From a virus (taxonomy: Duplodnaviria; Heunggongvirae; Uroviricota; Caudoviricetes): 64,000 nucleotides of DNA. Shown piece after piece: positions 1 to 64,000 of the stretch (position 1 is its first letter; each line of letters begins with the position of its first letter). A program made the position numbers and the translations under genes. Location of the stretch: positions 286,796 through 350,795 of the IMG/VR virus record IMGVR_UViG_3300049044_000033; one strand, given 5' to 3'. The notes under the pieces are model-generated. The model worked only from the letters and a program-made list of their open reading frames with translations, had not been told where the DNA came from and did no database searches.

Positions 1-197
1 TTATGTTCTTTCTCGAACGCAGAGGCATCACCATGAAGAACGACACTCATAGCGTTACTTTCGGTCAGCCAGGAGTGAATCTCTCTTGCTTGTTCCTGAT
101 CAATGTCAGCCACATAGGAAAATACAAGAGGGTTGGCCTCGTCTTGCATCACCTCGGCTAAGGTCTTTAGAATATCATCAATTGAATAGCTAACCAT
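1..197 (-). CDS. hypothetical protein, runs off the left edge
   Basis: Manual translation from ATG 197: MVSYSIDDILKTLAEVMQDEANPLVFSYVADID..., open to position 1. Confidence 0.6.
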   Translation of the reverse strand, partial: MVSYSIDDILKTLAEVMQDEANPLVFSYVADIDQEQAREIHSWLTESNAMSVVLHGDASAFEKEH

Positions 198-219
198 GCA
201 ACCAGTTTACGGAAGCAAG

Positions 220-573
220 TTAGCGGGCGTCAATCTTATTCGCTAGATCTCGGTCAATGTCACGAAGCTTATTCATCATACGATTGTTGGCTTTAATGAG
301 ACGGTTCATCTTGTTTTCCATATCCTGAACCTTCTTGCGAACTTCCTTGAGTTGAGTCTCAAGTTGCTCCACATACTCGGCACGAGGAAAGGAATGATAT
401 TGTCCGTCAATCTCAATCGTCTTCGTATGGGCGTTCTGTGCCTTCAGGCCGCCAATTACTCGACTAGCAAGCTTGTCCTTAGAAACAGTCGTTGAACTAG
501 TAGGGGTCTTTACCTCTTTACCGTGATAAAGGTCCCCACCATACATTGAAGAATAGAAGTTGTCATCGCTCAT
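220..573 (-). CDS. hypothetical coiled-coil protein
   Basis: 117-aa ORF with heptad-like C-terminal half; TAAGTA late-type motif just upstream. Confidence 0.7.
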   Translation of the reverse strand: MSDDNFYSSMYGGDLYHGKEVKTPTSSTTVSKDKLASRVIGGLKAQNAHTKTIEIDGQYHSFPRAEYVEQLETQLKEVRKKVQDMENKMNRLIKANNRMMNKLRDIDRDLANKIDAR

Positions 574-577
574 AAGT

Positions 578-1336
578 CTACTTATCAGTCTTCTTTAAGC
601 CGAAAGTCGCTTTTAGCCGTTCCACTAATGATTCTGTCGTCTTAGCTTCCTTTGGTTCATCCGTAGCCCCGGTCCACGAAGAGGAAGAATAAACTGGGAC
701 AGGTGGAGGAGACCCAGCTGATGTAATTTTAGGCGAACCGGCTAGAGAAGCATTTGACGTCGACACAGGAGGATTATAGACAGTATGACGCCTTGATAAA
801 TTAGCTTGCGCACTGGTCCCAGTGTGAAGCGTAGTAGAGCCTACATTTTGCCACCAGATCTGCGCGTTCTTTGCTCGAGCAATATTGTCAATCTCTTCTG
901 AATCAGCTAACTTGACCGTGCTTGCTAGTTTACGAGCAGCACGATGGAGAGCAGTCTGCGCATCTTCGAAATCCTTGAGCACACCTTCATAGAGTGGGTT
1001 AGTCAGAGTATTGCGCGCAAAGTCAACGATGATCTCGAAATTTTCGATAGTATCATGACCGCGGGGGAATATAGTTCTTAGAGCTTCAAGACGCTCCTTG
1101 TGCTCCGCTTCCGCTAATTCCTTTTTACGACGGTATTCGTCCATTCCTTCCATGTGCTCAATCGAGTCAATGGGATAACCAACACCAGTGCCATCGGAAA
1201 TGTAGAGCTTGTTAGAAGAATCATCTAGATACACTGATCCAGCCACATTTAGGGGATTAAATCCAGGCATTCCCGGCGGTCCACCTGGACCGCGTGGACC
1301 AGTTGCTCCCAATGCTCCATAGACTGTTTTGCTCAT
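578..1336 (-). CDS. hypothetical protein with short collagen-like N-terminal repeat
   Basis: GALGATGPRGPGGPPGMPG Gly-X-Y run; S/T/P-rich C-terminus; packed in operon. Confidence 0.65.
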   Translation of the reverse strand: MSKTVYGALGATGPRGPGGPPGMPGFNPLNVAGSVYLDDSSNKLYISDGTGVGYPIDSIEHMEGMDEYRRKKELAEAEHKERLEALRTIFPRGHDTIENFEIIVDFARNTLTNPLYEGVLKDFEDAQTALHRAARKLASTVKLADSEEIDNIARAKNAQIWWQNVGSTTLHTGTSAQANLSRRHTVYNPPVSTSNASLAGSPKITSAGSPPPVPVYSSSSWTGATDEPKEAKTTESLVERLKATFGLKKTDK

Positions 1337-2070
1337 ACTCCTGCCTCTTCTAATATCATTTTGATCTCTTTGACCTCTTCTGCGTTGTCACGGATCTTAC
1401 TGTTCCAAACCATTGGGTTGATCCATTCCTTGACCATACCTAATTGTTCATCCGACATGCGATCAAACAACGGTTGACCTACACCGCAGTAAAGGAGCCA
1501 CGGACTAATACGTCCCTTTCGAATCCAAGTAGTAGCTTGCGCGGTTGGAACCTTACGGAAGAAGTCTACCCAGTTCTCGTCATACTCTCGGCCCCACTGT
1601 TCCATGAGCAAAATGTTTCGCTCAACAGCTTTCATAGGAGACTCTTTCTTCGTTAGCTCTCGAATCCAAGATTCGTACCAGATTTCATTCGTCCAGTCGT
1701 CTAACTTGATATTGCTCTTAATGAGCATCTCAACAAAGCCCGCCACTTCAATAGCACCAATGTGTTCAATGTACCGACCAAACTTTGTAAAGGCTGTAAA
1801 ATACTGACTTTCCATAAAGTCACTGTAAGTCTTTTCCTTCTTGGAACGCAGACTCAAAGTGTAGAACTTCTGAAAGGCCATAAAGCCAATCCTGATATAC
1901 TTCTCATCACGCCAAAGCCAACGGCGTTTCTTTTCACACATGTGATTGATGAGACTTTTCTCGCGAACGAAGTCCTTCTTACAGAATTCACAAGACCACG
2001 AGGGCTCAATTACCTTAGGCGCTTCTTTGGATTTACGAGGCTGTTTCACCTTTGCTGCTGAATTAGCCAT
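1333..2070 (-). CDS. conserved jumbo-phage protein with C2H2-like zinc finger
   Basis: WSCEFCKKDFVREKSLINHMC motif; likely start ATG 2070 next to upstream stop. Confidence 0.75.
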   Translation of the reverse strand: MANSAAKVKQPRKSKEAPKVIEPSWSCEFCKKDFVREKSLINHMCEKKRRWLWRDEKYIRIGFMAFQKFYTLSLRSKKEKTYSDFMESQYFTAFTKFGRYIEHIGAIEVAGFVEMLIKSNIKLDDWTNEIWYESWIRELTKKESPMKAVERNILLMEQWGREYDENWVDFFRKVPTAQATTWIRKGRISPWLLYCGVGQPLFDRMSDEQLGMVKEWINPMVWNSKIRDNAEEVKEIKMILEEAGV

Positions 2071-2593
2071 GTGTCTTCTTGAAATCATCAATTAGTGGCT
2101 TGATATCTACGTCGGAGAGAGCCATACCTCTGAGGTATTCTTTCATGGTTTCGACAGTATATTTGCTCTTCAGGATAGAGAGCTCGTCATCACTCAATTG
2201 CGGATGATACTTTAGAAGAACCTGATCCAGCTTACCGATGACTTTTCTCTTATGAGCCATCGCGACCCAACCGTGTCGTTGGGGCTGACCACAACCTGCT
2301 GCGCACATTAGCTTCCACTGGAGTTCAGGATGCTTTGAGAGTTCCCAGAAGCCCACATTAACTAGATCATTGGCCATCTGAATGTAATAGTCAGAATTTG
2401 GTCCCTCAACTACGCTAAACCACTTCATAGCCACGAGCGGGCTAAAGGTCTTGGCTAAGTCGGGGTCCATGCCTTCAAGCCAGTCGAAGCGTTTCTTGTC
2501 AGCCCAATACATCTCATCCTTAATGTCCAGGCTTGGCTTCTTTTCGGCCGGTGTTTTCTTAGCTGTTGTTTTCTTCGCTGCCATTATGTCCAC
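2063..2593 (-). CDS. conserved hypothetical phage protein
   Basis: 176-aa helical ORF in tightly packed operon. Confidence 0.7.
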   Translation of the reverse strand: MDIMAAKKTTAKKTPAEKKPSLDIKDEMYWADKKRFDWLEGMDPDLAKTFSPLVAMKWFSVVEGPNSDYYIQMANDLVNVGFWELSKHPELQWKLMCAAGCGQPQRHGWVAMAHKRKVIGKLDQVLLKYHPQLSDDELSILKSKYTVETMKEYLRGMALSDVDIKPLIDDFKKTHG

Positions 2594-2837
2594 ACCAAGT
2601 TAATTTAAAGAGCATTGCGTCCCTAGGGCATTCAAACATGCAGAGCAAAGTCGTCCGACTAATATGCTCTGCTTCGATGGCACTGAAGCTAGGTCCAATC
2701 TCCAACATCCTTGCATCATTGCCGACGGCCAGGAAATTATAATAGTGGCTCAGATTATCTCTGCACCATCGATCCACGGGGCCGCTTCGACCTTCGTGGT
2801 CCCACCAAACACAATAGGGTTGAGCAATCTTTTTCAT
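2559..2837 (-). CDS. small hypothetical protein of the F..xxDAMLFKLTW jumbo-phage family
   Basis: C-terminal FECPRDAMLFKLTW motif. Confidence 0.65.
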   Translation of the reverse strand: MKKIAQPYCVWWDHEGRSGPVDRWCRDNLSHYYNFLAVGNDARMLEIGPSFSAIEAEHISRTTLLCMFECPRDAMLFKLTWCGHNGSEENNS

Positions 2838-2874
2838 AGCTCAACCCTACTGCTTTCTGGTGCTTTACGTCAAT

Positions 2875-3162
2875 TTATCGGATGCGTTTGCTTCCAATAT
2901 AATTCAAAACCGTATTGCGCCAATGATGAGTCCAACGTCTAACATCTTGAGGCCGGAAGTCCCTTTCAACCAGCTGGATGTCAACCCTCCAAAAGTAGTC
3001 ACGAACTTGTCTGTGCCATTCGGCCAAGCATCCAGGTTCAAACTTCTGTTCGACGAATACGACTGCGATTTCCTTCATCATCATCTCGCTGATTTCATCA
3101 ACGAGTTCGGCCCTAGAGGGTGGATTGAGATCCACCCCCGGAAGAATAATCAGCTTGCCCAT
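2875..3162 (-). CDS. hypothetical protein
   Basis: 95-aa ORF whose start overlaps the upstream stop (TAATG). Confidence 0.6.
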   Translation of the reverse strand: MGKLIILPGVDLNPPSRAELVDEISEMMMKEIAVVFVEQKFEPGCLAEWHRQVRDYFWRVDIQLVERDFRPQDVRRWTHHWRNTVLNYIGSKRIR

Positions 3163-3662
3163 TAGACTAAGTTGGTAATATCCAAAGCTTCTGGAATCTT
3201 GTTTGTGTCTTTAACGAAGAAACAACACTGAGGAACAGGTGAATCATCGAGTGGCACAGATAGCAGATGTCCATACTTCAACTTAGGGAAATACCACTTA
3301 ACGTCAGGGAATACGTTCATGATCTCAATATCATGGAAGTGTGGCATATAACCGCTAATCGGATTGATTGAGAAAGCTTCGAAGGGTCGGTCATTAATCT
3401 GCTTCAAAGAGATAATTTCCAAATCACCTGTATTCTTGTCACCAATCACAATGCTCCAGTCCATTGGCATTTGGAGCCTATACTTACCTAGTCTTAAATC
3501 AACCGCAGGACTATTAAAGGACTCTAGGAATAACAATGGAATAAAGATATAATCTATGTTCTGTTGATCAGAATAATCTAAAACACAGTAGCGGATATCG
3601 TCTACCTCATCTGGGATATTATTCATCTCAAATGTAGTATTGTCGGTGGTTAAGATTCTCAT
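3162..3662 (-). CDS. conserved beta-rich hypothetical protein coupled to uvsW
   Basis: ATGA overlap with uvsW stop; MRILTTDN...FLESFNSP...WYFPKLK. Confidence 0.75.
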   Translation of the reverse strand: MRILTTDNTTFEMNNIPDEVDDIRYCVLDYSDQQNIDYIFIPLLFLESFNSPAVDLRLGKYRLQMPMDWSIVIGDKNTGDLEIISLKQINDRPFEAFSINPISGYMPHFHDIEIMNVFPDVKWYFPKLKYGHLLSVPLDDSPVPQCCFFVKDTNKIPEALDITNLV

Positions 3663-5152
3663 GATAATTCCTTGAGGTAATCCACTTTCGTCACAGAGTG
3701 AGGATAGTTGGCTTCCTTATAAATTTTCTTACGGGCTGTGACGTGCTTTGCTGAGAACTTACAGGTTGACGCAATATCGTAAATTTGGACATAATCTTTG
3801 TCCTTTGCCTTACGAATACCACGACCAATACTCTGAATTACTCGCACAAAGCTCTTGCCGGGTTCAACTAAGATTAGGTTGAAAATACGTGGGATATTGA
3901 TACCCACGGCCGCGACGCCATAGCTAGCGATAACGATTTGGTTAGTGCCCTGACCAATTTCCTCATAGGCTTCCTTTCGGTCAGAAGCCTTAGATGCACC
4001 AAAGACGAAAGTAGCTGCTGGCATACGCTCAGCAAGCTGCTTACCAGTTTCAATACGGTTGATTAGAACTAGTGTGTTACCAGTTAGAGCCGTTTTTTCC
4101 GTGAATTCACTGATCCAGTCTAGATGGTTAGGATCGGTTACTAGGAAGTTGTTTTCTTCATGGAAGGAATCAAATTCCACAGTATCCATGAGCTGTAGGA
4201 TATCCACGTGACACTTAGCCAAGACATCCATGTCCATTAGTTCCTTAGCAGAGAGACGGTTCACAACGTCACCCAGTGATGCTAAGATGGAAGTGAACTC
4301 GTGTTCTTCCTTGGGAACTGTTCCAGTTAGGCCCCAGCGGATTGGAACATTGGCGAATGGACCACAAAGCAAAGCCTTGAGCTTATCCGCTTTTGCCATA
4401 TGAGTCTCGTCGACCATGATGGCAACCACATCCTTGGTAAAGGTGTCAATGTCTTGCTGGGTTGGCTTGAGGTTCTTCTTCTTGGTATTTTTGTCCAAGA
4501 TATCAAGACTCTGCCAGGTGCAAATCGTATGTGTCTTACCATAGTCTTTACGGTCGCCATAATAGACGCCCACATCTAGACCTAGGTTCTTATAGTCAGC
4601 TTCTGTTTGATCCACGAGGCTCTTGTTGGGAACGATAACAATCGTTCTACCATGTGCCTCACATAGATGACTCAGGCTTGCTGTTAGGAGGGTCTTACCC
4701 GCGCCAGTAGCAATTTCCTGAATACATTGTGGATTCTCTAGGAATGATCGGATGATCTCAACCTGGTAGTCCCTCAGCTTAATTGGCTGACCTTCTACCG
4801 GATGACCCTTTGGCCATACTGGGTTAGGAGCATTGTTGTAGATATACTCTTCATCTACAAACGGAAATTCAAAAGACCTTGCGACACGATGGTCTTCAAG
4901 TTCAATTTCATAACCCGCTTCGATCACGATATCTAGGATCTTATCCAAAAGATTAACGTGAGTGTTTCCATTGATAGCAAAAAAGCTGACACACCCGTCC
5001 CACCTGCCAAGCTTGAATGCTGGCATGTGACGAGCAGCGTGGATGAAGAACTTCAGCTTCGCGTTACAGGCGCGACGAGTAGCTGGATCCAAGCCTTCGA
5101 AAGTGGCATTAACTTCATCACGGATGATGAGTTTACATTTCTTAATTGTCAT
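3659..5152 (-). CDS. uvsW: UvsW-like SF2 DNA/RNA-DNA helicase
   Basis: Q motif LRDYQ, Walker A ATGAGKT, DETH, GLTGT, VGINIP, QSIGRGIR. Confidence 0.93.
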   Translation of the reverse strand: MTIKKCKLIIRDEVNATFEGLDPATRRACNAKLKFFIHAARHMPAFKLGRWDGCVSFFAINGNTHVNLLDKILDIVIEAGYEIELEDHRVARSFEFPFVDEEYIYNNAPNPVWPKGHPVEGQPIKLRDYQVEIIRSFLENPQCIQEIATGAGKTLLTASLSHLCEAHGRTIVIVPNKSLVDQTEADYKNLGLDVGVYYGDRKDYGKTHTICTWQSLDILDKNTKKKNLKPTQQDIDTFTKDVVAIMVDETHMAKADKLKALLCGPFANVPIRWGLTGTVPKEEHEFTSILASLGDVVNRLSAKELMDMDVLAKCHVDILQLMDTVEFDSFHEENNFLVTDPNHLDWISEFTEKTALTGNTLVLINRIETGKQLAERMPAATFVFGASKASDRKEAYEEIGQGTNQIVIASYGVAAVGINIPRIFNLILVEPGKSFVRVIQSIGRGIRKAKDKDYVQIYDIASTCKFSAKHVTARKKIYKEANYPHSVTKVDYLKELS

Positions 5153-5270
5153 GCGACCCCTTTTTGTTCTTTTCTTGCGGGTCGTAGGAAAGCCCTACTG
5201 TATGCTCCAGTATATGGAGTCCAGTAGGGCTCTGTCTATAATCTGGAGGCGTTACCGCCTCATATTTACC
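5153..5270 (-). promoter_or_regulatory. late promoter plus structured 5' leader of uvsW
   Basis: TAAATA at 5263-5268; hairpins GAGGCG-GTAA-CGCCTC, AGCCCTACTG/CAGTAGGGCT and CGACCC/GGGTCG, the last covering the SD. Confidence 0.65.
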
Positions 5271-5276
5271 TAAAAA

Positions 5277-6806
5277 TTACGATTTTTCATTGAGTTGTAG
5301 GAATATTTCTTCCTCAATCGACGAGTCAATGATCGTAAGAATGATCTTCGTTCCGCTAGACTCAGCAGCGTCACAGATGATCCTGTAGTCTTCTGAATCC
5401 AACGGGAGTTCAGGCAAGTAGAGGTAGTTCGTGTATTTGAGTAGATCAGGTTGGCTAATCATATCCTCAAGGCTAACAATCAAATTCTGAATAGGCTTAT
5501 AGGTAGTCTTAGCCCATGGCAAAACATCAGCTGTTGTATTCTTAAAACACATCAAGTCGTAATCTGCATCATTCGGATCAAATACTGTAATAGCCGGTCC
5601 AAACTGAAGCCTTAGAGATCGGATGAGGTCTAGGTTCTCTACTAGGAAGAGATTCCTAGATAACCTGTTACTCATAGTCCCTTGAACACTCTTGAGGTGC
5701 TGACTCTTTAGGGTAGCCCACTGTGCTGTTTTGAGTGCCCCTATAAGCCCCTGCGAAGCCCTGTCACCACTCAAAGCCCTACGGGTTAACTCGGGTAGCT
5801 TCAAACCCTCTGACTGCTCTAGGTCCCTCTCACGGGCTTTAATTCGCAACAAACCTGAAGTGGTATTCTTCGACTCCAATAATGTTGTCAAACTAGTGTC
5901 ATGGAAGACTAAAGGCTTATTAGCCGCATTACCATCAAGGAGATCAGTAGATACGCCAATGAGATTGAATAGCTTGAGTATATCAACACCCGAATAGTGG
6001 TGCTTTGCTAGATAGTCTTCAGCTTCCTTAACACCTAGAAAGTTATAGACTGCATTCACTGGTGTATTGGGCCAAAGCAAACTATTGATTAGTTCAGATA
6101 GAAACTGAACTGCGGTGCTAGTTGGAGAGGTCAAGCTAGCCATAATATCACGACCAGGCTGGGTAGGCAGGTGATTGATATTCTGAATGAATAGTGGGCA
6201 TGGAACTTCGTTGAAGATTGCTCCTACCTGATGAGTCCACTTATAGGGTAGAGCACCAGGTGCTTCCATCTCCTCTACAATGGTCCTATCTACAGTCATG
6301 TGGGAGAAGAAGTCATTCCACAATAGGCCACTATAGTTGGTGATAAAGATATCAGCCGTAAAGTCTACCTGCTCACTAAACTTCACTCCGTCGGGGTAGA
6401 CAGTCGAAGCATTGTGGTACCTAGGATTGCCAAAGACTGAAATCTTAGCATCAGGTCGGATCTCTCGAAGTAAATGAGCCCATTCACCATAGGACTTAGT
6501 TTGAGCCATGATGAGGATCTTGGATGCAGGTTTGATCCAAAGGTCAGCTAAAGCAACCTTCCTGCCTGCATCCGTGCTACTACAGAGAAGCATTGCTCGA
6601 CCATTCCAATCCCTAATGTGCTGTAAGGCAGGGATTGCTTCCTCGGGTAAATCTAGAGGGAAAGACTCTAGATCAGATACTGAGATCAAATCCTGCATCG
6701 CGAGGTCAACTAGATCTTCGCCAAACTGTAGACCCTTGATCTCAGAAAAGCGAACCAGCCGTCGAGCCAAACTAGGAGTGGCTTCTAAAGTCTTAACGTC
6801 GAACAT
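5277..6806 (-). CDS. degenerate SNF2/HARP-like helicase-fold protein, ATPase motifs lost
   Basis: GRAMLLCSSTDAGRK, LIMAQTKSYGEW, DIFITNYSGLL and RTIVEEM follow SNF2 motif order but lack GKT and DExH; start ATG 6806 overlaps the upstream TAA. Confidence 0.5.
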   Translation of the reverse strand: MFDVKTLEATPSLARRLVRFSEIKGLQFGEDLVDLAMQDLISVSDLESFPLDLPEEAIPALQHIRDWNGRAMLLCSSTDAGRKVALADLWIKPASKILIMAQTKSYGEWAHLLREIRPDAKISVFGNPRYHNASTVYPDGVKFSEQVDFTADIFITNYSGLLWNDFFSHMTVDRTIVEEMEAPGALPYKWTHQVGAIFNEVPCPLFIQNINHLPTQPGRDIMASLTSPTSTAVQFLSELINSLLWPNTPVNAVYNFLGVKEAEDYLAKHHYSGVDILKLFNLIGVSTDLLDGNAANKPLVFHDTSLTTLLESKNTTSGLLRIKARERDLEQSEGLKLPELTRRALSGDRASQGLIGALKTAQWATLKSQHLKSVQGTMSNRLSRNLFLVENLDLIRSLRLQFGPAITVFDPNDADYDLMCFKNTTADVLPWAKTTYKPIQNLIVSLEDMISQPDLLKYTNYLYLPELPLDSEDYRIICDAAESSGTKIILTIIDSSIEEEIFLQLNEKS

Positions 6807-7468
6807 TAGCCCTCCATGGCCTTGATGCAATTGAGCCAACTATCCAAGAGACTATCGTCCTTAACTGTGACTAGAATCCTACCATCCTCTACCTTAGCCT
6901 CACTTAGCTGATTCTCAGCGTTCGAGACCTCCATGAAGAACTGGGCAACTTCGTCATCAAAGTCAAACTTATATCGCTTGATCACATCCATAACAGACTT
7001 CCAGTTGCCTGAATTCACATCAACAATCCAAAGCTTGTTGTCATGATCAAACACCGGATTGCGTTCTTCGAACGGATTGTTGCCCTTACACTTCTTCAGG
7101 TCGTTAACGATGTTTTGGTTGTATTTGCATCTAAAGACCAGCTTGTTATCCCCAGCCCATCGAACTTCGCGAGGTAAGGGTGCAGACTGATAGGGGGGCT
7201 TGCGGTACTTAGGTGTCTGGATCACAGAATCTAGATCACCTATTTGAAGGCCGACGGCGTGCAGATGTGGCTTGTAACGGGAAACAAGTCTGAGAACTAT
7301 TTCACCCTGTGAGGTGCTGATCGCGTTTCCCTCGTAGGTGCGCCGCACAACATCGAAGATGAATTGACGGTCCCAGTTATCCTTAATCTCATATGTGACC
7401 TGACCAAGAACTTTTGGCTTGTCACATATCCGCTTCAGCTTTTCTAGACACTCTTCGACCGTTAACAT
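6806..7468 (-). CDS. conserved jumbo-phage hypothetical protein
   Basis: 220-aa ORF translationally coupled to the SNF2-like ORF. Confidence 0.7.
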   Translation of the reverse strand: MLTVEECLEKLKRICDKPKVLGQVTYEIKDNWDRQFIFDVVRRTYEGNAISTSQGEIVLRLVSRYKPHLHAVGLQIGDLDSVIQTPKYRKPPYQSAPLPREVRWAGDNKLVFRCKYNQNIVNDLKKCKGNNPFEERNPVFDHDNKLWIVDVNSGNWKSVMDVIKRYKFDFDDEVAQFFMEVSNAENQLSEAKVEDGRILVTVKDDSLLDSWLNCIKAMEG

Positions 7469-7820
7469 GCTCGACCTTTACTATATCCGCAAACGTCATA
7501 CGGATTAGCATAGCGTCATCGGCAGATGCAAAATTCATATAGAGTCGGTAGCAGAAATCCATCAGCATAGATTTGGAAAAGACTTCATCCTCTCCGAGGT
7601 GCCAAACCCAGTGACCCTTGGCGATATTACCAACCTTGTTTAGGTTTTCCTGCAGTCTAGCGCCGAATGTCCCAACATCAAAGAGCAAGCTAGATCCGAG
7701 ATCGATCTTGTAGGTATAGGGCTCAATAAAATGAGCCAAATAATCTACCCTTTGAACCAGAAAGGGCATACCTATAATGATTTGAGGGGTTAGAACTGCT
7801 GGGCCGGAATATTTGTCCAT
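7422..7820 (-). CDS. hypothetical protein, DAML-motif family
   Basis: LYMNFASADDAMLIRMTF resembles the motif in 2559-2837. Confidence 0.6.
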   Translation of the reverse strand: MDKYSGPAVLTPQIIIGMPFLVQRVDYLAHFIEPYTYKIDLGSSLLFDVGTFGARLQENLNKVGNIAKGHWVWHLGEDEVFSKSMLMDFCYRLYMNFASADDAMLIRMTFADIVKVEHVNGRRVSRKAEADM

Positions 7821-7860
7821 TCCTAAACGGTATAAGGAATGGGAAATTTGTCAAGAGGAA

Positions 7861-7893
7861 ACCGAGAGAGTCACAGAACTCTCTCGGTCTCGA
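7861..7893 (-). terminator. hairpin after uvsY
   Basis: CGAGAGAG/CTCTCTCG inverted repeat. Confidence 0.55.
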
Positions 7894-7895
7894 AG

Positions 7896-8378
7896 TTAAC
7901 GGTTGTTATTACCGACTTCGTAATCCTCAAAGCCAGCTGCCTTAAGGCGGGTCAGGTTACTGATCTGCCAGTTCTTAGCATCTAGGCCTTTCATGATGGC
8001 TAGATACTGGTTGCGCACTAGAGCAATCTGGTTGACTAAGAGAGCAATCTCAATCACCTTATCATCAGCATCAGCATACTTCTCAGCATCACGAGAAGAA
8101 AGGCTACGCTGATAATGCTCTAAATACTTCTTGAACGCAGCGCCCTTGACCTGATTCATACGAATCTCAAGATAACGCAGGATGGCTTCAACTTCTTGAA
8201 GCTGACTGAAGCGTTCAGTTGTGATACCAGGGAGGCGGCTGCTGGCCTTCTCGATGCTACCCTTAAGCTGGGTATCATACTTTGCTGCTTCTAACTCCAT
8301 TTCATAATACTCAATAGCATCTATGAGTGGTGAAAAATCGTTAGGATCAGCAGTTACCTTGCTATACCACTTGCTCAT
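7896..8378 (-). CDS. uvsY: UvsY recombination mediator
   Basis: IEKASSRLPG...FSQLQEVEAIL...YLEHYQRSLSSRDAEKY...KGLDAKNWQISNLTRL; beside uvsX. Confidence 0.85.
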   Translation of the reverse strand: MSKWYSKVTADPNDFSPLIDAIEYYEMELEAAKYDTQLKGSIEKASSRLPGITTERFSQLQEVEAILRYLEIRMNQVKGAAFKKYLEHYQRSLSSRDAEKYADADDKVIEIALLVNQIALVRNQYLAIMKGLDAKNWQISNLTRLKAAGFEDYEVGNNNR

Positions 8379-8391
8379 TTGTTTTCCTTAT

Positions 8392-8429
8392 AATGGCTTC
8401 ACCTAATTTAACAACTAGGTGAAGCCATT
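8392..8429. repeat. 14-bp stem hairpin between the 79-aa ORF and uvsY
   Basis: AATGGCTTCACCTA/TAGGTGAAGCCATT. Confidence 0.7.
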
Positions 8430-8435
8430 TCAATA

Positions 8436-8675
8436 TCAATCCTCGTCGTCGCCGTAGTCGTAACCGTCTTCGTCTTCCGACTCGTCATCGAGCATCATCG
8501 TCAAGGCTTCATCGATATAATCACATTCGCCTTGGATATCCAGCTTCTCAATATCGAAGCCATACTCTTCAAACATTCTCAGGAGATGGAGGGCTGCGTC
8601 CTGACGCTTTGCCGCTCCAATCATATCCCTGAAGTAATCCCACAGCTCAACGACGAGCTTGCTTTCACTATTCAT
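8436..8675 (-). CDS. small acidic conserved protein
   Basis: 79 aa with acidic tail, 3 nt after the uvsX stop. Confidence 0.7.
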   Translation of the reverse strand: MNSESKLVVELWDYFRDMIGAAKRQDAALHLLRMFEEYGFDIEKLDIQGECDYIDEALTMMLDDESEDEDGYDYGDDED

Positions 8676-8677
8676 TC

Positions 8678-9778
8678 TTATTCGCCTTCAGCGTCCTCAG
8701 CGGCTAGACGGGCAAGTTCTTCCGCCTTTGCTGCCGCTTCTGCTGCTTCGCGACGCTCCATGTGAGTTGGAAACTCGAGCATCACCATATCCAGCAGGTC
8801 ATTGTTGATTTGCTTGCGGAAATACTTATGCTCAGTTCCATCGAGCGCAACATACTTGAGTTTGTTACCATCCTTAACGAATAGTTCCTTCTTCTCAAAC
8901 ATATCGAGCAGACCACTGTATGGGTTCATACCAGAATCCCAAGGGATTTTGATTTCGACGGTTTCGAATGGCTTGTTGTAACGGGTCTTCATAACCTTGA
9001 CCTGGCTACGAATACCACGAACTTCGCTAATCTTGTTGCCATCATCGTCTTCCTTCAGCTTGAGCTTACGCATTGCGCAAACAATCGAGGAAGCGTAGAT
9101 GAAGCCCTGACCACCAGTGATCTTGTCGTCCGGGTCAAACATATCCTGAGAAGCGTAGGAGTGGTTGGTACAAACTAGACCAATATCCCATTCGCCAAAC
9201 ATGTTGACGCAGTTACGAACTAGTGCGTTCAGCGCCTTAGGCTTACGACCCATGTCACCCTTCATTTCACCAGCTTCGAACTGGTTAACGTCAGTTGGGG
9301 TGAGCAACATACCAAGCGAGTCAACGATGAAGAGAACCTTCGGACGGTCTTCACGAGCTACACTCGCGTAGGTCGACTTGAAGTTCTTCATGAAATCGCT
9401 GATGATCTTCGCAACGTCGTCAATCATAGCAGCATTGATCTTCAGCAGCTTGTCTTCGCTAACATCAACGTCAAGTGCCGTGAGCCAGTCTGAATCAAGT
9501 GCGTTCTCAGAGTCGATGAGAACTACGAAGTAGCCAGCATCCTGAGCATTCTTGACCAAGTTACCAGATGCAATGTAGGACTTGCCGCTACCCGACTGAC
9601 CGGCGAACATTGTCACCTTACCCAGTGGGATACCTTTTGTAAAGTCTCCACTAACTGCATAATTGAGGGCAAAGTTGCCCGTCGAGACCCAATACTTTGG
9701 ATCGTTAAAGCCAACGGAAATACCGTCTAGGCCCTTTGTGATGTCTTTCCTAAACTTTGCTAGATCGACTGGTTTCAT
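8678..9778 (-). CDS. uvsX: UvsX / RecA-like recombinase
   Basis: STGNFALN, GIPLGK, Walker A GQSGSGKS, IVDSLG, GGQGFIYASS, KTRYNKPF. Confidence 0.95.
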   Translation of the reverse strand: MKPVDLAKFRKDITKGLDGISVGFNDPKYWVSTGNFALNYAVSGDFTKGIPLGKVTMFAGQSGSGKSYIASGNLVKNAQDAGYFVVLIDSENALDSDWLTALDVDVSEDKLLKINAAMIDDVAKIISDFMKNFKSTYASVAREDRPKVLFIVDSLGMLLTPTDVNQFEAGEMKGDMGRKPKALNALVRNCVNMFGEWDIGLVCTNHSYASQDMFDPDDKITGGQGFIYASSIVCAMRKLKLKEDDDGNKISEVRGIRSQVKVMKTRYNKPFETVEIKIPWDSGMNPYSGLLDMFEKKELFVKDGNKLKYVALDGTEHKYFRKQINNDLLDMVMLEFPTHMERREAAEAAAKAEELARLAAEDAEGE

Positions 9779-9908
9779 GGTTATGTTTCTTCCTTGTCTG
9801 GAGCCAAAGTGTCATTGCCTTCTATTTCAAAGGCATCCTCCGAACCACGCGACATGACACGCCCGCATAAATGTGGTCACCAGGACGATCTAAAAATTTT
9901 GGGAAGGG

Positions 9909-9935
9909 TGGGAGAGGGAAGTTATCCCTCTCCCG
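9909..9935 (-). terminator. hairpin after gp32
   Basis: GGGAGAGGGA/TCCCTCTCCC stem. Confidence 0.55.
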
Positions 9936-9941
9936 AAAGTA

Positions 9942-10955
9942 TTACTGACCTAGGCCAGCCTGCTTTGCCTTGATCCTTGCGAGGATGTCAGCAGCGTCAG
10001 GGACGCCTGCAGGACGGGCAGGAGCAGGTGCTTCCTCAGCAGCAGGTGCAGCAGTCTGAGCGCGCTGCAAGGCAGCGAACGGATCAGCAGCTGGAGTTTC
10101 CTGGGCTACTGGAGCACTAGCAGGAACCTGAACCGAAGTCTGAGCCGGAGCATTGTTGTTCCAGTTACCACCGCCAGCTGGCTTGTAGAACTGTGCGAAA
10201 CGTGCCGGATCATAAGCTTCGTCATTAACCGAAGCCTGGAACATTTCCTTGATTGCTTCAAGCTGCTCAGCAGTTGGCTTAGCAGGCAGGAAGTCCTTCA
10301 GGTTGTTCAGACCGTGCGACTCAATAGCACCAGCTTCTTCAGGGCTCAGCGAACGAGTCTTGAACGACCAGTTCGAAGTGCTGTAGTTGGCGAAGCCACC
10401 CTTGCTGGTCTTGACCAGCTTGAAATCGCGACCGCTGACATAGTCAGTTGGCAGGTCTTCCATTTCAGGGTTCATCAGCGAGCTCTTGATGATTTCGAAG
10501 ATGCTGGTGTTGATCATGAAGCGACGGATAGGATTCTCAGGAGTTTCCTTTTCCTCAAAGCCGCTCTGAACCACATAGCCCTGGAACAGGTAGGACTTCT
10601 TCTTCCAATACTTGCGGGCTAGAGCCTGCAGGCTGTCATCCTTCCACCAAGGGCGGGTTTCAGCTAGGATTGGGCAAGTTTCGCCATACATTTCCATGCA
10701 GGGAACCTGAACCATAACTTCACGGTCATGCTCGCCCTTCACGCCTTGGAAAGGAAGCTTGATGACCAGTCGTTCGGCCCAGAAAAATGTGTTGTTGGGA
10801 TCGCCGTCGGGAAGGAAGCGGATCATGGACTGACCGCCTTCAGGTAGGTTCCAGAACGGATACATGGAATTGTCACCGCCGGTGCGGTTGCCGTTGCCTT
10901 CGCTCTTGGTCTGCTGAGCTAGAAGCTTCGCGCGAATCTCATCTAAGGTTGCCAT
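9942..10955 (-). CDS. gp32: gp32-like single-stranded DNA-binding protein
   Basis: IRFLPDGD, CMEMYGETCPI, YWKKKSYLFQG, ENPIRRF, GRDFKLVKT, ANYSTS. Confidence 0.9.
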   Translation of the reverse strand: MATLDEIRAKLLAQQTKSEGNGNRTGGDNSMYPFWNLPEGGQSMIRFLPDGDPNNTFFWAERLVIKLPFQGVKGEHDREVMVQVPCMEMYGETCPILAETRPWWKDDSLQALARKYWKKKSYLFQGYVVQSGFEEKETPENPIRRFMINTSIFEIIKSSLMNPEMEDLPTDYVSGRDFKLVKTSKGGFANYSTSNWSFKTRSLSPEEAGAIESHGLNNLKDFLPAKPTAEQLEAIKEMFQASVNDEAYDPARFAQFYKPAGGGNWNNNAPAQTSVQVPASAPVAQETPAADPFAALQRAQTAAPAAEEAPAPARPAGVPDAADILARIKAKQAGLGQ

Positions 10956-11175
10956 ATTGGGAGGTCCCTTCTTTATCTTTATTGGGCTATTTTTGAGCCA
11001 TTTGTTGTGCTAAAACGCAACAGCCATTCCCGACTGTTCCGTATATGTATTTATACAATCAGGTGCTCCTAGATTGCAAAATATTTCTGGTGTAACCTAA
11101 AAATTTCTAGCATTTCTGCCGGGTTATCCAGTTAACTATGTTATCATACGAAAATAGGTGATAGGTTGTCTATAT
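10956..11175 (-). promoter_or_regulatory. gp32 promoter region and A-rich leader
   Basis: TATAAATA late motif near 11048-11055; TAGACA-N18-TATGAT sigma70-like site further upstream; leader hairpins then AATAAAGATAAAGAAAGG. Confidence 0.55.
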
Positions 11176-11182
11176 AGAAAGA

Positions 11183-11212
11183 TAGCGTGGTTCAGTCTCC
11201 CAAACCACGCTA
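11183..11212 (-). terminator. hairpin after the 1021-aa gene
   Basis: TAGCGTGGTT/AACCACGCTA. Confidence 0.6.
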
Positions 11213-11218
11213 TAAATC

Positions 11219-14200
11219 TTACTTGCGGAAGTTTGCGTTCTTCATAACCCTTTCAAGTTCTTCACGGAACTGCGCGTCGCCCTTATCAACCTTCACATCA
11301 TTGATAAAGTCTTCGCTCTTGTCCCCGCCTAGAACTTCTTCAGATTCTTCGTAACGGTCACGGAAACGCTCATATTCGTAATCACCGCGATCATCGTTAC
11401 GAGCGTTAAGTTCTTCACTGATCTGTTCCTTTAGACGATCAATAGTTCTTTCGTCCAACTGATCAATAATGTCCTCACCGTTATCCTTGCGGGTTACACT
11501 GTAGATCGTGATACCACCATGGAAGTTAACATCTGGTTCCGCAGCTTCATCTTCAAAGCTAACCATGACTTCAATGTCATCTTCTAGCTCAGTGCTGACA
11601 TAAGCCTCGATAGTGTTTGGATCAGTCTTAGCTTCGTCCAGAGATTCATCCCAGCTATTCTTCTGAACTACATCAAGTTCAAGAACTGCATCCTTGAGAT
11701 AACGAGCCAGAATCTCAGCCAAAGCATTCCTGAAGTTGTATTCCTCTTCATCAACGTCGTCCTGGCCGATGCCTGGATCAACGCCGAACGATTCTGGATT
11801 AGCTAGAACCTGTGAGGCAAACTGCTTCAGCTTTTCTAGAACTTCCGAGATCTGAGAGTCTTCAATGTGGGCAGCTTCCATGACACTATTGATTGCTTCT
11901 TCAACCGATTCCTTACGATACGCACCGGCCTTAGTCAAAACACCCTTATGCATCGTTACAGTCTTAGAGTCTGGCAAACGTGCGTGGGCATTGTCAAAGG
12001 TAACCTTTGCATTCTTGTCATCAATGGCTACAACTTGACCTGCACCATAGACCTTGTGGGTTACGCGGTCACCAACTTCTAGTTCGCTCTTGAAGTTTGG
12101 GTTAACCGGAGCAGCCTTATCTAGGACTGGCATACCATATTCCCAACGTGGACCGGATTCCAAGACTGACTCCGGAGCAAAGCTTTCGAACCACTCAGAT
12201 AGATCATTCTCTTCCTGAACTCCGCCAAGCTTACCTACCTTATCCATATCGTCAACGTGCATCTGCTTAACGCCACCGTTTAGGAATTCCACAGTAGCAA
12301 TATCGCCATCAACATCTACAACGCGACCTGAGCCCAAGTCAGTTGAAACGTGATTGCCTACCTCAATACCGTGACCCATTGGCTGCTGGTCTTCTGAGGC
12401 AAACTCATACATGGATTCAGAAATCGTCCAACCGTTCTGTTCGAGAACTGGCTTAACCTTCTTTTCAAAGAGATCCTTCGCTTCGACAACAATGAAGCTT
12501 TCAGTGCCCTGGTAACCCGTGATATCATCATCTTCAAAAGCCTTCACGATGTCGTGACAGATGCCCTTGATGAAATAGTTTGCTTCCATTGGTTCAGCCT
12601 GATCAGCAGCACCTAGGCTACCGTCGATGAACTCCCCGTAACCACCATCATTGAGGAAGGTTTCTGCGTCAAAGTTATCGCTGAACTGCTCTAAGCTGTG
12701 CTCGACCTTTGCGAAGTTTCCTTCTTCGTCATCGTATGGATTGCGGCCATAGTAGGACTCGTCCATCTCGTCACCGTTGTCCATGAAGTTCTCAAGCGCG
12801 TTTACCAGCTTGGTCTTCACAGTCTGCTCAGCACCGTCTAGCTTCTTACCTTCAGCCATCTTATCAATGATTGCCGAAACATAGTTGAGGGTAGGAACGT
12901 TTGCGAGCTTGTGCTGGCTAACAAAGAGATCCAGGTAGAAACGTTCCCTAGTGTCTTCATCAGAGAAACCAGGGAAGTGATCTGGGAGATCAGGAATCTG
13001 GATCTGGTCGCCTAGGATAGCACGAAGACCATCAGCTAGTTCGTTGATGCTTGCCTTCTGATCCTTATCCATGTTACCCGTTTCACCCGATGCCGCAAAA
13101 CGAGCATTGGTCCACTGAGTAGCATAATCCAAGAATGCATCGTTCTCGTTGATCCGGTAAGCAGATTCCAAGATGTCTAGATAGTTCTGAGCATCGAGGA
13201 AGGCCTGATCTTCCATGAAAGCAACGTTCGAACCCAAACGCAGCCAATTAGCAGCATCATGGCCATACTCAGAGGCAAGTGCTTCGACTAGTGCGTCAGC
13301 AGCAGCATCCTCTAGAGTGATAACACCATGAAACATTTCATTAATGTTGGTCATATCTTCACCCATTTGTAGCAGAGCGACTGGCATCAAAGACTCTGCC
13401 AGAGCATGGTTAGAATCAATCTTGAGTAGTTCCTGGAGACGAGCTATTTCTTGTCCCAAGGAATCATCCTCAGATAGAGTAGTGGTCATAATAGGAAGAC
13501 CTGCTTCCTTGACCTTTGAGTAACCGCCGGGTCGTGCCATAGTCACGAATGCCTTGCGGATTTCCATAATCCTAGACTTAATAGTTGGGCGGAGAGCAGA
13601 AGCACTCTCATCCAACGCATTCCTAGAATGTAAGATGTAGCGGTTTAGCTTAGAAAGCTGGAGAGACTCACGAGCAAGCTGAACCATAGCCAAGCTAGTT
13701 TCATCATGAGGGGCACCACCCTGCGCAATATGTTGCGCAAAAGCACGACCAGCACTCAAGTGGTTTTCAGGGAATTTGAAACGCTCGCCTTGTGTCGTCT
13801 CAACAAACAAGCTCAAGATGTTGCGACCACGGCTTCCAATTACACCTTCACGGATTGGAGCAGTGTGGCGTATGATTAGCTTCGTAGGGCCAATCTTCTG
13901 ATAGGATGTCTTTGTCGAACCCCACATTGCTGCCTCGGTAACCGAAGCCTGATAGGCAAAATCCTTTGGACGCAATTCACGACCAAACTTGCGGACGTTC
14001 AACATCACATTGTATCGAGTTGTGATCTTACGGAGAGTGTTGATCAACTTGCTTGACTTCTGGACGTCCGAGGACTGGCTCAGATAGACCTTAACTTCAC
14101 TATCCGAACCTGCCTCAATAACACTGATCATTATGTTGCCCGGAGTAGCAAAAACTCGACGAGCTTGGGAGGGTTCAAAGGTCTGATTACCATCTTCGCT

Positions 14201-14278
14201 ATAGAGCGTCAAAGTCATTCCAAGACCCTTTAGGACTTGGAAGAGTTCTTCACTAAGACTATCAAACAACGCGCTCAT
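11219..14278 (-). CDS. large acidic virion/head-associated protein with two SH3/KOW-like modules
   Basis: Late promoter at 14301; many hydrophobic-x-E-[S/A] sites; IEVGNHVSTDLGSGRVVDV and LEVGDRVTHKVYGAGQVV modules. Confidence 0.6.
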   Translation of the reverse strand: MSALFDSLSEELFQVLKGLGMTLTLYSEDGNQTFEPSQARRVFATPGNIMISVIEAGSDSEVKVYLSQSSDVQKSSKLINTLRKITTRYNVMLNVRKFGRELRPKDFAYQASVTEAAMWGSTKTSYQKIGPTKLIIRHTAPIREGVIGSRGRNILSLFVETTQGERFKFPENHLSAGRAFAQHIAQGGAPHDETSLAMVQLARESLQLSKLNRYILHSRNALDESASALRPTIKSRIMEIRKAFVTMARPGGYSKVKEAGLPIMTTTLSEDDSLGQEIARLQELLKIDSNHALAESLMPVALLQMGEDMTNINEMFHGVITLEDAAADALVEALASEYGHDAANWLRLGSNVAFMEDQAFLDAQNYLDILESAYRINENDAFLDYATQWTNARFAASGETGNMDKDQKASINELADGLRAILGDQIQIPDLPDHFPGFSDEDTRERFYLDLFVSQHKLANVPTLNYVSAIIDKMAEGKKLDGAEQTVKTKLVNALENFMDNGDEMDESYYGRNPYDDEEGNFAKVEHSLEQFSDNFDAETFLNDGGYGEFIDGSLGAADQAEPMEANYFIKGICHDIVKAFEDDDITGYQGTESFIVVEAKDLFEKKVKPVLEQNGWTISESMYEFASEDQQPMGHGIEVGNHVSTDLGSGRVVDVDGDIATVEFLNGGVKQMHVDDMDKVGKLGGVQEENDLSEWFESFAPESVLESGPRWEYGMPVLDKAAPVNPNFKSELEVGDRVTHKVYGAGQVVAIDDKNAKVTFDNAHARLPDSKTVTMHKGVLTKAGAYRKESVEEAINSVMEAAHIEDSQISEVLEKLKQFASQVLANPESFGVDPGIGQDDVDEEEYNFRNALAEILARYLKDAVLELDVVQKNSWDESLDEAKTDPNTIEAYVSTELEDDIEVMVSFEDEAAEPDVNFHGGITIYSVTRKDNGEDIIDQLDERTIDRLKEQISEELNARNDDRGDYEYERFRDRYEESEEVLGGDKSEDFINDVKVDKGDAQFREELERVMKNANFRK

Positions 14279-14321
14279 AGACACCCTCCACTAAGTGTGA
14301 TATTTAGCAGAAGACTTGCCC

Positions 14322-15905
14322 TTAGAAAGCGATAGGCATTGGCGCAGCACCGTCGTCCTCGCCACCACTAACCGACTTGAGATTATATTCAATCTCTTCT
14401 TCCCAATCAGCACATATCTGAAGTAGACGCACAATCTGTAATGTGCTCATAACCAAGTCGTCATTTACGCCTATCTTGCCCTTGTAGGAGCCGCCACCAC
14501 GCACAAAGTTCTTGAGCTCCGTGAGAAGCGCCCTTGACTTCAAGGTCATGCGACGGGTTTCTATGAGCGTCTTAAAGCGACTACATGCGGTTAGCTTTGA
14601 ACGTGTGTTTGTGTTTAAACCCTTACGACCTTTGCCGCCGCCGGTCTTTCTAGGTTCATGGGTGAATACACCTGGGAAGTTCTCTTCGCCGATATTATCA
14701 ATCTGAACCAATGCTGCTTCGCCCAAGCTATTATTTTCTACTGACCAGTAGATCTCAGGTTCACCATCTTGATCCGGATGATTCATTAGAGTGTGATGGA
14801 TGTAGAGCAGAGCCTTACGGAGGATATCTACTTGATCCTGAGTAATCGTTTTATTATGACGCCATTCGGCAATCTGAGTCATTGTGCTCAAGTTGAATAC
14901 TTGGATAGCAGCAAAGTCACTTCCGGTTCCCATACTAGGATCCAAGGTAGCACCATAGATATGATTAGGAGTAGGCTCTTCGAACCAACGCATCTGACCA
15001 ATCTTAAAGATATGTTCCTGAGGACTCAAGTTAGCGAGAGTGATCGGATTTATGAGTGTCTCATCTTCAGAAACGAACTTACATTCGTATTCTCGCTGGA
15101 ACTTTTCCTCACCTAGCTGTTGACGTTGTGTAGTCGCCCAAGCTTCGTCACGAGTTGGATTCTTGTCCCACGTGATTTCTAGCGGCTTATAACCATTGCG
15201 ACCCAGACCATTAGGGATCACTTCGCCGTTATCATCAATGTTGTTCTTTGCACCGAACCAAATTTCTGCAAACTGATCTTCGTCGTTGTTTGGAGTAGAA
15301 GTAATGATACAACTACCACCAGTTGATAGGGTTGGCGCAATAGCTGACCAGAATTCAACTGCTTTGTTTGGCTGCACGAACGCAAATTCGTCCAAGTAGA
15401 GTAGGGAGATCGAAAGACCACGACCTGCGTCCTTAGAGGTTGCTCGACTAATGATCCTCGAACCATTGTCAAAAGCAATCGTGCCCTTGTTGTATTCCAC
15501 AACACCACTACGTAACCAGTTAAACTGTTCAAGGTTTTCATATGCGAAACGGATACGATCCATAATCTCAAGAGCAGAAACAAACTTGTTTGCTGCGATA
15601 AGAATAGTCGTGTCAGGTTCAAACATTGCCTTCCAAAGTAAGAAGCCGGCCGCACAAGTGGTTTTACCCATCTGTCTCGCAGTCAAGGCAATAGTGTATC
15701 GATTCTTATGGAAGGAATCGATCATCTCTTCCTGATAGGGCCATAGTTTGAATGGAACTCGTCCCTGCGTGGGATGCTGGATCTTGACGTAGTTCTTACA
15801 GAAATAGATCGGATCGCTCATACATTTGCGGAGCTCTTCAATCTGATTGATATTGAAGCGGTCCTTAGAGTAACCCTTCTTGATAATTTCGATTTCTTTA
15901 GCCAT
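14322..15905 (-). CDS. terL: terminase large subunit (gp17-like)
   Basis: ARQMGKTT Walker A, LLYLDEFAF Walker B, TSTPN coupling motif, nuclease LDPSMG and NDDLVM. Confidence 0.96.
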   Translation of the reverse strand: MAKEIEIIKKGYSKDRFNINQIEELRKCMSDPIYFCKNYVKIQHPTQGRVPFKLWPYQEEMIDSFHKNRYTIALTARQMGKTTCAAGFLLWKAMFEPDTTILIAANKFVSALEIMDRIRFAYENLEQFNWLRSGVVEYNKGTIAFDNGSRIISRATSKDAGRGLSISLLYLDEFAFVQPNKAVEFWSAIAPTLSTGGSCIITSTPNNDEDQFAEIWFGAKNNIDDNGEVIPNGLGRNGYKPLEITWDKNPTRDEAWATTQRQQLGEEKFQREYECKFVSEDETLINPITLANLSPQEHIFKIGQMRWFEEPTPNHIYGATLDPSMGTGSDFAAIQVFNLSTMTQIAEWRHNKTITQDQVDILRKALLYIHHTLMNHPDQDGEPEIYWSVENNSLGEAALVQIDNIGEENFPGVFTHEPRKTGGGKGRKGLNTNTRSKLTACSRFKTLIETRRMTLKSRALLTELKNFVRGGGSYKGKIGVNDDLVMSTLQIVRLLQICADWEEEIEYNLKSVSGGEDDGAAPMPIAF

Positions 15906-15952
15906 AACGAGAGGGACCCAGACGAGGGTGTCTGGGTCCTAAATCTTTCCTA

Positions 15953-17182
15953 TCAGTCGAAGGTCTTAACAGACAGCTTCTTAGTTGCTGTAATACCGTG
16001 CTGGGCTAAACGAGCCTCAAGACCGGCGCGGTCATTATTGTATTCGTCCATAGTGAACGAGTCCACTACTTTACCCTCACGATACTTCTGACCAGAAGAT
16101 GTAGGAGTCACAACAGTAACCATAGTGCCTGGTTTAGTAGAGTCATGACCGGCCACATAGTTGAGGCCCCACTTACCGCCACGATTGATTGCTAGGATGA
16201 CTACACCGCCATGACCAAAGTAGTCATGAGTACCAAGGTCATTCAAGCTAGCAAAGCCACAATCAGTGTTGAGGAAGAAAGCTGGTCCATATTGGCGCGA
16301 CTTACGCTGGTAGGAATCGAAACGATCCTGACGTCCATATTCCTGCAGTAGGCTCTCGAGAGTGATCTCTTCCTCTACTTCAACGTCTTCTTCAACATTG
16401 CGCTCTTCAGCTTCCCTCACATAGTCGGCAAAGGTCTTTGGCTTAGCGGATTCGTCAATGTCTTCGAAGTCCATATCATTTAGGTAAACGATAGACTTAC
16501 CGCCCTGATGGCTTACTAACCAGACGCCGTTCACATAAGGATCCGGCTGGGCAGTTGCGTTAGTCATGTCATGGCTGCTCATAAACTTCATGAAGTCAAT
16601 AGCACCTTGCTCAGTATCTGGGAACTCGCCCCTCTTGTCGTCGAAAGGACCTTCTTCAAGAGGATTGTCACCGGAACGAGCCGGAACCATCTTAGTATCT
16701 GGCTGAACTGGCTTGCGATCCGCAATACCAGCGTATTCCTCACCGGCTTCTTCAATTTCAATGTCAGCAATTTCGTCATCGCCTGCGATAGACAGATTAC
16801 CTTCATCATCAATGGTTGCATCCACAGGTTCATCCATTGGAGCAACTTCTGGTTCAATAGCTGGTTCTTCAACAGGAACAATCTCTGGTTCAACTTCCTG
16901 ATCTGCTACAGAAGCAAAATCTGGTTCCAAGAGCTGCATGATAGCGCGAAGGCTTGCTGCCTGAACTGAACTCGACATCGTGCCGTTAGGAGTCTCAACA
17001 TCTACATTCAAGCTAGCTGGACCATTGAACTCATTCGAGTTACCAGCCACGCCTGCGTTCTTCAGCATCGCGGCTAGTTCTTGAAGATCGTTTGCGTTGA
17101 ATGTGGTGTTTGAAGATAGCTCACCCTGCTGGGTTGTGACGTTTAGGTTAACTGCCTCGTCGATTTTCTTCTTATCGGTCAT
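15953..17182 (-). CDS. acidic head-internal-type protein
   Basis: Very acidic; repeated IDEA, IEEA, LEEG, IDES, VREA sites; start ATG 17182 after upstream stop. Confidence 0.55.
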   Translation of the reverse strand: MTDKKKIDEAVNLNVTTQQGELSSNTTFNANDLQELAAMLKNAGVAGNSNEFNGPASLNVDVETPNGTMSSSVQAASLRAIMQLLEPDFASVADQEVEPEIVPVEEPAIEPEVAPMDEPVDATIDDEGNLSIAGDDEIADIEIEEAGEEYAGIADRKPVQPDTKMVPARSGDNPLEEGPFDDKRGEFPDTEQGAIDFMKFMSSHDMTNATAQPDPYVNGVWLVSHQGGKSIVYLNDMDFEDIDESAKPKTFADYVREAEERNVEEDVEVEEEITLESLLQEYGRQDRFDSYQRKSRQYGPAFFLNTDCGFASLNDLGTHDYFGHGGVVILAINRGGKWGLNYVAGHDSTKPGTMVTVVTPTSSGQKYREGKVVDSFTMDEYNNDRAGLEARLAQHGITATKKLSVKTFD

Positions 17183-17183
17183 G

Positions 17184-17891
17184 TTAGCCCTTCCTCTTGA
17201 CGTTTTCGTCATAGTTACCATAGACAGCAGTCAAATTGGGCTTTTCGGCCTTAGCGCCTGCTTTCTTGGTATTTACATGAACTGGCTTCACAGAGTCCTG
17301 CTCAGCATTAAAATCGTCTGCTACAGAGCGATCCTTTGGATTTAGCCAAGAAAACTTGTTGGTCTTTTTGACTTCTTCAATCGCTGGAACAGTTGTGTCT
17401 TCAGCGTCTGCTTTGAGTTGAGCTAAGTAGTTCAGGAACTTCTTGTTGTAGGCGTCACCATAGGCGACTTCCTTAGGCTGATCTTCTTGCTCATACATGC
17501 CGTCATTGAGTTTGGCGTTAGCTTCGTCGTCCTTGAGGATCTCTTCGATCTTCTCAGCTTCTAGCTCAACTGGATCATTCTCAGCGCGAACGATAAGTTC
17601 AGCATCTGCGATCTTGAGAACTGAACGCAATTCAGTTGCTAGAACGTAGGAGGAAGCAGGAACAGAAGTCTCAATATCCAGGATCCAAACTTCAGCCATC
17701 GTGAAAGATGGAAAGTCCATTGGCGTCTTCTGGGCCATAAGCTTCTTTGGAGTGCTGACGTTCTTAACGTCATACTTGAACAGGGTCTTCTTCAAAGTCT
17801 CAACGAAAGCATCATCAATAGCCACAATGGACTTGACACGATACTTAAAAGACTTAGTCGACTCTGCCAGGTAGTGATAAAATGATTTCAT
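17184..17891 (-). CDS. conserved late structural-region protein
   Basis: MKSFYHYLAES start; TAAATA at about 17920. Confidence 0.7.
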   Translation of the reverse strand: MKSFYHYLAESTKSFKYRVKSIVAIDDAFVETLKKTLFKYDVKNVSTPKKLMAQKTPMDFPSFTMAEVWILDIETSVPASSYVLATELRSVLKIADAELIVRAENDPVELEAEKIEEILKDDEANAKLNDGMYEQEDQPKEVAYGDAYNKKFLNYLAQLKADAEDTTVPAIEEVKKTNKFSWLNPKDRSVADDFNAEQDSVKPVHVNTKKAGAKAEKPNLTAVYGNYDENVKRKG

Positions 17892-17934
17892 GGCGGGTCC
17901 TCACACTAGGGATTCCGCCTATTTATCGTAATGC

Positions 17935-18432
17935 TTAAATTTCGCCCTTGCGGATCTTTTCCATCAAATCATTGCGATTCGCCACGATGGAATTACCTGT
18001 CTCAACAATCTCACCATCTTCGACGCCTTCGCCCATTTCCTTACGGTGCTTCTCTTGTTCCATGATAGCTTTGATCTTTTCCATCTTGCGATCAGTCTTA
18101 GACTGACTAGCCTTCAGGGCGATCTCCAAGGCTTTTAGGGCCGGAGCAAACGCATTAGCACCTGCGTTCTTTGGTTCCATATTGAAGCCAAGATCAAAGA
18201 GATCCTTATAGGCACCCATGGCGTATTTGATAATCTCGTCTGCTTCAACTTCGTGCTCTTCTACACCAGTAACATCAGAGCGTGAGAGTTTGGATGCATC
18301 AACGTGCTGAAGCGCATTTGCCATCTGCTCAACTTCTAGGTTGACTGGCTCATCAGGTTGCTCATCAGCAATAGCTTTGAGGGCATCCTCTAAACGAGGA
18401 AGATTGAGTTCGTCTTCGATTGCCTTTGTCAT
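17935..18432 (-). CDS. probable terminase small subunit (gp16-like)
   Basis: Helical YKDLFDLG...ALEIALKA core and C-terminal IVANRNDLMEKI; next to gp4. Confidence 0.55.
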   Translation of the reverse strand: MTKAIEDELNLPRLEDALKAIADEQPDEPVNLEVEQMANALQHVDASKLSRSDVTGVEEHEVEADEIIKYAMGAYKDLFDLGFNMEPKNAGANAFAPALKALEIALKASQSKTDRKMEKIKAIMEQEKHRKEMGEGVEDGEIVETGNSIVANRNDLMEKIRKGEI

Positions 18433-18436
18433 ACTC

Positions 18437-18874
18437 TTACTTACCGCCACCAGACTTATATAATTGCTTCTCAGTCATAATGCGGAAGGTAACGTTCTGA
18501 GACTTGCACCAAGCGTAGGCAGCTTTCCACTTAGCTTCGTTGAGTATGATAGCCTCTTGATCCTTGCGGGTTCTAGCCGCTTCTGGGATAGACTGGGATA
18601 GTGGCTTGATCTCAATGAGCTCAGCATGTTGCTGGCCATTCTTATCAATGTAGATGATGAAGAAGTCTGGAATGTAGTTACGCTTCTTTGTTGGATCGAA
18701 GGGATCCATATAGGGGATCTTGATGCTTTCGCTGGCCCACTGTAGAATGTTTGGATGATTGTCACACACATTCATGAAAGTTAATTCCCACGCAGAGCGG
18801 TAGGTAATTGGAAAGGTCCCAATATACTTTTGCGGATTCTTGGGCTGGAAGGCACCTTGATTATATGAAGCCAT
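18437..18874 (-). CDS. gp4: head completion nuclease (gp4/TnsA-like)
   Basis: FQPKNPQKYIG, YRSAWE, WASE, YIPDF, EIKP, NEAKWKAA. Confidence 0.9.
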   Translation of the reverse strand: MASYNQGAFQPKNPQKYIGTFPITYRSAWELTFMNVCDNHPNILQWASESIKIPYMDPFDPTKKRNYIPDFFIIYIDKNGQQHAELIEIKPLSQSIPEAARTRKDQEAIILNEAKWKAAYAWCKSQNVTFRIMTEKQLYKSGGGK

Positions 18875-19917
18875 TAGAATAACCCTCCAGGTTTATTGAA
18901 ACCCTTAATACCTTTGACTAGTGTCTTGATTCCTTGCTTGGCTTCAGTGAGGTTACCATTTACAAGGTTCTTGATACCCTTCACACCAGTCAGGCCTACC
19001 GCAAGACCGCGATTAGCATCATAGGCATTCGCCACTTCGGAGATTACTCCACTAAAGTCACCGTCGGCAATGCTAGAAATATTCCTACGAAGGGAATTGA
19101 ATACCGTATCCCCGAAACTTCCTCGATCCTCATTAGGATTCAACGAAAGCCCAGGGTTAACACCTTCCGGAAGTTCGTTCTCAACGTTCCAGTAAAGTCC
19201 TCGATCGAGTCCGAAATCAGCTGCCATGTCAGGAGTGAGCTGGTCTGGTTCAGAGAAGGTAATACCCTCGTATTCAACAGTGACTTGAATCTCTGCAGAA
19301 GCAGCACCTGCATAATCCAAATCATCGGGATTATACATGGTAATCTTAGGATTAATCAGTGTGAACTTTTCATATAAACCCTGGTATAGCTGGTAGACTT
19401 CAATATGGCTAAAGAAGTAGCCATAGTCTTGATCAGCTAGAGGAGGCAAGAAACCCCAATTACCTTGTTCATACTGTTCTGGCATCACAATGTCATAGAC
19501 AGTGTTTGCGCCGTTGCCGTAGGTCTTGCTATCAGCGTAGTAGAACTGGTAGTATTCGACAAACAATCGTCGAAGAGCAGGATCTACTGTATCATGGAAC
19601 CTAAGCTGTAGAGCTTCAAAATCGTGCCCTGTCTGAATCACTCGCTTGCGATTATACTGATTAAGTGTCTGGGACTTAAACGAGATGCGAGGGCGATCTA
19701 AGGTCTTTACAGCAAAGCTAATATCCTTGGACCAATCTGATCCACCGTTGGAAACTGGTCGGATAAACTTAACAAAGAATAGGAACTTATTCTTAGGAAC
19801 ATTCGTAAACTTTGAACCGGTCATCCCAAATGTATTTTGGGCGTGGTGACTGTCCCCCAACATGAGGGACAGTCCATTCGCATCTTCGGAACGAGATCCG
19901 GTAAAGCTATCGGCCAT
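18874..19917 (-). CDS. tail-tube-fold baseplate/tube initiator protein (gp48/gp54-like)
   Basis: PKNKFLFFVKF, VKTLDRP, NQYNRKR, FHDT; adjacent to the tube gene. Confidence 0.65.
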   Translation of the reverse strand: MADSFTGSRSEDANGLSLMLGDSHHAQNTFGMTGSKFTNVPKNKFLFFVKFIRPVSNGGSDWSKDISFAVKTLDRPRISFKSQTLNQYNRKRVIQTGHDFEALQLRFHDTVDPALRRLFVEYYQFYYADSKTYGNGANTVYDIVMPEQYEQGNWGFLPPLADQDYGYFFSHIEVYQLYQGLYEKFTLINPKITMYNPDDLDYAGAASAEIQVTVEYEGITFSEPDQLTPDMAADFGLDRGLYWNVENELPEGVNPGLSLNPNEDRGSFGDTVFNSLRRNISSIADGDFSGVISEVANAYDANRGLAVGLTGVKGIKNLVNGNLTEAKQGIKTLVKGIKGFNKPGGLF

Positions 19918-19927
19918 TTTCTAAGCC

Positions 19928-20509
19928 TTAGATACGGACGCCTGGGATGAGTTCTGGCAGGCTGGTCATCAGACCATTGGCCAGAGTAGCGTTGTCGTAA
20001 CGGATGCTTAGAGTGATAGTCTGATAACCGCTTTCCGAGTATTCGAGTTCGCCATATTCAACGTTCTCGAGGAAGCAACCTTCTAGGGTCCAAGATTCCA
20101 CAACAGTATCGTTACCACCGTCCATAGTTTCGATGATAGTCACGAACTTGTAATTAACGCCTGCTGCGAAAGCAGTCTGTTCATAGTGGTTGAGCTGCTT
20201 CTGGATCTGGTGACCAACCATCTTAGCGATGTTGTTCGACAGATCATCCTTTAGCGTAACGCTGATGCTTTCCCACTTGTGCTTACCTGCATAGTAGGCA
20301 GTCGAGTTGTAGGAATGAACTTCAACAGGCTCATGTCCAATTTTTGGCTTGCTAACGCTCTGGACCTGCTGGGCGAAGTCTAGACCACCAGCGATTGGAC
20401 CAAAGTTAACAACGCGAACGCGGAAACGATGCTTAATCTTGAGTGCCAGGAGACCACCACGGCCCTGACCACCACCAAGGGGAACACCGAACTTAGAGAG
20501 AGTTTCCAT
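19928..20509 (-). CDS. gp19: tail tube protein
   Basis: LKIKHRFRV, YYAGKHKWESISVTLKDD, ESWTLEGCF, TLSIRYDNA. Confidence 0.85.
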   Translation of the reverse strand: METLSKFGVPLGGGQGRGGLLALKIKHRFRVRVVNFGPIAGGLDFAQQVQSVSKPKIGHEPVEVHSYNSTAYYAGKHKWESISVTLKDDLSNNIAKMVGHQIQKQLNHYEQTAFAAGVNYKFVTIIETMDGGNDTVVESWTLEGCFLENVEYGELEYSESGYQTITLSIRYDNATLANGLMTSLPELIPGVRI

Positions 20510-20600
20510 GGAGACCTCCGATCATAAATGAACTTCTTCAGTTTATTTATGCGGCGGTCAAATATACGTGGTTAACGTATTAGGAGTCTTGTAGTCATGG

Positions 20601-20631
20601 TAATGGCCCGGAATTTCTCCCGGGCCATTCT
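20601..20631 (-). terminator. hairpin after Ro60
   Basis: AATGGCCCGG/CCGGGCCATT. Confidence 0.6.
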
Positions 20632-20635
20632 CTCT

Positions 20636-22318
20636 TTACTTCGAGAAGAAGTCGCTCATGATCTGCGGTGCCGAAGCATCGAAGCCCACGAAATCCATCA
20701 TGCCCGAATCCTTAGGATCGGCAATCGTGAATCCCGTCGAGGTCATACCCAGTACCGCCAGCTTTGCAGGGATACCCATGCTCTGACGGAATGCCTTCAA
20801 AGCCTGTGAGGGCTGCTGACGACCAGCGTAAGTCTCGTTGTCCGTGTAGACAGCGAAGTTCTCCACGGGCAGCTTTGCGCTCAGCGCGTGAACCATCGGC
20901 AGCGAACAGTCAGTACCACCCATGTTCATCCGGTTGATCGTGTTAACCACGTCATCTAGCCTCTGACGGGGGCTGATCTTCAGTTCGCTGATTCCGTTGT
21001 TACCAGAAGTGAACGCCATGAACTCGTAAGAGGTCTCAACGTTCGCCGTGATCAGCGCCATAGCGGCCGAACCAACCCGAGGGGTCAGTCCCTGGATACC
21101 AGCACAGTTCTCCCAGGTCATGGATGCCGAAACGTCCAGTGCCAGAAGAGTGTTCTTACCAGTCGGCGTAACAGTCGCGAACGAACCGTAGAATGCCTGA
21201 TCCAGCGCATCAACAATGCCACGGACCGGAGTCCAAACATTGCTGCCCCTAGTGCCCTTGCCCTGACCATAGGTCAGGAAAGCCGCCAGGATCGCAATCG
21301 GGTGCAGACGTGCCTTACGGATCACATCAGCATCTGACAGCTTGCTCTTGATCAGCTTCTCGGCATTCGACATAGGCGTCAGCAAGCCAACGCTCGACAT
21401 CTTACCGAGGTTGCGGATCATCGCGTTGAGCGGCATGTTGGTCAGCAACGCTTCCCAGACCTTGGGATCATTCAGGAACTGAGTCGGGATAGCCTCACGG
21501 GGGAGGTTTGCATCCTGGATCAGCTTGATGATCTCATTCGCCTGAGTTGCCTGCTTCGCAGCCTCGAATGCCTGGATCTGCGGGTGCAGGATTGCCGAAG
21601 CATCGTTACGCGCAATGGAAACATAGTTGCCATTTGTCAGCGAACCATACACATAGTCCTTACCCTTGACCGCAGTCATACCGCCGGTCATCCAGCGCAG
21701 AACAGCCTCACGCTGCGCATCGTCTGCCTTGGGGTGAGCGAGACGCAGCATGTCGCGGTGCGACCAACCATCACGTGCCTGGTACTTGATTGCCTGATTG
21801 GCCAGACGATCAACCGGCATTTCCAGGTACCAGTTCGCTACAGCACGACGCAGAGCACGGCCCCAGCCGCGCAGACCGTCGATGAACTCGGCGAAGTGGA
21901 ACAAGTGGGTGCCGATACGAGCAACCTTCGGCAGAGCCTCAAGAGCAGCCTTACGAGTTGCCTCATTGTCTGCGGAAGCCGCCAGTGCCAGCACAAACAG
22001 CGCAGGGTCGTTCTTGGGAGCGCGACCTGCGTCGCTGATCTCAACCACGCGGTTTACAACGCGAACGCCGTCCTCGTTGATGAGGCGGATCACGTTCTGA
22101 GCATTCTGCTTGGTCAGCTTTTGCTCACTCACGTAGTAGGTGCCGCTCTCGGTTCCGAGAATCAAGAAACGGTCAAGCTGGTCCCACGCATTAAGCGTGA
22201 AAGAGAAGCCACCGGCGTTGTTCTTGGACATGTCGGCCTCGCGACCAGGAATTACCTGAGTCTGCGGAGTTGCCTTGGTGTTGATGGTACCAGACAGAGT
22301 CTTGGTGTAGTTGGTCAT
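20636..22318 (-). CDS. ro60: Ro60 / TROVE-vWA RNA-binding protein
   Basis: NNAGGFSF, LDRFLILGTESGTYY, RIGTHLFHF, KYQARDGWSHRDMLRLAHP, MIRNLGKM, vWA MIDAS LDVSASM...GGTDC...TDNET; true start ATG 22318 with SD AGGAG. Confidence 0.95.
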   Translation of the reverse strand: MTNYTKTLSGTINTKATPQTQVIPGREADMSKNNAGGFSFTLNAWDQLDRFLILGTESGTYYVSEQKLTKQNAQNVIRLINEDGVRVVNRVVEISDAGRAPKNDPALFVLALAASADNEATRKAALEALPKVARIGTHLFHFAEFIDGLRGWGRALRRAVANWYLEMPVDRLANQAIKYQARDGWSHRDMLRLAHPKADDAQREAVLRWMTGGMTAVKGKDYVYGSLTNGNYVSIARNDASAILHPQIQAFEAAKQATQANEIIKLIQDANLPREAIPTQFLNDPKVWEALLTNMPLNAMIRNLGKMSSVGLLTPMSNAEKLIKSKLSDADVIRKARLHPIAILAAFLTYGQGKGTRGSNVWTPVRGIVDALDQAFYGSFATVTPTGKNTLLALDVSASMTWENCAGIQGLTPRVGSAAMALITANVETSYEFMAFTSGNNGISELKISPRQRLDDVVNTINRMNMGGTDCSLPMVHALSAKLPVENFAVYTDNETYAGRQQPSQALKAFRQSMGIPAKLAVLGMTSTGFTIADPKDSGMMDFVGFDASAPQIMSDFFSK

Positions 22319-22430
22319 AGTCTTTCTCCTTCTTCGGCTCGCGAAACCCACGAGCAAGGTTGGTCCCTGACATTAGGACCGGATATTCGATCTAGATGTT
22401 GCTTATAAGATAGCGGACAGTGTTAGTCAA
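22319..22430 (-). promoter_or_regulatory. sigma70-like promoter and structured leader of ro60
   Basis: TTGACT(22425-30)-N17-TATAAG(22402-07); leader hairpins GGTCC/GGACC and GCTCGT/GCGAGC. Confidence 0.7.
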
Positions 22431-22704
22431 GCGCCTTTTTAAGGGCGCTCAAGACTTCCTCGGTGCTGTTGAAGACCCCGCTGATCATTGCAGGCTTATG
22501 AAGCACGACATGAATACAGTTTGGACCAAAGAATCGAATCAAGCCATAACCTTCGAAGCGACCGTTTCCGGGCTTGCGGTTATTCCACCTGGTTCGATAA
22601 GTTCCACCGACAGTGAATTCATCGTAGCGATAATTGTTTTCCACGCCGAGCAAATCTGCGACGTCTTGGTAGAACTGCTCTACCGACTCATTTTCCTTTT
22701 CCAT
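22423..22704 (-). CDS. hypothetical protein
   Basis: ORF with own TTGACA-N17-TTAAAT promoter (22711-22739). Confidence 0.65.
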   Translation of the reverse strand: MEKENESVEQFYQDVADLLGVENNYRYDEFTVGGTYRTRWNNRKPGNGRFEGYGLIRFFGPNCIHVVLHKPAMISGVFNSTEEVLSALKKALD

Positions 22705-22778
22705 GTTTCTATTTAAACACAAGAAAGGAATCTTGTCAAGTAAGGGGAAGAATCTTTCATCTTCCCCTTACTAGTCAG

Positions 22779-23426
22779 TTACTTTACTAGACGGAGCAAA
22801 GTAACCGAAGCAGTCAGACCGACCTTTTGAGTCAGGTCCAAACTCGAAGCACCGCCCATGTCGGCACTAGCCGCGACAGCATACGAGGCAGATTCCAGCA
22901 TGATACCACGGCTATTAGCCATCTTCATGCGAGGTGCCGAACCGAACTGAATCGTTCCAACGCGCCATTCATACGCAGAACCAGCACCTAAGACTTGGTT
23001 AAGAAGCAAAGCTTCATCCTGAGCCTTAATGTAAAGTTCCTTGCGTAGATTGGCCACAGCCTCATCCACAACATTGCGAGCCGGATTGTAGTCGAGATCA
23101 CCAATCTTCAACTGAAGGCCTTCACGACTTGCGTCCTTTGCCTTAGCGGCGAGGCCGGCCAACTGACCTTCAGCAACTCGAACGGTTGCAGTTGCTTCCA
23201 CTTCTTCCAGACCTGACCGATTGGTCGTGCGGTCTAGCTTTGCGAAAGCCCAGTCGGCATCAAGGAGCGTTTTCAGCGAACCCAGGATCGTACCACGCAC
23301 ATCAGTGGCATCTTCTGCCTTAGTGGCTAGAACTACTTCAACACTGACCTTGACAGTGTCGCTCACAATAGCCTCTTCGGCTGAGAGCTCGATATAAACC
23401 GAGTCTTGAATTTCCTGATTGCTCAT
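22779..23426 (-). CDS. SIMPL/DUF541-like protein
   Basis: LSAEEAIVSDTVKVSV...KAQDEA...ASYAVAASA...LTASVTL follows SIMPL architecture; strong SD AGGAGG. Confidence 0.5.
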   Translation of the reverse strand: MSNQEIQDSVYIELSAEEAIVSDTVKVSVEVVLATKAEDATDVRGTILGSLKTLLDADWAFAKLDRTTNRSGLEEVEATATVRVAEGQLAGLAAKAKDASREGLQLKIGDLDYNPARNVVDEAVANLRKELYIKAQDEALLLNQVLGAGSAYEWRVGTIQFGSAPRMKMANSRGIMLESASYAVAASADMGGASSLDLTQKVGLTASVTLLRLVK

Positions 23427-23458
23427 GTGGTTTCCCTCCTACAAATCCGATCTAAAAA

Positions 23459-23741
23459 TGGAGGGGGTGCCGGGCAGGGCGAACCATACCCGGCGGGGTT
23501 TGAGATTGCTACACAGAGTGTAGCACCCTACTATTTCAACAGCAACAGCGCAGCCTTTGAGCACAAAGCTCGAGAGCAAGTATTGTGGTGGACCGGGTCT
23601 TAGCGGACATCTATAGAGCGCCGTAGCTGTCTATAGAGCCTAACCCTAAGTTAGACCGAAGTCTATTCCACGCTGTTGAAGTCTATGTTCGGGTTCTCTC
23701 TATTTGTCATAGATAACCCACCAACATCGGCTCTTCGATCT
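23459..23741 (-). ncRNA. candidate structured ncRNA B (about 280 nt)
   Basis: TTGACA(23766-71)-N17-TATACA(23743-48); cUUCGg hairpin 23652-65; cUACGg hairpin 23610-37; 9-bp long-range helix 23672-80 with 23535-43; final UUCG hairpin then TTTTT. Confidence 0.6.
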
Positions 23742-23782
23742 CTGTATAGAGGATAGCAACCAATATGTCAATAACCGATCTC

Positions 23783-24120
23783 GGTAGTTGAGGCAGGACC
23801 CAGATCTGGGACTTACGACCAAGGCCAGCCCACCTGCTATTATTCGCTCCTTCCAACTTGGGATTCGCCGGCGGAACTACTAGACCCAATCCATGATCAC
23901 TTAGAATGGGGTTAGGGGTGATATTTCCCTTACTCAACTACCAAAGGCCTAAAAGGCCGTATCACTAGAGACGCGCTCGACGCCTCGTTACACTTTACCG
24001 AGTTAATCCTCAGCCACTTACAACCCCCCGGCGCCACCCGGGCCATCCTTTATGTGTCAGCACACATCCCAGTCACCGGCTGTAAGCTATATGGGTTCAG
24101 GAACAATGTCCCTTAGTGCC
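23783..24120 (-). ncRNA. candidate structured ncRNA A (about 340 nt)
   Basis: TTGCGC(24151-56)-N17-TATAAG(24128-33); begins GGCACT; perfect 10-bp long-range helix 23933-42 with 23783-92; no credible ORF. Confidence 0.55.
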
Positions 24121-24180
24121 AGTAACTCTTATACGGCAGAACGGTGATGGGCGCAATATCTTTCTAAACCTTTTATTCAT

Positions 24181-24214
24181 GGGAATGACCCGGACTTTCA
24201 TCCGGGTCATTCTC
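24181..24214 (-). terminator. hairpin after tail sheath
   Basis: GAATGACCCGGA/TCCGGGTCATTC. Confidence 0.65.
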
Positions 24215-24220
24215 TTTGTC

Positions 24221-26614
24221 TTACTGGAACAATGCGCCGAGGTCATCACCAGTTGCGACGATACGAACTGGAATGTAGATGAACTCGATTGCCTGCACTG
24301 GCTGGATTGCGATATCAACCCACAGTTCGTGACGATCAATGCGCTCTGGAGTATTGTTGGATTCATCACAAACCACAACAAAGTCGTGAAGACCGCGAAG
24401 ACCAACAAGGTCAGCCAAGAAGCGTTCGAATGAAGTCCTAACAGCATCACGAGTCTGGAAATCATTTGGTTCGAAGAGGAATGGCTTCGAGAGATTATCC
24501 AGGTTGTAACGCAGGTAGTTGATCAAACGAGCAACGTTGATACGATCCAAAGCAGTGTCTAGGTTGTGACGGGTCTTCTGACCATACATAACCAGACCAC
24601 GATTTGGGATATAGGCAATTGGGTTAATCTTGTTGCTGTAGAGCAAATCACGCTGACCGTTGTTCAGCAGAGCTGCCTTGAACTCGCCCTGATCATCCAA
24701 GTAACCAACGCTCGAAGCATTAGTGACAAGACCGCGAGTATAACCTGCAGGTGCCATCCACTGGTAGCTAACCGAGTCGTTGTAAGCTAGAGTGCGGAGT
24801 GCGATGGTCGAAGGTGGAACCATGATCTCATTACCATCGACGTTGGTGCTCAGACCCCATGGGTAATACATGCCCACGTATGGGTTGAAAGTGCTTACGC
24901 CCGACTCAGTGTTGCCGTTGGCAGCATTAGTCGCGAAGGTAGTGATCGAAGCACCATCTGGCTTCAAGCGAACAGGAGTATCACCAACGATGAAAGCAAC
25001 TTCCTTCATATCGGTATTTAGAGTGACCATTTCGTCAATCAGCTCAATGTAGCCAGGGGCTGCGAGCAGGTTGAAGTAAACGGTTTCTGCACGAATGTCC
25101 TCGTTGCTCGAGATAGTTTCAGCAAGAGCCTTAACAATCATCTGGCGCTGTGCCTTGCGGCCGAAGAATGGAACACCGTTAGTCTGGTAACCAGAAACGT
25201 TTGTCCAAGTGCCAGTTGCCTCGACATACTGCTTAACATCATTGGTCGAAGCTGAAAGATCATAAAGCTTCATACCTTCAGGGAAGTTCAACGCAGTGGT
25301 CGAAGCAGCTTCACCAAACGCAATACCATCAATTGGATCAATGTTGTCTGCGGTGTTGATTGCCTTCCAGAGACCATTGTTGTAACGGTACATCTTTGGG
25401 AAATTCTCAGTGTCTGAGGTATCTACCCACAGGTCATTCTCGACCAGCGGAGCACCAGTCGACTGAGCAGTAGGCTGACTACCAAGAAGGATAACACCGT
25501 TGATGTCAGTCGATGAGTAGTAGGTCTTATAAGGGACCCACGAACCACCATCGTTGACCTTGATGTTAACCGAGATGCTGCCATTGTTGTACCACAGAGT
25601 ACCATCAGCTGGAGGGCTAGTTGGCTCGGTAGCACCGGCTTCTTCCTTGAGGGCAACCCAGTTTGAACCGTTATAACGACGGAATTCAAACACTGCTTGG
25701 TCTGCTTCATGGCTCAGGTAAACCGAACCAGTGATCTGACCCAAGCCCGACTGCTTTGCTACGCTGTAGATAGGAACCAGGGTCTCATCCCAAACACCAG
25801 TACCGATGTTAAAGGTCTTCAACAACCAAGTTGCCGCAGCCGAAATAGAAGTAACAACGCTTGGAGTTTCGAGAACCAAAACGTCACCTACGCCGCCAGT
25901 TGCTGGACGGTAAGTGTTGTAGAGTAGCTCTGCGCTACCACCCTTGGCAGTCTTCCAAGCAGCCGAACCAACAATCAGCCAAGAATCAGCTACGCGCTGG
26001 TAGAGAACCTTCTTATCGTAGAAGACAACCATAGCAAAGTCGCCATTGACTGCTTCAGTGATCTTTGGAGGCAACTGACCAGGGTAAACTTCAGGTGCTT
26101 CTGAATCCAGCGAAGCTAGATCATCAACAACCCACAGGTCACGCTCTGCCCACTCGCTACCGGTCCATTCGTAAATGCCCCAAGTATTGTTAGTGGTGTC
26201 AAGCCAGTTGGTACCGTGTTCTGCTTCAGAAACCGGAGCAGTAGTCCTTGGCATAAGCTGAGCGAAATCGATCGCTGCGCGAATCACAAATGCGCGGTTA
26301 GCAATACCAAGGTACTGGTATGCCGCATGAAGACCGAACTCGTTGAGTTCGTAGCCGTGAACGGAAGTACCGTTACGGGTGTAGAAAATTGGATTACCAA
26401 ACGTCTGGAGGAGTTCGCGCTGGCTCGTGATTGGGTAGAGCTTGTTCGCGTTCTCTGGCAGCGTGCCCTCAGCTACACCACTACCACTTGGTAGTGACTT
26501 GTATTCGTGAGTGCCGATAATGATCAGCGGAACAGTGCCTTCGCCAGCCGTTGCGTAGTAGGATTCGTCGGTGACGGTAACAGAAGTACCGGGCGACACT
26601 AGAGGATATACCAT
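24221..26614 (-). CDS. gp18: tail sheath protein
   Basis: LVSPGTSVTVTDES, NELNEFGLHAAY-like segment, FNLLAAPGY, WMAPAGYTRG, YGQKT, LDRINVARL, EFIYIPVRI. Confidence 0.95.
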   Translation of the reverse strand: MVYPLVSPGTSVTVTDESYYATAGEGTVPLIIIGTHEYKSLPSGSGVAEGTLPENANKLYPITSQRELLQTFGNPIFYTRNGTSVHGYELNEFGLHAAYQYLGIANRAFVIRAAIDFAQLMPRTTAPVSEAEHGTNWLDTTNNTWGIYEWTGSEWAERDLWVVDDLASLDSEAPEVYPGQLPPKITEAVNGDFAMVVFYDKKVLYQRVADSWLIVGSAAWKTAKGGSAELLYNTYRPATGGVGDVLVLETPSVVTSISAAATWLLKTFNIGTGVWDETLVPIYSVAKQSGLGQITGSVYLSHEADQAVFEFRRYNGSNWVALKEEAGATEPTSPPADGTLWYNNGSISVNIKVNDGGSWVPYKTYYSSTDINGVILLGSQPTAQSTGAPLVENDLWVDTSDTENFPKMYRYNNGLWKAINTADNIDPIDGIAFGEAASTTALNFPEGMKLYDLSASTNDVKQYVEATGTWTNVSGYQTNGVPFFGRKAQRQMIVKALAETISSNEDIRAETVYFNLLAAPGYIELIDEMVTLNTDMKEVAFIVGDTPVRLKPDGASITTFATNAANGNTESGVSTFNPYVGMYYPWGLSTNVDGNEIMVPPSTIALRTLAYNDSVSYQWMAPAGYTRGLVTNASSVGYLDDQGEFKAALLNNGQRDLLYSNKINPIAYIPNRGLVMYGQKTRHNLDTALDRINVARLINYLRYNLDNLSKPFLFEPNDFQTRDAVRTSFERFLADLVGLRGLHDFVVVCDESNNTPERIDRHELWVDIAIQPVQAIEFIYIPVRIVATGDDLGALFQ

Positions 26615-26707
26615 AAACCAGCCCCTTTACAAACGGTGGATTTTCGTTACTGGTATTTATCCACCGGGCCGGTATGTGGGGCGCATTATGCGCTAGGTTA
26701 ACCCTAC

Positions 26708-27340
26708 TTAACTATTACTATGTTGAAAATTTTCTGTTTCTGGTTTAATCCAGCCAAAAAGATTGCGGATTGCCCATTTTCCAGCATCGTTGAGGTCACG
26801 AGTTCCTATCCCTGCCCAAATACCTTGTGGCTTGGGAGGGCAATCAATTGGCTTCCAACCAGCTTTCCACTGAAACCATTGTTTTTGCTCTTGGTCATAG
26901 ACATAAGCCGGGATTGGTTCAAATTGGGCTTGCTTCTCAAATCGGTCTAGGAACATCTGAACTGCCCAACCTGTGCCGCCTGCAACACAACCCTTATGAT
27001 CGAACTTTGAAACCGCATAAAGGGAATCAGACCAAGCAATTTGGTACCAATTGCGTCGAAGCAGACTTTTGACCTTCTTAGAGAAGTAATCCTTAAACGG
27101 ACGCTTGATACCTTTGCTAGCACGCCTCAGAGCTTCATCAGCCCTGATTAGCTGTTCCTCAGTAAGCCTGACTAGTTCTTGTACCGGAGCCTGCGATTCG
27201 TGGTTCTCAAAAGACCAATGAATCACAGACTGTCCATCACGACCAGCATTCATCCCCCACTGGAGGTCTGCGCCGATGGCACCTCCACTGAGACAGATAT
27301 TGCCCTTCAGAGCTTCGAGAAATGATTCGTCAGCAGACAT
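26708..27340 (-). CDS. SLOG-superfamily-like nucleotide-binding protein
   Basis: ICLSGGAIGADLQWG glycine loop, LLRRNWYQI, GGTGWAV, AGIGTRDL. Confidence 0.55.
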   Translation of the reverse strand: MSADESFLEALKGNICLSGGAIGADLQWGMNAGRDGQSVIHWSFENHESQAPVQELVRLTEEQLIRADEALRRASKGIKRPFKDYFSKKVKSLLRRNWYQIAWSDSLYAVSKFDHKGCVAGGTGWAVQMFLDRFEKQAQFEPIPAYVYDQEQKQWFQWKAGWKPIDCPPKPQGIWAGIGTRDLNDAGKWAIRNLFGWIKPETENFQHSNS

Positions 27341-27969
27341 TCAACTTTCCCATAAAGATCAGCAATTGTTCCGTCATTTTCAATCAGAGTAGCAGGCTCA
27401 GACAGCCATGCCCACTCAGATACATGAACTGTTGGATAAGCAAATGCCATGTCAGACCTAACTGGCGAATCATCTAAAGCTGTCTTGACCGCGAGATCAA
27501 ACCATTCAGGTTCAGGACCACGCTTTACGCGAAAGAGCAAACCGTCCTTCTGTGTTACGAGCTTACATTCATTGGGAAAGCGACAGTCAGTGATTACAAC
27601 CTTGTCCTTGCCACGCAAACGAGCTTCTAGGCTTTTGATCCACAGATTCCGGTCAAAGTATTCACGCATCACATCAGTGCCGATAACCTGCATGGCTACT
27701 CGAGGAGTGAAGCGACCAAGATATTTAAATGGTGTTTGATCCCATTCCAGCTTGGCTTCCCACCATTCATCAGGCATCTCTCGCCAGGTTCTGGAATCAA
27801 CCGTGTTTCCCTCAAGGAGAGCACGATCCCAACCGAATACTGCTGCGAGTAGATCCTTCAGTGGATTTGCGAAGCTTTCAACGACATAGCCGTGCTCGCG
27901 AACCAAATATTCGCCAACAGTATCTTTGCCCGAACCCTTGAAGCCAAGGATTCCGATAACTTGAACCAT
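27307..27969 (-). CDS. deoxynucleoside monophosphate kinase (T4 gp1-like)
   Basis: GFKGSGKDT P-loop, SFANPLKD, TPRVAMQVIGTD, VITDCRFPNE, HVSEW. Confidence 0.9.
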   Translation of the reverse strand: MVQVIGILGFKGSGKDTVGEYLVREHGYVVESFANPLKDLLAAVFGWDRALLEGNTVDSRTWREMPDEWWEAKLEWDQTPFKYLGRFTPRVAMQVIGTDVMREYFDRNLWIKSLEARLRGKDKVVITDCRFPNECKLVTQKDGLLFRVKRGPEPEWFDLAVKTALDDSPVRSDMAFAYPTVHVSEWAWLSEPATLIENDGTIADLYGKVECLLTNHFSKL

Positions 27970-28025
27970 ATATCACCTGTTATGTTTTTCTTCAACATAA
28001 CAGGTGAGGGATAGGAAGTCAGTAT

Positions 28026-28376
28026 TTAGGGTAAGAAGTCCTTGAGGCGCGCAATTGCCTCACAATGGATAGGGACGATAAACAGCTTCCCGCAGAGGCC
28101 CAAAGGATCTGCTGGTTTCTTGAGCTCTTCGATCATGAGCTCAATATCCGTCGTGGCTACTGATTCCCCGGCTTCTAGCTGCTGAATCATCTTAGCTGTA
28201 TCAAGCTGAACCTGTGGGCGAGGGTGTTGCTTGCTAAAGTCGCGGGTAAATTCCATCTTCCCGTCGATAGGACCCAACCCATCAGTGATCGGGATAGTAT
28301 AGACCCCACCTAGCCGAGAAACCAGCGTAGCGGGGTCATACCATTCCGGAGCCGCGTAGGGATCTACTTCACTCAT
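28026..28376 (-). CDS. hypothetical protein
   Basis: 116-aa ORF in operon. Confidence 0.6.
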   Translation of the reverse strand: MSEVDPYAAPEWYDPATLVSRLGGVYTIPITDGLGPIDGKMEFTRDFSKQHPRPQVQLDTAKMIQQLEAGESVATTDIELMIEELKKPADPLGLCGKLFIVPIHCEAIARLKDFLP

Positions 28377-28854
28377 TCGGGGCCAGACCGAAGCGAGCCA
28401 GCAGAACCGTCAGCTCTGCCTTGTCACCGAAGACATAAGCAGTCGTGACCTCATTGCGGAAGCACATGAAGCCGCCGTTAACCCGAACTGGATCCAGAGT
28501 GTGGATCGTCTTGTCGATCAGAGGCATCAGCTCTGCATCAACAAAATAGGGGTAGGTAGGATCAACGACCAGATCAGCAACGAAGCCCATCTTCTTAGCG
28601 GCCTTAATCACATCCTGGATCGTCGACAGAGGCAGCTGATTGTCCTTACCCAGCGCAATGGTCGTGCCAAAGCCCTTGGCCATCTTGTGCCACTCGATCA
28701 CGTCTTCGGCAGGAGTCTTGCCCTTCTGGAGAGGCTCAACAACCTCACGCCACGTCATCTGATTGCCGGCGTGCATCGCATGAGCATACGCCTTGCCCGG
28801 CCCCAGTGAGGGCATATCGGTCCGAACCAGCAGGTAAGCATAAAGGTCTTTCAA
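28369..28854 (-). CDS. Pth2-like peptidyl-tRNA hydrolase-fold protein
   Basis: YLLVRTDMPSLGPGKAYAHAMHA matches the Pth2 vvRtDl.m..GK.aaq..HA motif; TTG start at 28854 after SD AGGAGG; own TTGACA promoter at 28902-07. Confidence 0.6.
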   Translation of the reverse strand: MKDLYAYLLVRTDMPSLGPGKAYAHAMHAGNQMTWREVVEPLQKGKTPAEDVIEWHKMAKGFGTTIALGKDNQLPLSTIQDVIKAAKKMGFVADLVVDPTYPYFVDAELMPLIDKTIHTLDPVRVNGGFMCFRNEVTTAYVFGDKAELTVLLARFGLAPNE

Positions 28855-28903
28855 TCTGTCCTCCTGTAAAGTTTCCACACCTATAACACAGGATTCCAGC
28901 TTG

Positions 28904-29347
28904 TCAACCGTTGAACTTCTCCAGATAGCGAGAAGCAAACTTTATCGCGTCTTTTCTGTTAGCAAACAGATCCATCATGAGAAAGGCATGCTTGTTATGA
29001 GGTCCTGTGGAGAGATAAAGGTCGCTAACTTCTCCTACAAAGTCTTCCCAAGCCTTAACATCTTGAATAGTTTCCAGCACACCGTCCTTTGTAGAGGTTA
29101 GGTGAAACTCACGAACAGCCCTAATACCGACACCTATACTGCTCTCAGGAGAGCTACAAGTTACGTGATACACTGGTGTATCAACTACACCTAGGATTTG
29201 CTCAGGGAAGATGATAGCACTTCGATAGTCTCGGAGACGAGACTCACGTTCTTTGTAGAACTGTGATAGATGTGGCGAAACTGATAGAATCTTCCACACC
29301 TTATACTTGCGAGTGTGAATCTTTTTAAAGTCTACTGCCTCAGTCAT
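28904..29347 (-). CDS. hypothetical protein
   Basis: Start ATG 29347 overlaps upstream TGA. Confidence 0.6.
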   Translation of the reverse strand: MTEAVDFKKIHTRKYKVWKILSVSPHLSQFYKERESRLRDYRSAIIFPEQILGVVDTPVYHVTCSSPESSIGVGIRAVREFHLTSTKDGVLETIQDVKAWEDFVGEVSDLYLSTGPHNKHAFLMMDLFANRKDAIKFASRYLEKFNG

Positions 29348-30059
29348 CGGAAGAGAATCCAGTAATCTGAATAGTCTTGTTAGCCCAGTCGACATCAGCG
29401 TAGCTGCCGCATTGGTGACCGAATCCATCAGGACCAGAGGTCAATATCCAACCACAGGGGCGCCAGTTTTCAAAGGACAGTCCTTGAGGAATATTCCATC
29501 CCTTGGCTTCTAGATAGCCACGAACGTCTTCATCTTTGAGGTCGAGGATTTCCTGAAACTCAGGATGCTCTGCTGCCATTTGCTCGATCATCTTAGCCTG
29601 GGCCGCATCGTGAGCAGCTTTCAATCGAGCGTCAGCCCATTCTGCCTTCTGCTTCATCCATTCCTGATATTCCGGAAGAGTTTTGATTACGCCGGGCTTA
29701 GGAAGTTCAACAAATACTCGCTTGCGGGATTTCGTCCCCTTACGAATTGTATAGTTCTTGAAGGAAGGCGAGAACGGATAATCAACTAGACTGTATTGAG
29801 ACCACACTGCCCGGCTACAATCAACCTTGGCAGTGATCTCTTCGCCCTCGCTAGTCGTAAGCTTCAGCTCAATCTGATCAAGCTTGAGAGCGTCAAATTC
29901 CTGGAAGACTCGAGCGCGCTCTGCCTGCATAACTGCCGTGCCCTCATGATAGCCATAATAGGCTCGGTAGAGGTCTTCAACAGTAACGGGCATAACGATC
30001 TCCTGCTTTGTTAGTCCCAGCACTTTAGCACCAGGACTATCAAAGTCAAGAGTTATCAT
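29340..30059 (-). CDS. hypothetical protein
   Basis: 239-aa ORF with ATGA overlap on the gp13 stop. Confidence 0.6.
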   Translation of the reverse strand: MITLDFDSPGAKVLGLTKQEIVMPVTVEDLYRAYYGYHEGTAVMQAERARVFQEFDALKLDQIELKLTTSEGEEITAKVDCSRAVWSQYSLVDYPFSPSFKNYTIRKGTKSRKRVFVELPKPGVIKTLPEYQEWMKQKAEWADARLKAAHDAAQAKMIEQMAAEHPEFQEILDLKDEDVRGYLEAKGWNIPQGLSFENWRPCGWILTSGPDGFGHQCGSYADVDWANKTIQITGFSSDD

Positions 30060-30805
30060 CCAATGAGGAAGCCGTATCCGATACTCTGTTCAACAGAATT
30101 GGCAATCTCCTGAAGGAGCGCATCCATCTCCTGCTGACCCTCAGATTTCAAAGCATCGCCGTTTAGGGTCGTACCGCCTTGTGGACCAACAAAGGTACCA
30201 AATCGGGAACGGGCTTCGCCCAACATAACCTTACATTGCGCAGTTGCAAAACGTAGGATCCAAGGACGCGCATAAGTGTCGCCGAGGATCATCTCTTCAG
30301 GGCGGTGATTGTAAATCCAAAGCATGACTGTTTCGACGGCTCTTGGCTGACGAAGGATATCAAGTCGATGCTCGGTAGGGTGCCAATTAAACATGATGTG
30401 AAGACCAAACATCGTGCCCACTAGTTCCTGGAACCCGGTGAACAACTCGTAGGTCACTAGGCTGGGGAGAGATCCAGAACCTCCACCCAAAAGGGTCTGG
30501 TTAGCTACTGCGGCAGAGAATGGATCAAAACCTGAGCCTGAACCTGTAACCAAGCTACCATTACCGTAACGCATGATCTGACGAACTTCGATGACTTCGT
30601 TAGGGAGGATATACTGGTTCTGATCTGGTTGTAGTTCAAGGAAGGTAAAACGCTCTTCCACTGAATTGCTAGAACGTTGGCGATAGGTAGCTAGGGCAAA
30701 ATCAATAGCATCCTCATAGTGGTCATCGGTCAATTCAATATCAACCATACCACCACCAAGACGACGGTAAACCTCACGCTTCAAAAGTTCTCTTTGGGTC
30801 TTCAT
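30056..30805 (-). CDS. gp13: neck protein / head-tail adaptor
   Basis: RRLGGGMVDIELTDDHY, YRQRSSNS, PWILRFATAQCK, LNGDALKSEG; start ATG 30805. Confidence 0.85.
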   Translation of the reverse strand: MKTQRELLKREVYRRLGGGMVDIELTDDHYEDAIDFALATYRQRSSNSVEERFTFLELQPDQNQYILPNEVIEVRQIMRYGNGSLVTGSGSGFDPFSAAVANQTLLGGGSGSLPSLVTYELFTGFQELVGTMFGLHIMFNWHPTEHRLDILRQPRAVETVMLWIYNHRPEEMILGDTYARPWILRFATAQCKVMLGEARSRFGTFVGPQGGTTLNGDALKSEGQQEMDALLQEIANSVEQSIGYGFLIG

Positions 30806-30875
30806 AGGTCCGATCCTCCCATTGTTACACCTATTTACCATAGACTAAATATGATAAAGCTCTGGAGGATCGGAC
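30806..30875. promoter_or_regulatory. back-to-back late promoters with mirror-image RBS
   Basis: TAAATA on both strands (30832-37 minus, 30846-51 plus); GGAGGATCGGAC on both strands (30808-19, 30864-75). Confidence 0.75.
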
Positions 30876-32000
30876 ATGTCAATGATGCAAATGTGGAACC
30901 GTAAAAAGGGTCATGACCACGACTTCATTGATCGACAGGTTCGTGAACAATTCCGAATCGGCGGTTGTGAAGTTCTTTGCCACAAATACCTAGGCGTTCA
31001 CGACCAAGGTGAGACTGGTGATGCTACTAAGCCTAGTGCTGCTAAGTCTAAACTAAAAGGTGTTCGTCAGATTCAAGACTTGTTCTTTCTAGAGAACAGA
31101 GATCGTCACTATGATGAGAATGTCTATGAGCTGCGAGGTGCTTATAACGTTCAGGATTACGAATTCAATATGTCACAGTTCGCATTGTTCCTAGATACTG
31201 ATACACTCTACATGGAATTCCACATCAGTGATACTGTCCAGAAGTTGGGCAGAACTATTATGAGTGGAGACGTATTAGAGTTTCCACATCTACGTGATGA
31301 CATGTTGCTGGAAGAGGATGCTCCTGCGGTTAACAAGTTCTACGTAGTTCAAGATGTTAGCCGTGCTGCTGGCGGTTGGGCACAGAACTGGCGTCCTTAC
31401 CTCTTCCGAGTAAAGATGAAGCCACTCACTGATAGTCAGGAATATAAGGATATTCTTGAGAAAGCCGCTATCGGCCCTGATGGTGAAGATAGCGGGTTTA
31501 ATATTCGAGATCTAATTGGCGACTTCCGAGATGTTATCGGTATTTCGGATGCTATCGTGGAGCAAGCAGAAGCAGACGTTCCATACCGAAACTTTGAGAC
31601 AGCTCACTTCTATGTTGTGCCCGGTGATGAAATGGGCAAACAGTATCCATGGATTTTTGCCGGTGACGGTAAGCCACCTAACGGCGCAGAGCTAGCAGGC
31701 ACTGGTACTAGTTTCCCAGACCAACCAACTGATGGTGATTGGTTCCTTCACACTGGTATGGAGCCACATGTCTTGTTCCAGTTTGTCGGCAACGTAGAAC
31801 TCGACCCATTCGGTGATCCTCAGCCAGCAAGTGGTGGATCCTGGCAGCGTCGAGAAGTTGATCTTCGTAAGAAGTGGAGTGCTGCTCATAGGATTCTACA
31901 GAGCCACATTAACAACGATAACAAAGCAATTATTGGCGGGGAAGAAGTCAAGGAAAAGCAGATGCTTTCCAAGGCCATTAAGCCGCGCGCAGACTTCTAA
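30876..32000 (+). CDS. gp14: neck / head closure protein
   Basis: IQDLFFLENRDRHYD, FNMSQFALF, IMSGDVLEFPH, VVQDVSR. Confidence 0.8.
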   Translation: MSMMQMWNRKKGHDHDFIDRQVREQFRIGGCEVLCHKYLGVHDQGETGDATKPSAAKSKLKGVRQIQDLFFLENRDRHYDENVYELRGAYNVQDYEFNMSQFALFLDTDTLYMEFHISDTVQKLGRTIMSGDVLEFPHLRDDMLLEEDAPAVNKFYVVQDVSRAAGGWAQNWRPYLFRVKMKPLTDSQEYKDILEKAAIGPDGEDSGFNIRDLIGDFRDVIGISDAIVEQAEADVPYRNFETAHFYVVPGDEMGKQYPWIFAGDGKPPNGAELAGTGTSFPDQPTDGDWFLHTGMEPHVLFQFVGNVELDPFGDPQPASGGSWQRREVDLRKKWSAAHRILQSHINNDNKAIIGGEEVKEKQMLSKAIKPRADF

Positions 32001-32009
32001 GGAGGGGAT

Positions 32010-32438
32010 ATGAAGATCGGAGCAAAGGGTATTGCGCTCATCAAACAATTTGAGGGTTTTAAGAACTCTGCCTACCTTGATACTGGAGGAGTGCCAACCA
32101 TTGGTTATGGTACTACCAAGGGCGTTAAGATGGGACAGATCATCACAGAAAGCAAGGCCGAAGAATACCTCAAAAGAGATGTATCATCGGCCGAAGTAAC
32201 CGTTAACAAGAGCGTTAAAGTGCCTCTAACTCAGAATCAGTTCGATGCACTTGTCTGCTTTGTCTACAATGTAGGTTCGGGCAACTTTAACTCTTCTACT
32301 CTTTTGAAGCTTTTGAATGCTGGCAAGTATGATCAGGTAGATGACCAGCTGCTTCGCTGGAACAAGGATAATGGTAAGGTAATCGCAGGCCTCACCCGTC
32401 GTCGTCAAGCTGAGGGCGTTCTTTTTAATACAAAGTGA
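32010..32438 (+). CDS. GH24 lysozyme / endolysin
   Basis: E-x8-D-x5-T triad FEGFKNSAYLDTGGVPTIGYG; QNQFDALVCFVYNVG; GLTRRRQAE. Confidence 0.93.
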   Translation: MKIGAKGIALIKQFEGFKNSAYLDTGGVPTIGYGTTKGVKMGQIITESKAEEYLKRDVSSAEVTVNKSVKVPLTQNQFDALVCFVYNVGSGNFNSSTLLKLLNAGKYDQVDDQLLRWNKDNGKVIAGLTRRRQAEGVLFNTK

Positions 32439-32446
32439 GATAAGAC

Positions 32447-33883
32447 ATGGCCTTAGACTATTGGTATGATGGACAGATGCGCCGTTACTGGCTACAGTTC
32501 TGTCGAATCTTTGAGGGTTTTCAATACGAAAGCGGTGTTGGCGCTAATGGCATTAAAACTTTGCGCACGTTCCCTGTTGGTCTAGCAGGTAAGAACCGTC
32601 AAGTTGGTCACATTCTGAGAAATGGTAGTGAAAACACTATCATGTCAACACCTCGCATCACTTGCGAAATGGTTGATATGCAGATGGCCCCTGAGCGTCG
32701 ACAGAACCCTAATCATGTGAGTTCAGTTCAGGTGTTTGAACGAGCAATTGATCCTGAGACTAACCAATATACCAACCAACTAGGTAATACCTATACGGTT
32801 GAGAGGTTTATGGGTATTCCGTTTGAAATGACCATGAGGGTTAATATCTGGACTTCTAACGAAGATCAAAAGCATCAGTTCATGGAACAGGTTCTAGTGC
32901 TATTCAATCCAGCTCTCGATATCCAGACTGGCGACAATCCTATCGACTGGACATCATTAACTTATGTGGAACTCGATGGAATCACATGGACGAATCGAGA
33001 ACTTCCAATCGGCACAGATGAAGATATTGAGATTTCAAGCCTAACCTTTAAGATGCCAGTTTGGCTGTCTCCGCCAGCTAAGGTCAAGAAACAGAATATC
33101 ATTAACCACATTATCACTAACATTGGTACAATGAGTGATTTAGATGAACAAATTGGCGGACAAGTAAATTACAACTTCTCTTCTAAGGATCTTCATACCC
33201 GAGTGATTGTATCTCCCGGAAATCATCAGGCTAGAATGGAAGTTAATCGTATTCCTGATCCATCAAACCCTTCAGCTTACATCACGCAATTTGAAGCTAT
33301 TCTTCTAAGCCAAGAAGGGCTGTTAACTAAACCACATTCTAATGAACATTATAGTTGGAGAGAGTTGCTTAACTCATATGGTCAGTATCGAAAGGGTGTA
33401 AGTCAATTCCGTCTCAAGACCACCGATGATATGGATGATCATGATTCAGACATTATCGGAATCTTCGACTTCCATCCAACCGAAGATAATAGGCTGTTGT
33501 GGACTCCTGATATGGACACCATTCCACGTAACACTCTTCAGCCTATTAGTGGTGTGATCGACTTGGATAATCCAGTAGGTGATCAACAAGTTGCCCGTTA
33601 TCCAGGTGATGGAATTCTACCAGAAGCCGTAGAAGGTCAAAGGTATCTTCTCGCAAGCCGCTTACCCGAAACACCTCTTTGGTCAAATCTTGTTGCTGAC
33701 GTCAATGACATCATCGAATTCAAAGATGGTGCTTGGACAATTAGCTTTGATGCTAGCACCAAAACTGATGGTGAGATACTCCTCAATACCAGGTCGGGCA
33801 AACAGTTGCGCTGGACTGGGGAGATTTGGGTAGACGCTATATCGGGCGACTATATGCCAGGTTATTGGAGAGTCTTCATGTAA
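32447..33883 (+). CDS. gp15: tail terminator / sheath stabiliser
   Basis: YWYDGQMRRY..QF..IF, PFEMTMRVNIWT, EQVLVLFNP, FKMPVWLSPP. Confidence 0.8.
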   Translation: MALDYWYDGQMRRYWLQFCRIFEGFQYESGVGANGIKTLRTFPVGLAGKNRQVGHILRNGSENTIMSTPRITCEMVDMQMAPERRQNPNHVSSVQVFERAIDPETNQYTNQLGNTYTVERFMGIPFEMTMRVNIWTSNEDQKHQFMEQVLVLFNPALDIQTGDNPIDWTSLTYVELDGITWTNRELPIGTDEDIEISSLTFKMPVWLSPPAKVKKQNIINHIITNIGTMSDLDEQIGGQVNYNFSSKDLHTRVIVSPGNHQARMEVNRIPDPSNPSAYITQFEAILLSQEGLLTKPHSNEHYSWRELLNSYGQYRKGVSQFRLKTTDDMDDHDSDIIGIFDFHPTEDNRLLWTPDMDTIPRNTLQPISGVIDLDNPVGDQQVARYPGDGILPEAVEGQRYLLASRLPETPLWSNLVADVNDIIEFKDGAWTISFDASTKTDGEILLNTRSGKQLRWTGEIWVDAISGDYMPGYWRVFM

Positions 33884-33890
33884 GATCCTC

Positions 33891-33986
33891 CAGGATAGAG
33901 GCACACTTGTAACTAAGACGCTAATCCAGAGGTACCCGGCAGTCCGGTCAAGTATCTGGTGTAACGTTTTTGTGTGCCTCTATCTG
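33891..33986. repeat. long rod-like inverted repeat
   Basis: GATAGAGGCACAC(33894-906)/GTGTGCCTCTATC(33972-84) enclosing CCAGA/TCTGG and CCGG/CCGG stems. Confidence 0.7.
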
Positions 33987-34163
33987 CTCAATATGCCACT
34001 TCGTCGAATGCTCCGCTGAGCAAAAATCAAGCCGCACTTCTGTGAACTTATTGATCTTTGGATCTGCCCAATAGAGGCCATTCCCGCTCTCACTCTTGAG
34101 ATAGTTGGAATTTTCCAAAGCCATCCCACAAACAACACACCTAATTCCCGTGAGGTTAAACAC
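33948..34163 (-). CDS. small putative zinc-binding protein (TRASH/MYM-like)
   Basis: CVVC...FCSAEH; weak RBS. Confidence 0.4.
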   Translation of the reverse strand: MFNLTGIRCVVCGMALENSNYLKSESGNGLYWADPKINKFTEVRLDFCSAEHSTKWHIEQIEAHKNVTPDT

Positions 34164-34230
34164 CTAAATACCTTTATTGACTAAATCTCTTCTACCCCTT
34201 TACAGGTTAGCAGGAGAAAGGTCAAGGGTT

Positions 34231-34620
34231 ATGCAGGACAGCGTAGAAACTAAGGTTGTTTGTCGATTCATCGACGAGGATAAAGATGTATGCTGTATCA
34301 GCTATGTCTATCGCACCGCATGCGGTGATCTAGAATTTTCAACTTCCTACGGCATTGAAGAAGCTATGGATCTGAGCGAATTCTCTGAAGAGGAGCAGTA
34401 TGATCTCTTCATGCGGTTCCAAGAGCAGAATAGCGATTATGATTGTGAATTCATCAAGCTCACGGTCACGACTAAAGTAGAGAACATGATGGAAGGCAAT
34501 GATACCCTCAAGGAACTGCGCCAAAAACATGCCCTTTCCAAACTAACAGAGCGAGAGGTCAAAGTTCTAGGACTTAGCAGCATCGCGACCTACATCAAAA
34601 CCAAATACCATAACGCTTGA
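34231..34620 (+). CDS. hypothetical protein
   Basis: Likely start ATG 34231; C-terminal ELRQKHALSKLTEREVKVLGL. Confidence 0.6.
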   Translation: MQDSVETKVVCRFIDEDKDVCCISYVYRTACGDLEFSTSYGIEEAMDLSEFSEEEQYDLFMRFQEQNSDYDCEFIKLTVTTKVENMMEGNDTLKELRQKHALSKLTEREVKVLGLSSIATYIKTKYHNA

Positions 34621-34621
34621 G

Positions 34622-35248
34622 TTGGATCCTATGGACAAGACTATTGTTTACAAAGTGAAGAACCTTAAGACTGGTAGGTTTCTAACGAAGAGTTGCTGCT
34701 GGCATAAAAGTGGTGCCACTTGGGATTCAATCGGTAAGATTAAGGCAACCCTCGGTAATATGGGTTATTGGTCTGGCTGGAATTCAGAAACTAATTTCGA
34801 TGAGGATGTAAAGATCATCGAAATTGAGGTAGTCCACCACGAAGGCAACACTTCGAATCTGTCCGAGCTCGTCGAGCGAGAGCGACGTTACCGAGCTCTT
34901 GGTAAAGAGTATGGAAGCAACTTCCAGACTCTCGTTGAACGTATTGAAGCGCAAGGTCAGAACGAGCAGTTCCAGTGGGTCTTGGTTGCTAAGAGCACCT
35001 ATGATTACGATAATGATTGCCATGTTGGTCCTTTCGCAGAAATGCTTGAAGCTATCAAGGAATTGAAGCTCAAGCAAAATAAGGATTTCAAGAAGGCTAG
35101 CTCTTACTACAGTGGTGGGTGTGTGGCATTCTCGAGTAAATCAACCGCAATGGCAGTTCGTCTGAGGATGAGCGGTCAATGTACCAGCATTGACATCAAG
35201 AAATATGTAGAAACAAATCTTGACGAGGACGACGATCCTAACGTATAA
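34622..35248 (+). CDS. hypothetical protein, paralogue of 44824-45411
   Basis: YKVKNLKTGRF...GATW and FSSKSTAMAVRL. Confidence 0.65.
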   Translation: MDPMDKTIVYKVKNLKTGRFLTKSCCWHKSGATWDSIGKIKATLGNMGYWSGWNSETNFDEDVKIIEIEVVHHEGNTSNLSELVERERRYRALGKEYGSNFQTLVERIEAQGQNEQFQWVLVAKSTYDYDNDCHVGPFAEMLEAIKELKLKQNKDFKKASSYYSGGCVAFSSKSTAMAVRLRMSGQCTSIDIKKYVETNLDEDDDPNV

Positions 35249-35323
35249 GTAACAACATAGCAGACGTGGATCGCAAGGTCGCACCGAAGCCTAACCATAA
35301 AATCCTATCGAAAGGTAAGGTGC

Positions 35324-37144
35324 GTGATGAGTCAGTATAAGTTCGCTGTCGTTCAATTCAATCCCATCGTAGGTGACCTTGAAGGCAATTTCCAAGGTCA
35401 TATTCAACACATCGAAGAAGCAGTAGCAGCCGGGGCAGACATGGTTGTCTTCCCTGAGATGTCTTTGACCGGCTACCCCTTGGAAGATCTTGTTCTCCGG
35501 CATTCGTTTATCGAAGCTGTTGAGGAACAGACTCAGAGGCTCATTGATGAAATTAAAACCCGGTGGCCAAACATCGGCGTAGTCTTCGGGGCACCTCGTT
35601 TCCGTGCTGGGCGTCAAACCATCTACAATAGTGCTTTCTTAGTTCACGGTGCTGCCGAAGGCGAATGGACTCGACTCCAAGTCGTCGACAAGCATGAACT
35701 TCCCAACTACGGGGTGTTTGACGAGAAGCGTGTATTTGCCCAAGGCGGCGAACCCTATCCCGTTACATTCAAGGGTCATCAAATCGGCCTTCTGATCTGC
35801 GAAGATACGTGGTTCCCCACTGTATCGCGCACCCTTCACGAAAACGGAGCAGTAATGCTGCTCAGCATCAACGGCTCGCCCTATGAAATGGGCAAGAACG
35901 TAGTGCGTCGGAAGGTCGTCGCAAATCGTATCAAGGAAACTGGCCTGCCGCTGATGTATGTCAATATGGTCGGCGGACAGGATGAACTCGTGTTTGATGG
36001 TGGTTCGTTCTACTGGGATGGGCAGACTTTGCAAGAAGCACCTGCATTCAAGGCCGGCATCTTTTACATGGATGTCACGCTCGATAAGGCAACCAGCTAC
36101 GTCAACAGGGACGGGCGTGTCGTTGGTCGAGTTCGGGACGATGGAACTTTTTCGGGATGGAACGGCGACACTGACGCTATTACTCTCGAGGGCTATCCGG
36201 AAGTAGAACCTTCGGGAATCAAGGAAGTCTACCAGGCTATTCATATGGGCCTCAAAGACTACATGACGAAGCAGAAGAACGCCCGTAGTGTTCCTGTATT
36301 CGGCCGGGCAGTCCTGGGTTATTCGGGCGGTGTGGATTCGGGTATCGTGGCCGCAGTAGCATGTGATGCGCTTGGCCCGGAAAATGTCCACCTCGTTCGT
36401 TTGCCTTCGAAGTATTCGTCGGAAGGTTCGCTTACTGACGCAGAAGATGGTGCCATGAGGCTTGGAGCGCCAATGCGGACTATTCACATTGAACCGATAG
36501 TCGATGCGCTTCGTCAGGCTTATTGGGGAGCCCAGGGTGGATGTAATTTCTACACCTATCGCAATAGCGAGCTAACTGGTGTCGCGGATGAAAACATTCA
36601 GGCACGTGCTCGTGGCAATATCCTGATGGCGATCTCGAACCAGGAAGGCCATATGTTGCTGACCACTGGCAACAAGTCGGAAGTCAGCGTTGGGTATTCG
36701 ACCCTCTATGGCGACATGAGCGGCGGCTACAATCCCATCAAGGACGCATATAAGACCACTGTGTGGGATCTGTGTCGTTGGAGGAATGCTCTCACGCAGG
36801 AAGAACTCAATGAACTGGGCTTCCTTGGTCGTGCTACCGAAGTTGTGCCCGAAGCAATCATCAGCAAGCCACCGAGCGCAGAGCTTCGTCCGGATCAAAA
36901 GGACGAGGATAGCCTCCCTCCCTACCCAGTTCTCGATGCTTTGCTCAAGGGTATGATTGAGCTGGAGAAGAGTGTTGAAGACCTTGTCAACGAAGGCTTC
37001 GATCGTGAGCAGGTCACCAGAGTTAGGAATCTGGTTGACAATGCAGAATATAAGCGTAGACAGGCAGCACCGGGTGTCAAGCTTACGAGCAAGATTCACG
37101 GGCGTGATCGGCGCTACCCGATTGTGAATGCTTGGAGGGCTTAA
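35324..37144 (+). CDS. nadE: glutamine-dependent NAD+ synthetase
   Basis: Nitrilase triad FPEM / DKHELPNY / ICEDTW; synthetase SGGVDS, NIQARARG, TGNKSE, YSTLYGD, PSAELRPDQKD. Confidence 0.96.
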   Translation: MMSQYKFAVVQFNPIVGDLEGNFQGHIQHIEEAVAAGADMVVFPEMSLTGYPLEDLVLRHSFIEAVEEQTQRLIDEIKTRWPNIGVVFGAPRFRAGRQTIYNSAFLVHGAAEGEWTRLQVVDKHELPNYGVFDEKRVFAQGGEPYPVTFKGHQIGLLICEDTWFPTVSRTLHENGAVMLLSINGSPYEMGKNVVRRKVVANRIKETGLPLMYVNMVGGQDELVFDGGSFYWDGQTLQEAPAFKAGIFYMDVTLDKATSYVNRDGRVVGRVRDDGTFSGWNGDTDAITLEGYPEVEPSGIKEVYQAIHMGLKDYMTKQKNARSVPVFGRAVLGYSGGVDSGIVAAVACDALGPENVHLVRLPSKYSSEGSLTDAEDGAMRLGAPMRTIHIEPIVDALRQAYWGAQGGCNFYTYRNSELTGVADENIQARARGNILMAISNQEGHMLLTTGNKSEVSVGYSTLYGDMSGGYNPIKDAYKTTVWDLCRWRNALTQEELNELGFLGRATEVVPEAIISKPPSAELRPDQKDEDSLPPYPVLDALLKGMIELEKSVEDLVNEGFDREQVTRVRNLVDNAEYKRRQAAPGVKLTSKIHGRDRRYPIVNAWRA

Positions 37145-37147
37145 ACG

Positions 37148-38467
37148 ATGGTAGATCTTGCACTTAGGGCGCACAACAAGAATTGGCACCTTGATCCCAT
37201 CGTTCGGTCGCTTCTTGATACTGACTTCTACAAGTTGATGATGGGACAGTTCATCTTTGAACGCTATCCCCTACATACCGTGACGTTCGGCTTGAAGAAT
37301 CGTACCAAGAGCATCAAGCTTTACAAAGATGGAGTTATCGAACTACAGGAACTTTTCCGCCAGCTAGATCACGTGAAAAACCTCAAGTTCACAAATCAGG
37401 AACTCATCTGGCTTCAGGGTAATACCTTCTACGGCCAGGAACGAATCTTCAAGCCTGCTTACATTGATTTTCTTCGCCGACTCAAGTTGCCTGATTACGA
37501 AGTCGATAGCGACGTTGAGGGTAATCTGATTCTCACTTTTACTGGATCGTGGGCGCATGTTACCTTTTGGGAGATTTACGCTCTCTCGATCATTAGCGAG
37601 ATGAAGACGCGTTGGGCTCTTAGCTCGCTCAACAAGTTTGAACTTGATGTGACCTATGCTTGCGCAAAATCCAAACTGTGGGGCAACCTAAAGAAGATCA
37701 AGAATGCCGGCGTTCGAGGTCTTTCGGATATGGGCACCCGTCGACGTCATAGTTTCCTCTGGCAGGAATGGGCCGTTAATGCAACGGCTGATGTGTTGGG
37801 CGAAGGCTTCATCGGCACGAGTAACGCCTACTTGGCTATGAAGTATGGCTATGAGGCAATCGGCACAAACGCACATGAACTGCCTATGACTCTAGCAGCT
37901 ATCAAGGCCGGTCAAGGTGCCTCTGATACTGCTATCAAGGAAACCCAATACGACGTTCTGAAGGCTTGGCAGAATCAATACTCGGGCAATGTGCTCGTGG
38001 CTCTGCCCGATACCTTCGGTACTACTCAGTTCCTCAATGGCGCACCGCAGTGGATATCTAACTGGAGGGGTTTCCGTCCCGATAGTAAGGCACCTGACGC
38101 CGCAACTGAAGAGCTGATCGCGTGGTGGAAGCGTATGGGAGTTGATCCTGCGAAGAAGCTGGTTCTCTACAGTGATGGCTTAGATGCTGACGAAATCGTG
38201 CGCATCTGGAATAAGTGGAACGGCATTGTGCAGGTCGGTTTCGGTTGGGGAACTAACTTGACCAACGACTTCAAGGGCTGTCACCCGCGCGATGAGCACA
38301 CCTTGGACCCGCTGTCGCTGGTATGTAAGGTCACGACCGCTGACGGTCACGCGGCTGTTAAGCTCTCCGACAACTATACCAAGGCAACTGGTCCAGAGGA
38401 TGAAGTTGCTCGCTATCGAGATATCTTCGGAAGCGAAGGTATGAAGGACGCACCGGTATTTGTATGA
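37148..38467 (+). CDS. pncB: nicotinate phosphoribosyltransferase
   Basis: LLDTDFYKL, DMGTRRRHS, GTNAHE phospho-His motif, DTFG, RPDS, FGWGTNLT, KLSDN. Confidence 0.93.
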   Translation: MVDLALRAHNKNWHLDPIVRSLLDTDFYKLMMGQFIFERYPLHTVTFGLKNRTKSIKLYKDGVIELQELFRQLDHVKNLKFTNQELIWLQGNTFYGQERIFKPAYIDFLRRLKLPDYEVDSDVEGNLILTFTGSWAHVTFWEIYALSIISEMKTRWALSSLNKFELDVTYACAKSKLWGNLKKIKNAGVRGLSDMGTRRRHSFLWQEWAVNATADVLGEGFIGTSNAYLAMKYGYEAIGTNAHELPMTLAAIKAGQGASDTAIKETQYDVLKAWQNQYSGNVLVALPDTFGTTQFLNGAPQWISNWRGFRPDSKAPDAATEELIAWWKRMGVDPAKKLVLYSDGLDADEIVRIWNKWNGIVQVGFGWGTNLTNDFKGCHPRDEHTLDPLSLVCKVTTADGHAAVKLSDNYTKATGPEDEVARYRDIFGSEGMKDAPVFV

Positions 38468-38685
38468 AGGGTAAGCATCTTGTCTACAAGCCAGGGCCTG
38501 ACGGTCAGCCAGAGTCCTGGTATTGTGGTCTCTCTTGCTACATTCGTGGTAATATAGGTCCATTCACTAATGTGAAGGAAGATGCTACTTGGTTAACGCA
38601 GAAGCAAGCCAAGGTTCTCATCGATAGTATGCGGCATCGAAAATATGATGTCTATGCGGAACCCTCATTTACGGTTGTCTACTAA
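38464..38685 (+). CDS. hypothetical protein
   Basis: ATGA overlap with pncB stop. Confidence 0.55.
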   Translation: MKGKHLVYKPGPDGQPESWYCGLSCYIRGNIGPFTNVKEDATWLTQKQAKVLIDSMRHRKYDVYAEPSFTVVY

Positions 38686-39017
38686 TGCCTAAGCCATTAT
38701 TCAAATGCACCACCCCCAACTGTAATGCGAGGAACTCTCGCAACCTACTAAAGGGCAGCAATGGGATTTGTCCACATTGTAAAACACCTATGGCCAATAA
38801 TTCTTGGCTAGGAGGAACTCCTACATTTGGACAGATCCTTTCTATACCCAAAAGTGAAGAGGTCGAAATCAAGAGGCTGGCCGAAGCTCTAGGTATGTAT
38901 CCTGAAAACATGATCAGCCTCATAATATCATCCAAGCTTCAAGAATGGCAGAAAGCCGAAAATATTGATAACAAAGCTAGCACGGATTTAATGCTTGCTA
39001 AACTTTCAAGGAGTTAA
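38685..39017 (+). CDS. hypothetical zinc-ribbon protein
   Basis: CTTPNC...CPHC; TAATG overlap. Confidence 0.6.
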   Translation: MPKPLFKCTTPNCNARNSRNLLKGSNGICPHCKTPMANNSWLGGTPTFGQILSIPKSEEVEIKRLAEALGMYPENMISLIISSKLQEWQKAENIDNKASTDLMLAKLSRS

Positions 39018-39019
39018 GC

Positions 39020-39196
39020 ATGTATAAGGTCGAGGGCGGAATTTTCACCAATACGAGCTTCTCGGTGCTTGAAAAGGGCACCCAGGAGTGTTATGGACCG
39101 TTTACCACATACGAGGAAGCATTCTCGAAGTGGCACGGCGCAACATGGGCTAAGGTAGATATTTGCTGCCATAGACTCGAAATTAAGGAGGTCTAA
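39020..39196 (+). CDS. DUF4170-like small protein (58 aa, below ORF-track cutoff)
   Basis: Manual translation MYKVEGGIFTNTSFSVLEKGTQECYGPFTTYEEAFSKWHGATWAKVDICCHRLEIKEV; SD AGGAG. Confidence 0.6.
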   Translation: MYKVEGGIFTNTSFSVLEKGTQECYGPFTTYEEAFSKWHGATWAKVDICCHRLEIKEV

Positions 39197-39880
39197 ATGG
39201 CTTACATCTATCCTTTCCGTATGGCAAGCGGCACTGCTACCATGCTTCCCATCGACGCTAAGAAGAACCGGGTTCTTCTCGGTGTTCGTTCAAAGACTGC
39301 TTGGGTCTATCCCAGCAAGCTCAGCCTGGCCGGTGGCTTCATGGAAGCACGTTTCGTAGAAGACAAGGAAAACAACCTGCTTCGCGAAGTGGTCAATTAC
39401 GTCCGCGGTATGCTAAAGATGAAGCTGATCGCTGACGAATTCCACGAAGGCGAGAACCTAGAGGAATGCGCAGCTCGCGAGCTCAACGAAGAGATGAGCC
39501 TCGATGTTGCTCTCGAGCAACTCAAAATGTTTTCAGTTCGTTCCAACAGCCGGACTGATACTCGGGCTCACGTGATCAACGCTTGCTACTATTTCGAGAT
39601 GACCGACGAGCAGATTGAAGCCGCTACTGCGGGTGACGATCTCGAGTGTCTCGAATGGCATGATATTGCGGATTTTGATCAGGGTCTTTCTTTTGAGGAA
39701 ATGAATGCCAAGTATGATATGGCGTTCAATCACTTCGAAATCATGATCCAGGGCTTGGAAGCTTGGAAGAAGGAACGTCGCTTCCAAGAACTCGAAGAAG
39801 AGGTCAAGAATCTTCGACGTAGAGTTCGTGATCTCTCTATCGATAACGAAGACCTGCAAGGTTTTGGAAGGGTTTGCTGA
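39197..39880 (+). CDS. Nudix hydrolase (ADP-ribose pyrophosphatase-like)
   Basis: SLAGGFME...GENLEECAARELNEE, RTDTRAHVI, AGDD, MAFNH. Confidence 0.85.
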   Translation: MAYIYPFRMASGTATMLPIDAKKNRVLLGVRSKTAWVYPSKLSLAGGFMEARFVEDKENNLLREVVNYVRGMLKMKLIADEFHEGENLEECAARELNEEMSLDVALEQLKMFSVRSNSRTDTRAHVINACYYFEMTDEQIEAATAGDDLECLEWHDIADFDQGLSFEEMNAKYDMAFNHFEIMIQGLEAWKKERRFQELEEEVKNLRRRVRDLSIDNEDLQGFGRVC

Positions 39881-40485
39881 TGGGTAAACGAACCGCTCTA
39901 GCAATTATGCGTACCCAGCCCATTCATCTTGGGCATACAGGTATCGCAAATATCATGATCAACAACTACGATGAAGTTATCATCGGTAGTGGATCTGCCG
40001 ACAAGCCGATTAGCATCGCAAATCCTTTCCCTATTGAGGTTCGACTTCAGATGTGGAAAAGGATTCATGGCGACCGCATCAAGCTTGTTCCACTCTCTGA
40101 CTTGGGTGCTACTCAGGATACCAATGAGTGGTGTGATTATGTGTTGAAGAAGATCAAAGGTCTAGGTCTTCCCGACCCAACTGATTACTTCACTGGATCG
40201 CCTGCTGATGCAGTATGGTATCGCGGTCGCTTCTTCAACAAGGAATGTAACTCGCCTGCCGATGATGATACGGAAGAGTTCATCGAACGCTATATGCCTA
40301 ATGGTGTATTCCGTCAGCTTCATCTTGTTGATCGTGATAAGAACTATATTCCCAGTGCCACGGAATTGCGCCAGTTTATGGTTACGCGAGATGATGGTTG
40401 GAAACGATGGGTTCCTGCTATTATACATGATCTAGTCGAGGAACATTTCCCCGAAGAGTTTAAGGTCAAGCACGGAGATCACTAA
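39880..40485 (+). CDS. NMN/NaMN adenylyltransferase (NadM/NadR-type)
   Basis: MRTQPIHLGH (HxGH), IGSGSA, NPFPIEVR, PSATELR. Confidence 0.85.
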   Translation: MGKRTALAIMRTQPIHLGHTGIANIMINNYDEVIIGSGSADKPISIANPFPIEVRLQMWKRIHGDRIKLVPLSDLGATQDTNEWCDYVLKKIKGLGLPDPTDYFTGSPADAVWYRGRFFNKECNSPADDDTEEFIERYMPNGVFRQLHLVDRDKNYIPSATELRQFMVTRDDGWKRWVPAIIHDLVEEHFPEEFKVKHGDH

Positions 40486-40748
40486 TGGGCGATATGGGCG
40501 AGCTGTTTAACGATCTCAAGCAGATTCGTAAGGAACAGCGATCCGCTCGATCTACCCAAGCGGGTTCTATGGTTCATGATGTGGAGAAGATGGTCGACAA
40601 ACTGACCGTTGACCCATCGGGGACCTGGAACCTTGTGAAGGGCCAAAACAAAATACAGTTCTATCCCACTAAGGGAACATGGCAGCATCGAGGAAGGATG
40701 TTGCGTGGAGGGATTCATTCCTTTATGAACTGGCTAGAGAAACTGTAA
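40485..40748 (+). CDS. hypothetical protein
   Basis: MGDMGELFNDLK...IQFYPTKGTW. Confidence 0.65.
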   Translation: MGDMGELFNDLKQIRKEQRSARSTQAGSMVHDVEKMVDKLTVDPSGTWNLVKGQNKIQFYPTKGTWQHRGRMLRGGIHSFMNWLEKL

Positions 40749-40757
40749 GGGAAGACA

Positions 40758-41201
40758 ATGACCGCTATTATCCAGACTGTTGAATCAGTTGAAGCTTACG
40801 GCGAGAACCTCTCCATTGTGACCACGAGCGAAGGTCATAAGGTCATCGCAAACAAAAAGGAAGACGGTAGCTTCCGTTGGGAAGCGGGTGAACTCGTTGC
40901 CTACGTGAGCGAGGGTTCGATCATTCCTGATGACGTTCTCAAGGAACGTGGTTACTGGGACGAGGAAAAGGATCGTGGTCTGCTTGATGGCGGGAAGCGC
41001 AATCGCGTCAAAATGAAGAAGCTTGCAGGTTTCGAGTCTCGCGGTCTGCTGTTTAAGGTCGAAGATAAGACCTTTATGGGTCGGACATTCAAGGCGGTCC
41101 TACGGTCTAATCCTCCTGGTGAGGATCTAAGCGTCTGGAGAGGTGTAGAAATCGGCCATGATGTTTCCGAGTTCTTTGGAATTACAGAGTTCCAGGGGTG
41201 A
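40758..41201 (+). CDS. stand-alone OB-fold like the N-terminus of DRB0094-type RNA ligases
   Basis: GELVAYVSEGSIIP...RVKMKKLAGFESRGLL...DVSEFFGI. Confidence 0.6.
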   Translation: MTAIIQTVESVEAYGENLSIVTTSEGHKVIANKKEDGSFRWEAGELVAYVSEGSIIPDDVLKERGYWDEEKDRGLLDGGKRNRVKMKKLAGFESRGLLFKVEDKTFMGRTFKAVLRSNPPGEDLSVWRGVEIGHDVSEFFGITEFQG

Positions 41202-41410
41202 CAGAATACCGCCCTTCTGACGAAGCTATTCTCGCAGCTTCTAAGGTCATCGAAAACTCATTGCGATTCCACGGACACTTCAAAGGTCTCCCAACCTACG
41301 AAGAGATGCTAGTAAGCGATCCTATCGGGGCTAGCGAATGGGGCGGTGTCATTGAGCGGGCACTGATGGCTGCTCACGAGGCCGAACTTGACAAGACGTC
41401 CAGTTCGTAG
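41198..41410 (+). CDS. hypothetical protein
   Basis: GTGA overlap. Confidence 0.55.
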   Translation: MTEYRPSDEAILAASKVIENSLRFHGHFKGLPTYEEMLVSDPIGASEWGGVIERALMAAHEAELDKTSSS

Positions 41411-41495
41411 TATAATGGTTAGGTAAATAGAGATGGCCTGCTAATCAATTGGTTGAGCAACCATCCCAGAACCTCAATGAAAGTTGGAGGATAAA
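41388..41495 (+). promoter_or_regulatory. consensus sigma70 promoter, late motif and structured leader of pncA
   Basis: TTGACA-N17-TATAAT (41388-41416); TAAATA at about 41424; GAAA-loop hairpin pairing with SD GGAGG. Confidence 0.75.
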
Positions 41496-42098
41496 ATGAA
41501 GAAGTTCCTTGTCGTAATCGACACACAATATGATTTCGTGATGCCCGATGGCGCCCTCTACGTAGGGACTGCTGAAGAGATCATTGTTCCCGGCATCAAG
41601 TTCCTCGCAAATCTGAACCCTGATGAATACACGGGTGCTCTATTCACCTACGATACTCATACCCCGAAGGTTTATGAAGGTTCGTCGGAAAGCGAGATGT
41701 TTCCCATCCATTGCGTGAAGAAGACTCCCGGATGGGCTAACGTATTCAACGACTGTTTGGTCCACAAGAATATCCCAGTATTCCGCCTTGAAAAAGGTGT
41801 ATTCAATATGTGGGAAGAAGACGGCCTCAAGCTAGAACGCTTCGATCGTTCGACTTCGATTGTGCGCCCAGTTATTGATCTTTTCATCCGCGATGAATTC
41901 TTCGACCACATGAATCCCAATGAAGTTACCATCGAGGTATTCGGTGTTGCTTCCGACTTCTGCGTCAAGTGGGCTGTTGATGGTTTTGTAAAGCGTGGTT
42001 TCAAGGTCAACGTTGTGGCCGAATTGTGCCGTGGCATTACATTGTCGGCACCTCATGTTTTTAACGAGACTGGTTACGAGAACGTCACATTGATCTAA
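41496..42098 (+). CDS. pncA: nicotinamidase (isochorismatase family)
   Basis: VIDTQYDF (Asp), DTH and HC metal ligands, LEKG (Lys), GVASDFCV (Cys). Confidence 0.9.
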   Translation: MKKFLVVIDTQYDFVMPDGALYVGTAEEIIVPGIKFLANLNPDEYTGALFTYDTHTPKVYEGSSESEMFPIHCVKKTPGWANVFNDCLVHKNIPVFRLEKGVFNMWEEDGLKLERFDRSTSIVRPVIDLFIRDEFFDHMNPNEVTIEVFGVASDFCVKWAVDGFVKRGFKVNVVAELCRGITLSAPHVFNETGYENVTLI

Positions 42099-42136
42099 TC
42101 AGGTTGACACTTACTCTATTCATGTTACAACAAAGC

Positions 42137-42793
42137 ATGAATACGCCACCCAAATATCCATCGAGTCCTCATTGGGTTGATTCTCCCGAAGTTCATCGGG
42201 ACGATTCAACCCATCAAAATCCCGAGTTCTTCTTGGGTCGTGAGGTAGTGATAACTGAGAAGCTTGACGGCGGTAACACCTGCCTTAACGCAGGTGAAGT
42301 ATATGCCAGATCAACAGGTCAACCTGCTACTCAGAGTTGGTTCGCGATGGTTAAAAAGCATCATGCTTGGCGGACCATTGACATTGATCCTCGCATCTCA
42401 GTTTATGGAGAAGACCTTTACGGCATTCATTCCATTACCTATGATGCCTTGAAAGAAGATGAGACTTATCGGGTCTTCAATATCCGAGAAGATGACGAGT
42501 GGCTTTCCTTGGATGAAAAGATTGCGTTCTGTGAAGAGCATCAGTTCATCATGGTTCCCATTCTCTTCCGAGGGGTCTTCAACAGCATCAAGGAAATCAC
42601 AAAGTGGTTTGATAGCCACGTTAAAGAGCCGAGCGCCCTTGGTCCAGAGCGTGAGGGTTTTGTGATGCAGATTACCGATCGTTTTCATAATGACAACTTT
42701 GCGACCTCGGTAGCAAAGTATGTCCGAAAGGGCCATGTTCAAACTGATGAGCATTGGACTCGCAACTGGAAGCCTGCCGCTCTATTGAAGTAG
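42137..42793 (+). CDS. RNA ligase, Rnl2-type nucleotidyltransferase domain only
   Basis: Motif I TEKLDG, III YGE, IIIa VFNI, IV EGFV, V AKYV. Confidence 0.8.
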   Translation: MNTPPKYPSSPHWVDSPEVHRDDSTHQNPEFFLGREVVITEKLDGGNTCLNAGEVYARSTGQPATQSWFAMVKKHHAWRTIDIDPRISVYGEDLYGIHSITYDALKEDETYRVFNIREDDEWLSLDEKIAFCEEHQFIMVPILFRGVFNSIKEITKWFDSHVKEPSALGPEREGFVMQITDRFHNDNFATSVAKYVRKGHVQTDEHWTRNWKPAALLK

Positions 42794-42813
42794 GCTTCCC
42801 AAAAGGGAAGCTT

Positions 42814-43317
42814 ATGTTCAAGCAGGGTAAATTCTACGCAATTTCGGGAACTGATAGAAGCGGCAAAACAGTCTTCCTAGAAGCGACTGCTCATTATGAC
42901 GATCATAAGCATCGTCTAAAATCGATTGCTCGAAAAGCTGCTCGCTACTCAAGCAATCTCGATGATTTTGATTATCATGATGATTATAGCTCTCCAGTGC
43001 AAAAGTCCGATAATCCCTTCGAAGTGAAGACATGGCCAGCGGATGCTAACATCAAGATTATTATCAGTCACATGAGGATGATTCGTCAGAACGCAAGTAG
43101 CGCCGACGTTGATCCAAACAGCCTCAAAATTACCATCGTAGAAACCAGCGTAACTTCCTATACACCAGAGAGTCCAAGTGAGGAGGAAACTGAACTACGT
43201 CGATACGTGCTGGAAAAGCTCAGTCAGGAAGAGAAAGAACTCCTCAAGGTAACCCACTGGGAGGTCTATAACAAGCTTGCCGATCGCTCCATGCTGGATG
43301 ACGAAACTGAGGAATAG
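42814..43317 (+). CDS. hypothetical protein
   Basis: C-terminal ELRRYVLEKLSQEEKELL similar to 34231-34620. Confidence 0.6.
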   Translation: MFKQGKFYAISGTDRSGKTVFLEATAHYDDHKHRLKSIARKAARYSSNLDDFDYHDDYSSPVQKSDNPFEVKTWPADANIKIIISHMRMIRQNASSADVDPNSLKITIVETSVTSYTPESPSEEETELRRYVLEKLSQEEKELLKVTHWEVYNKLADRSMLDDETEE

Positions 43318-43326
43318 GTTGACACT

Positions 43327-44346
43327 ATGGATGATTGGCATATTAAGAAGCAGATATCCTTAGGATCTCCGAAAGGGAAAATGTTGAAGAATCGCAAGAA
43401 GAGTTTAGTTACCAGCACACCATCACCGGCGTCTGGTCAGACTAACGCGACTTCTCCTAAGAGGATGGAAGCAATCCAGACTGCTTTCGGCGACATGATG
43501 GAAGCAAAGAACCGAGAGGTTCCGCGTCAGCCTACTGTTCCCGTGAAGCGAATCGTCCCTATCCCGTCATTCTACAAGACCATGGGCGAGAAGCTCAACA
43601 TGTGCCCCTATGAGCTCCGTGATATCTTAAGTCACGAGTTCGATGATGACGATGTTTTGGTTATGACGCTTTTTAAGAAGTTCGTGACCGCAGCCAAGAT
43701 CAGCGGACTCGTGGATTTCACCGAAACCAAGAAAACTCTACGCGAAGTTGAGATTCGTCACCAAGACGAAATGAAGTGGTACCAGGAAAGCTTGGATGCC
43801 CGGCAAGCTGAAATCGCTAGAAAGGCCGCAGACTTTTCTAGCAATCAAACCTTGCTGACTAAGAACTGGAATGATCTGCTGATCGACTTGGTTCAAAAGA
43901 TCCAGCGCAATCCTGATATCAAGAGTCTCGGCACCCTTGATTATTGGATGGTCAAAGCAATCAAGGTCCAACATCCTAAATGTGTCAAGATAGACAAGCA
44001 AGATGTAGCGACTATCGACTTTGTGGCTTGTCAGAAAATAAAGCCCGAAGACGTTCAACGGCTCTTCTCAACCATGAAGCAGCTACAGGAGCAAGATGCT
44101 GAGAATAAGTTCTTAGCGAAGCTTCGTGGGGATTCTTTGGATGCTCTACAGCAGAAGCTGGAGGAGTATAGTCTTAACGATGATCCACGACTACCATATG
44201 TTGAGGATGAAATTTCCCGTAGACTAGGCAGGAATATCTCAAAGGGTTATTACGATGACCCTTGGGACGAATATACCTCCTACTACCGACATGAAGAGAA
44301 ACTATCAGTGGTTGCTCAGATCCTCGCATCTATGCGGAATGGTTAA
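43327..44346 (+). CDS. hypothetical helical protein
   Basis: 339-aa ORF. Confidence 0.65.
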   Translation: MDDWHIKKQISLGSPKGKMLKNRKKSLVTSTPSPASGQTNATSPKRMEAIQTAFGDMMEAKNREVPRQPTVPVKRIVPIPSFYKTMGEKLNMCPYELRDILSHEFDDDDVLVMTLFKKFVTAAKISGLVDFTETKKTLREVEIRHQDEMKWYQESLDARQAEIARKAADFSSNQTLLTKNWNDLLIDLVQKIQRNPDIKSLGTLDYWMVKAIKVQHPKCVKIDKQDVATIDFVACQKIKPEDVQRLFSTMKQLQEQDAENKFLAKLRGDSLDALQQKLEEYSLNDDPRLPYVEDEISRRLGRNISKGYYDDPWDEYTSYYRHEEKLSVVAQILASMRNG

Positions 44347-44416
44347 GAATATAGACTAATCGGTGCTCACCACTTTACAGCTCACAAGAAGGTTTTAAAC
44401 CTCTTGGAGTTGTAGA

Positions 44417-44824
44417 GTGTCCGAAGAAGATCAGAATAAGGATGACAAGCAAGCTGCCAAGGACGAGCTAGAATTAGCATCGATCAATGGCATAGCTTAT
44501 ATCCTCACCCACTTGGCCGATCATTATGGTCAATTAATCAACGACGAAGCTGAACTCAATAACGTGTTCCTTCGGGTTTTGTCGACCCTTACTGGCGAAA
44601 TGTTGGCCCATTACCCTGAGGCCGAGCGTGACGATGTGCTGAGTGCTATGGTCACTGATATCCAGCAAATCATGGATACCGTGGCTGTTGAGCTGGAAGA
44701 ACTCAGCTTATTGGACGAGAAAGAAGATGAAGCTACTGGCGACGATATCCAGAGTCTTACTGATCAAATCCTAAAAGGCCTACCAGGTGATTTGACGAGC
44801 ATGAAGCCAAAGGGTAACTGCTAA
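44417..44824 (+). CDS. acidic hypothetical protein
   Basis: GTG start; hairpin 44376-44414 overlaps its SD. Confidence 0.6.
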   Translation: MSEEDQNKDDKQAAKDELELASINGIAYILTHLADHYGQLINDEAELNNVFLRVLSTLTGEMLAHYPEAERDDVLSAMVTDIQQIMDTVAVELEELSLLDEKEDEATGDDIQSLTDQILKGLPGDLTSMKPKGNC

Positions 44825-45411
44825 TGGCTCAGTTCTGCTACAAAGTTAGGGATACAGCCACAGGCAAGTATTGGAATGGAAGCACCTATCGAAGCGTCTT
44901 CAATGATCAGGGTTTTACCTGGAAGACTCGAAAGCAATGTGAATCCAAGATTGCCTATTTTGTTTCATACCGAATCAAATGGTCCACTGCTACCAATCCT
45001 GTTTCAATTCCATCAACTTGGGAAATTGTTGAGATTGAGTTAAAGCCGGTTGAGAAGACAACTTACGACACAAGCAACTTCCTCAAGGGTCTTCAGCTTA
45101 AGGGTGAAGTCACAAAGTTTCACCCTAGCTTGGGCTATTTCGTGGAAAAGATGAATAGCCGCAACATGTTGGATAAAATTGAGTTCTTGTTCAAGCTCAA
45201 GCCTGCTGAAGGGAAAACCTACGTAGATATGGACCGTATCAAGGAAGCCAGAGCACAATTGAGGCAGCTAGGAGTGAAGACTCGCACCTTCAAGGAGTCT
45301 AATGGTGTATTCGGTATGATGGACCGATCTCAGGCTCTGAAGGCTCGTCTCGTTTTAGATATCGAGCACTCAGTTGATCTATCAGCTCTCCGCAAACAAG
45401 TAGGTCTCTAA
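44824..45411 (+). CDS. hypothetical protein, paralogue of 34622-35248
   Basis: YKVRDTATGKY...GFTW and MDRSQALKARL. Confidence 0.65.
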   Translation: MAQFCYKVRDTATGKYWNGSTYRSVFNDQGFTWKTRKQCESKIAYFVSYRIKWSTATNPVSIPSTWEIVEIELKPVEKTTYDTSNFLKGLQLKGEVTKFHPSLGYFVEKMNSRNMLDKIEFLFKLKPAEGKTYVDMDRIKEARAQLRQLGVKTRTFKESNGVFGMMDRSQALKARLVLDIEHSVDLSALRKQVGL

Positions 45412-45489
45412 AATACCTTTGCCTTTCTGGTTGACAAGAAACCTGTTTCCTATATGTTCAGGTTATCAGTTAGGCAAAGGAGATCGAAT

Positions 45490-45852
45490 ATGGGAACTAC
45501 CACGCTCAAAGACTACGGTCGTCACTCCACTAAGCACGGTGACATTCCTTTCTATTACGGCTTTCCCTTCCGCTTTTGGTTCGCCGAACATCAGCTGGCT
45601 CCCGAAGATGTCGAAACGTGGTGCCGGGAAAATTGCAAGGGTTACTACAAGACTGTTTCCTACACGCACAAGGATTCGGTACGCCTTCGAAACGGTCAGT
45701 TCGACAGCAAGGTCATCTACATCGACAAGATCTACCTCCAGGATGAGACCGACGCCCAGCGCGTTGCTCTGCAGTTCAATGTCAAGGACACGGTAGTAAA
45801 GCGCGTTGAACGAATGAAGCCGCGTCGGAAGAAGCGGGCCAAGAAGGCCTAA
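45490..45852 (+). CDS. hypothetical basic-tailed protein
   Basis: SD AGGAG; TTGACA promoter at 45431; terminator 45874-45903. Confidence 0.65.
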   Translation: MGTTTLKDYGRHSTKHGDIPFYYGFPFRFWFAEHQLAPEDVETWCRENCKGYYKTVSYTHKDSVRLRNGQFDSKVIYIDKIYLQDETDAQRVALQFNVKDTVVKRVERMKPRRKKRAKKA

Positions 45853-45985
45853 GTATCCAATAATACAAGACAAAAAGGTCGGGATGAAAATTCCGACCTT
45901 TTCTTGTGAAAAGATATTGAATAAACAATCTATCCTCCATATATAACGTTCTATCCAATATGGACATTTATTGAAAGGAAAGTTC

Positions 45986-46492
45986 ATGAAGGCATTTCTT
46001 ATCGCTGCTGCGGCAGCTCTGGTCGCAGTTGCGGCTCCTGCTTCGGCTCAGGATTTCACCGGTGCTCGTATCGGTGTGACCGGCGGTTACGATAACATCC
46101 AGGACCGTGAAGGCGTTACCTACGGCGTCGTAGTTGGCGTTGATGCGCCTGTTGCCAAGGGCGTGACCCTGGGCGTGGAAGCTACCCTGGAAGATTCGAC
46201 TGCTGACCAGTCGGTTCTGGAAGCTTCGCGCGAAATCGGCGTTGCTGCTCGTCTCGGCGTGAAGGTTCTGCCCAAGGCACAGATCTTCGGCAAGGTTGGT
46301 TATACCAACGCTCGCGTTGAACTGCAGGGCACCAATGCTGGCGTTTCGCTGGAAGGTCTGCGTTATGGCGGCGGCGTTGAATACGCTGTAACCGAGAAGG
46401 TTTACACCACTGTTGAATACCGTCGTTCGGAATACGAAGACGGCGTTGGCGGTCGTGATGGCGTCCTAGTTGGCGTCGGCTTCCGCTTCTAA
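45986..46492 (+). CDS. outer-membrane beta-barrel protein (Omp25/RopB/Ail-like) with signal peptide
   Basis: MKAFLIAAAAALVAVAAPASA-Q signal; alternating beta-strands; C-terminal GVGFRF BAM signal; terminator 46509-46541. Confidence 0.85.
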   Translation: MKAFLIAAAAALVAVAAPASAQDFTGARIGVTGGYDNIQDREGVTYGVVVGVDAPVAKGVTLGVEATLEDSTADQSVLEASREIGVAARLGVKVLPKAQIFGKVGYTNARVELQGTNAGVSLEGLRYGGGVEYAVTEKVYTTVEYRRSEYEDGVGGRDGVLVGVGFRF

Positions 46493-46636
46493 TTCGTTAG
46501 AAGTAAGCAAAAAAGGTAGAGGAGAAATCCTCTACCTTTTTTGTTGACTTTTGTGTCTTGACAAACGATCGACTTTGTTGTTTATAAGAGCTTCCCACTC
46601 GTGGGACTGAACTCTACAACCGAGGAGAAATACAAG

Positions 46637-46915
46637 ATGCATCCGCATGACGCTTTGAGCCCCAAGTGGCGTATTGAACCAGGCTCGATCAAAGTCATTT
46701 ATTCCAACAACGACTGGGCACTTGCCGACATCACATATGATGGCGTTCCTAGGACCGGTATTCGTTGGAACGGCGATATCAATGATCGCAATGACCTCGG
46801 CTATCCTAGTGCCCGTGGTAGCAACGGTGCGTGGTTTATGCTTCCCGATGAGCTCACAGTGATCGTGAAGGCCATGCTGTCGCTGGGATTGACGCTTCCC
46901 AAAAACATTATTTGA
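46637..46915 (+). CDS. conserved hypothetical protein
   Basis: SPKWR...GIRWNG...LGYPSARG...WFMLP; SD GAGGAG. Confidence 0.7.
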   Translation: MHPHDALSPKWRIEPGSIKVIYSNNDWALADITYDGVPRTGIRWNGDINDRNDLGYPSARGSNGAWFMLPDELTVIVKAMLSLGLTLPKNII

Positions 46916-46948
46916 TGAAGTAAAGGGGCAGAAGTTCTGCCCCTTTCT

Positions 46949-47806
46949 TTAGACTCGGCTAGTGAACTTACATTCATACTGCTGAGTGAATGCCTGAGCC
47001 GTCATCTGAGATCGAGTTCCTGTTTCCCAAGCCGTATCGCGTTCATTATGTAGGTACCATGGTACCTCTATACGTTCTGATGGAATGAGGGTTTTCGACC
47101 ACATTTTGTAGAAAAGGCCTTGATCATAGTTCGGTGTAGATTGTAGGATTGTTTTCGAAGATGGAGCCAAAGCTGGTTGAACGCTATTCCAGAACTCTTG
47201 CTCTTTTGAGTAGGAAATGAAAGCAGCATCAAAGACAACCATAAGATCAATAGTTGTCCCTCTAGCACAATCGTCCGATACTGCTCGAGCAATTATCTTA
47301 GAGCCATTGTTGAATCGGATCGAACCCCTAGAATATTCATCTAAAGCTGGCAATTCAACCTTAGATGTATCTATAAGATTTCTAACTTTGCCAATAGCAT
47401 CTAAAGCGCCTGCGTACTTAGGTGCTAGTAAGAGCACAGTGGAGTTCGGCTTAGTTACTGCTTCATAGAGGGCGTAGCAGGCTAAGAGGGTAGATAATCC
47501 CATCTGTCTAGCGTTATTGACAAGAACTAGACTTTCCGGTGTATCAGCTAGAGTCTTTAAAATGTCTTTCTGGAAGTCATAAGGATTGAAAGGTATATGA
47601 CCTTTCACCGGATGGAAGATATACTGACGAGATGCAAAGTCGACTAGAGAACGAATATTCATCCAGTTAACTTTTTCTTCAACCTGAATAGCACCAGGTG
47701 CTTCCATATGATATTGGGAGATTTGACGGGCTGCTTCGATGAGAGCCGAGACGTTTGTGCTGCCCGTGAGTTCACGAGCAAGTTTCAAGTATTCTAAATT
47801 ATCCAT
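46949..47806 (-). CDS. terminase-ATPase paralogue, catalytically degenerate, no nuclease domain
   Basis: IFHPVKGHIPFNPYDFQ, ARQMGLST (no Walker A Lys), LMVVFDAAF (no catalytic Glu), QSTPN, QQYECKF. Confidence 0.8.
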   Translation of the reverse strand: MDNLEYLKLARELTGSTNVSALIEAARQISQYHMEAPGAIQVEEKVNWMNIRSLVDFASRQYIFHPVKGHIPFNPYDFQKDILKTLADTPESLVLVNNARQMGLSTLLACYALYEAVTKPNSTVLLLAPKYAGALDAIGKVRNLIDTSKVELPALDEYSRGSIRFNNGSKIIARAVSDDCARGTTIDLMVVFDAAFISYSKEQEFWNSVQPALAPSSKTILQSTPNYDQGLFYKMWSKTLIPSERIEVPWYLHNERDTAWETGTRSQMTAQAFTQQYECKFTSRV

Positions 47807-48032
47807 TTTATCCTCTTGTCATTTCTGCAAGTTGGTGTAAGGTCGTTTCCGCCTTACATTTCTACTTATCACCCCTACGGCTACCACTCGCTAGGTAGAT
47901 TGGGTTAACTGTTCCAGCTTACAGAGAAGAGGAGGTCATGCTGATAGAGCTTTACAGGGGCTCATAGGTAACTGGTTTGATTGCTTGACTTTGGATAACT
48001 GATCAGTATAGTTGCGTCCAAAGGAGTAATGT

Positions 48033-48356
48033 ATGTCTGACCGTATTGAAAAGGCGTTTAAGGAACTCGTCGACGCTGTTACCATCGAAGCAACCGAGCA
48101 GGTTGAACGCATTCGCGCCCTGGCCGAACCGTTCATCAACCAGGTAGTGGCTCAGGCCACTGAAGTTATGACCGCTGCTAAGTCGCAGGTCGAGGAAATC
48201 CTGAAAGAAGCCGAGAAGGAAACCGAAAAGGAAGTTTCGGCTCCTACCCCTGAGCAGTATGTGGCAATTGTCGCGTTGCGAGGGCTGGGAAAGAGCGATG
48301 CTGAAATTGCTGAAACTGTCGGCGTTTCGATCCTCACTGTGAAGAAGGCTGTTTAA
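48033..48356 (+). CDS. small protein with C-terminal HTH
   Basis: GKSDAEIAETVGVSILTVKK; TTGACT-N16-TATAGT promoter. Confidence 0.7.
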   Translation: MSDRIEKAFKELVDAVTIEATEQVERIRALAEPFINQVVAQATEVMTAAKSQVEEILKEAEKETEKEVSAPTPEQYVAIVALRGLGKSDAEIAETVGVSILTVKKAV

Positions 48357-48407
48357 TCAAAAGTAGCCGGGTTAAATCCCCGGCTATTTTCTTTTAGGAG
48401 ATCGTAT

Positions 48408-48929
48408 ATGACAGAAACTATGGCAATTACAAAAAGCACTTTCCTTGATATAATTGCTAGTATGGGCGAAGGGAAAGCACCTTCGATGCCAGAAGAGGCA
48501 TGGTATCCCCCTTACGATGATCTACAAGCTTATGTTCGTTTCTTGTTTGATGGAAAACAAGGTAAGGAAATTGCTGAAGGTCATCCGGCAATCTCTGAGG
48601 AGGATGCTAGTGATTCTGATCTAGTGCTCTCTCCCGAACAAGCCATGTATGCTATTTCGGTCCACATGGCTTACCAGCTGAAGGACGAGTTCAAGTTGAT
48701 CAATCCAGGTCGTAACTGGAAGGGTATTCGAACGAAAGAACAAGACAACTATCTACGGCACTTGGACAATTGTATAGGTTGGTTCATGAAGAATGCACCA
48801 GATCCTTTTATTGTCTTTTGGGCTCGCACCACTCTTGGTATTTTCCGATTGACCTTTGATCATACTGTAATGAAGAACTGGGACGAATTCTCAGACAAAT
48901 ACCAGGATATCATACTCGCGAGCAACTAG
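48408..48929 (+). CDS. hypothetical protein
   Basis: 173-aa ORF with SD AGGAG. Confidence 0.65.
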   Translation: MTETMAITKSTFLDIIASMGEGKAPSMPEEAWYPPYDDLQAYVRFLFDGKQGKEIAEGHPAISEEDASDSDLVLSPEQAMYAISVHMAYQLKDEFKLINPGRNWKGIRTKEQDNYLRHLDNCIGWFMKNAPDPFIVFWARTTLGIFRLTFDHTVMKNWDEFSDKYQDIILASN

Positions 48930-49013
48930 TCATAAGAAAACCGAGAGCGTTTCCACTCTCGGTTCCCAATTCCTTGTTCCTTATGGAACCGGGCCGTAGC
49001 CCGGAACCAAATC

Positions 49014-50237
49014 TTAGAGGAACTTCAGGTTTGCAGTGTTGATACCGACCAGACCCAGGTAGTCTGCAGCGTTACCCAGCGACGATGCGCTGTTGGTGAG
49101 CTCCAGGTAGCCGTAACGGGTCATGAACGAAACCACTGGTTCGAAGGTCTGTGGGTCGATAACGACGCCCGACGAGGTCAGAGGAACGTATGGGCAGTAG
49201 TAAGCAGCAGCGTCGATTTCGCCCTGGCCCTTGTAACCAACTAGCACTGGAGTGTCGTCCTGTGCATACTGGTCAACGTAGACGCGAAGCGAGTTGTTCA
49301 GGGTACCAACATACTTGGTGTTGGTTGGAGCCTCGAACACACCTTCAGTGGTGCGAGCGAATGCCGAGGTGGTTGCCGACTGCAGGATGGTCAGAGCGGT
49401 TGGGCTCACGACGATCCAGTTAGCAGCGCCACGACGGGTGCGCTGTGCGATCAGGTTAGCCTGACGGTTGATCAGAACCGACAGTGCAGCATGTTCGTCA
49501 CCAACGAAGGTCGCGGTGCCGGAAACGCCAGCCTGGTCATAAACTGCGGTAGCAGCGCCTGGAAGCATACGCAGCGAGTTCAGGATTTCCTGGTCGATTT
49601 CTGCGGTGATTTCCTGTGCCAGAGCAGCCATGATTTCTGCTTCAATGTCGATGCCCTGCTGAGCCTGTGCGTCCTGCTGAGCTTCGAAGGTCCAGCGAGC
49701 CGACAGCCTGCGGGTCTTAGCTTCAACAGTTTCCTTCAGGATCTGGATCGACAGGCGGTTACCTGGACGACCTTCCAGAGCTGCGGTCGAAGCAGCACGT
49801 GGACCGTTTGCGTTGGTCACGCCGTTACCCGAGTATGCCTTAGCAATCTCGAATGGGCTCAGTGCTTCTGCACCAGCAGTAACGCCAGCAGCGTTGTCTG
49901 CGTAGCGAACGCGCAGGGTGTGGATCTGAGCAACTGGGCCAGTCATTGGCTGAACGCCGATGATTTCGTTAGCAATAACAGTTGGCATAACGCGACGCAG
50001 AACTGGAAGGATAACCTTGTTCAGAGTAGCAACGTTACCAGCTGCGGTTGCACCAGCGGAAGCAGTTTCCATCAGTGGGTTACGACGCATCAGGTCCTGA
50101 CGGGTGTTCTCAAGAACAACGTCCATTACCTTCTGCTTGTTTGGGTTGGCACTGCCATCCATGTTGACGAGAAGGTCACGACCCTCGCAGAGAGCTTCCT
50201 TAGTGGCCTTCCAATTGCTTTCAAAGAGCTTAGACAT
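49014..50237 (-). CDS. gp23: major capsid protein
   Basis: VLENT, ILPVLRRVMP, GVQPMTGP, VEAKTRRLSARWT, EITAEIDQEI, RRGAANW, YCPYVPL, FMTRYG. Confidence 0.97.
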   Translation of the reverse strand: MSKLFESNWKATKEALCEGRDLLVNMDGSANPNKQKVMDVVLENTRQDLMRRNPLMETASAGATAAGNVATLNKVILPVLRRVMPTVIANEIIGVQPMTGPVAQIHTLRVRYADNAAGVTAGAEALSPFEIAKAYSGNGVTNANGPRAASTAALEGRPGNRLSIQILKETVEAKTRRLSARWTFEAQQDAQAQQGIDIEAEIMAALAQEITAEIDQEILNSLRMLPGAATAVYDQAGVSGTATFVGDEHAALSVLINRQANLIAQRTRRGAANWIVVSPTALTILQSATTSAFARTTEGVFEAPTNTKYVGTLNNSLRVYVDQYAQDDTPVLVGYKGQGEIDAAAYYCPYVPLTSSGVVIDPQTFEPVVSFMTRYGYLELTNSASSLGNAADYLGLVGINTANLKFL

Positions 50238-50252
50238 CTTTAGTTTCTCCTA

Positions 50253-51656
50253 TTATTCAATACCAGCCAGTCGGCGTAGCTCTGCACGGTCATTTTCGGA
50301 CAGGGCAGCAACTTCCTCCGCGCGGGCAGATTCAGCAAGTGGGTTGACGCGGTTGCCAGTAACAGCTACCGTCTTCTTAGGTTCGGCGGCTTCAGCGAGC
50401 ACGCGACGACCCTGGTTTGCATTCCTCATGCCCTCGTTGAGGACAGTTGGAAGGTACTTCTGGAATGCTTCCTTCAGCTTGTCAGTCTTGACAGTCTCAA
50501 GAAGCTCTTCCATAACGTTCCTCTTCTCCTTACTTAGCGGAGAAAGAAGTTCGTTCTTGATCTGGACGCGAGCAGCACGTTCCTCAGCCAGCTTTGCGCG
50601 ACGTGCGCTTGCCTGAACTTCGGTGTCCTTCTCTGCCAGAATAGTGTTGACCTTAGCCAATGCTTCAGTCGATTCATTTAGCTGCGCCTGCAGCTTACGA
50701 ATCTCAGAACCTTCGCTGAGGTAGCTAGTCATGAACTCGGCCTGGAAAGCTTCAAACAGTCGACGACCGAACATATTGTTACGGGCTTCCTGAATGTCTT
50801 CCTTCAGCTGGGTCAGTTCGCCGCGGATTTGAGCTTCAACAGTCGATTCAACTAGCTTGCTTGCGCGAGCGATGAATGCCTTCTTGGTCTCTTCCAACTT
50901 TGCCTTGGACTCAGCAACCAGTCGAACGCGAGCCTCAACAAGAGCATTCTTGTCAACTTCTAGTTCGCCGATTTCCTTGTTCAGCTGCTCAAGGACAAAG
51001 CCCTCAAGCTTGTTGATGCGAGCAGCGGTTTGTTCATTCATTGCAATGCGGTGTTCGCGTAGCTTCTTTGCATCTACGACGCGCTGTTCCGACAGTGCCT
51101 TTTCCTGAGCCTTAACTGCCGAGATCTCTTCCGAGAGCTTCGACATAACAAACTGCTCAATCTTACCAACATGTTCAACTAGCTGGGCATCGTAAGAAGC
51201 CTTAGCTTCCGAGATTTCCTGTGCCAGCTTAACACGCTGTTCCTGCATCGCGCGGTGATCTTCGGAAAGTTCCTTGATCTCCTCAGCCAGCTGCTTGACT
51301 ACGAACTGTTCCAGAACACCGATGTGTTCTGCAGTCTTAGCCTTGTATTCAGCACGGGCTTCCTTGATAGCAGTGGTTAGCTTAGTGCGCTCTTCGTTTA
51401 GAGCCTTGGTCGCAGCAACCGACTCAACTGCATACTGCTTAACAGCGTCAGTGAGCATGTTGTCCATAGCTTCAACAAGGTTACCCTTGTCTGCTTCGAA
51501 ACGAGCCGAGAACTCTTCACGGATCTGCTCTTCAACTTCCTCACGGAGAGAAGCGCGGACCTCATCAAGCTTTACATTCCAAGCTTCTTCTAGTGCGGTC
51601 TTAGTTTCCTCATTGAGGAGACCGGACTCGAGAAGCGAATTTAGTCCATTTTCCAT
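50253..51656 (-). CDS. gp22: prohead core scaffold protein
   Basis: Long coiled coil between protease and capsid; FGRRLFEAFQAEF. Confidence 0.85.
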   Translation of the reverse strand: MENGLNSLLESGLLNEETKTALEEAWNVKLDEVRASLREEVEEQIREEFSARFEADKGNLVEAMDNMLTDAVKQYAVESVAATKALNEERTKLTTAIKEARAEYKAKTAEHIGVLEQFVVKQLAEEIKELSEDHRAMQEQRVKLAQEISEAKASYDAQLVEHVGKIEQFVMSKLSEEISAVKAQEKALSEQRVVDAKKLREHRIAMNEQTAARINKLEGFVLEQLNKEIGELEVDKNALVEARVRLVAESKAKLEETKKAFIARASKLVESTVEAQIRGELTQLKEDIQEARNNMFGRRLFEAFQAEFMTSYLSEGSEIRKLQAQLNESTEALAKVNTILAEKDTEVQASARRAKLAEERAARVQIKNELLSPLSKEKRNVMEELLETVKTDKLKEAFQKYLPTVLNEGMRNANQGRRVLAEAAEPKKTVAVTGNRVNPLAESARAEEVAALSENDRAELRRLAGIE

Positions 51657-51667
51657 TAGACCACTCC

Positions 51668-52306
51668 TTAGGCTTTGAGATTATGGATCCAGTTCAGGAG
51701 TTCTTTTGCAAGATGCCCCTGTGCCTTCGGATCATGCTTCACGGCATGTGCCAGGTCTTCAATGACTGCACCGCGACGACGCATATTTAATGCTTCGTAA
51801 ACGGCCTTTGGGTAAGCTTCTGGAGCCGATGGACGAGCCACGATATCAACGGTAACAATTTCGAAATCCGAAACATTACCACGATCGTCGACGTTACCGG
51901 AACCGCGGCTGCTAACACCTAGTTTCACACCATTTTCTAGAAGGGTGCGAACGATGTTGCCCATTGGAGTAGGAAGGATCTTGAGCTTGCCCATACCATT
52001 TGGACCGTCCATATACATCTCGGTGATCATGTGAGAAACACGGTCGATGTTAATATTCAGTTCTTCTGGATGGTCTGCTTCGCCCAGGACGCTTTCGCCC
52101 CTACGCAGAGTATCATTGATGCTATCCACTGCCATACGAATTTCGTTGACGGGATAGACACGCTGGTTATGGTTCTTGGTTCCACCCTGGACGAAAATAC
52201 CACGCATGAACAAGTCCTTAGGCTTGCCCTCGATGGGATTTGCGGCCTCTTCGATTGAGCACTTAGCTTCGTCGAAGTTCATTCTTTCGGTGAGTACCAA
52301 TGCCAT
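51668..52306 (-). CDS. gp21: prohead protease
   Basis: GIFVQG, NQRVYP, LGEADHP, LGVSSRGSG, DIVARPSAP. Confidence 0.95.
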   Translation of the reverse strand: MALVLTERMNFDEAKCSIEEAANPIEGKPKDLFMRGIFVQGGTKNHNQRVYPVNEIRMAVDSINDTLRRGESVLGEADHPEELNINIDRVSHMITEMYMDGPNGMGKLKILPTPMGNIVRTLLENGVKLGVSSRGSGNVDDRGNVSDFEIVTVDIVARPSAPEAYPKAVYEALNMRRRGAVIEDLAHAVKHDPKAQGHLAKELLNWIHNLKA

Positions 52307-52311
52307 GTTGC

Positions 52312-53295
52312 TTACTTCCTCTTGAAGTCCGAACCGCGCAGATCAGTTGCCTGACCGATTGGGCTCTTTGGCGAATCGCTACCGAAACCTTCCTTCGAGT
52401 TCAGCATTGCAGACTTGTCGCCTTCCTTGCTGACCTTAGTACGGCCGTCGGTTGCCTTCTTTACCTGGTTCTTCAGGAGTGGCTTGCTCTTGACTTCTGG
52501 AGCAGCTTCGCGGTCGTAACCAACGTGCTCTTCAGCCTTGATCTCAACTGCTTCACCACCAACGCGAGCGTCAGCGTCGTGCTCAGGAAGTGGGCTCTTT
52601 GCGTTCAGTGCAACCTTTGCACCGTCTGCTCCGATTTCCTTACCACCCTGCAGGTTTGGATCCTTAACTGGCTCTAGGGTCCAGCTCTCTTCGAGGTCAG
52701 CAAAGTCGTCAACGGATTCCGCAACTTCTTCCTCTTCCTCTTCTTCCTTCGATTCGAAGGTCAGAGATTCGTCAGCAACGACTTCTTCTTCGCCGCCGAA
52801 ATCAACAGGCTCACCAGCGTCAGCATCGACGTCCATTTCTGGACCTTCAACTTCAACTTCGCCGTTAACTTCTTCACCACCAACGATCGCAGTGAACTCT
52901 GCCTTCAGGCGAGCCATAACTGCTTCGAGGTCTTCGATAGTGTCGCCGAGTTCTTCCTCAGCGGAAACTTCTTCTGGGCTTTCAATTTCAGCACCGGCTT
53001 CTAGTTCGTCGCCAGCAACTTCTTCTTCACCACCCTCAACGTCGCCGTCCAGCTCTTCGCCAGCGTCTACATCAGCAACTTCGTCGTCGCCTTCTGCTTC
53101 GCTGTAGAACTCTTCAGCCTTGATTGCTTCCTGGTCATCCTCGATGTCCTGGGAAAGCGTATCGTCTTCCGACATTAGCTCTTCGTGAATCTTCTTCGAA
53201 GTTTCAACGAACCATTCATGCAGAAGGCCGGAAGCCTCAGAATGCTCTTCATTGACGAGCATTTCGAGAACCTTGCTCAGGTCTACTGTCTTCAT
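52312..53295 (-). CDS. acidic prohead core protein
   Basis: Highly acidic; late promoter TAAATA at about 53345; paralogue of 53461-54567. Confidence 0.7.
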   Translation of the reverse strand: MKTVDLSKVLEMLVNEEHSEASGLLHEWFVETSKKIHEELMSEDDTLSQDIEDDQEAIKAEEFYSEAEGDDEVADVDAGEELDGDVEGGEEEVAGDELEAGAEIESPEEVSAEEELGDTIEDLEAVMARLKAEFTAIVGGEEVNGEVEVEGPEMDVDADAGEPVDFGGEEEVVADESLTFESKEEEEEEEVAESVDDFADLEESWTLEPVKDPNLQGGKEIGADGAKVALNAKSPLPEHDADARVGGEAVEIKAEEHVGYDREAAPEVKSKPLLKNQVKKATDGRTKVSKEGDKSAMLNSKEGFGSDSPKSPIGQATDLRGSDFKRK

Positions 53296-53460
53296 AGGTT
53301 GCTCTCCTTGTTACATTGAACATCGCGTGGCTCTGTTCACCCTATATTTAACCTTTTTTCATTTTTACGTTTAGAAAAGGGTTAAAAAGTGCGTTTTTGG
53401 GCTCGCGAGGCTCAAAATGGAAAAGGAGGGGAAGATTACTCCCCCTCCGGTTATAGTCTC

Positions 53461-54567
53461 TTACTTTTTGAGACCTTTCGCACCCTTGCCACTGATTGGG
53501 CTTTGGGTATTCACAGAACCATCCATTTTGTTTAGGAGCGCGCCCTTTTCAGCGCCGACCTTCTTTGGATCGTCCTTGGAATTCTGAACGTGACCCTTAA
53601 CAGGTGCGTCCTTAACTACTGGAGCCTTTTCTAAGGCATGTCCCTTGTGCTCATCAGCCTTGATCTCTACAGGCTCACCACCGACGCGCTTGTCGCTCTT
53701 CTTGCTTGGGAGGGTAGACTTCTTGTTGACCGGAACCTTGCCTTCTTCGCCGACCTGTGCGCCTTCAACATTCTGAAGCTTATCCGAAACGGTCTCAAGA
53801 CCCTGGAATGCTTCATGAAGTTCTGCGATTAGGTCGTCAACTGACTCTTCAACCTGTTCTTCAGTCTTCTCTTCCTCTTCGGATTCGATAACCGATTCAA
53901 CAGCAGCAACTGGCTCAACCTTGAGGATTTCGATACGCTCTGGACCATCCATAGAGCCACTCGAACCTTCTTCCCACTCGTGTTCCCAAACTAGCTCACC
54001 AAGAGCAAACTTTGGATCACCGTCATATTGAGCAATCTCAGCCTGGGCCATTGCCTGTGCTTCTTCGGCCGAGGCAGCATGGAAGACCTTCGATGCCGAT
54101 TCGTAAGGGAAATCGCCGTGCATATCTTCCCAAACAAAATCTGCGGTAACGCGGAATGCCGAACCTTCTGCTTCATACTGAAGCGAAGCCTTTTCACGAC
54201 GAGCCTTGTTGGCAACCATATCCAGACCAGCAACACGACGACCGACCTTCTCATCATCAGCCGAAGAGCTATCACGGTCCTTACGGGCCTTCTTTGCGTA
54301 GGTCATCATAGTGTCACGGGACAGTTCGTCCACTCGGTCTTCATCGAGATCTTCCGAGTCGTCTTCAGCAACAGCTTCAGAAGATTCTTCAACCTTCTCA
54401 TCTTCAGCTTCATCTTCTTCGTCTGATTCAACGACAGTTTCACCAGTCAACTGAGCATGAACTTGCTTGGCTGAATCAACAAACCACTCGTGAAGAGCAG
54501 CAGAGACATCATCGATGTTTTCGCTATCCAGCGACTCCATGATGTCCATAAGGGTAATTTTCTTCAT
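53461..54567 (-). CDS. acidic prohead core protein paralogue with inserted modules
   Basis: Shares LHEWFV and RVGGE.VEIKA.EH.G with 52312-53295. Confidence 0.7.
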   Translation of the reverse strand: MKKITLMDIMESLDSENIDDVSAALHEWFVDSAKQVHAQLTGETVVESDEEDEAEDEKVEESSEAVAEDDSEDLDEDRVDELSRDTMMTYAKKARKDRDSSSADDEKVGRRVAGLDMVANKARREKASLQYEAEGSAFRVTADFVWEDMHGDFPYESASKVFHAASAEEAQAMAQAEIAQYDGDPKFALGELVWEHEWEEGSSGSMDGPERIEILKVEPVAAVESVIESEEEEKTEEQVEESVDDLIAELHEAFQGLETVSDKLQNVEGAQVGEEGKVPVNKKSTLPSKKSDKRVGGEPVEIKADEHKGHALEKAPVVKDAPVKGHVQNSKDDPKKVGAEKGALLNKMDGSVNTQSPISGKGAKGLKK

Positions 54568-54703
54568 TATTAACTCCTTCGCGAAAGGGGTCGGGAGGGA
54601 TATATCCCTCCAATTTCATTATCTCTTATTTAATTATTCTGATTGAGAGGGTTTGCTTGACAAGCCGATTCTAAGCCGTAACATACAGGCAAAGGAGAAT
54701 GAC

Positions 54704-55120
54704 GTGTCTATCAATCAAAGCCTCGTGAATGATGTGAAAGAATTCCTCGATAGTGGAGATCGAGAGTTCCTCACTACCCTTCAAATGGGTCCTCGCGACG
54801 ACATTGAGGGACAAGCTGTCGTGCGCTACTTGATGCAGCTCAAGCATTGGCCTCTTACTCCCGATAGTGACTTTGCGAAAACCCTCGACCATCTCTTCGG
54901 TGAATACCCCGAACGGAAGAAAATCGAGCCAGAGACCTATCAGGTTACCACAGAGAAGCTGATCCTTGATGCTTTCAACTATCAGTGTGTTGAGGTAAAA
55001 CCCGAACCAAAGCCGGTAGTAGAAGAGAAGCCAAAGAAGACCAAGAAGTCACCTAAGGAAAAGGCTGCCGAAGAGGGTGAAAGTGGTTCGAAGACATTTA
55101 AGCCTCTAAAAGATGCTTGA
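54704..55120 (+). CDS. hypothetical protein
   Basis: GTG start after SD AAGGAG; TTGACA promoter at 54657. Confidence 0.6.
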   Translation: MSINQSLVNDVKEFLDSGDREFLTTLQMGPRDDIEGQAVVRYLMQLKHWPLTPDSDFAKTLDHLFGEYPERKKIEPETYQVTTEKLILDAFNYQCVEVKPEPKPVVEEKPKKTKKSPKEKAAEEGESGSKTFKPLKDA

Positions 55121-55164
55121 CTAGGTGCACCTTAGTTGCTAGATAGGAACTAAGGAGTCGCATT

Positions 55165-55455
55165 ATGTCTATGGATACAAACAAGATTAAGGTTATCGTT
55201 GCTCAGGCAAAAGCTCTGACAAGTGGCGAAGAACAACCTCAAAACCTCATGGACATAATGGTCAGGGATATGGCAAAATCGCCTACATTCGCCGTGGCTA
55301 TCATTCAACATCTCAAAGACAAAGGTGTTGATCTGATGAAGGAAGGTGGGGAAGCCGCTGAAGCTTTTCGGGCAAAGTTTCGGCCGCAGATAGAAAAACT
55401 GGGCGAACGTGAATTCGCCCAGATTCGTAAAATTTCCTCGAAACTGTTTGGTTAG
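55165..55455 (+). CDS. hypothetical protein
   Basis: TTGACT-N17-TAGATA promoter; SD AAGGAG. Confidence 0.6.
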   Translation: MSMDTNKIKVIVAQAKALTSGEEQPQNLMDIMVRDMAKSPTFAVAIIQHLKDKGVDLMKEGGEAAEAFRAKFRPQIEKLGEREFAQIRKISSKLFG

Positions 55456-55706
55456 ATTTCGCCGCCTTCTTCGTCTCCACCTACACCATACATAATACCA
55501 AGAAGCTCTTGCTTCTTGATCATCTCTAGGTTCTTGGTAGAACGGATCTTCTTCAGGCGGTTGATCATCCTTAGAGTCAAACTAGGCTTACGAGTATCAC
55601 CTAGTTTGTGGCCATTAATAGCGTCTTCTTCTGGATTATAGAAGCCTACTTCTTCCTGATCGTCAGGGACTTGTGGGCTTTCTTTTAGAATCTCAAGATA
55701 CCTCAT
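55452..55706 (-). CDS. small conserved protein downstream of portal
   Basis: DTRKPSLTLRMINRLKKIR...MYG; ATGA overlap with portal. Confidence 0.75.
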   Translation of the reverse strand: MRYLEILKESPQVPDDQEEVGFYNPEEDAINGHKLGDTRKPSLTLRMINRLKKIRSTKNLEMIKKQELLGIMYGVGGDEEGGEI

Positions 55707-57454
55707 AGACCTGCATCCTCTCCACTATCGGTTGAACCTTCATCACCGGAGATTGGGCTAGCATCACCGGAAGGTTCATCCATACCTTCCATGTCTTCAC
55801 TACCCATGTCATCGCCCATGTCCATTTCGTCCTGTGGGCGAATACCAATACCTTCCATACCAACTGGTGTGCTTCCTGCGAAGCTATCGTCGGCACCGGT
55901 TCCCTTAGTAATGTCACGGTTTTCTTCACGCCACATGCGTTCGTTCTCGTTGATCTGCTCTTCGGTAAGACCCAAGTATTCCATCATGAGCCAACGCTTT
56001 GAGAAGTGCTTAATCTCGGCCAAAGGCTGGTAGACATTAATAGCCGCAGCATCTCGTTCAATCTTCGCAAAGGTGCCAAAGTTCTCTGGCATATTGAAGT
56101 TGAGATCAAACATCGAGACATCAATGTTGTCAAAGCCACGACGCTTAACAAAGAGTTTGAACTCATCGTCAAATGTTGGAGCCAAGAGGTTCTGAAGTCT
56201 CTGACAATACTGAGCGAAACGGAATTCCTGAATGTAAGCCGTGCCCACACGACCATCATTAAAAGACTGAGTGCCATCTTCTGGACCAGTCGGGAGATAG
56301 CTTGAAGGAACACGCAAGCCACGTAGCAGCTTGTTAGTCCAATACTTCAAGTCATCAATCTGACCTAGGTTCTCACCAGCTGGAAGAGTTTCAACCCTTG
56401 AACCACGACCTTCAGCCGACTGAGCAAAGAAGAAGTCTTCCATCATCGACATTGGATTGTAGGTTGCATCGCCCATATTAGCGCCGCCACCTGTGCGGCT
56501 TGGGAAACGACGCTGATGAATCTCGTTCTTGACCTTCTCAAGATATCCACCAACCTTGTGAAGTGGCATACCACCAACGTCAATGTAGAATACACGACGT
56601 TCTGGAGCGCGCTGAATTCGGTAGATGATGATTGCTTCCTCGAGCAATCCCTTTTCTTTCCAAACCTTGAAAACACTCTCAAGAATCGAAGTTCCGAATG
56701 GCCAATTAGCGTCGAGACCTTCACTGAGCGATAGATGCACCACGTGAGTAGCTTCCACAGCCGTCAGGGACGTCTCACCATCAAAGCGACCCGTTGAAGG
56801 GTTACCATTACCCCAACGCTTAGAATCCTTTGTAGGGCGTTGGAAGGTCATCTGACTAGCACCGCCGACTAAGTTGGTGCCATACTTTTCAGGAGCCGTA
56901 GCTGTGAAGCTAGACAAATTGAGGTCTAGGTCACGAAACACATAAGCTTCTGGTTGTTTGCCTTCTGCTTCGTTGACGAGGATCTTTTCTACTTTCGAAG
57001 GATCGACATAAAACCAACGTAGGGTTTCTGGATCGCGAACGAAGAACTGGTCACCATATTTGAGGGTGCTACGAAACATCCTCCAAATGCGCCTCTTGAA
57101 ATCGTTAATCTTAGACCACTGCATCAAGCAGGTCTTGAGAATTTCAACTTCAGTTTCGCTTGCTTCCTTGCGGTAGTTAATTGTGAAGACTTCGTCAGTT
57201 TTCACATCCTTCTGAGTGCAGAAGTCCGCAATAGTATCGAGAGCAGCATTAACTTCCGAATCATTATCCATTGCGTCGTATTGACCATAGCGATCAATAC
57301 GAAGTGGAGAGCCTTCATAAACTTCTGGGAGAGGGCTGGAGTAATTGGCTGAACTGCCATTGCTAGACAAATCCCCAAAGTCTCGCGACTTTGCAAGTTG
57401 CCGTTGGAGCAACTGCTGAACAGGGACAATCTGCATATGCTTTTTATAAGACAT
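55703..57454 (-). CDS. gp20: portal protein
   Basis: MDNDSEVNAALD, LEEAIIIYRIQRAPERRVFYIDVG, MMEDFFF, TLPAGENLG, LRVPSSYL. Confidence 0.96.
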   Translation of the reverse strand: MSYKKHMQIVPVQQLLQRQLAKSRDFGDLSSNGSSANYSSPLPEVYEGSPLRIDRYGQYDAMDNDSEVNAALDTIADFCTQKDVKTDEVFTINYRKEASETEVEILKTCLMQWSKINDFKRRIWRMFRSTLKYGDQFFVRDPETLRWFYVDPSKVEKILVNEAEGKQPEAYVFRDLDLNLSSFTATAPEKYGTNLVGGASQMTFQRPTKDSKRWGNGNPSTGRFDGETSLTAVEATHVVHLSLSEGLDANWPFGTSILESVFKVWKEKGLLEEAIIIYRIQRAPERRVFYIDVGGMPLHKVGGYLEKVKNEIHQRRFPSRTGGGANMGDATYNPMSMMEDFFFAQSAEGRGSRVETLPAGENLGQIDDLKYWTNKLLRGLRVPSSYLPTGPEDGTQSFNDGRVGTAYIQEFRFAQYCQRLQNLLAPTFDDEFKLFVKRRGFDNIDVSMFDLNFNMPENFGTFAKIERDAAAINVYQPLAEIKHFSKRWLMMEYLGLTEEQINENERMWREENRDITKGTGADDSFAGSTPVGMEGIGIRPQDEMDMGDDMGSEDMEGMDEPSGDASPISGDEGSTDSGEDAGL

Positions 57455-57489
57455 CTGGTTCCTTAGGTCGTAGATACCAGATATTTAGC

Positions 57490-59925
57490 TTAGGCAGTAT
57501 GGTCCGCTATGGCCTTCGTATTTTTGTTATTGTCTTCGAGTAGACGTCCCAAACGATCGCTCATAGTCCTGATTGCTGCAATCTCTTCACGCATTAAGTC
57601 AGTCTGCTTATCAGTTTGGTCCTTAATACTCTTGAGATAGCCAGCAGATTGCTGAGCACTATCCATGATTCGATTTGTCATCTGATCCATCGTGAGTGTA
57701 TTTTTGCCTCTCTGTGAAGGAGAAGCATTAGCAGGAGCAGAACGCTGAGTAGTCGGACCTTGTGGAGTTGGAATTTTTGGATTTCTAGCACTTGCCGGCT
57801 TTGTGATATCATCCGCACCAAAGATAGCATTACCCAACATATCGCCGGCCTTGTAACCTGCCATGCCGCCGGCAACGCCAGTAACTGCGCTAGCCACACC
57901 GCCGCCTGCTAAGCCACCAGCTAGACCGCCTAGAGTGCCACCAGCAACCCTTAGACCTGATTTAGCCAGGTTCTTAAAACTTAGATCTTTATTACCAGCC
58001 AGATAATCATAGCCTTCAAACAAGCTACCAAGAAGAGCATTGCCTCGAATGCCACCGAGACCTTTAGCCATAGACCCTGCTTTGCCGAGGACATTCTTAC
58101 CACCCGACATCAAACCTTTAAGAATAGTTCCGCCACTTCCTTCAGCAGCACCAGCAGCAGCACCTAACCCACCACGTTGAGACCTAATAATGTCCATAGG
58201 ACCCCTAGGAGCGTTTCTACCCAGAGCTGCAGGGCCGCCTCCACCCAATATACCTGCAATACCTTTGACTGCTCCTAGGGTCTTAAAAGCAGCCGTAGCA
58301 GTAGCAAGAGTTGCCAACACACCCGCTACACCAACACCGATAGCACCAACAGTAGACATTAAGCCAGTCTGACCACTTAGAGATATTGCTGTTTCGTTTA
58401 AGCCTCGAGCAAAATCGGTAAGCGCAGGATTAACAACATCTCGCAATGTAGGACCAAACTTATCAACCATTGGATTAATGACCGCAGTCATCATAGCATC
58501 CTTAGCAGCAGCAAATTCCTGTGCTACTTGGTTTAGCTGAAGAACACCGACACCTGCTCGCTGCTCGTCATTCTGATTCTGATCTGAAGGGCGAGTAAAT
58601 GTGCCATCACTTTTGAGGTCTTGAGATAGAGCAGAACCACCGAGACTATCAGTGAATACGCTGCCCATACCGCTAGCATTCAAGCGAGCCAGCTGGGCAA
58701 ACTGTTCAGTCCTACCCTTGTCATTGAACTGCTCTCTGCCGGCCTTCTTTAATTCAGCAGCTGATTGACTTAGGAGTTCTGAACCTTTAGCCCCGCTATT
58801 AACCAAGTCACCAATACGACCTAGAGCTCCCGAAGCCGTAGGGTCAATAGCAGCAAACTGAGCAGAAGCCGGACCAACTTGACCAAAAGTCAGCTGATCC
58901 AAGAGACGGTCTTTACCAGACTGTCCATAAGTTGCCTCGGCCATAGTAACAAGAGAACGGGCAGTATTCTGATCAATACCTTTGGCGCGCATAACTGCGT
59001 TGAGCTGTTGATCCTTAGCAAGTTCTGCCTGAGCCTTTAGGGCATCTTCACGAGTAATACCGAGAATATGAGCAGTAGTCTCGCTACTCTTCACAATACT
59101 CATGATACCATCTGCCATCTGAGAAGTATTCAGACTGTGACTCTGACCTTGTAGGCGTAGGATTTCAGCGTAGGTGCTAGTTACTTCAGTAATCTGATCC
59201 GGCAACATTCCCATGTAGCCAGAAGCTTTACTCATCTCAACCACAGACTTACGGACATCAGCGAACTTGATAGCACCAAGGGCGCGAGCGCCTTGGGTAC
59301 CATTCGACATAGCTTTAGTGAACTGATCAACAGTTAAGCCCGCTTGCGCAGCCCTGCGACCCAAGTCCTGCATGGAAGAAACAGTACCTTCGCCAGACGC
59401 TAGAATTTCCCTATAGGAATCAGCCCTCGACATTGCGACATCGGTCATTTTACCCAATACCGCACCCAACATAGTACCAGCAGTTCCGCCGATTCCGCCG
59501 CTCTTTAGTTCCTTGAAAACACCTTTGAGGTCACGTTGCCCTTGGGCCAACGCATCATTCATACCCTTGAGGTTTCCAATGAACGAACCACCTAGGCGGT
59601 TCTGCTCTCTGGAATAATCATTTAGACCAGTCTTAGCATCCTTGAGTTGCTTGATGATCGTTTGACCAGACTTATCCTCATTGGTCTTAACGTTCTTGAA
59701 CGGATCTTCTGATTTCCAGCGGCGCCAGAAATCATCAATATATTTCTTTGAATCAGGTTCTTTGCCAGACTTTGCATCATTGGACATCTGCTTGTTGATA
59801 GCAGACATGATGTTGCGGATTTTGGACAACTCAGTATTTGTGAGTTGGTCACCCTTAGTTCGCTCTAGTCGATCTCCGAGGTTCTCGAACAACGTTTTAA
59901 GTTGTTCAATATCAAAATCAGCCAT
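57490..59925 (-). CDS. probable tape-measure protein
   Basis: 811 aa, Ala/Gly-rich helical with a hydrophobic segment; late promoter at about 59948; divergent from hub genes. Confidence 0.6.
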   Translation of the reverse strand: MADFDIEQLKTLFENLGDRLERTKGDQLTNTELSKIRNIMSAINKQMSNDAKSGKEPDSKKYIDDFWRRWKSEDPFKNVKTNEDKSGQTIIKQLKDAKTGLNDYSREQNRLGGSFIGNLKGMNDALAQGQRDLKGVFKELKSGGIGGTAGTMLGAVLGKMTDVAMSRADSYREILASGEGTVSSMQDLGRRAAQAGLTVDQFTKAMSNGTQGARALGAIKFADVRKSVVEMSKASGYMGMLPDQITEVTSTYAEILRLQGQSHSLNTSQMADGIMSIVKSSETTAHILGITREDALKAQAELAKDQQLNAVMRAKGIDQNTARSLVTMAEATYGQSGKDRLLDQLTFGQVGPASAQFAAIDPTASGALGRIGDLVNSGAKGSELLSQSAAELKKAGREQFNDKGRTEQFAQLARLNASGMGSVFTDSLGGSALSQDLKSDGTFTRPSDQNQNDEQRAGVGVLQLNQVAQEFAAAKDAMMTAVINPMVDKFGPTLRDVVNPALTDFARGLNETAISLSGQTGLMSTVGAIGVGVAGVLATLATATAAFKTLGAVKGIAGILGGGGPAALGRNAPRGPMDIIRSQRGGLGAAAGAAEGSGGTILKGLMSGGKNVLGKAGSMAKGLGGIRGNALLGSLFEGYDYLAGNKDLSFKNLAKSGLRVAGGTLGGLAGGLAGGGVASAVTGVAGGMAGYKAGDMLGNAIFGADDITKPASARNPKIPTPQGPTTQRSAPANASPSQRGKNTLTMDQMTNRIMDSAQQSAGYLKSIKDQTDKQTDLMREEIAAIRTMSDRLGRLLEDNNKNTKAIADHTA

Positions 59926-60015
59926 GACTCTCCCCTATTCTCTATGGTATTTAGTGACCTATAAAATACGCGCTTAATAGGCAGATAAGTAGCTATATAG
60001 AAATAGGAGAGTTCC

Positions 60016-60858
60016 ATGGAGAATACTAACCCACTAGCTCAATACTTTAGAACCCCAGGGGTTCACCAAAGCCTGCCTACTGGTGGTCAATTTTTGGATC
60101 CCTCTGAGATTGAACTAGCAATCAATGGAGAAGTCGCAGTATTACCAATGACTGCCAGCGATGAGATTGTTCTCAAGAACCCTGACGCGTTGTTGAACGG
60201 AGACGCACTTGAGAAGCTATTCAGGTCATGTGTTCCTGCTATCAAGACACCGCGTAACATCAGTATTCCTGATTTAGATGTTCTTCTCCTTGCTATCAAG
60301 CTAGCCAGTTATGGCGATAGTCTGGAACTTGCGGTAACTTGTCCAGAGTGCAAAAAAGAATTCGAAGTTGAAACTAGTATTCGTGGTTTGCTCTCAGGTG
60401 TAAAGACTATTCAGCCTCATGAGAGTGTTGTTAGGATCAGCGATGAGATCGTAGTGTATGTCAAGCCCTACAGTTTTGAAAGCAAGACAAAGCTGGATCT
60501 AGCAACTTTCGAAGAAGCAAAGCTGTATCAGTATCTCTTAGATGCTGCTATGAGCGACGAAGACAAAACTAAAAAGTTTAATCAGTCCTTCGAACGAATT
60601 GCTGACTTGAACCTAGATATGATTTCCGACTGTATTACGAAGATTTCCACTCCAGTAACTGATGTTTTTGATCCCATCTTCATTCGAGAGTATGTGAGGA
60701 ATTCCAGCAAGGATGTAGTCAAGATGATTCGAGACCGTCTGACCGCACTTTCTGATAATGGCATTAACAAAGAACTAGAAGTGGTCTGCCCGAATGAGGA
60801 ATGCAAGCACGAATGGAAGACCCCACTAACATTCGATCCTAGCCATTTTTTCGAATAA
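60016..60858 (+). CDS. baseplate hub assembly protein (gp26/gp51-like)
   Basis: NPLAQYFRTP, PMTASDEI..KNPDALLNG, DLDVLLLAIKLASYG, CPEC and C-terminal CPNEECKH. Confidence 0.8.
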   Translation: MENTNPLAQYFRTPGVHQSLPTGGQFLDPSEIELAINGEVAVLPMTASDEIVLKNPDALLNGDALEKLFRSCVPAIKTPRNISIPDLDVLLLAIKLASYGDSLELAVTCPECKKEFEVETSIRGLLSGVKTIQPHESVVRISDEIVVYVKPYSFESKTKLDLATFEEAKLYQYLLDAAMSDEDKTKKFNQSFERIADLNLDMISDCITKISTPVTDVFDPIFIREYVRNSSKDVVKMIRDRLTALSDNGINKELEVVCPNEECKHEWKTPLTFDPSHFFE

Positions 60859-60863
60859 GGCTC

Positions 60864-61082
60864 TTGAGCACTCCAATGGAGGAGATTTCTGATCTCCTCC
60901 AAACGTATGCGGACGAGGCAAGAGCCATTGAGAAAAGCCTGATTAGGATTTCCTGGTATATGAGGGGTTCTGTTGATTTGGATCAAGCATATCGAATGAC
61001 GTATCGTCAGCGCAAATACGCATTTGCTTTGATAGAAGAGAACTTAGATAATACCCAGAAAACTGGGATAATGATGCACTAA
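60864..61082 (+). CDS. small hub/tail-assembly ORF, possibly expressed by -1 frameshift
   Basis: ISWYMRGS...AYRMTYRQR; lies in the -1 frame and is open through T TTT TTC at 60846-52. Confidence 0.65.
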   Translation: MSTPMEEISDLLQTYADEARAIEKSLIRISWYMRGSVDLDQAYRMTYRQRKYAFALIEENLDNTQKTGIMMH

Positions 61083-61459
61083 AGAGCACCGCTCTCTAAG
61101 TAGATGCCGGCAAGATTGGAATCACGAAGAACATGACGAAATTCAAGTTCAATACCCTGAGACAGTTGCTTGAATTCTTCGAAAAGGCCGGCAAGCATCT
61201 TGTTATTGATCTTCCAAGCACCTTGAGCCTGCATGATCGCGAGCTTACTGTCTCCGATCACAACACACTTCTCGAGGCCATTATCCTTAGCCCAGACAAC
61301 CGCCCAGATCAAAGCTGACCATTCCGCAATATTATTAGTTCCCTGGCCGAGGTTCTTCATTGTGAGAGCTTCGGCTTTCTTTTCAAGGTGACAAATCACA
61401 ATACAAGCAGACATCTTGCCTGGATTAGGAGAGCAGCCGCCGTCAAAGTAGATTTCCAT
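61079..61459 (-). CDS. rnhA: ribonuclease HI (single domain)
   Basis: YFDGG, TNNIAEWSAL, GDSKL, HVLRDSN; TTGACT-N18-TATATT promoter at 61466-95. Confidence 0.9.
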   Translation of the reverse strand: MEIYFDGGCSPNPGKMSACIVICHLEKKAEALTMKNLGQGTNNIAEWSALIWAVVWAKDNGLEKCVVIGDSKLAIMQAQGAWKINNKMLAGLFEEFKQLSQGIELEFRHVLRDSNLAGIYLESGAL

Positions 61460-61499
61460 GCTGTCAATATAGCATCCTGAACTACTGAGAGTCAACCAG

Positions 61500-62400
61500 T
61501 CAGCAGTGTCTCCGACCTCTTTGATTTCTATTCTTTTCGGAATCTGAGTTCTTTATGTCTATCTCGAAGCCTTTGGGGCTTCGAGAGCTTACGGTGTTTC
61601 TACAAGCTAGTAAACTAGCTTGTCTGCACACCTTCGCATCTACCTTCGGTTGAACTCTGGAACTTAAAAACGAATTATTGTGAATCTCCACGATTGCTAT
61701 GTGGTATTCGATCTTATAACCTAAGTAGTTAGCTCAGAACGAACTAATTAGAAAGGAAGTAAGTGCTCAGGTCCCCTGAAGCACTTCGGACTTACGCAGT
61801 GATTGAGCTTGCGATTGAGCAAGTAAGGCCGTGATCCCTTTAAGTAATATTCTCCAAATCATCCAGTCACACTGACTTCCCCCGTTCCCGGGAGAAGGTC
61901 AAAAAATATATGGAAATGTTAGATTTCACACAATATGACTGGCGTGGACAATTCGAAGGATCCTAGGTCTGCCATTATATCCTGCACCTTTTCAGTGCTC
62001 ATTGCCGCTTCTTTGATACTAACTCACCAGCTGGTGTAGCTTTCTCTACAGGACGGTCGGTAGAATTGTTAGTTCTACCACTCAACGCTTCCTTTGCTCA
62101 CGCCAGCGGCTCGGGAAGCTTGCTTTCTACTTTTCATAGAAAGTCTAGTCTTTGACTAGGGCGCTCCTTCGTTTGGTCGAGTCGAAGCCTGCCTAGCTTT
62201 CCGCGGTTGAACGAGATACCACTTGCCAATCTAGATCTACTAGATCGTCAAGCCCGCCTGGTGTTTTGACCGCTTGCCAAGCTAAGTCCACTTTACCAGC
62301 CCTTGCCGCACCCGAAATCCGCGGGAAGGGGGTTTGAGGGCATGATCTGCCGCTCCAGTGCCTTTTTCTACAACTCCGTAACCAAAACGGGATAAATAGT
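61500..62400 (-). ncRNA. candidate large structured ncRNA or origin-like region
   Basis: About 900 nt without a credible ORF; more than 10 hairpins; long-range GGACTTA/TAAGTCC and CCAGTCA/TGACTGG complements. Confidence 0.5.
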
Positions 62401-62529
62401 TGTGCCAAAAAGCAGTATAAAATTCGGGTGTGCGTATAGGTGTGTTAGCTGTTGCCTGTATATTAGAATAAAATATTTGCTTTGTAATGCCCGGGTTGGA
62501 GGTCTTTCCTCTTCCCGGGCTTATTTTTT
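62400..62529 (+). ncRNA. candidate late small RNA (about 120 nt)
   Basis: TAAATA at 62393-98, imperfect rod hairpin, intrinsic terminator GCCCGGG/CCCGGGC plus TTATTTTTT (62489-62529). Confidence 0.5.
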
Positions 62530-62664
62530 GGGTTTGTTATAAGGTCTAAAAAGTAGAAAACTGCTAAGTTTCCATTAAGGGTATTTATTAGCAGATAACC
62601 TAAAGAGGTTACGAATCAGCTACATCTGAGTTCGATCTATGGGATACCGAAGCATCCCATATAG

Positions 62665-63492
62665 TTAATACGACTTTTTCTTCGCAATTGCAAATATCTG
62701 TCCAGTTCTTGGACGATCTACATCAGCATAACGAATCAAGTAGGGTACAGGAGTATGCTTGACTTCAACGACCCAAGGCGTGCTGGGAACAGCTTCAACG
62801 CCTGATTGCTGGTGAACCATCAGGAAGTTCCAGTGATTATTAGATTCAAGGTTATGGCCCTGAATAATCAGCGGGTTCTCACAATAGGGATGATAGATGT
62901 GCGTCTCTTCGCGTTTGTCTAGATAACGAACGTCATTGAGAGCAGCACGAGGAATCTGAAGATGTCGCTTCGTAACTAGGTCATGGCTGACTAGAAGATC
63001 GATGGGCTTTGCGTAAACATCCTGATCACCAAACGCTTCTTCATTGCGCTTGATCAACTTTCCTGATTGTTCTTTGTAGAACTCAAGGATCTGGGTTGCC
63101 ATTCCCCTACGCACTAGTGGGTGGAGAACAGCAGGAGCAGTGGCTACACTCATAATGCTAAACATGCGCTCATTAAGAAAACGCTCACCCTTGGTATTCT
63201 TGCCCAACAACATCTTGCGATGTGGTTCATAGGCTTCAGGAAGATTTGCGTCTTCCTTCAAACGATCGTAACCCTTAATGCTCTTACCTTCAGAGGCTAG
63301 AACTGCCCAAAGATTTTCCCAATCTTTGTGTAGGGCCAGTAGAGTATCAGGGAACGTCCGTGCGCGTGGTCCCAAGCCTTCAACTAGAGCATTATAGTAG
63401 GCCAGTTCCTGTTTCATAAACTCTTTGAGGCGAAGCTTGTCCTTTGATTGGACGTCTACCATCACCGTCAATTCGCGAAAACGTTCGTTCAT
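62665..63492 (-). CDS. hypothetical protein resembling a TnpB/Cas12f WED-REC lobe without RuvC
   Basis: N-terminal strand-helix RELTVMVDV...KQELAYYNALVE, helical core, KRHLQIP, beta-rich end ...PWVVEVK; no DLG/E/D RuvC triad. Confidence 0.4.
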   Translation of the reverse strand: MNERFRELTVMVDVQSKDKLRLKEFMKQELAYYNALVEGLGPRARTFPDTLLALHKDWENLWAVLASEGKSIKGYDRLKEDANLPEAYEPHRKMLLGKNTKGERFLNERMFSIMSVATAPAVLHPLVRRGMATQILEFYKEQSGKLIKRNEEAFGDQDVYAKPIDLLVSHDLVTKRHLQIPRAALNDVRYLDKREETHIYHPYCENPLIIQGHNLESNNHWNFLMVHQQSGVEAVPSTPWVVEVKHTPVPYLIRYADVDRPRTGQIFAIAKKKSY

Positions 63493-63577
63493 ATATGCTC
63501 CTTTGTCTACTGACTAACATGTGGCAAAGGGGCATCCGATGTCTATAAATATGCGTATATTCAAACAGGAGATATCG

Positions 63578-64000
63578 GTGACTAGTAAGGCTAAGGCAAA
63601 GGGTAACGCATGGGAGAGGGAGATTTGTAATTTCCTCGGTGAAACCCTAGGAGGTAACTTCCAGCGCGTTCCCAACTCAGGTGCTTACATGGGTGGTAAG
63701 AACGTCTTTCGTAAGGAATTCCTCAGTGATGGTCAGCAGCGCGCTGCCAAGGGCGACATTATTCCACCCGATGATTTGCCAAAGCTAAACTTGGAAGCCA
63801 AGAACTATGCTGATATCGCATTCCATCAAATCATTGATGGATCGTGCAAGCAACTAGACGCTTGGATTGATCAGACTGAGGAACCAGCTGATGAAGATGA
63901 TTTGAGCTTCACGATCTTCAAGATCACACGCAAAGGAAGTTGGGTTGTGTTCAAGGCAAAGTACCTAGCAGACTTTGATCTCGCTGGTCTTTCCTATGTG
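63578..64000 (+). CDS. Holliday-junction resolvase (Hjc-like PD-(D/E)xK), runs off the right edge
   Basis: Manual translation from GTG 63578: SKAKAKGNAWERE...FQRVPNSGA...GDII...LEAKNY; late TATAAATA at 63544 and SD AGGAG. Confidence 0.85.
   Translation, partial: MTSKAKAKGNAWEREICNFLGETLGGNFQRVPNSGAYMGGKNVFRKEFLSDGQQRAAKGDIIPPDDLPKLNLEAKNYADIAFHQIIDGSCKQLDAWIDQTEEPADEDDLSFTIFKITRKGSWVVFKAKYLADFDLAGLSYV

What the first reader, a model, noticed from the sequence alone, without database searches (positions are those of the whole stretch)
61500..62400. Hairpin-dense, ORF-free region of about 900 nt with long-range complements
Minus-strand stems seen: CCCTT/AAGGG, GATCTAG/CTAGATT, CTAGTC/GACTAG, CTTTCTA/TAGAAAG, GCTTCC/GGAAGC, GGTAGAA/TTCTACC, TGTAG/CTACA, CTTCTCCC/GGGGGAAG, AAGTGCTTCAGG/CCTGAGCACTT, ACAAGCTAG/CTAGCTTGT and TCTCGAAGCC/GGCTTCGAGA. 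Long-range complements are GGACTTA(GC) near 62285 with (GCG)TAAGTCC near 61790, and an 11-bp inverted repeat 62124-34/62549-59. A near-identical 12-mer TTGGCAAGYGGT repeats at 62218-29 and 62269-80. This much non-coding space is unusual in a densely packed phage, and I recognise no Rfam family here.
Basis: seen in the sequence. Interest (0 to 1): 0.72.

Follow-up and report, generated by a model that had tools for sequence, protein, structure and literature searches.

The report
Giant structured RNA in jumbo phage
The largest gene-free gap in this stretch of a 462-kb phage genome is filled end to end by a conserved, intricately folded non-coding RNA of about 1.1 kb that matches no curated RNA family, contains one domain resembling the little-understood EGFOA RNA, and sits right after a gene for a protein shaped like the RNA-binding half of a TnpB/Cas12f nuclease.

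Summary
Window 61496-62664 is the largest ORF-free gap in the window (1169 nt), and it is a structured RNA read from the minus strand.

Relatives of this 462-kb jumbo phage keep a 1.0-1.4 kb gap at the same place. In 13 of them the 568-nt core (62428-61861) aligns. Of 135 base pairs, 66 show compensatory changes. 93% of cells pair, against 35-45% for slid controls. The G-U pattern fixes the minus strand. The 3' part (61860-61496) and a 5' leader (62660-62489) also keep covarying hairpins.

No Rfam family reaches its threshold. The EGFOA model (RF02955) matches 61945-62074 at 36.1 bits (cut-off 37.7), and at the same spot in six relatives. A reciprocal model recovers only one hairpin of a true EGFOA.

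The upstream 275-aa gene folds like the WED-REC half of TnpB/Cas12f and has no RuvC domain. The leader always accompanies this gene. The core, however, also occurs in a complete phage that lacks the gene.

Best reading: a new, multi-domain, trans-acting phage RNA with an EGFOA-like domain. Its function is unproven. The scan had flagged the same stretch before (e1-5388035).

The parts
61861..62428 (-). Conserved core of the structured RNA (about 568 nt, about 23 helices)
   Evidence: A profile of the core matches 13 homologous loci at E 1e-70 to 1e-187. Alignment A4: 135 pairs, 66 with compensatory change, 93.1% paired against 35-45% in slid controls, 0/500 shuffles. Single copy in the genome.
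61945..62074 (-). EGFOA-like domain inside the core: an outer stem enclosing two hairpins, with invariant CCGUCCU and AGACCUAG motifs
   Evidence: Rfam RF02955 scores 36.1 bits (gathering 37.7); E 1.6e-4 in the region and 1.1e-5 in the whole genome. The same hit sits at the syntenic spot in L002, L003, L007, L011, L024 and L045. Its helices 18-20 covary. Own model R1 finds the domain at 65 bits in the distant loci L014 and L048.
61496..61860 (-). 3' domain: a series of hairpins conserved in position but fast-evolving in sequence, reaching the RNase H start codon
   Evidence: Per-sequence folds give the same order of hairpins in 12 relatives. Alignment A7: 23 pairs in 4 helices, 16 compensatory, 91% paired against 28-40% slid.
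62429..62488 (-). Variable linker between the leader and the core (30-40% column identity, variable length)
   Evidence: Conservation profile and alignment. No match of 15 nt or more to any other place in the phage genome.
62489..62660 (-). Leader module: hairpin H0 (62639-62660), invariant M1 (62612-62638), hairpin H1 (62595-62612), stem H2 (62561-62594), invariant M3 (62544-62560), A-rich linker, two-tier hairpin H3 (62489-62520)
   Evidence: Present after the 275-aa gene in all 20 loci of groups A and B and the distant locus L048. H0, H1 and H2 fold alike in each sequence on its own, with quite different stem sequences, often with UUCG loops.
62582..62587 (-). TAAATA, a T4-type late-promoter-like motif pointing into the RNA; it also lies in the loop of stem H2
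   Evidence: Invariant in 20 loci. In the window, 16 of 24 TAAATA lie in the 11.7% non-coding DNA, mostly 7-60 nt upstream of same-strand ORFs.
62393..62530 (+). Possible antisense unit of about 120-130 nt: plus-strand TAAATA (62393-62398) running to hairpin H3 followed by a T-run (62489-62530)
   Evidence: Sequence reading. The motif is invariant in group A. The T-rich tail after H3 on the plus strand is kept in all 20 loci. The consensus terminator scan finds only a partial site at 62514-62532. Expression was not tested.
62665..63492 (-). Upstream gene: a 275-aa protein with the TnpB/Cas12f WED-REC fold and no RuvC or zinc-finger domain
   Evidence: No Pfam or PHROG match. AlphaFold2 model pLDDT 85.7, pTM 0.83. 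The top 25 PDB matches are all Cas12f/TnpB/Fanzor/Cas12 N-terminal halves, Z up to 9.3 over residues 3-247. Foldseek PDB and AFDB probabilities are 0.9-1.0.
61079..61495 (-). Downstream gene: RNase HI-type protein (138 aa)
   Evidence: Pfam RVT_3 3e-11 and RNase_H 4e-8; PHROG 531. Syntenic in all loci except L056.

Best explanation
The gap holds a gene for a large non-coding RNA of roughly 0.8-1.1 kb, on the minus strand.

Shown:
- The sequence is under selection for RNA base-pairing over its whole length: a 5' leader, a 568-nt core of about 23 helices, and a hairpin-rich 3' domain.
- It is conserved at one syntenic slot (PDDEXK nuclease | 275-aa gene | RNA | RNase H | baseplate hub) in a clade of T4-like jumbo phages of about 460-480 kb.
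- It contains a domain built like the EGFOA RNA.

Inferred:
- It is transcribed late from the TAAATA motif at 62582-62587, and also by read-through from the 275-aa gene, because covarying hairpins lie upstream of that motif.
- The core acts in trans as a folded structural RNA. This rests on the cryo-EM report that EGFOA RNAs form RNA-only oligomers, so it may self-assemble or act as a scaffold.
- The core is not a guide RNA, since it persists in a complete phage that lacks the 275-aa gene.
- The leader, which never occurs without that gene, is the more likely binding site or 3'-UTR element of the TnpB-like protein.

My confidence by step: a real structured minus-strand RNA family about 0.9; an EGFOA-related domain about 0.5; a trans-acting scaffold or assembly role about 0.3.
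For: - Largest ORF-free gap in the window, and its ORFs are not conserved.
- A gap of 1.0-1.4 kb is kept between the same genes in about 20 relatives whose flanking proteins are only 40-85% identical, while core blocks reach 85-97% column identity among seven group A members.
- Core covariation: 66 of 135 pairs compensatory, covariation score 0.331 against 0.05-0.08 for slid controls.
- 3' domain: 16 of 23 pairs compensatory. Leader hairpins are conserved in shape but not in sequence.
- Strand: alifold energy -129 against -97 kcal/mol; the same helices mirrored on the plus strand drop from 95% to 87% paired, because 163 G-U cells become A-C.
- EGFOA model matches at 34.8-37.5 bits at the same place in seven phages; E 1.1e-5 genome-wide, with none in 14 control genomes. 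A bona fide EGFOA scores only 38.7 bits.
- EGFOA RNAs are described as lying in unusually large gene-free intergenic regions and as forming trimers and dimers (bioRxiv 10.64898/2026.07.01.735769).
- The core domain is present at 65 bits in L014, whose complete 480-kb genome has no homologue of the 275-aa gene.
- TAAATA behaves as a promoter-like motif in this phage.
Against:
- The EGFOA score is below the curated cut-off in every phage copy. A model built from the phage domain recovers only one hairpin of a true EGFOA (7.8 bits, E 0.11), so the likeness may be one shared motif rather than common descent.
- The 3' end of the RNA is undefined; no clear minus-strand intrinsic terminator was found.
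- Oligomerisation or scaffolding is extrapolated from two unrelated EGFOA members, not tested here.
- Four related phages carry a different covarying RNA of about 520 nt at the same slot, so the slot, rather than this RNA in particular, may be what matters.
Confidence: 0.55

Rival explanations
1. Partner RNA of the TnpB-like protein. The 275-aa WED-REC protein binds the RNA encoded directly 3' of its gene, as TnpB binds its omega RNA. The complex would recognise nucleic acids through a variable segment of the RNA, or use the RNA as a scaffold, with nuclease activity lost or supplied in trans.
For: - The protein has the WED-REC fold.
- The RNA begins at the stop codon, with covarying hairpins H0 and H1 upstream of any internal promoter, so it is co-transcribed with the gene as omega RNAs are.
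- Leader and gene co-occur in 20 of 20 loci, and both are absent from L014.
- A variable 60-100 nt segment follows the conserved hairpin H3.
- Nuclease-dead TnpB derivatives that act as RNA-guided regulators are known, some of them phage-encoded (TldR; PMC10705468, PMC10691335).
Against: - The core RNA occurs in a complete phage genome without the protein.
- Distant family members (L099, L101) are followed at once by coding sequence and have no leader motifs.
- Group B keeps the protein and the leader but carries a different downstream RNA.
- There is no sequence-level link to TnpB: all 150 listed of the 194 matched clusters are short (96-345 aa), and no Pfam family matches.
- No segment of the gap matches elsewhere in the phage genome at 15 nt or more. 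The host genome is unknown.
- A Z of about 9 is only moderately above background for this aligner.
Confidence: 0.2
2. Cis-acting untranslated region. The structures are a long 3' UTR of the 275-aa gene and/or a 5' UTR of the RNase H gene, controlling termination, stability, processing or translation of the neighbours rather than acting as an RNA in its own right.
For: - Same strand as both flanking genes, with no clear terminator between them.
- The 3' domain runs up to the RNase H start codon.
- The leader starts at the upstream stop codon.
Against: - About 1.1 kb with roughly 30 or more conserved helices is far beyond known bacterial or phage UTR regulators.
- L056 keeps the RNA but has no RNase H gene. 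L014 keeps the core without the 275-aa gene.
- Core nucleotide conservation (up to 97% in blocks) exceeds that of the flanking proteins, which are 40-85% identical.
Confidence: 0.1
3. Replication-origin pre-primer of the ColE1 RNA II or T4 oriF type. A long folded transcript forms an R-loop, is cut by the adjacent RNase HI to prime DNA synthesis, and is controlled by the short antisense RNA.
For: - An RNase HI gene lies directly downstream.
- A possible 120-130 nt antisense unit with its own TAAATA and terminator overlaps the 5' part of the RNA.
- The locus lies among recombination and replication genes (SbcC-like, PDDEXK) and next to a baseplate-hub gene. From my own knowledge, not tested here, T4 oriF lies by uvsY near the hub genes.
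Against: - Cumulative GC skew shows no turning point at 348-349 kb of the genome, though T4-like phages need not show one.
- RNase H is missing in L056 while the RNA stays.
- Purifying selection on pairing along about 1.1 kb is more than a pre-primer needs.
- No DNA-unwinding element or R-loop signature was tested.
Confidence: 0.07
4. Not an RNA feature: a DNA-level element (a recombination hotspot, the scar of a homing-endonuclease insertion, or decayed genes) or a set of small translated ORFs.
For: - The slot attracts mobile endonuclease genes: HNH_3 beside the PDDEXK gene in L049 and L054, an HNH-motif ORF inside the gap in L004 and L006, and GIY-YIG in L099 and L100.
- Short ORFs of 63 and 71 aa exist in the gap.
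Against: - Compensatory changes keep pairing, and G-U pairs are strand-specific.
- ORFs differ in place, strand and frame among relatives.
- Decayed genes would not reach 97% column identity when the flanking proteins are 40-85% identical.
Confidence: 0.03

Closest known systems
EGFOA RNA motif (Rfam RF02955; Weinberg et al. 2017, NAR 45:10811; cryo-EM in bioRxiv 10.64898/2026.07.01.735769)
   Same: The architecture matches: an outer stem enclosing two hairpins, a conserved upstream CCGUCCU, and AGACCU(A/G)G in the second loop. The location matches too: an unusually large gene-free intergenic region. The model matches the same position in seven phages at 34.8-37.5 bits. A true member, in a 1.15-kb gap of a Deltaproteobacteria MAG, scores 38.7 bits.
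   Different: All phage copies fall below the 37.7-bit cut-off. The domain carries a 35-nt insertion with its own hairpin. It is embedded in an RNA about ten times longer, whose other domains have no counterpart around the true EGFOA. A model of the phage domain recovers only the second hairpin of the true EGFOA.
Large 'ornate' RNAs of unknown function, often phage-associated: GOLLD, ROOL, OLE, raiA (Rfam)
   Same: The size class is similar (0.6-1 kb). So are the dense multi-helix architecture, strong covariation, the phage context and the lack of a known function. GOLLD and ROOL form RNA-only multimers (bioRxiv 10.1101/2024.12.08.627333, listed).
   Different: No Rfam match to any of them, even at E up to 10 on the 1.5-kb region. 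No tRNA neighbours. Different helices and motifs.
TnpB with its omega RNA, and TldR (TnpB-like nuclease-dead repressors)
   Same: A protein with the WED-REC fold is followed directly, on the same strand, by a conserved structured RNA that starts at the end of its ORF. TldR shows that nuclease-dead TnpB relatives, some phage-encoded, work with guide RNAs.
   Different: The protein lacks the whole RuvC and zinc-finger half, rather than carrying point-inactivated residues. It has no detectable sequence homology to TnpB. The RNA is several times longer than omega RNAs. No guide-target match was found. The core RNA can exist without the protein.
ColE1 RNA II / RNA I with RNase H
   Same: A long folded sense RNA, a short antisense RNA with its own terminator over the 5' part of the sense RNA, and an RNase H gene at the 3' side.
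   Different: There is no evidence of an origin here. The resemblance is in gene and transcript layout only. RNase H is dispensable in one relative.

Membership tests
EGFOA RNA (RF02955) | Covariance-model score at or above Rfam's gathering score (37.7 bits) | tested here: not met
   Window 36.1 bits. Relatives 34.8-37.5 bits; L014 27.2 bits. A true member scores 38.7 bits.
EGFOA RNA (RF02955) | Consensus fold: an outer stem enclosing two adjacent hairpins | tested here: met
   cmscan aligns models 1-108 end to end. Helices 18-20 of A4 are 97-99% paired and have compensatory changes, for example A-U to G-C in 6 of 13 sequences in the outer stem.
EGFOA RNA (RF02955) | Conserved CCGUCCU upstream and AGACCU.GG in the second hairpin loop | tested here: met
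   Both motifs are invariant in 13 of 13 phage sequences and are also kept in L014 and L048.
EGFOA RNA (RF02955) | Lies in an unusually large intergenic region without genes | tested here: met
   An 1169-nt gap, the largest in the window. The description is taken from bioRxiv 10.64898/2026.07.01.735769.
EGFOA RNA (RF02955) | Reciprocal detection: a model of the phage domain finds a bona fide EGFOA | tested here: inconclusive
   R1 gives only a 27-nt local match to hairpin 2 (7.8 bits, E 0.11) in L098 with filters off. The model has only 1.33 effective sequences, so its reach is short.
EGFOA RNA (RF02955) | Forms RNA-only oligomers (trimer or strand-exchanged dimer) | not testable with these tools
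   Needs SEC or cryo-EM of an in-vitro transcript.
TnpB / Cas12f (for the upstream 275-aa protein) | WED and REC domains in the N-terminal half | tested here: met
   Model residues 3-247 align to AsCas12f 0-208 (Z 9.3, rmsd 3.9, 166 aligned) and to TnpB 1-174 (Z 8.8). The 25 top rows are all of this superfamily; unrelated rows score Z 5.6 or less. Foldseek probabilities are 0.9-1.0.
TnpB / Cas12f (for the upstream 275-aa protein) | RuvC nuclease domain with a D-E-D triad, and a zinc-finger (TNB) domain | tested here: not met
   The protein ends about 28 residues after the WED strands. Matches stop at the WED/RuvC boundary of every target. All 150 listed of the 194 related clusters are 96-345 aa.
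TnpB / Cas12f (for the upstream 275-aa protein) | Sequence homology to the OrfB_IS605 or HTH_OrfB_IS605 families | tested here: not met
   No such Pfam hit for any of 34 members at E up to 1. phmmer against PDB sequences finds nothing at E up to 1.
TnpB / Cas12f (for the upstream 275-aa protein) | Cognate guide RNA encoded at the 3' end of the gene, with a variable guide matching a target | tested here: inconclusive
   A conserved structured leader follows the stop codon in 20 of 20 loci. No target match of 15 nt or more exists in the phage genome, and the host is unknown. Distant homologues lack the leader.
GOLLD / ROOL / OLE / HEARO / group I and II introns / RNase P / tmRNA | Match to the family's covariance model | tested here: not met
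   No hit at gathering thresholds in the 64-kb window, and none at E up to 10 in 61300-62800. ARAGORN finds no tRNA or tmRNA.

The most novel reading that the evidence does not exclude
The locus encodes a previously undescribed ribonucleoprotein system of jumbo phages. A minimal TnpB/Cas12f-derived protein consists only of the RNA- and heteroduplex-binding WED-REC half. It is loaded on the structured leader made from its own 3' region. That leader is fused to interchangeable large RNA 'cargo' domains: the EGFOA-like core here, a different 520-nt RNA in sister phages. The complex would act as an RNA-guided or RNA-scaffolded regulator, perhaps together with the flanking PDDEXK or RNase H nucleases.
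Probability: 0.15. Interest if true: 0.9.

Novelty: new variant of a known kind. Interest (0 to 1): 0.74.

Why it matters
Very large, highly structured bacterial and phage RNAs of unknown function (GOLLD, ROOL, OLE) are rare, and each has opened new RNA biology. This one has unusually clean comparative support from only about 13-20 sequences. It belongs to a clade of huge phages and offers three testable leads:

- It links the orphan EGFOA motif, recently shown to form RNA-only oligomers, to a defined phage context and to a much larger RNA.
- It lies directly 3' of a gene whose product has the fold of the RNA-binding half of TnpB/Cas12f with no nuclease half. That could be a new way for this scaffold to have been exapted.
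- Sister phages carry a different structured RNA behind the same leader, which suggests a modular 'RNA slot'.

Even if the function proves modest, the family deserves a covariance model, so that such gaps are no longer left unannotated in jumbo-phage genomes.

Tried and rejected
- **Rfam.** Nothing at gathering thresholds in the whole window. At relaxed thresholds only EGFOA is credible. The preQ1-II, atoC, GadY and L20-leader rows all sit on hairpin H3 with its T-run and are terminator-type chance hits.
- **Phage GenBank records.** blastn finds no match.
- **tRNA and tmRNA.** None.
- **Metagenome pattern scan.** A 17-mer gave 21 loci, but only two new true homologues (L042, L045). The rest were chance hits with no Rfam family.
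- **Genome-collection scan with the EGFOA loop consensus.** 41 loci, only one real EGFOA (L059). Its surroundings share nothing with the phage core and encode no homologue of the 275-aa protein.
- **Self-targeting guide.** Only one 14-mer of the gap recurs in the 462-kb genome, against about 4 expected by chance.
- **Origin of replication.** Cumulative GC skew has no turning point at the locus.
- **Sigma-70 promoter and terminator scan.** Uninformative: counts are near the shuffled expectation.
- **RNAalifold's long-range closing helix.** A4-equivalent columns 81-86 with 513-518 are broken in 3 of 7 sequences. I replaced this helix with the local EGFOA stem, which is kept in all sequences.
Not conserved.
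- **Reaching distant relatives of the 275-aa protein.** The profile-based locus search failed because no stretch was conserved enough. One single-protein scan found nothing.
- **Supplementary text of Weinberg et al. 2017 on EGFOA.** Not held.
Full report
**Setting**

The window is bases 286796-350795 of a 462,455-bp virus record with direct terminal repeats, judged complete. It is a T4-like jumbo phage: its genes include a T4-type baseplate hub, an RNase H and a PDDEXK nuclease.

A simple ORF map (ORFs of 90 aa or more) shows dense packing. The largest gap by far is 61496-62664, at 1169 nt. On the minus strand the order is a 275-aa gene (62665-63492), the gap, then an RNase HI-type gene (61079-61495).

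**Checking the observation**

The minus strand of 61500-62420 folds to -304 kcal/mol (z = -6.3 against dinucleotide shuffles). The plus strand reaches z = -3.7.

Rfam gives nothing at gathering thresholds in the whole window. With relaxed thresholds, one credible match appears: EGFOA (RF02955) at 61945-62074 on the minus strand, 36.1 bits against a cut-off of 37.7, E = 1.6e-4. Across the whole phage genome the E-value is 1.1e-5, with no hit in 14 control genomes.

**Homologues**

Searches with the two flanking proteins, with conserved DNA words, and by exact look-up of relatives of the 275-aa protein gave about 20 distinct loci. They come from IMG/VR, JGI, ENA and Logan contigs, many of them 160-480 kb long.

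All share the order PDDEXK nuclease (opposite strand) | 275-aa gene | 1.0-1.4 kb without a conserved gene | RNase H | baseplate hub. The flanking proteins are only 40-85% identical. Even so, in seven 'group A' loci the central 570 nt of the gap aligns, with blocks of 85-97% column identity. Six more group A loci found later match the same core profile. The gap is therefore under stronger nucleotide-level constraint than the genes around it.

**Core structure and strand**

On the 13-sequence alignment A4, I took the RNAalifold consensus and edited it in two ways. I replaced a long-range helix that is broken in 3 of 7 sequences with the local EGFOA stem. I also added a 3' closing helix.

- The resulting 135 pairs in 23 helices are 93.1% canonical.
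- 66 pairs carry changes on both sides.
- The covariation score is 0.331.
- None of 500 column shuffles reaches any observed measure.
- Sliding the 3' partners by 1-3 columns drops pairing to 35-45% and the score to 0.05-0.08.

The consensus energy is -129 kcal/mol on this strand and -97 on the complement. The same helices mirrored onto the plus strand fall from 95% to 87% canonical, because 163 G-U cells become A-C. The functional strand is therefore the window's minus strand.

ORFs inside the core differ in position, strand and frame from phage to phage.

**The rest of the gap is structured too**

*3' domain (61860-61496).* Sequence identity here is only about 50%. Each homologue, folded on its own, nevertheless shows the same succession of strong hairpins. 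In alignment A7, the four helices that MAFFT aligns well (23 pairs) have 16 compensatory pairs and are 91% paired, against 28-40% when slid.

One of these helices pairs GGCCUUAC with GUAAGUCC locally.

*5' leader (62660-62489).* Right after the stop codon of the 275-aa gene, all 20 loci carry, in order:

- a GC-rich hairpin (H0, often with a UUCG loop);
- an invariant 27-nt single-stranded block (M1);
- a second hairpin (H1);
- a stem (H2) whose loop holds an invariant TAAATA and a small inner hairpin;
- an invariant block containing CUACUUUAUAGC (M3);
- an A-rich linker;
- a two-tier hairpin (H3).

The stems of H0, H1 and H2 have quite different sequences in different phages but fold alike, which is covariation in its plainest form.

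Leader, linker, core and 3' domain together fill the gap. Each occurs once in the genome.

**Transcription signals**

TAAATA occurs 24 times in the window, and 16 of these lie in the 11.7% of non-coding DNA. Most are 7-60 nt upstream of a same-strand ORF. The motif fits the core of the T4-type late promoter TATAAATA; that identification is my own knowledge.

One TAAATA (62582-62587, minus strand) points into the RNA. Because H0, H1 and the 5' arm of H2 lie upstream of it and still covary, some transcripts must also read through from the 275-aa gene.

A second TAAATA (62393-62398, plus strand) is invariant in group A. It points towards H3, which on the plus strand is followed by a T-run kept in all loci. 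That would give an antisense RNA of about 120-130 nt over the linker. I could check only the motif statistics.

No sequencing-run tool was available, so all expression is inferred.

**How EGFOA-like is it?**

*For:*

- The Rfam model aligns end to end at the same position in seven phages, at 34.8-37.5 bits.
- Its three helices are present and covary.
- Its two conserved motifs are invariant.
- The setting, a very large gene-free gap, is the one described for the family.
- A bona fide EGFOA that I located in a Deltaproteobacteria MAG, inside a 1.15-kb gap, scores only 38.7 bits.

*Against:*

- Every phage copy is under the curated cut-off.
- The domain carries a 35-nt insertion.
- The regions around the true EGFOA share nothing with the phage core.
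- My own model of the phage domain (R1) finds the distant phage copies in L014 and L048 at 65 bits, with compensatory changes. In the true EGFOA it finds only a 27-nt match to the second hairpin.

I therefore call it an EGFOA-like domain, not a member of the family.

**The upstream protein**

The protein matches no Pfam, PHROG or PDB sequence. An AlphaFold2 model built from 34 homologues is confident (pLDDT 85.7, pTM 0.83). Its layout is one strand, a helical bundle (residues 16-152), then six strands (177-245).

An exhaustive structural search of about 48,000 PDB representatives puts 25 Cas12f, TnpB, Fanzor and Cas12 chains at the top. Z is 9.3 down to 5.9, and each alignment covers model residues about 3-247 and the N-terminal WED-REC part of the target. 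The first unrelated fold scores Z 5.6. Foldseek against the PDB and AlphaFold DB clusters agrees, with probabilities of 0.9-1.0.

The protein stops where RuvC would begin. A profile search of 1.8 billion representatives finds 194 clusters, and the 150 listed are all 96-345 aa. None is a full-length TnpB.

**Is the RNA the protein's partner?**

The evidence is split.

- The leader is present in 20 of 20 loci that have the gene. That covers group A, a 'group B' of four phages, and a 40%-identical outlier, L048.
- The leader is absent from L014, whose complete 480-kb genome has no homologue of the gene.
- That same L014 genome keeps the core RNA at the syntenic place, so the core does not depend on the protein.
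- Group B has the gene and the leader, followed by a different RNA of about 520 nt with 31 of 116 compensatory pairs. Some group B loci also have an inserted ORF; in L004 and L006 it carries an HNH motif.
- More distant homologues of the protein (L099, L101) are followed at once by coding sequence and lack the leader motifs.
- No stretch of the gap of 15 nt or more recurs in the phage genome.

My reading is a modular locus. The leader belongs with the protein, as its binding site or as a 3'-UTR element. The core is an RNA gene in its own right.

**Other readings**

- *Replication-origin pre-primer (ColE1 RNA II-like).* The adjacent RNase HI and the antisense unit suggest it. GC skew gives no support, and one relative keeps the RNA without RNase H.
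- *Pure UTR role.* This is hard to square with about 1.1 kb of conserved helices and with loss of either neighbour in some phages.
- *DNA-level or coding explanations.* These are contradicted by strand-specific covariation and by the lack of a conserved frame.

**Verdict**

The feature is larger than stated (62660-61496), and it has three structured modules plus a variable linker.

It is a new family of large phage RNA, with an EGFOA-like domain and a notable neighbour. Its function is unknown.

My best guess is a late-expressed, trans-acting structural RNA. The ribonucleoprotein model with the TnpB-like protein is the most interesting alternative.

Noticed in passing
window 62665-63492 (-): The 275-aa protein upstream of the RNA has the WED-REC fold of TnpB/Cas12f but no RuvC or zinc-finger half. 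It belongs to a family of at least 194 clusters at 50% identity; all 150 listed are 96-345 aa, with no Pfam or PHROG family.
   Followed up: yes
window 62393-62530 (+): A plus-strand TAAATA (invariant in group A) faces hairpin H3, whose plus-strand T-run is conserved in all 20 loci. This would make an antisense RNA of about 120-130 nt over the variable linker of the big RNA. Group B keeps the terminator-like hairpin but not this TAAATA.
   Followed up: partly
whole window: TAAATA is strongly enriched in non-coding DNA: 16 of 24 copies lie in 11.7% of the sequence. It usually sits 7-60 nt upstream of same-strand ORFs, for example at 14301, 17920, 20544, 26654, 30846, 57482 and 59948. This fits a T4-type late-promoter core for this phage.
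   Followed up: partly
L004:5009-5600, L005, L006, L009, L049, L055 (group B loci): Sister phages carry a different covarying structured RNA of about 520 nt behind the same gene and leader (31 of 116 pairs compensatory in 6 sequences). Extra ORFs of about 150-165 aa follow; in L004 and L006 the ORF carries an HNH motif.
   Followed up: partly
L014:2983-4000 (record G002, 480 kb, complete): A more distant jumbo phage has a 1-kb gap between the PDDEXK and RNase H genes with a diverged copy of the core RNA (R1 model 65 bits). It has no leader and no homologue of the 275-aa gene anywhere in its genome.
   Followed up: yes
L059:3808-4960 (Deltaproteobacteria MAG contig JAJYBI010000004.1): A bona fide EGFOA RNA (38.7 bits) sits in a 1153-nt AT-rich gene-free gap. 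No homologue of the 275-aa protein is nearby, and there is no other similarity to the phage core.
   Followed up: partly
L049:1937-2398, L054:1942-2406, L099:1867-2412, L100:1477-1917: The position just upstream of the 275-aa gene is a hotspot for free-standing endonuclease genes. In some relatives HNH_3 is inserted beside the PDDEXK gene, and in distant ones a GIY-YIG (SegE-like) gene takes its place.
   Followed up: no
window 23427-24220: This is the second-largest ORF-free gap in the window (794 nt). Earlier notes of this scan describe structured RNAs there, next to a Ro60 gene. I did not examine it.
   Followed up: no
L056:3332-4879: One group A relative keeps the full RNA but has no RNase H gene between it and the baseplate-hub gene.
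   Followed up: partly
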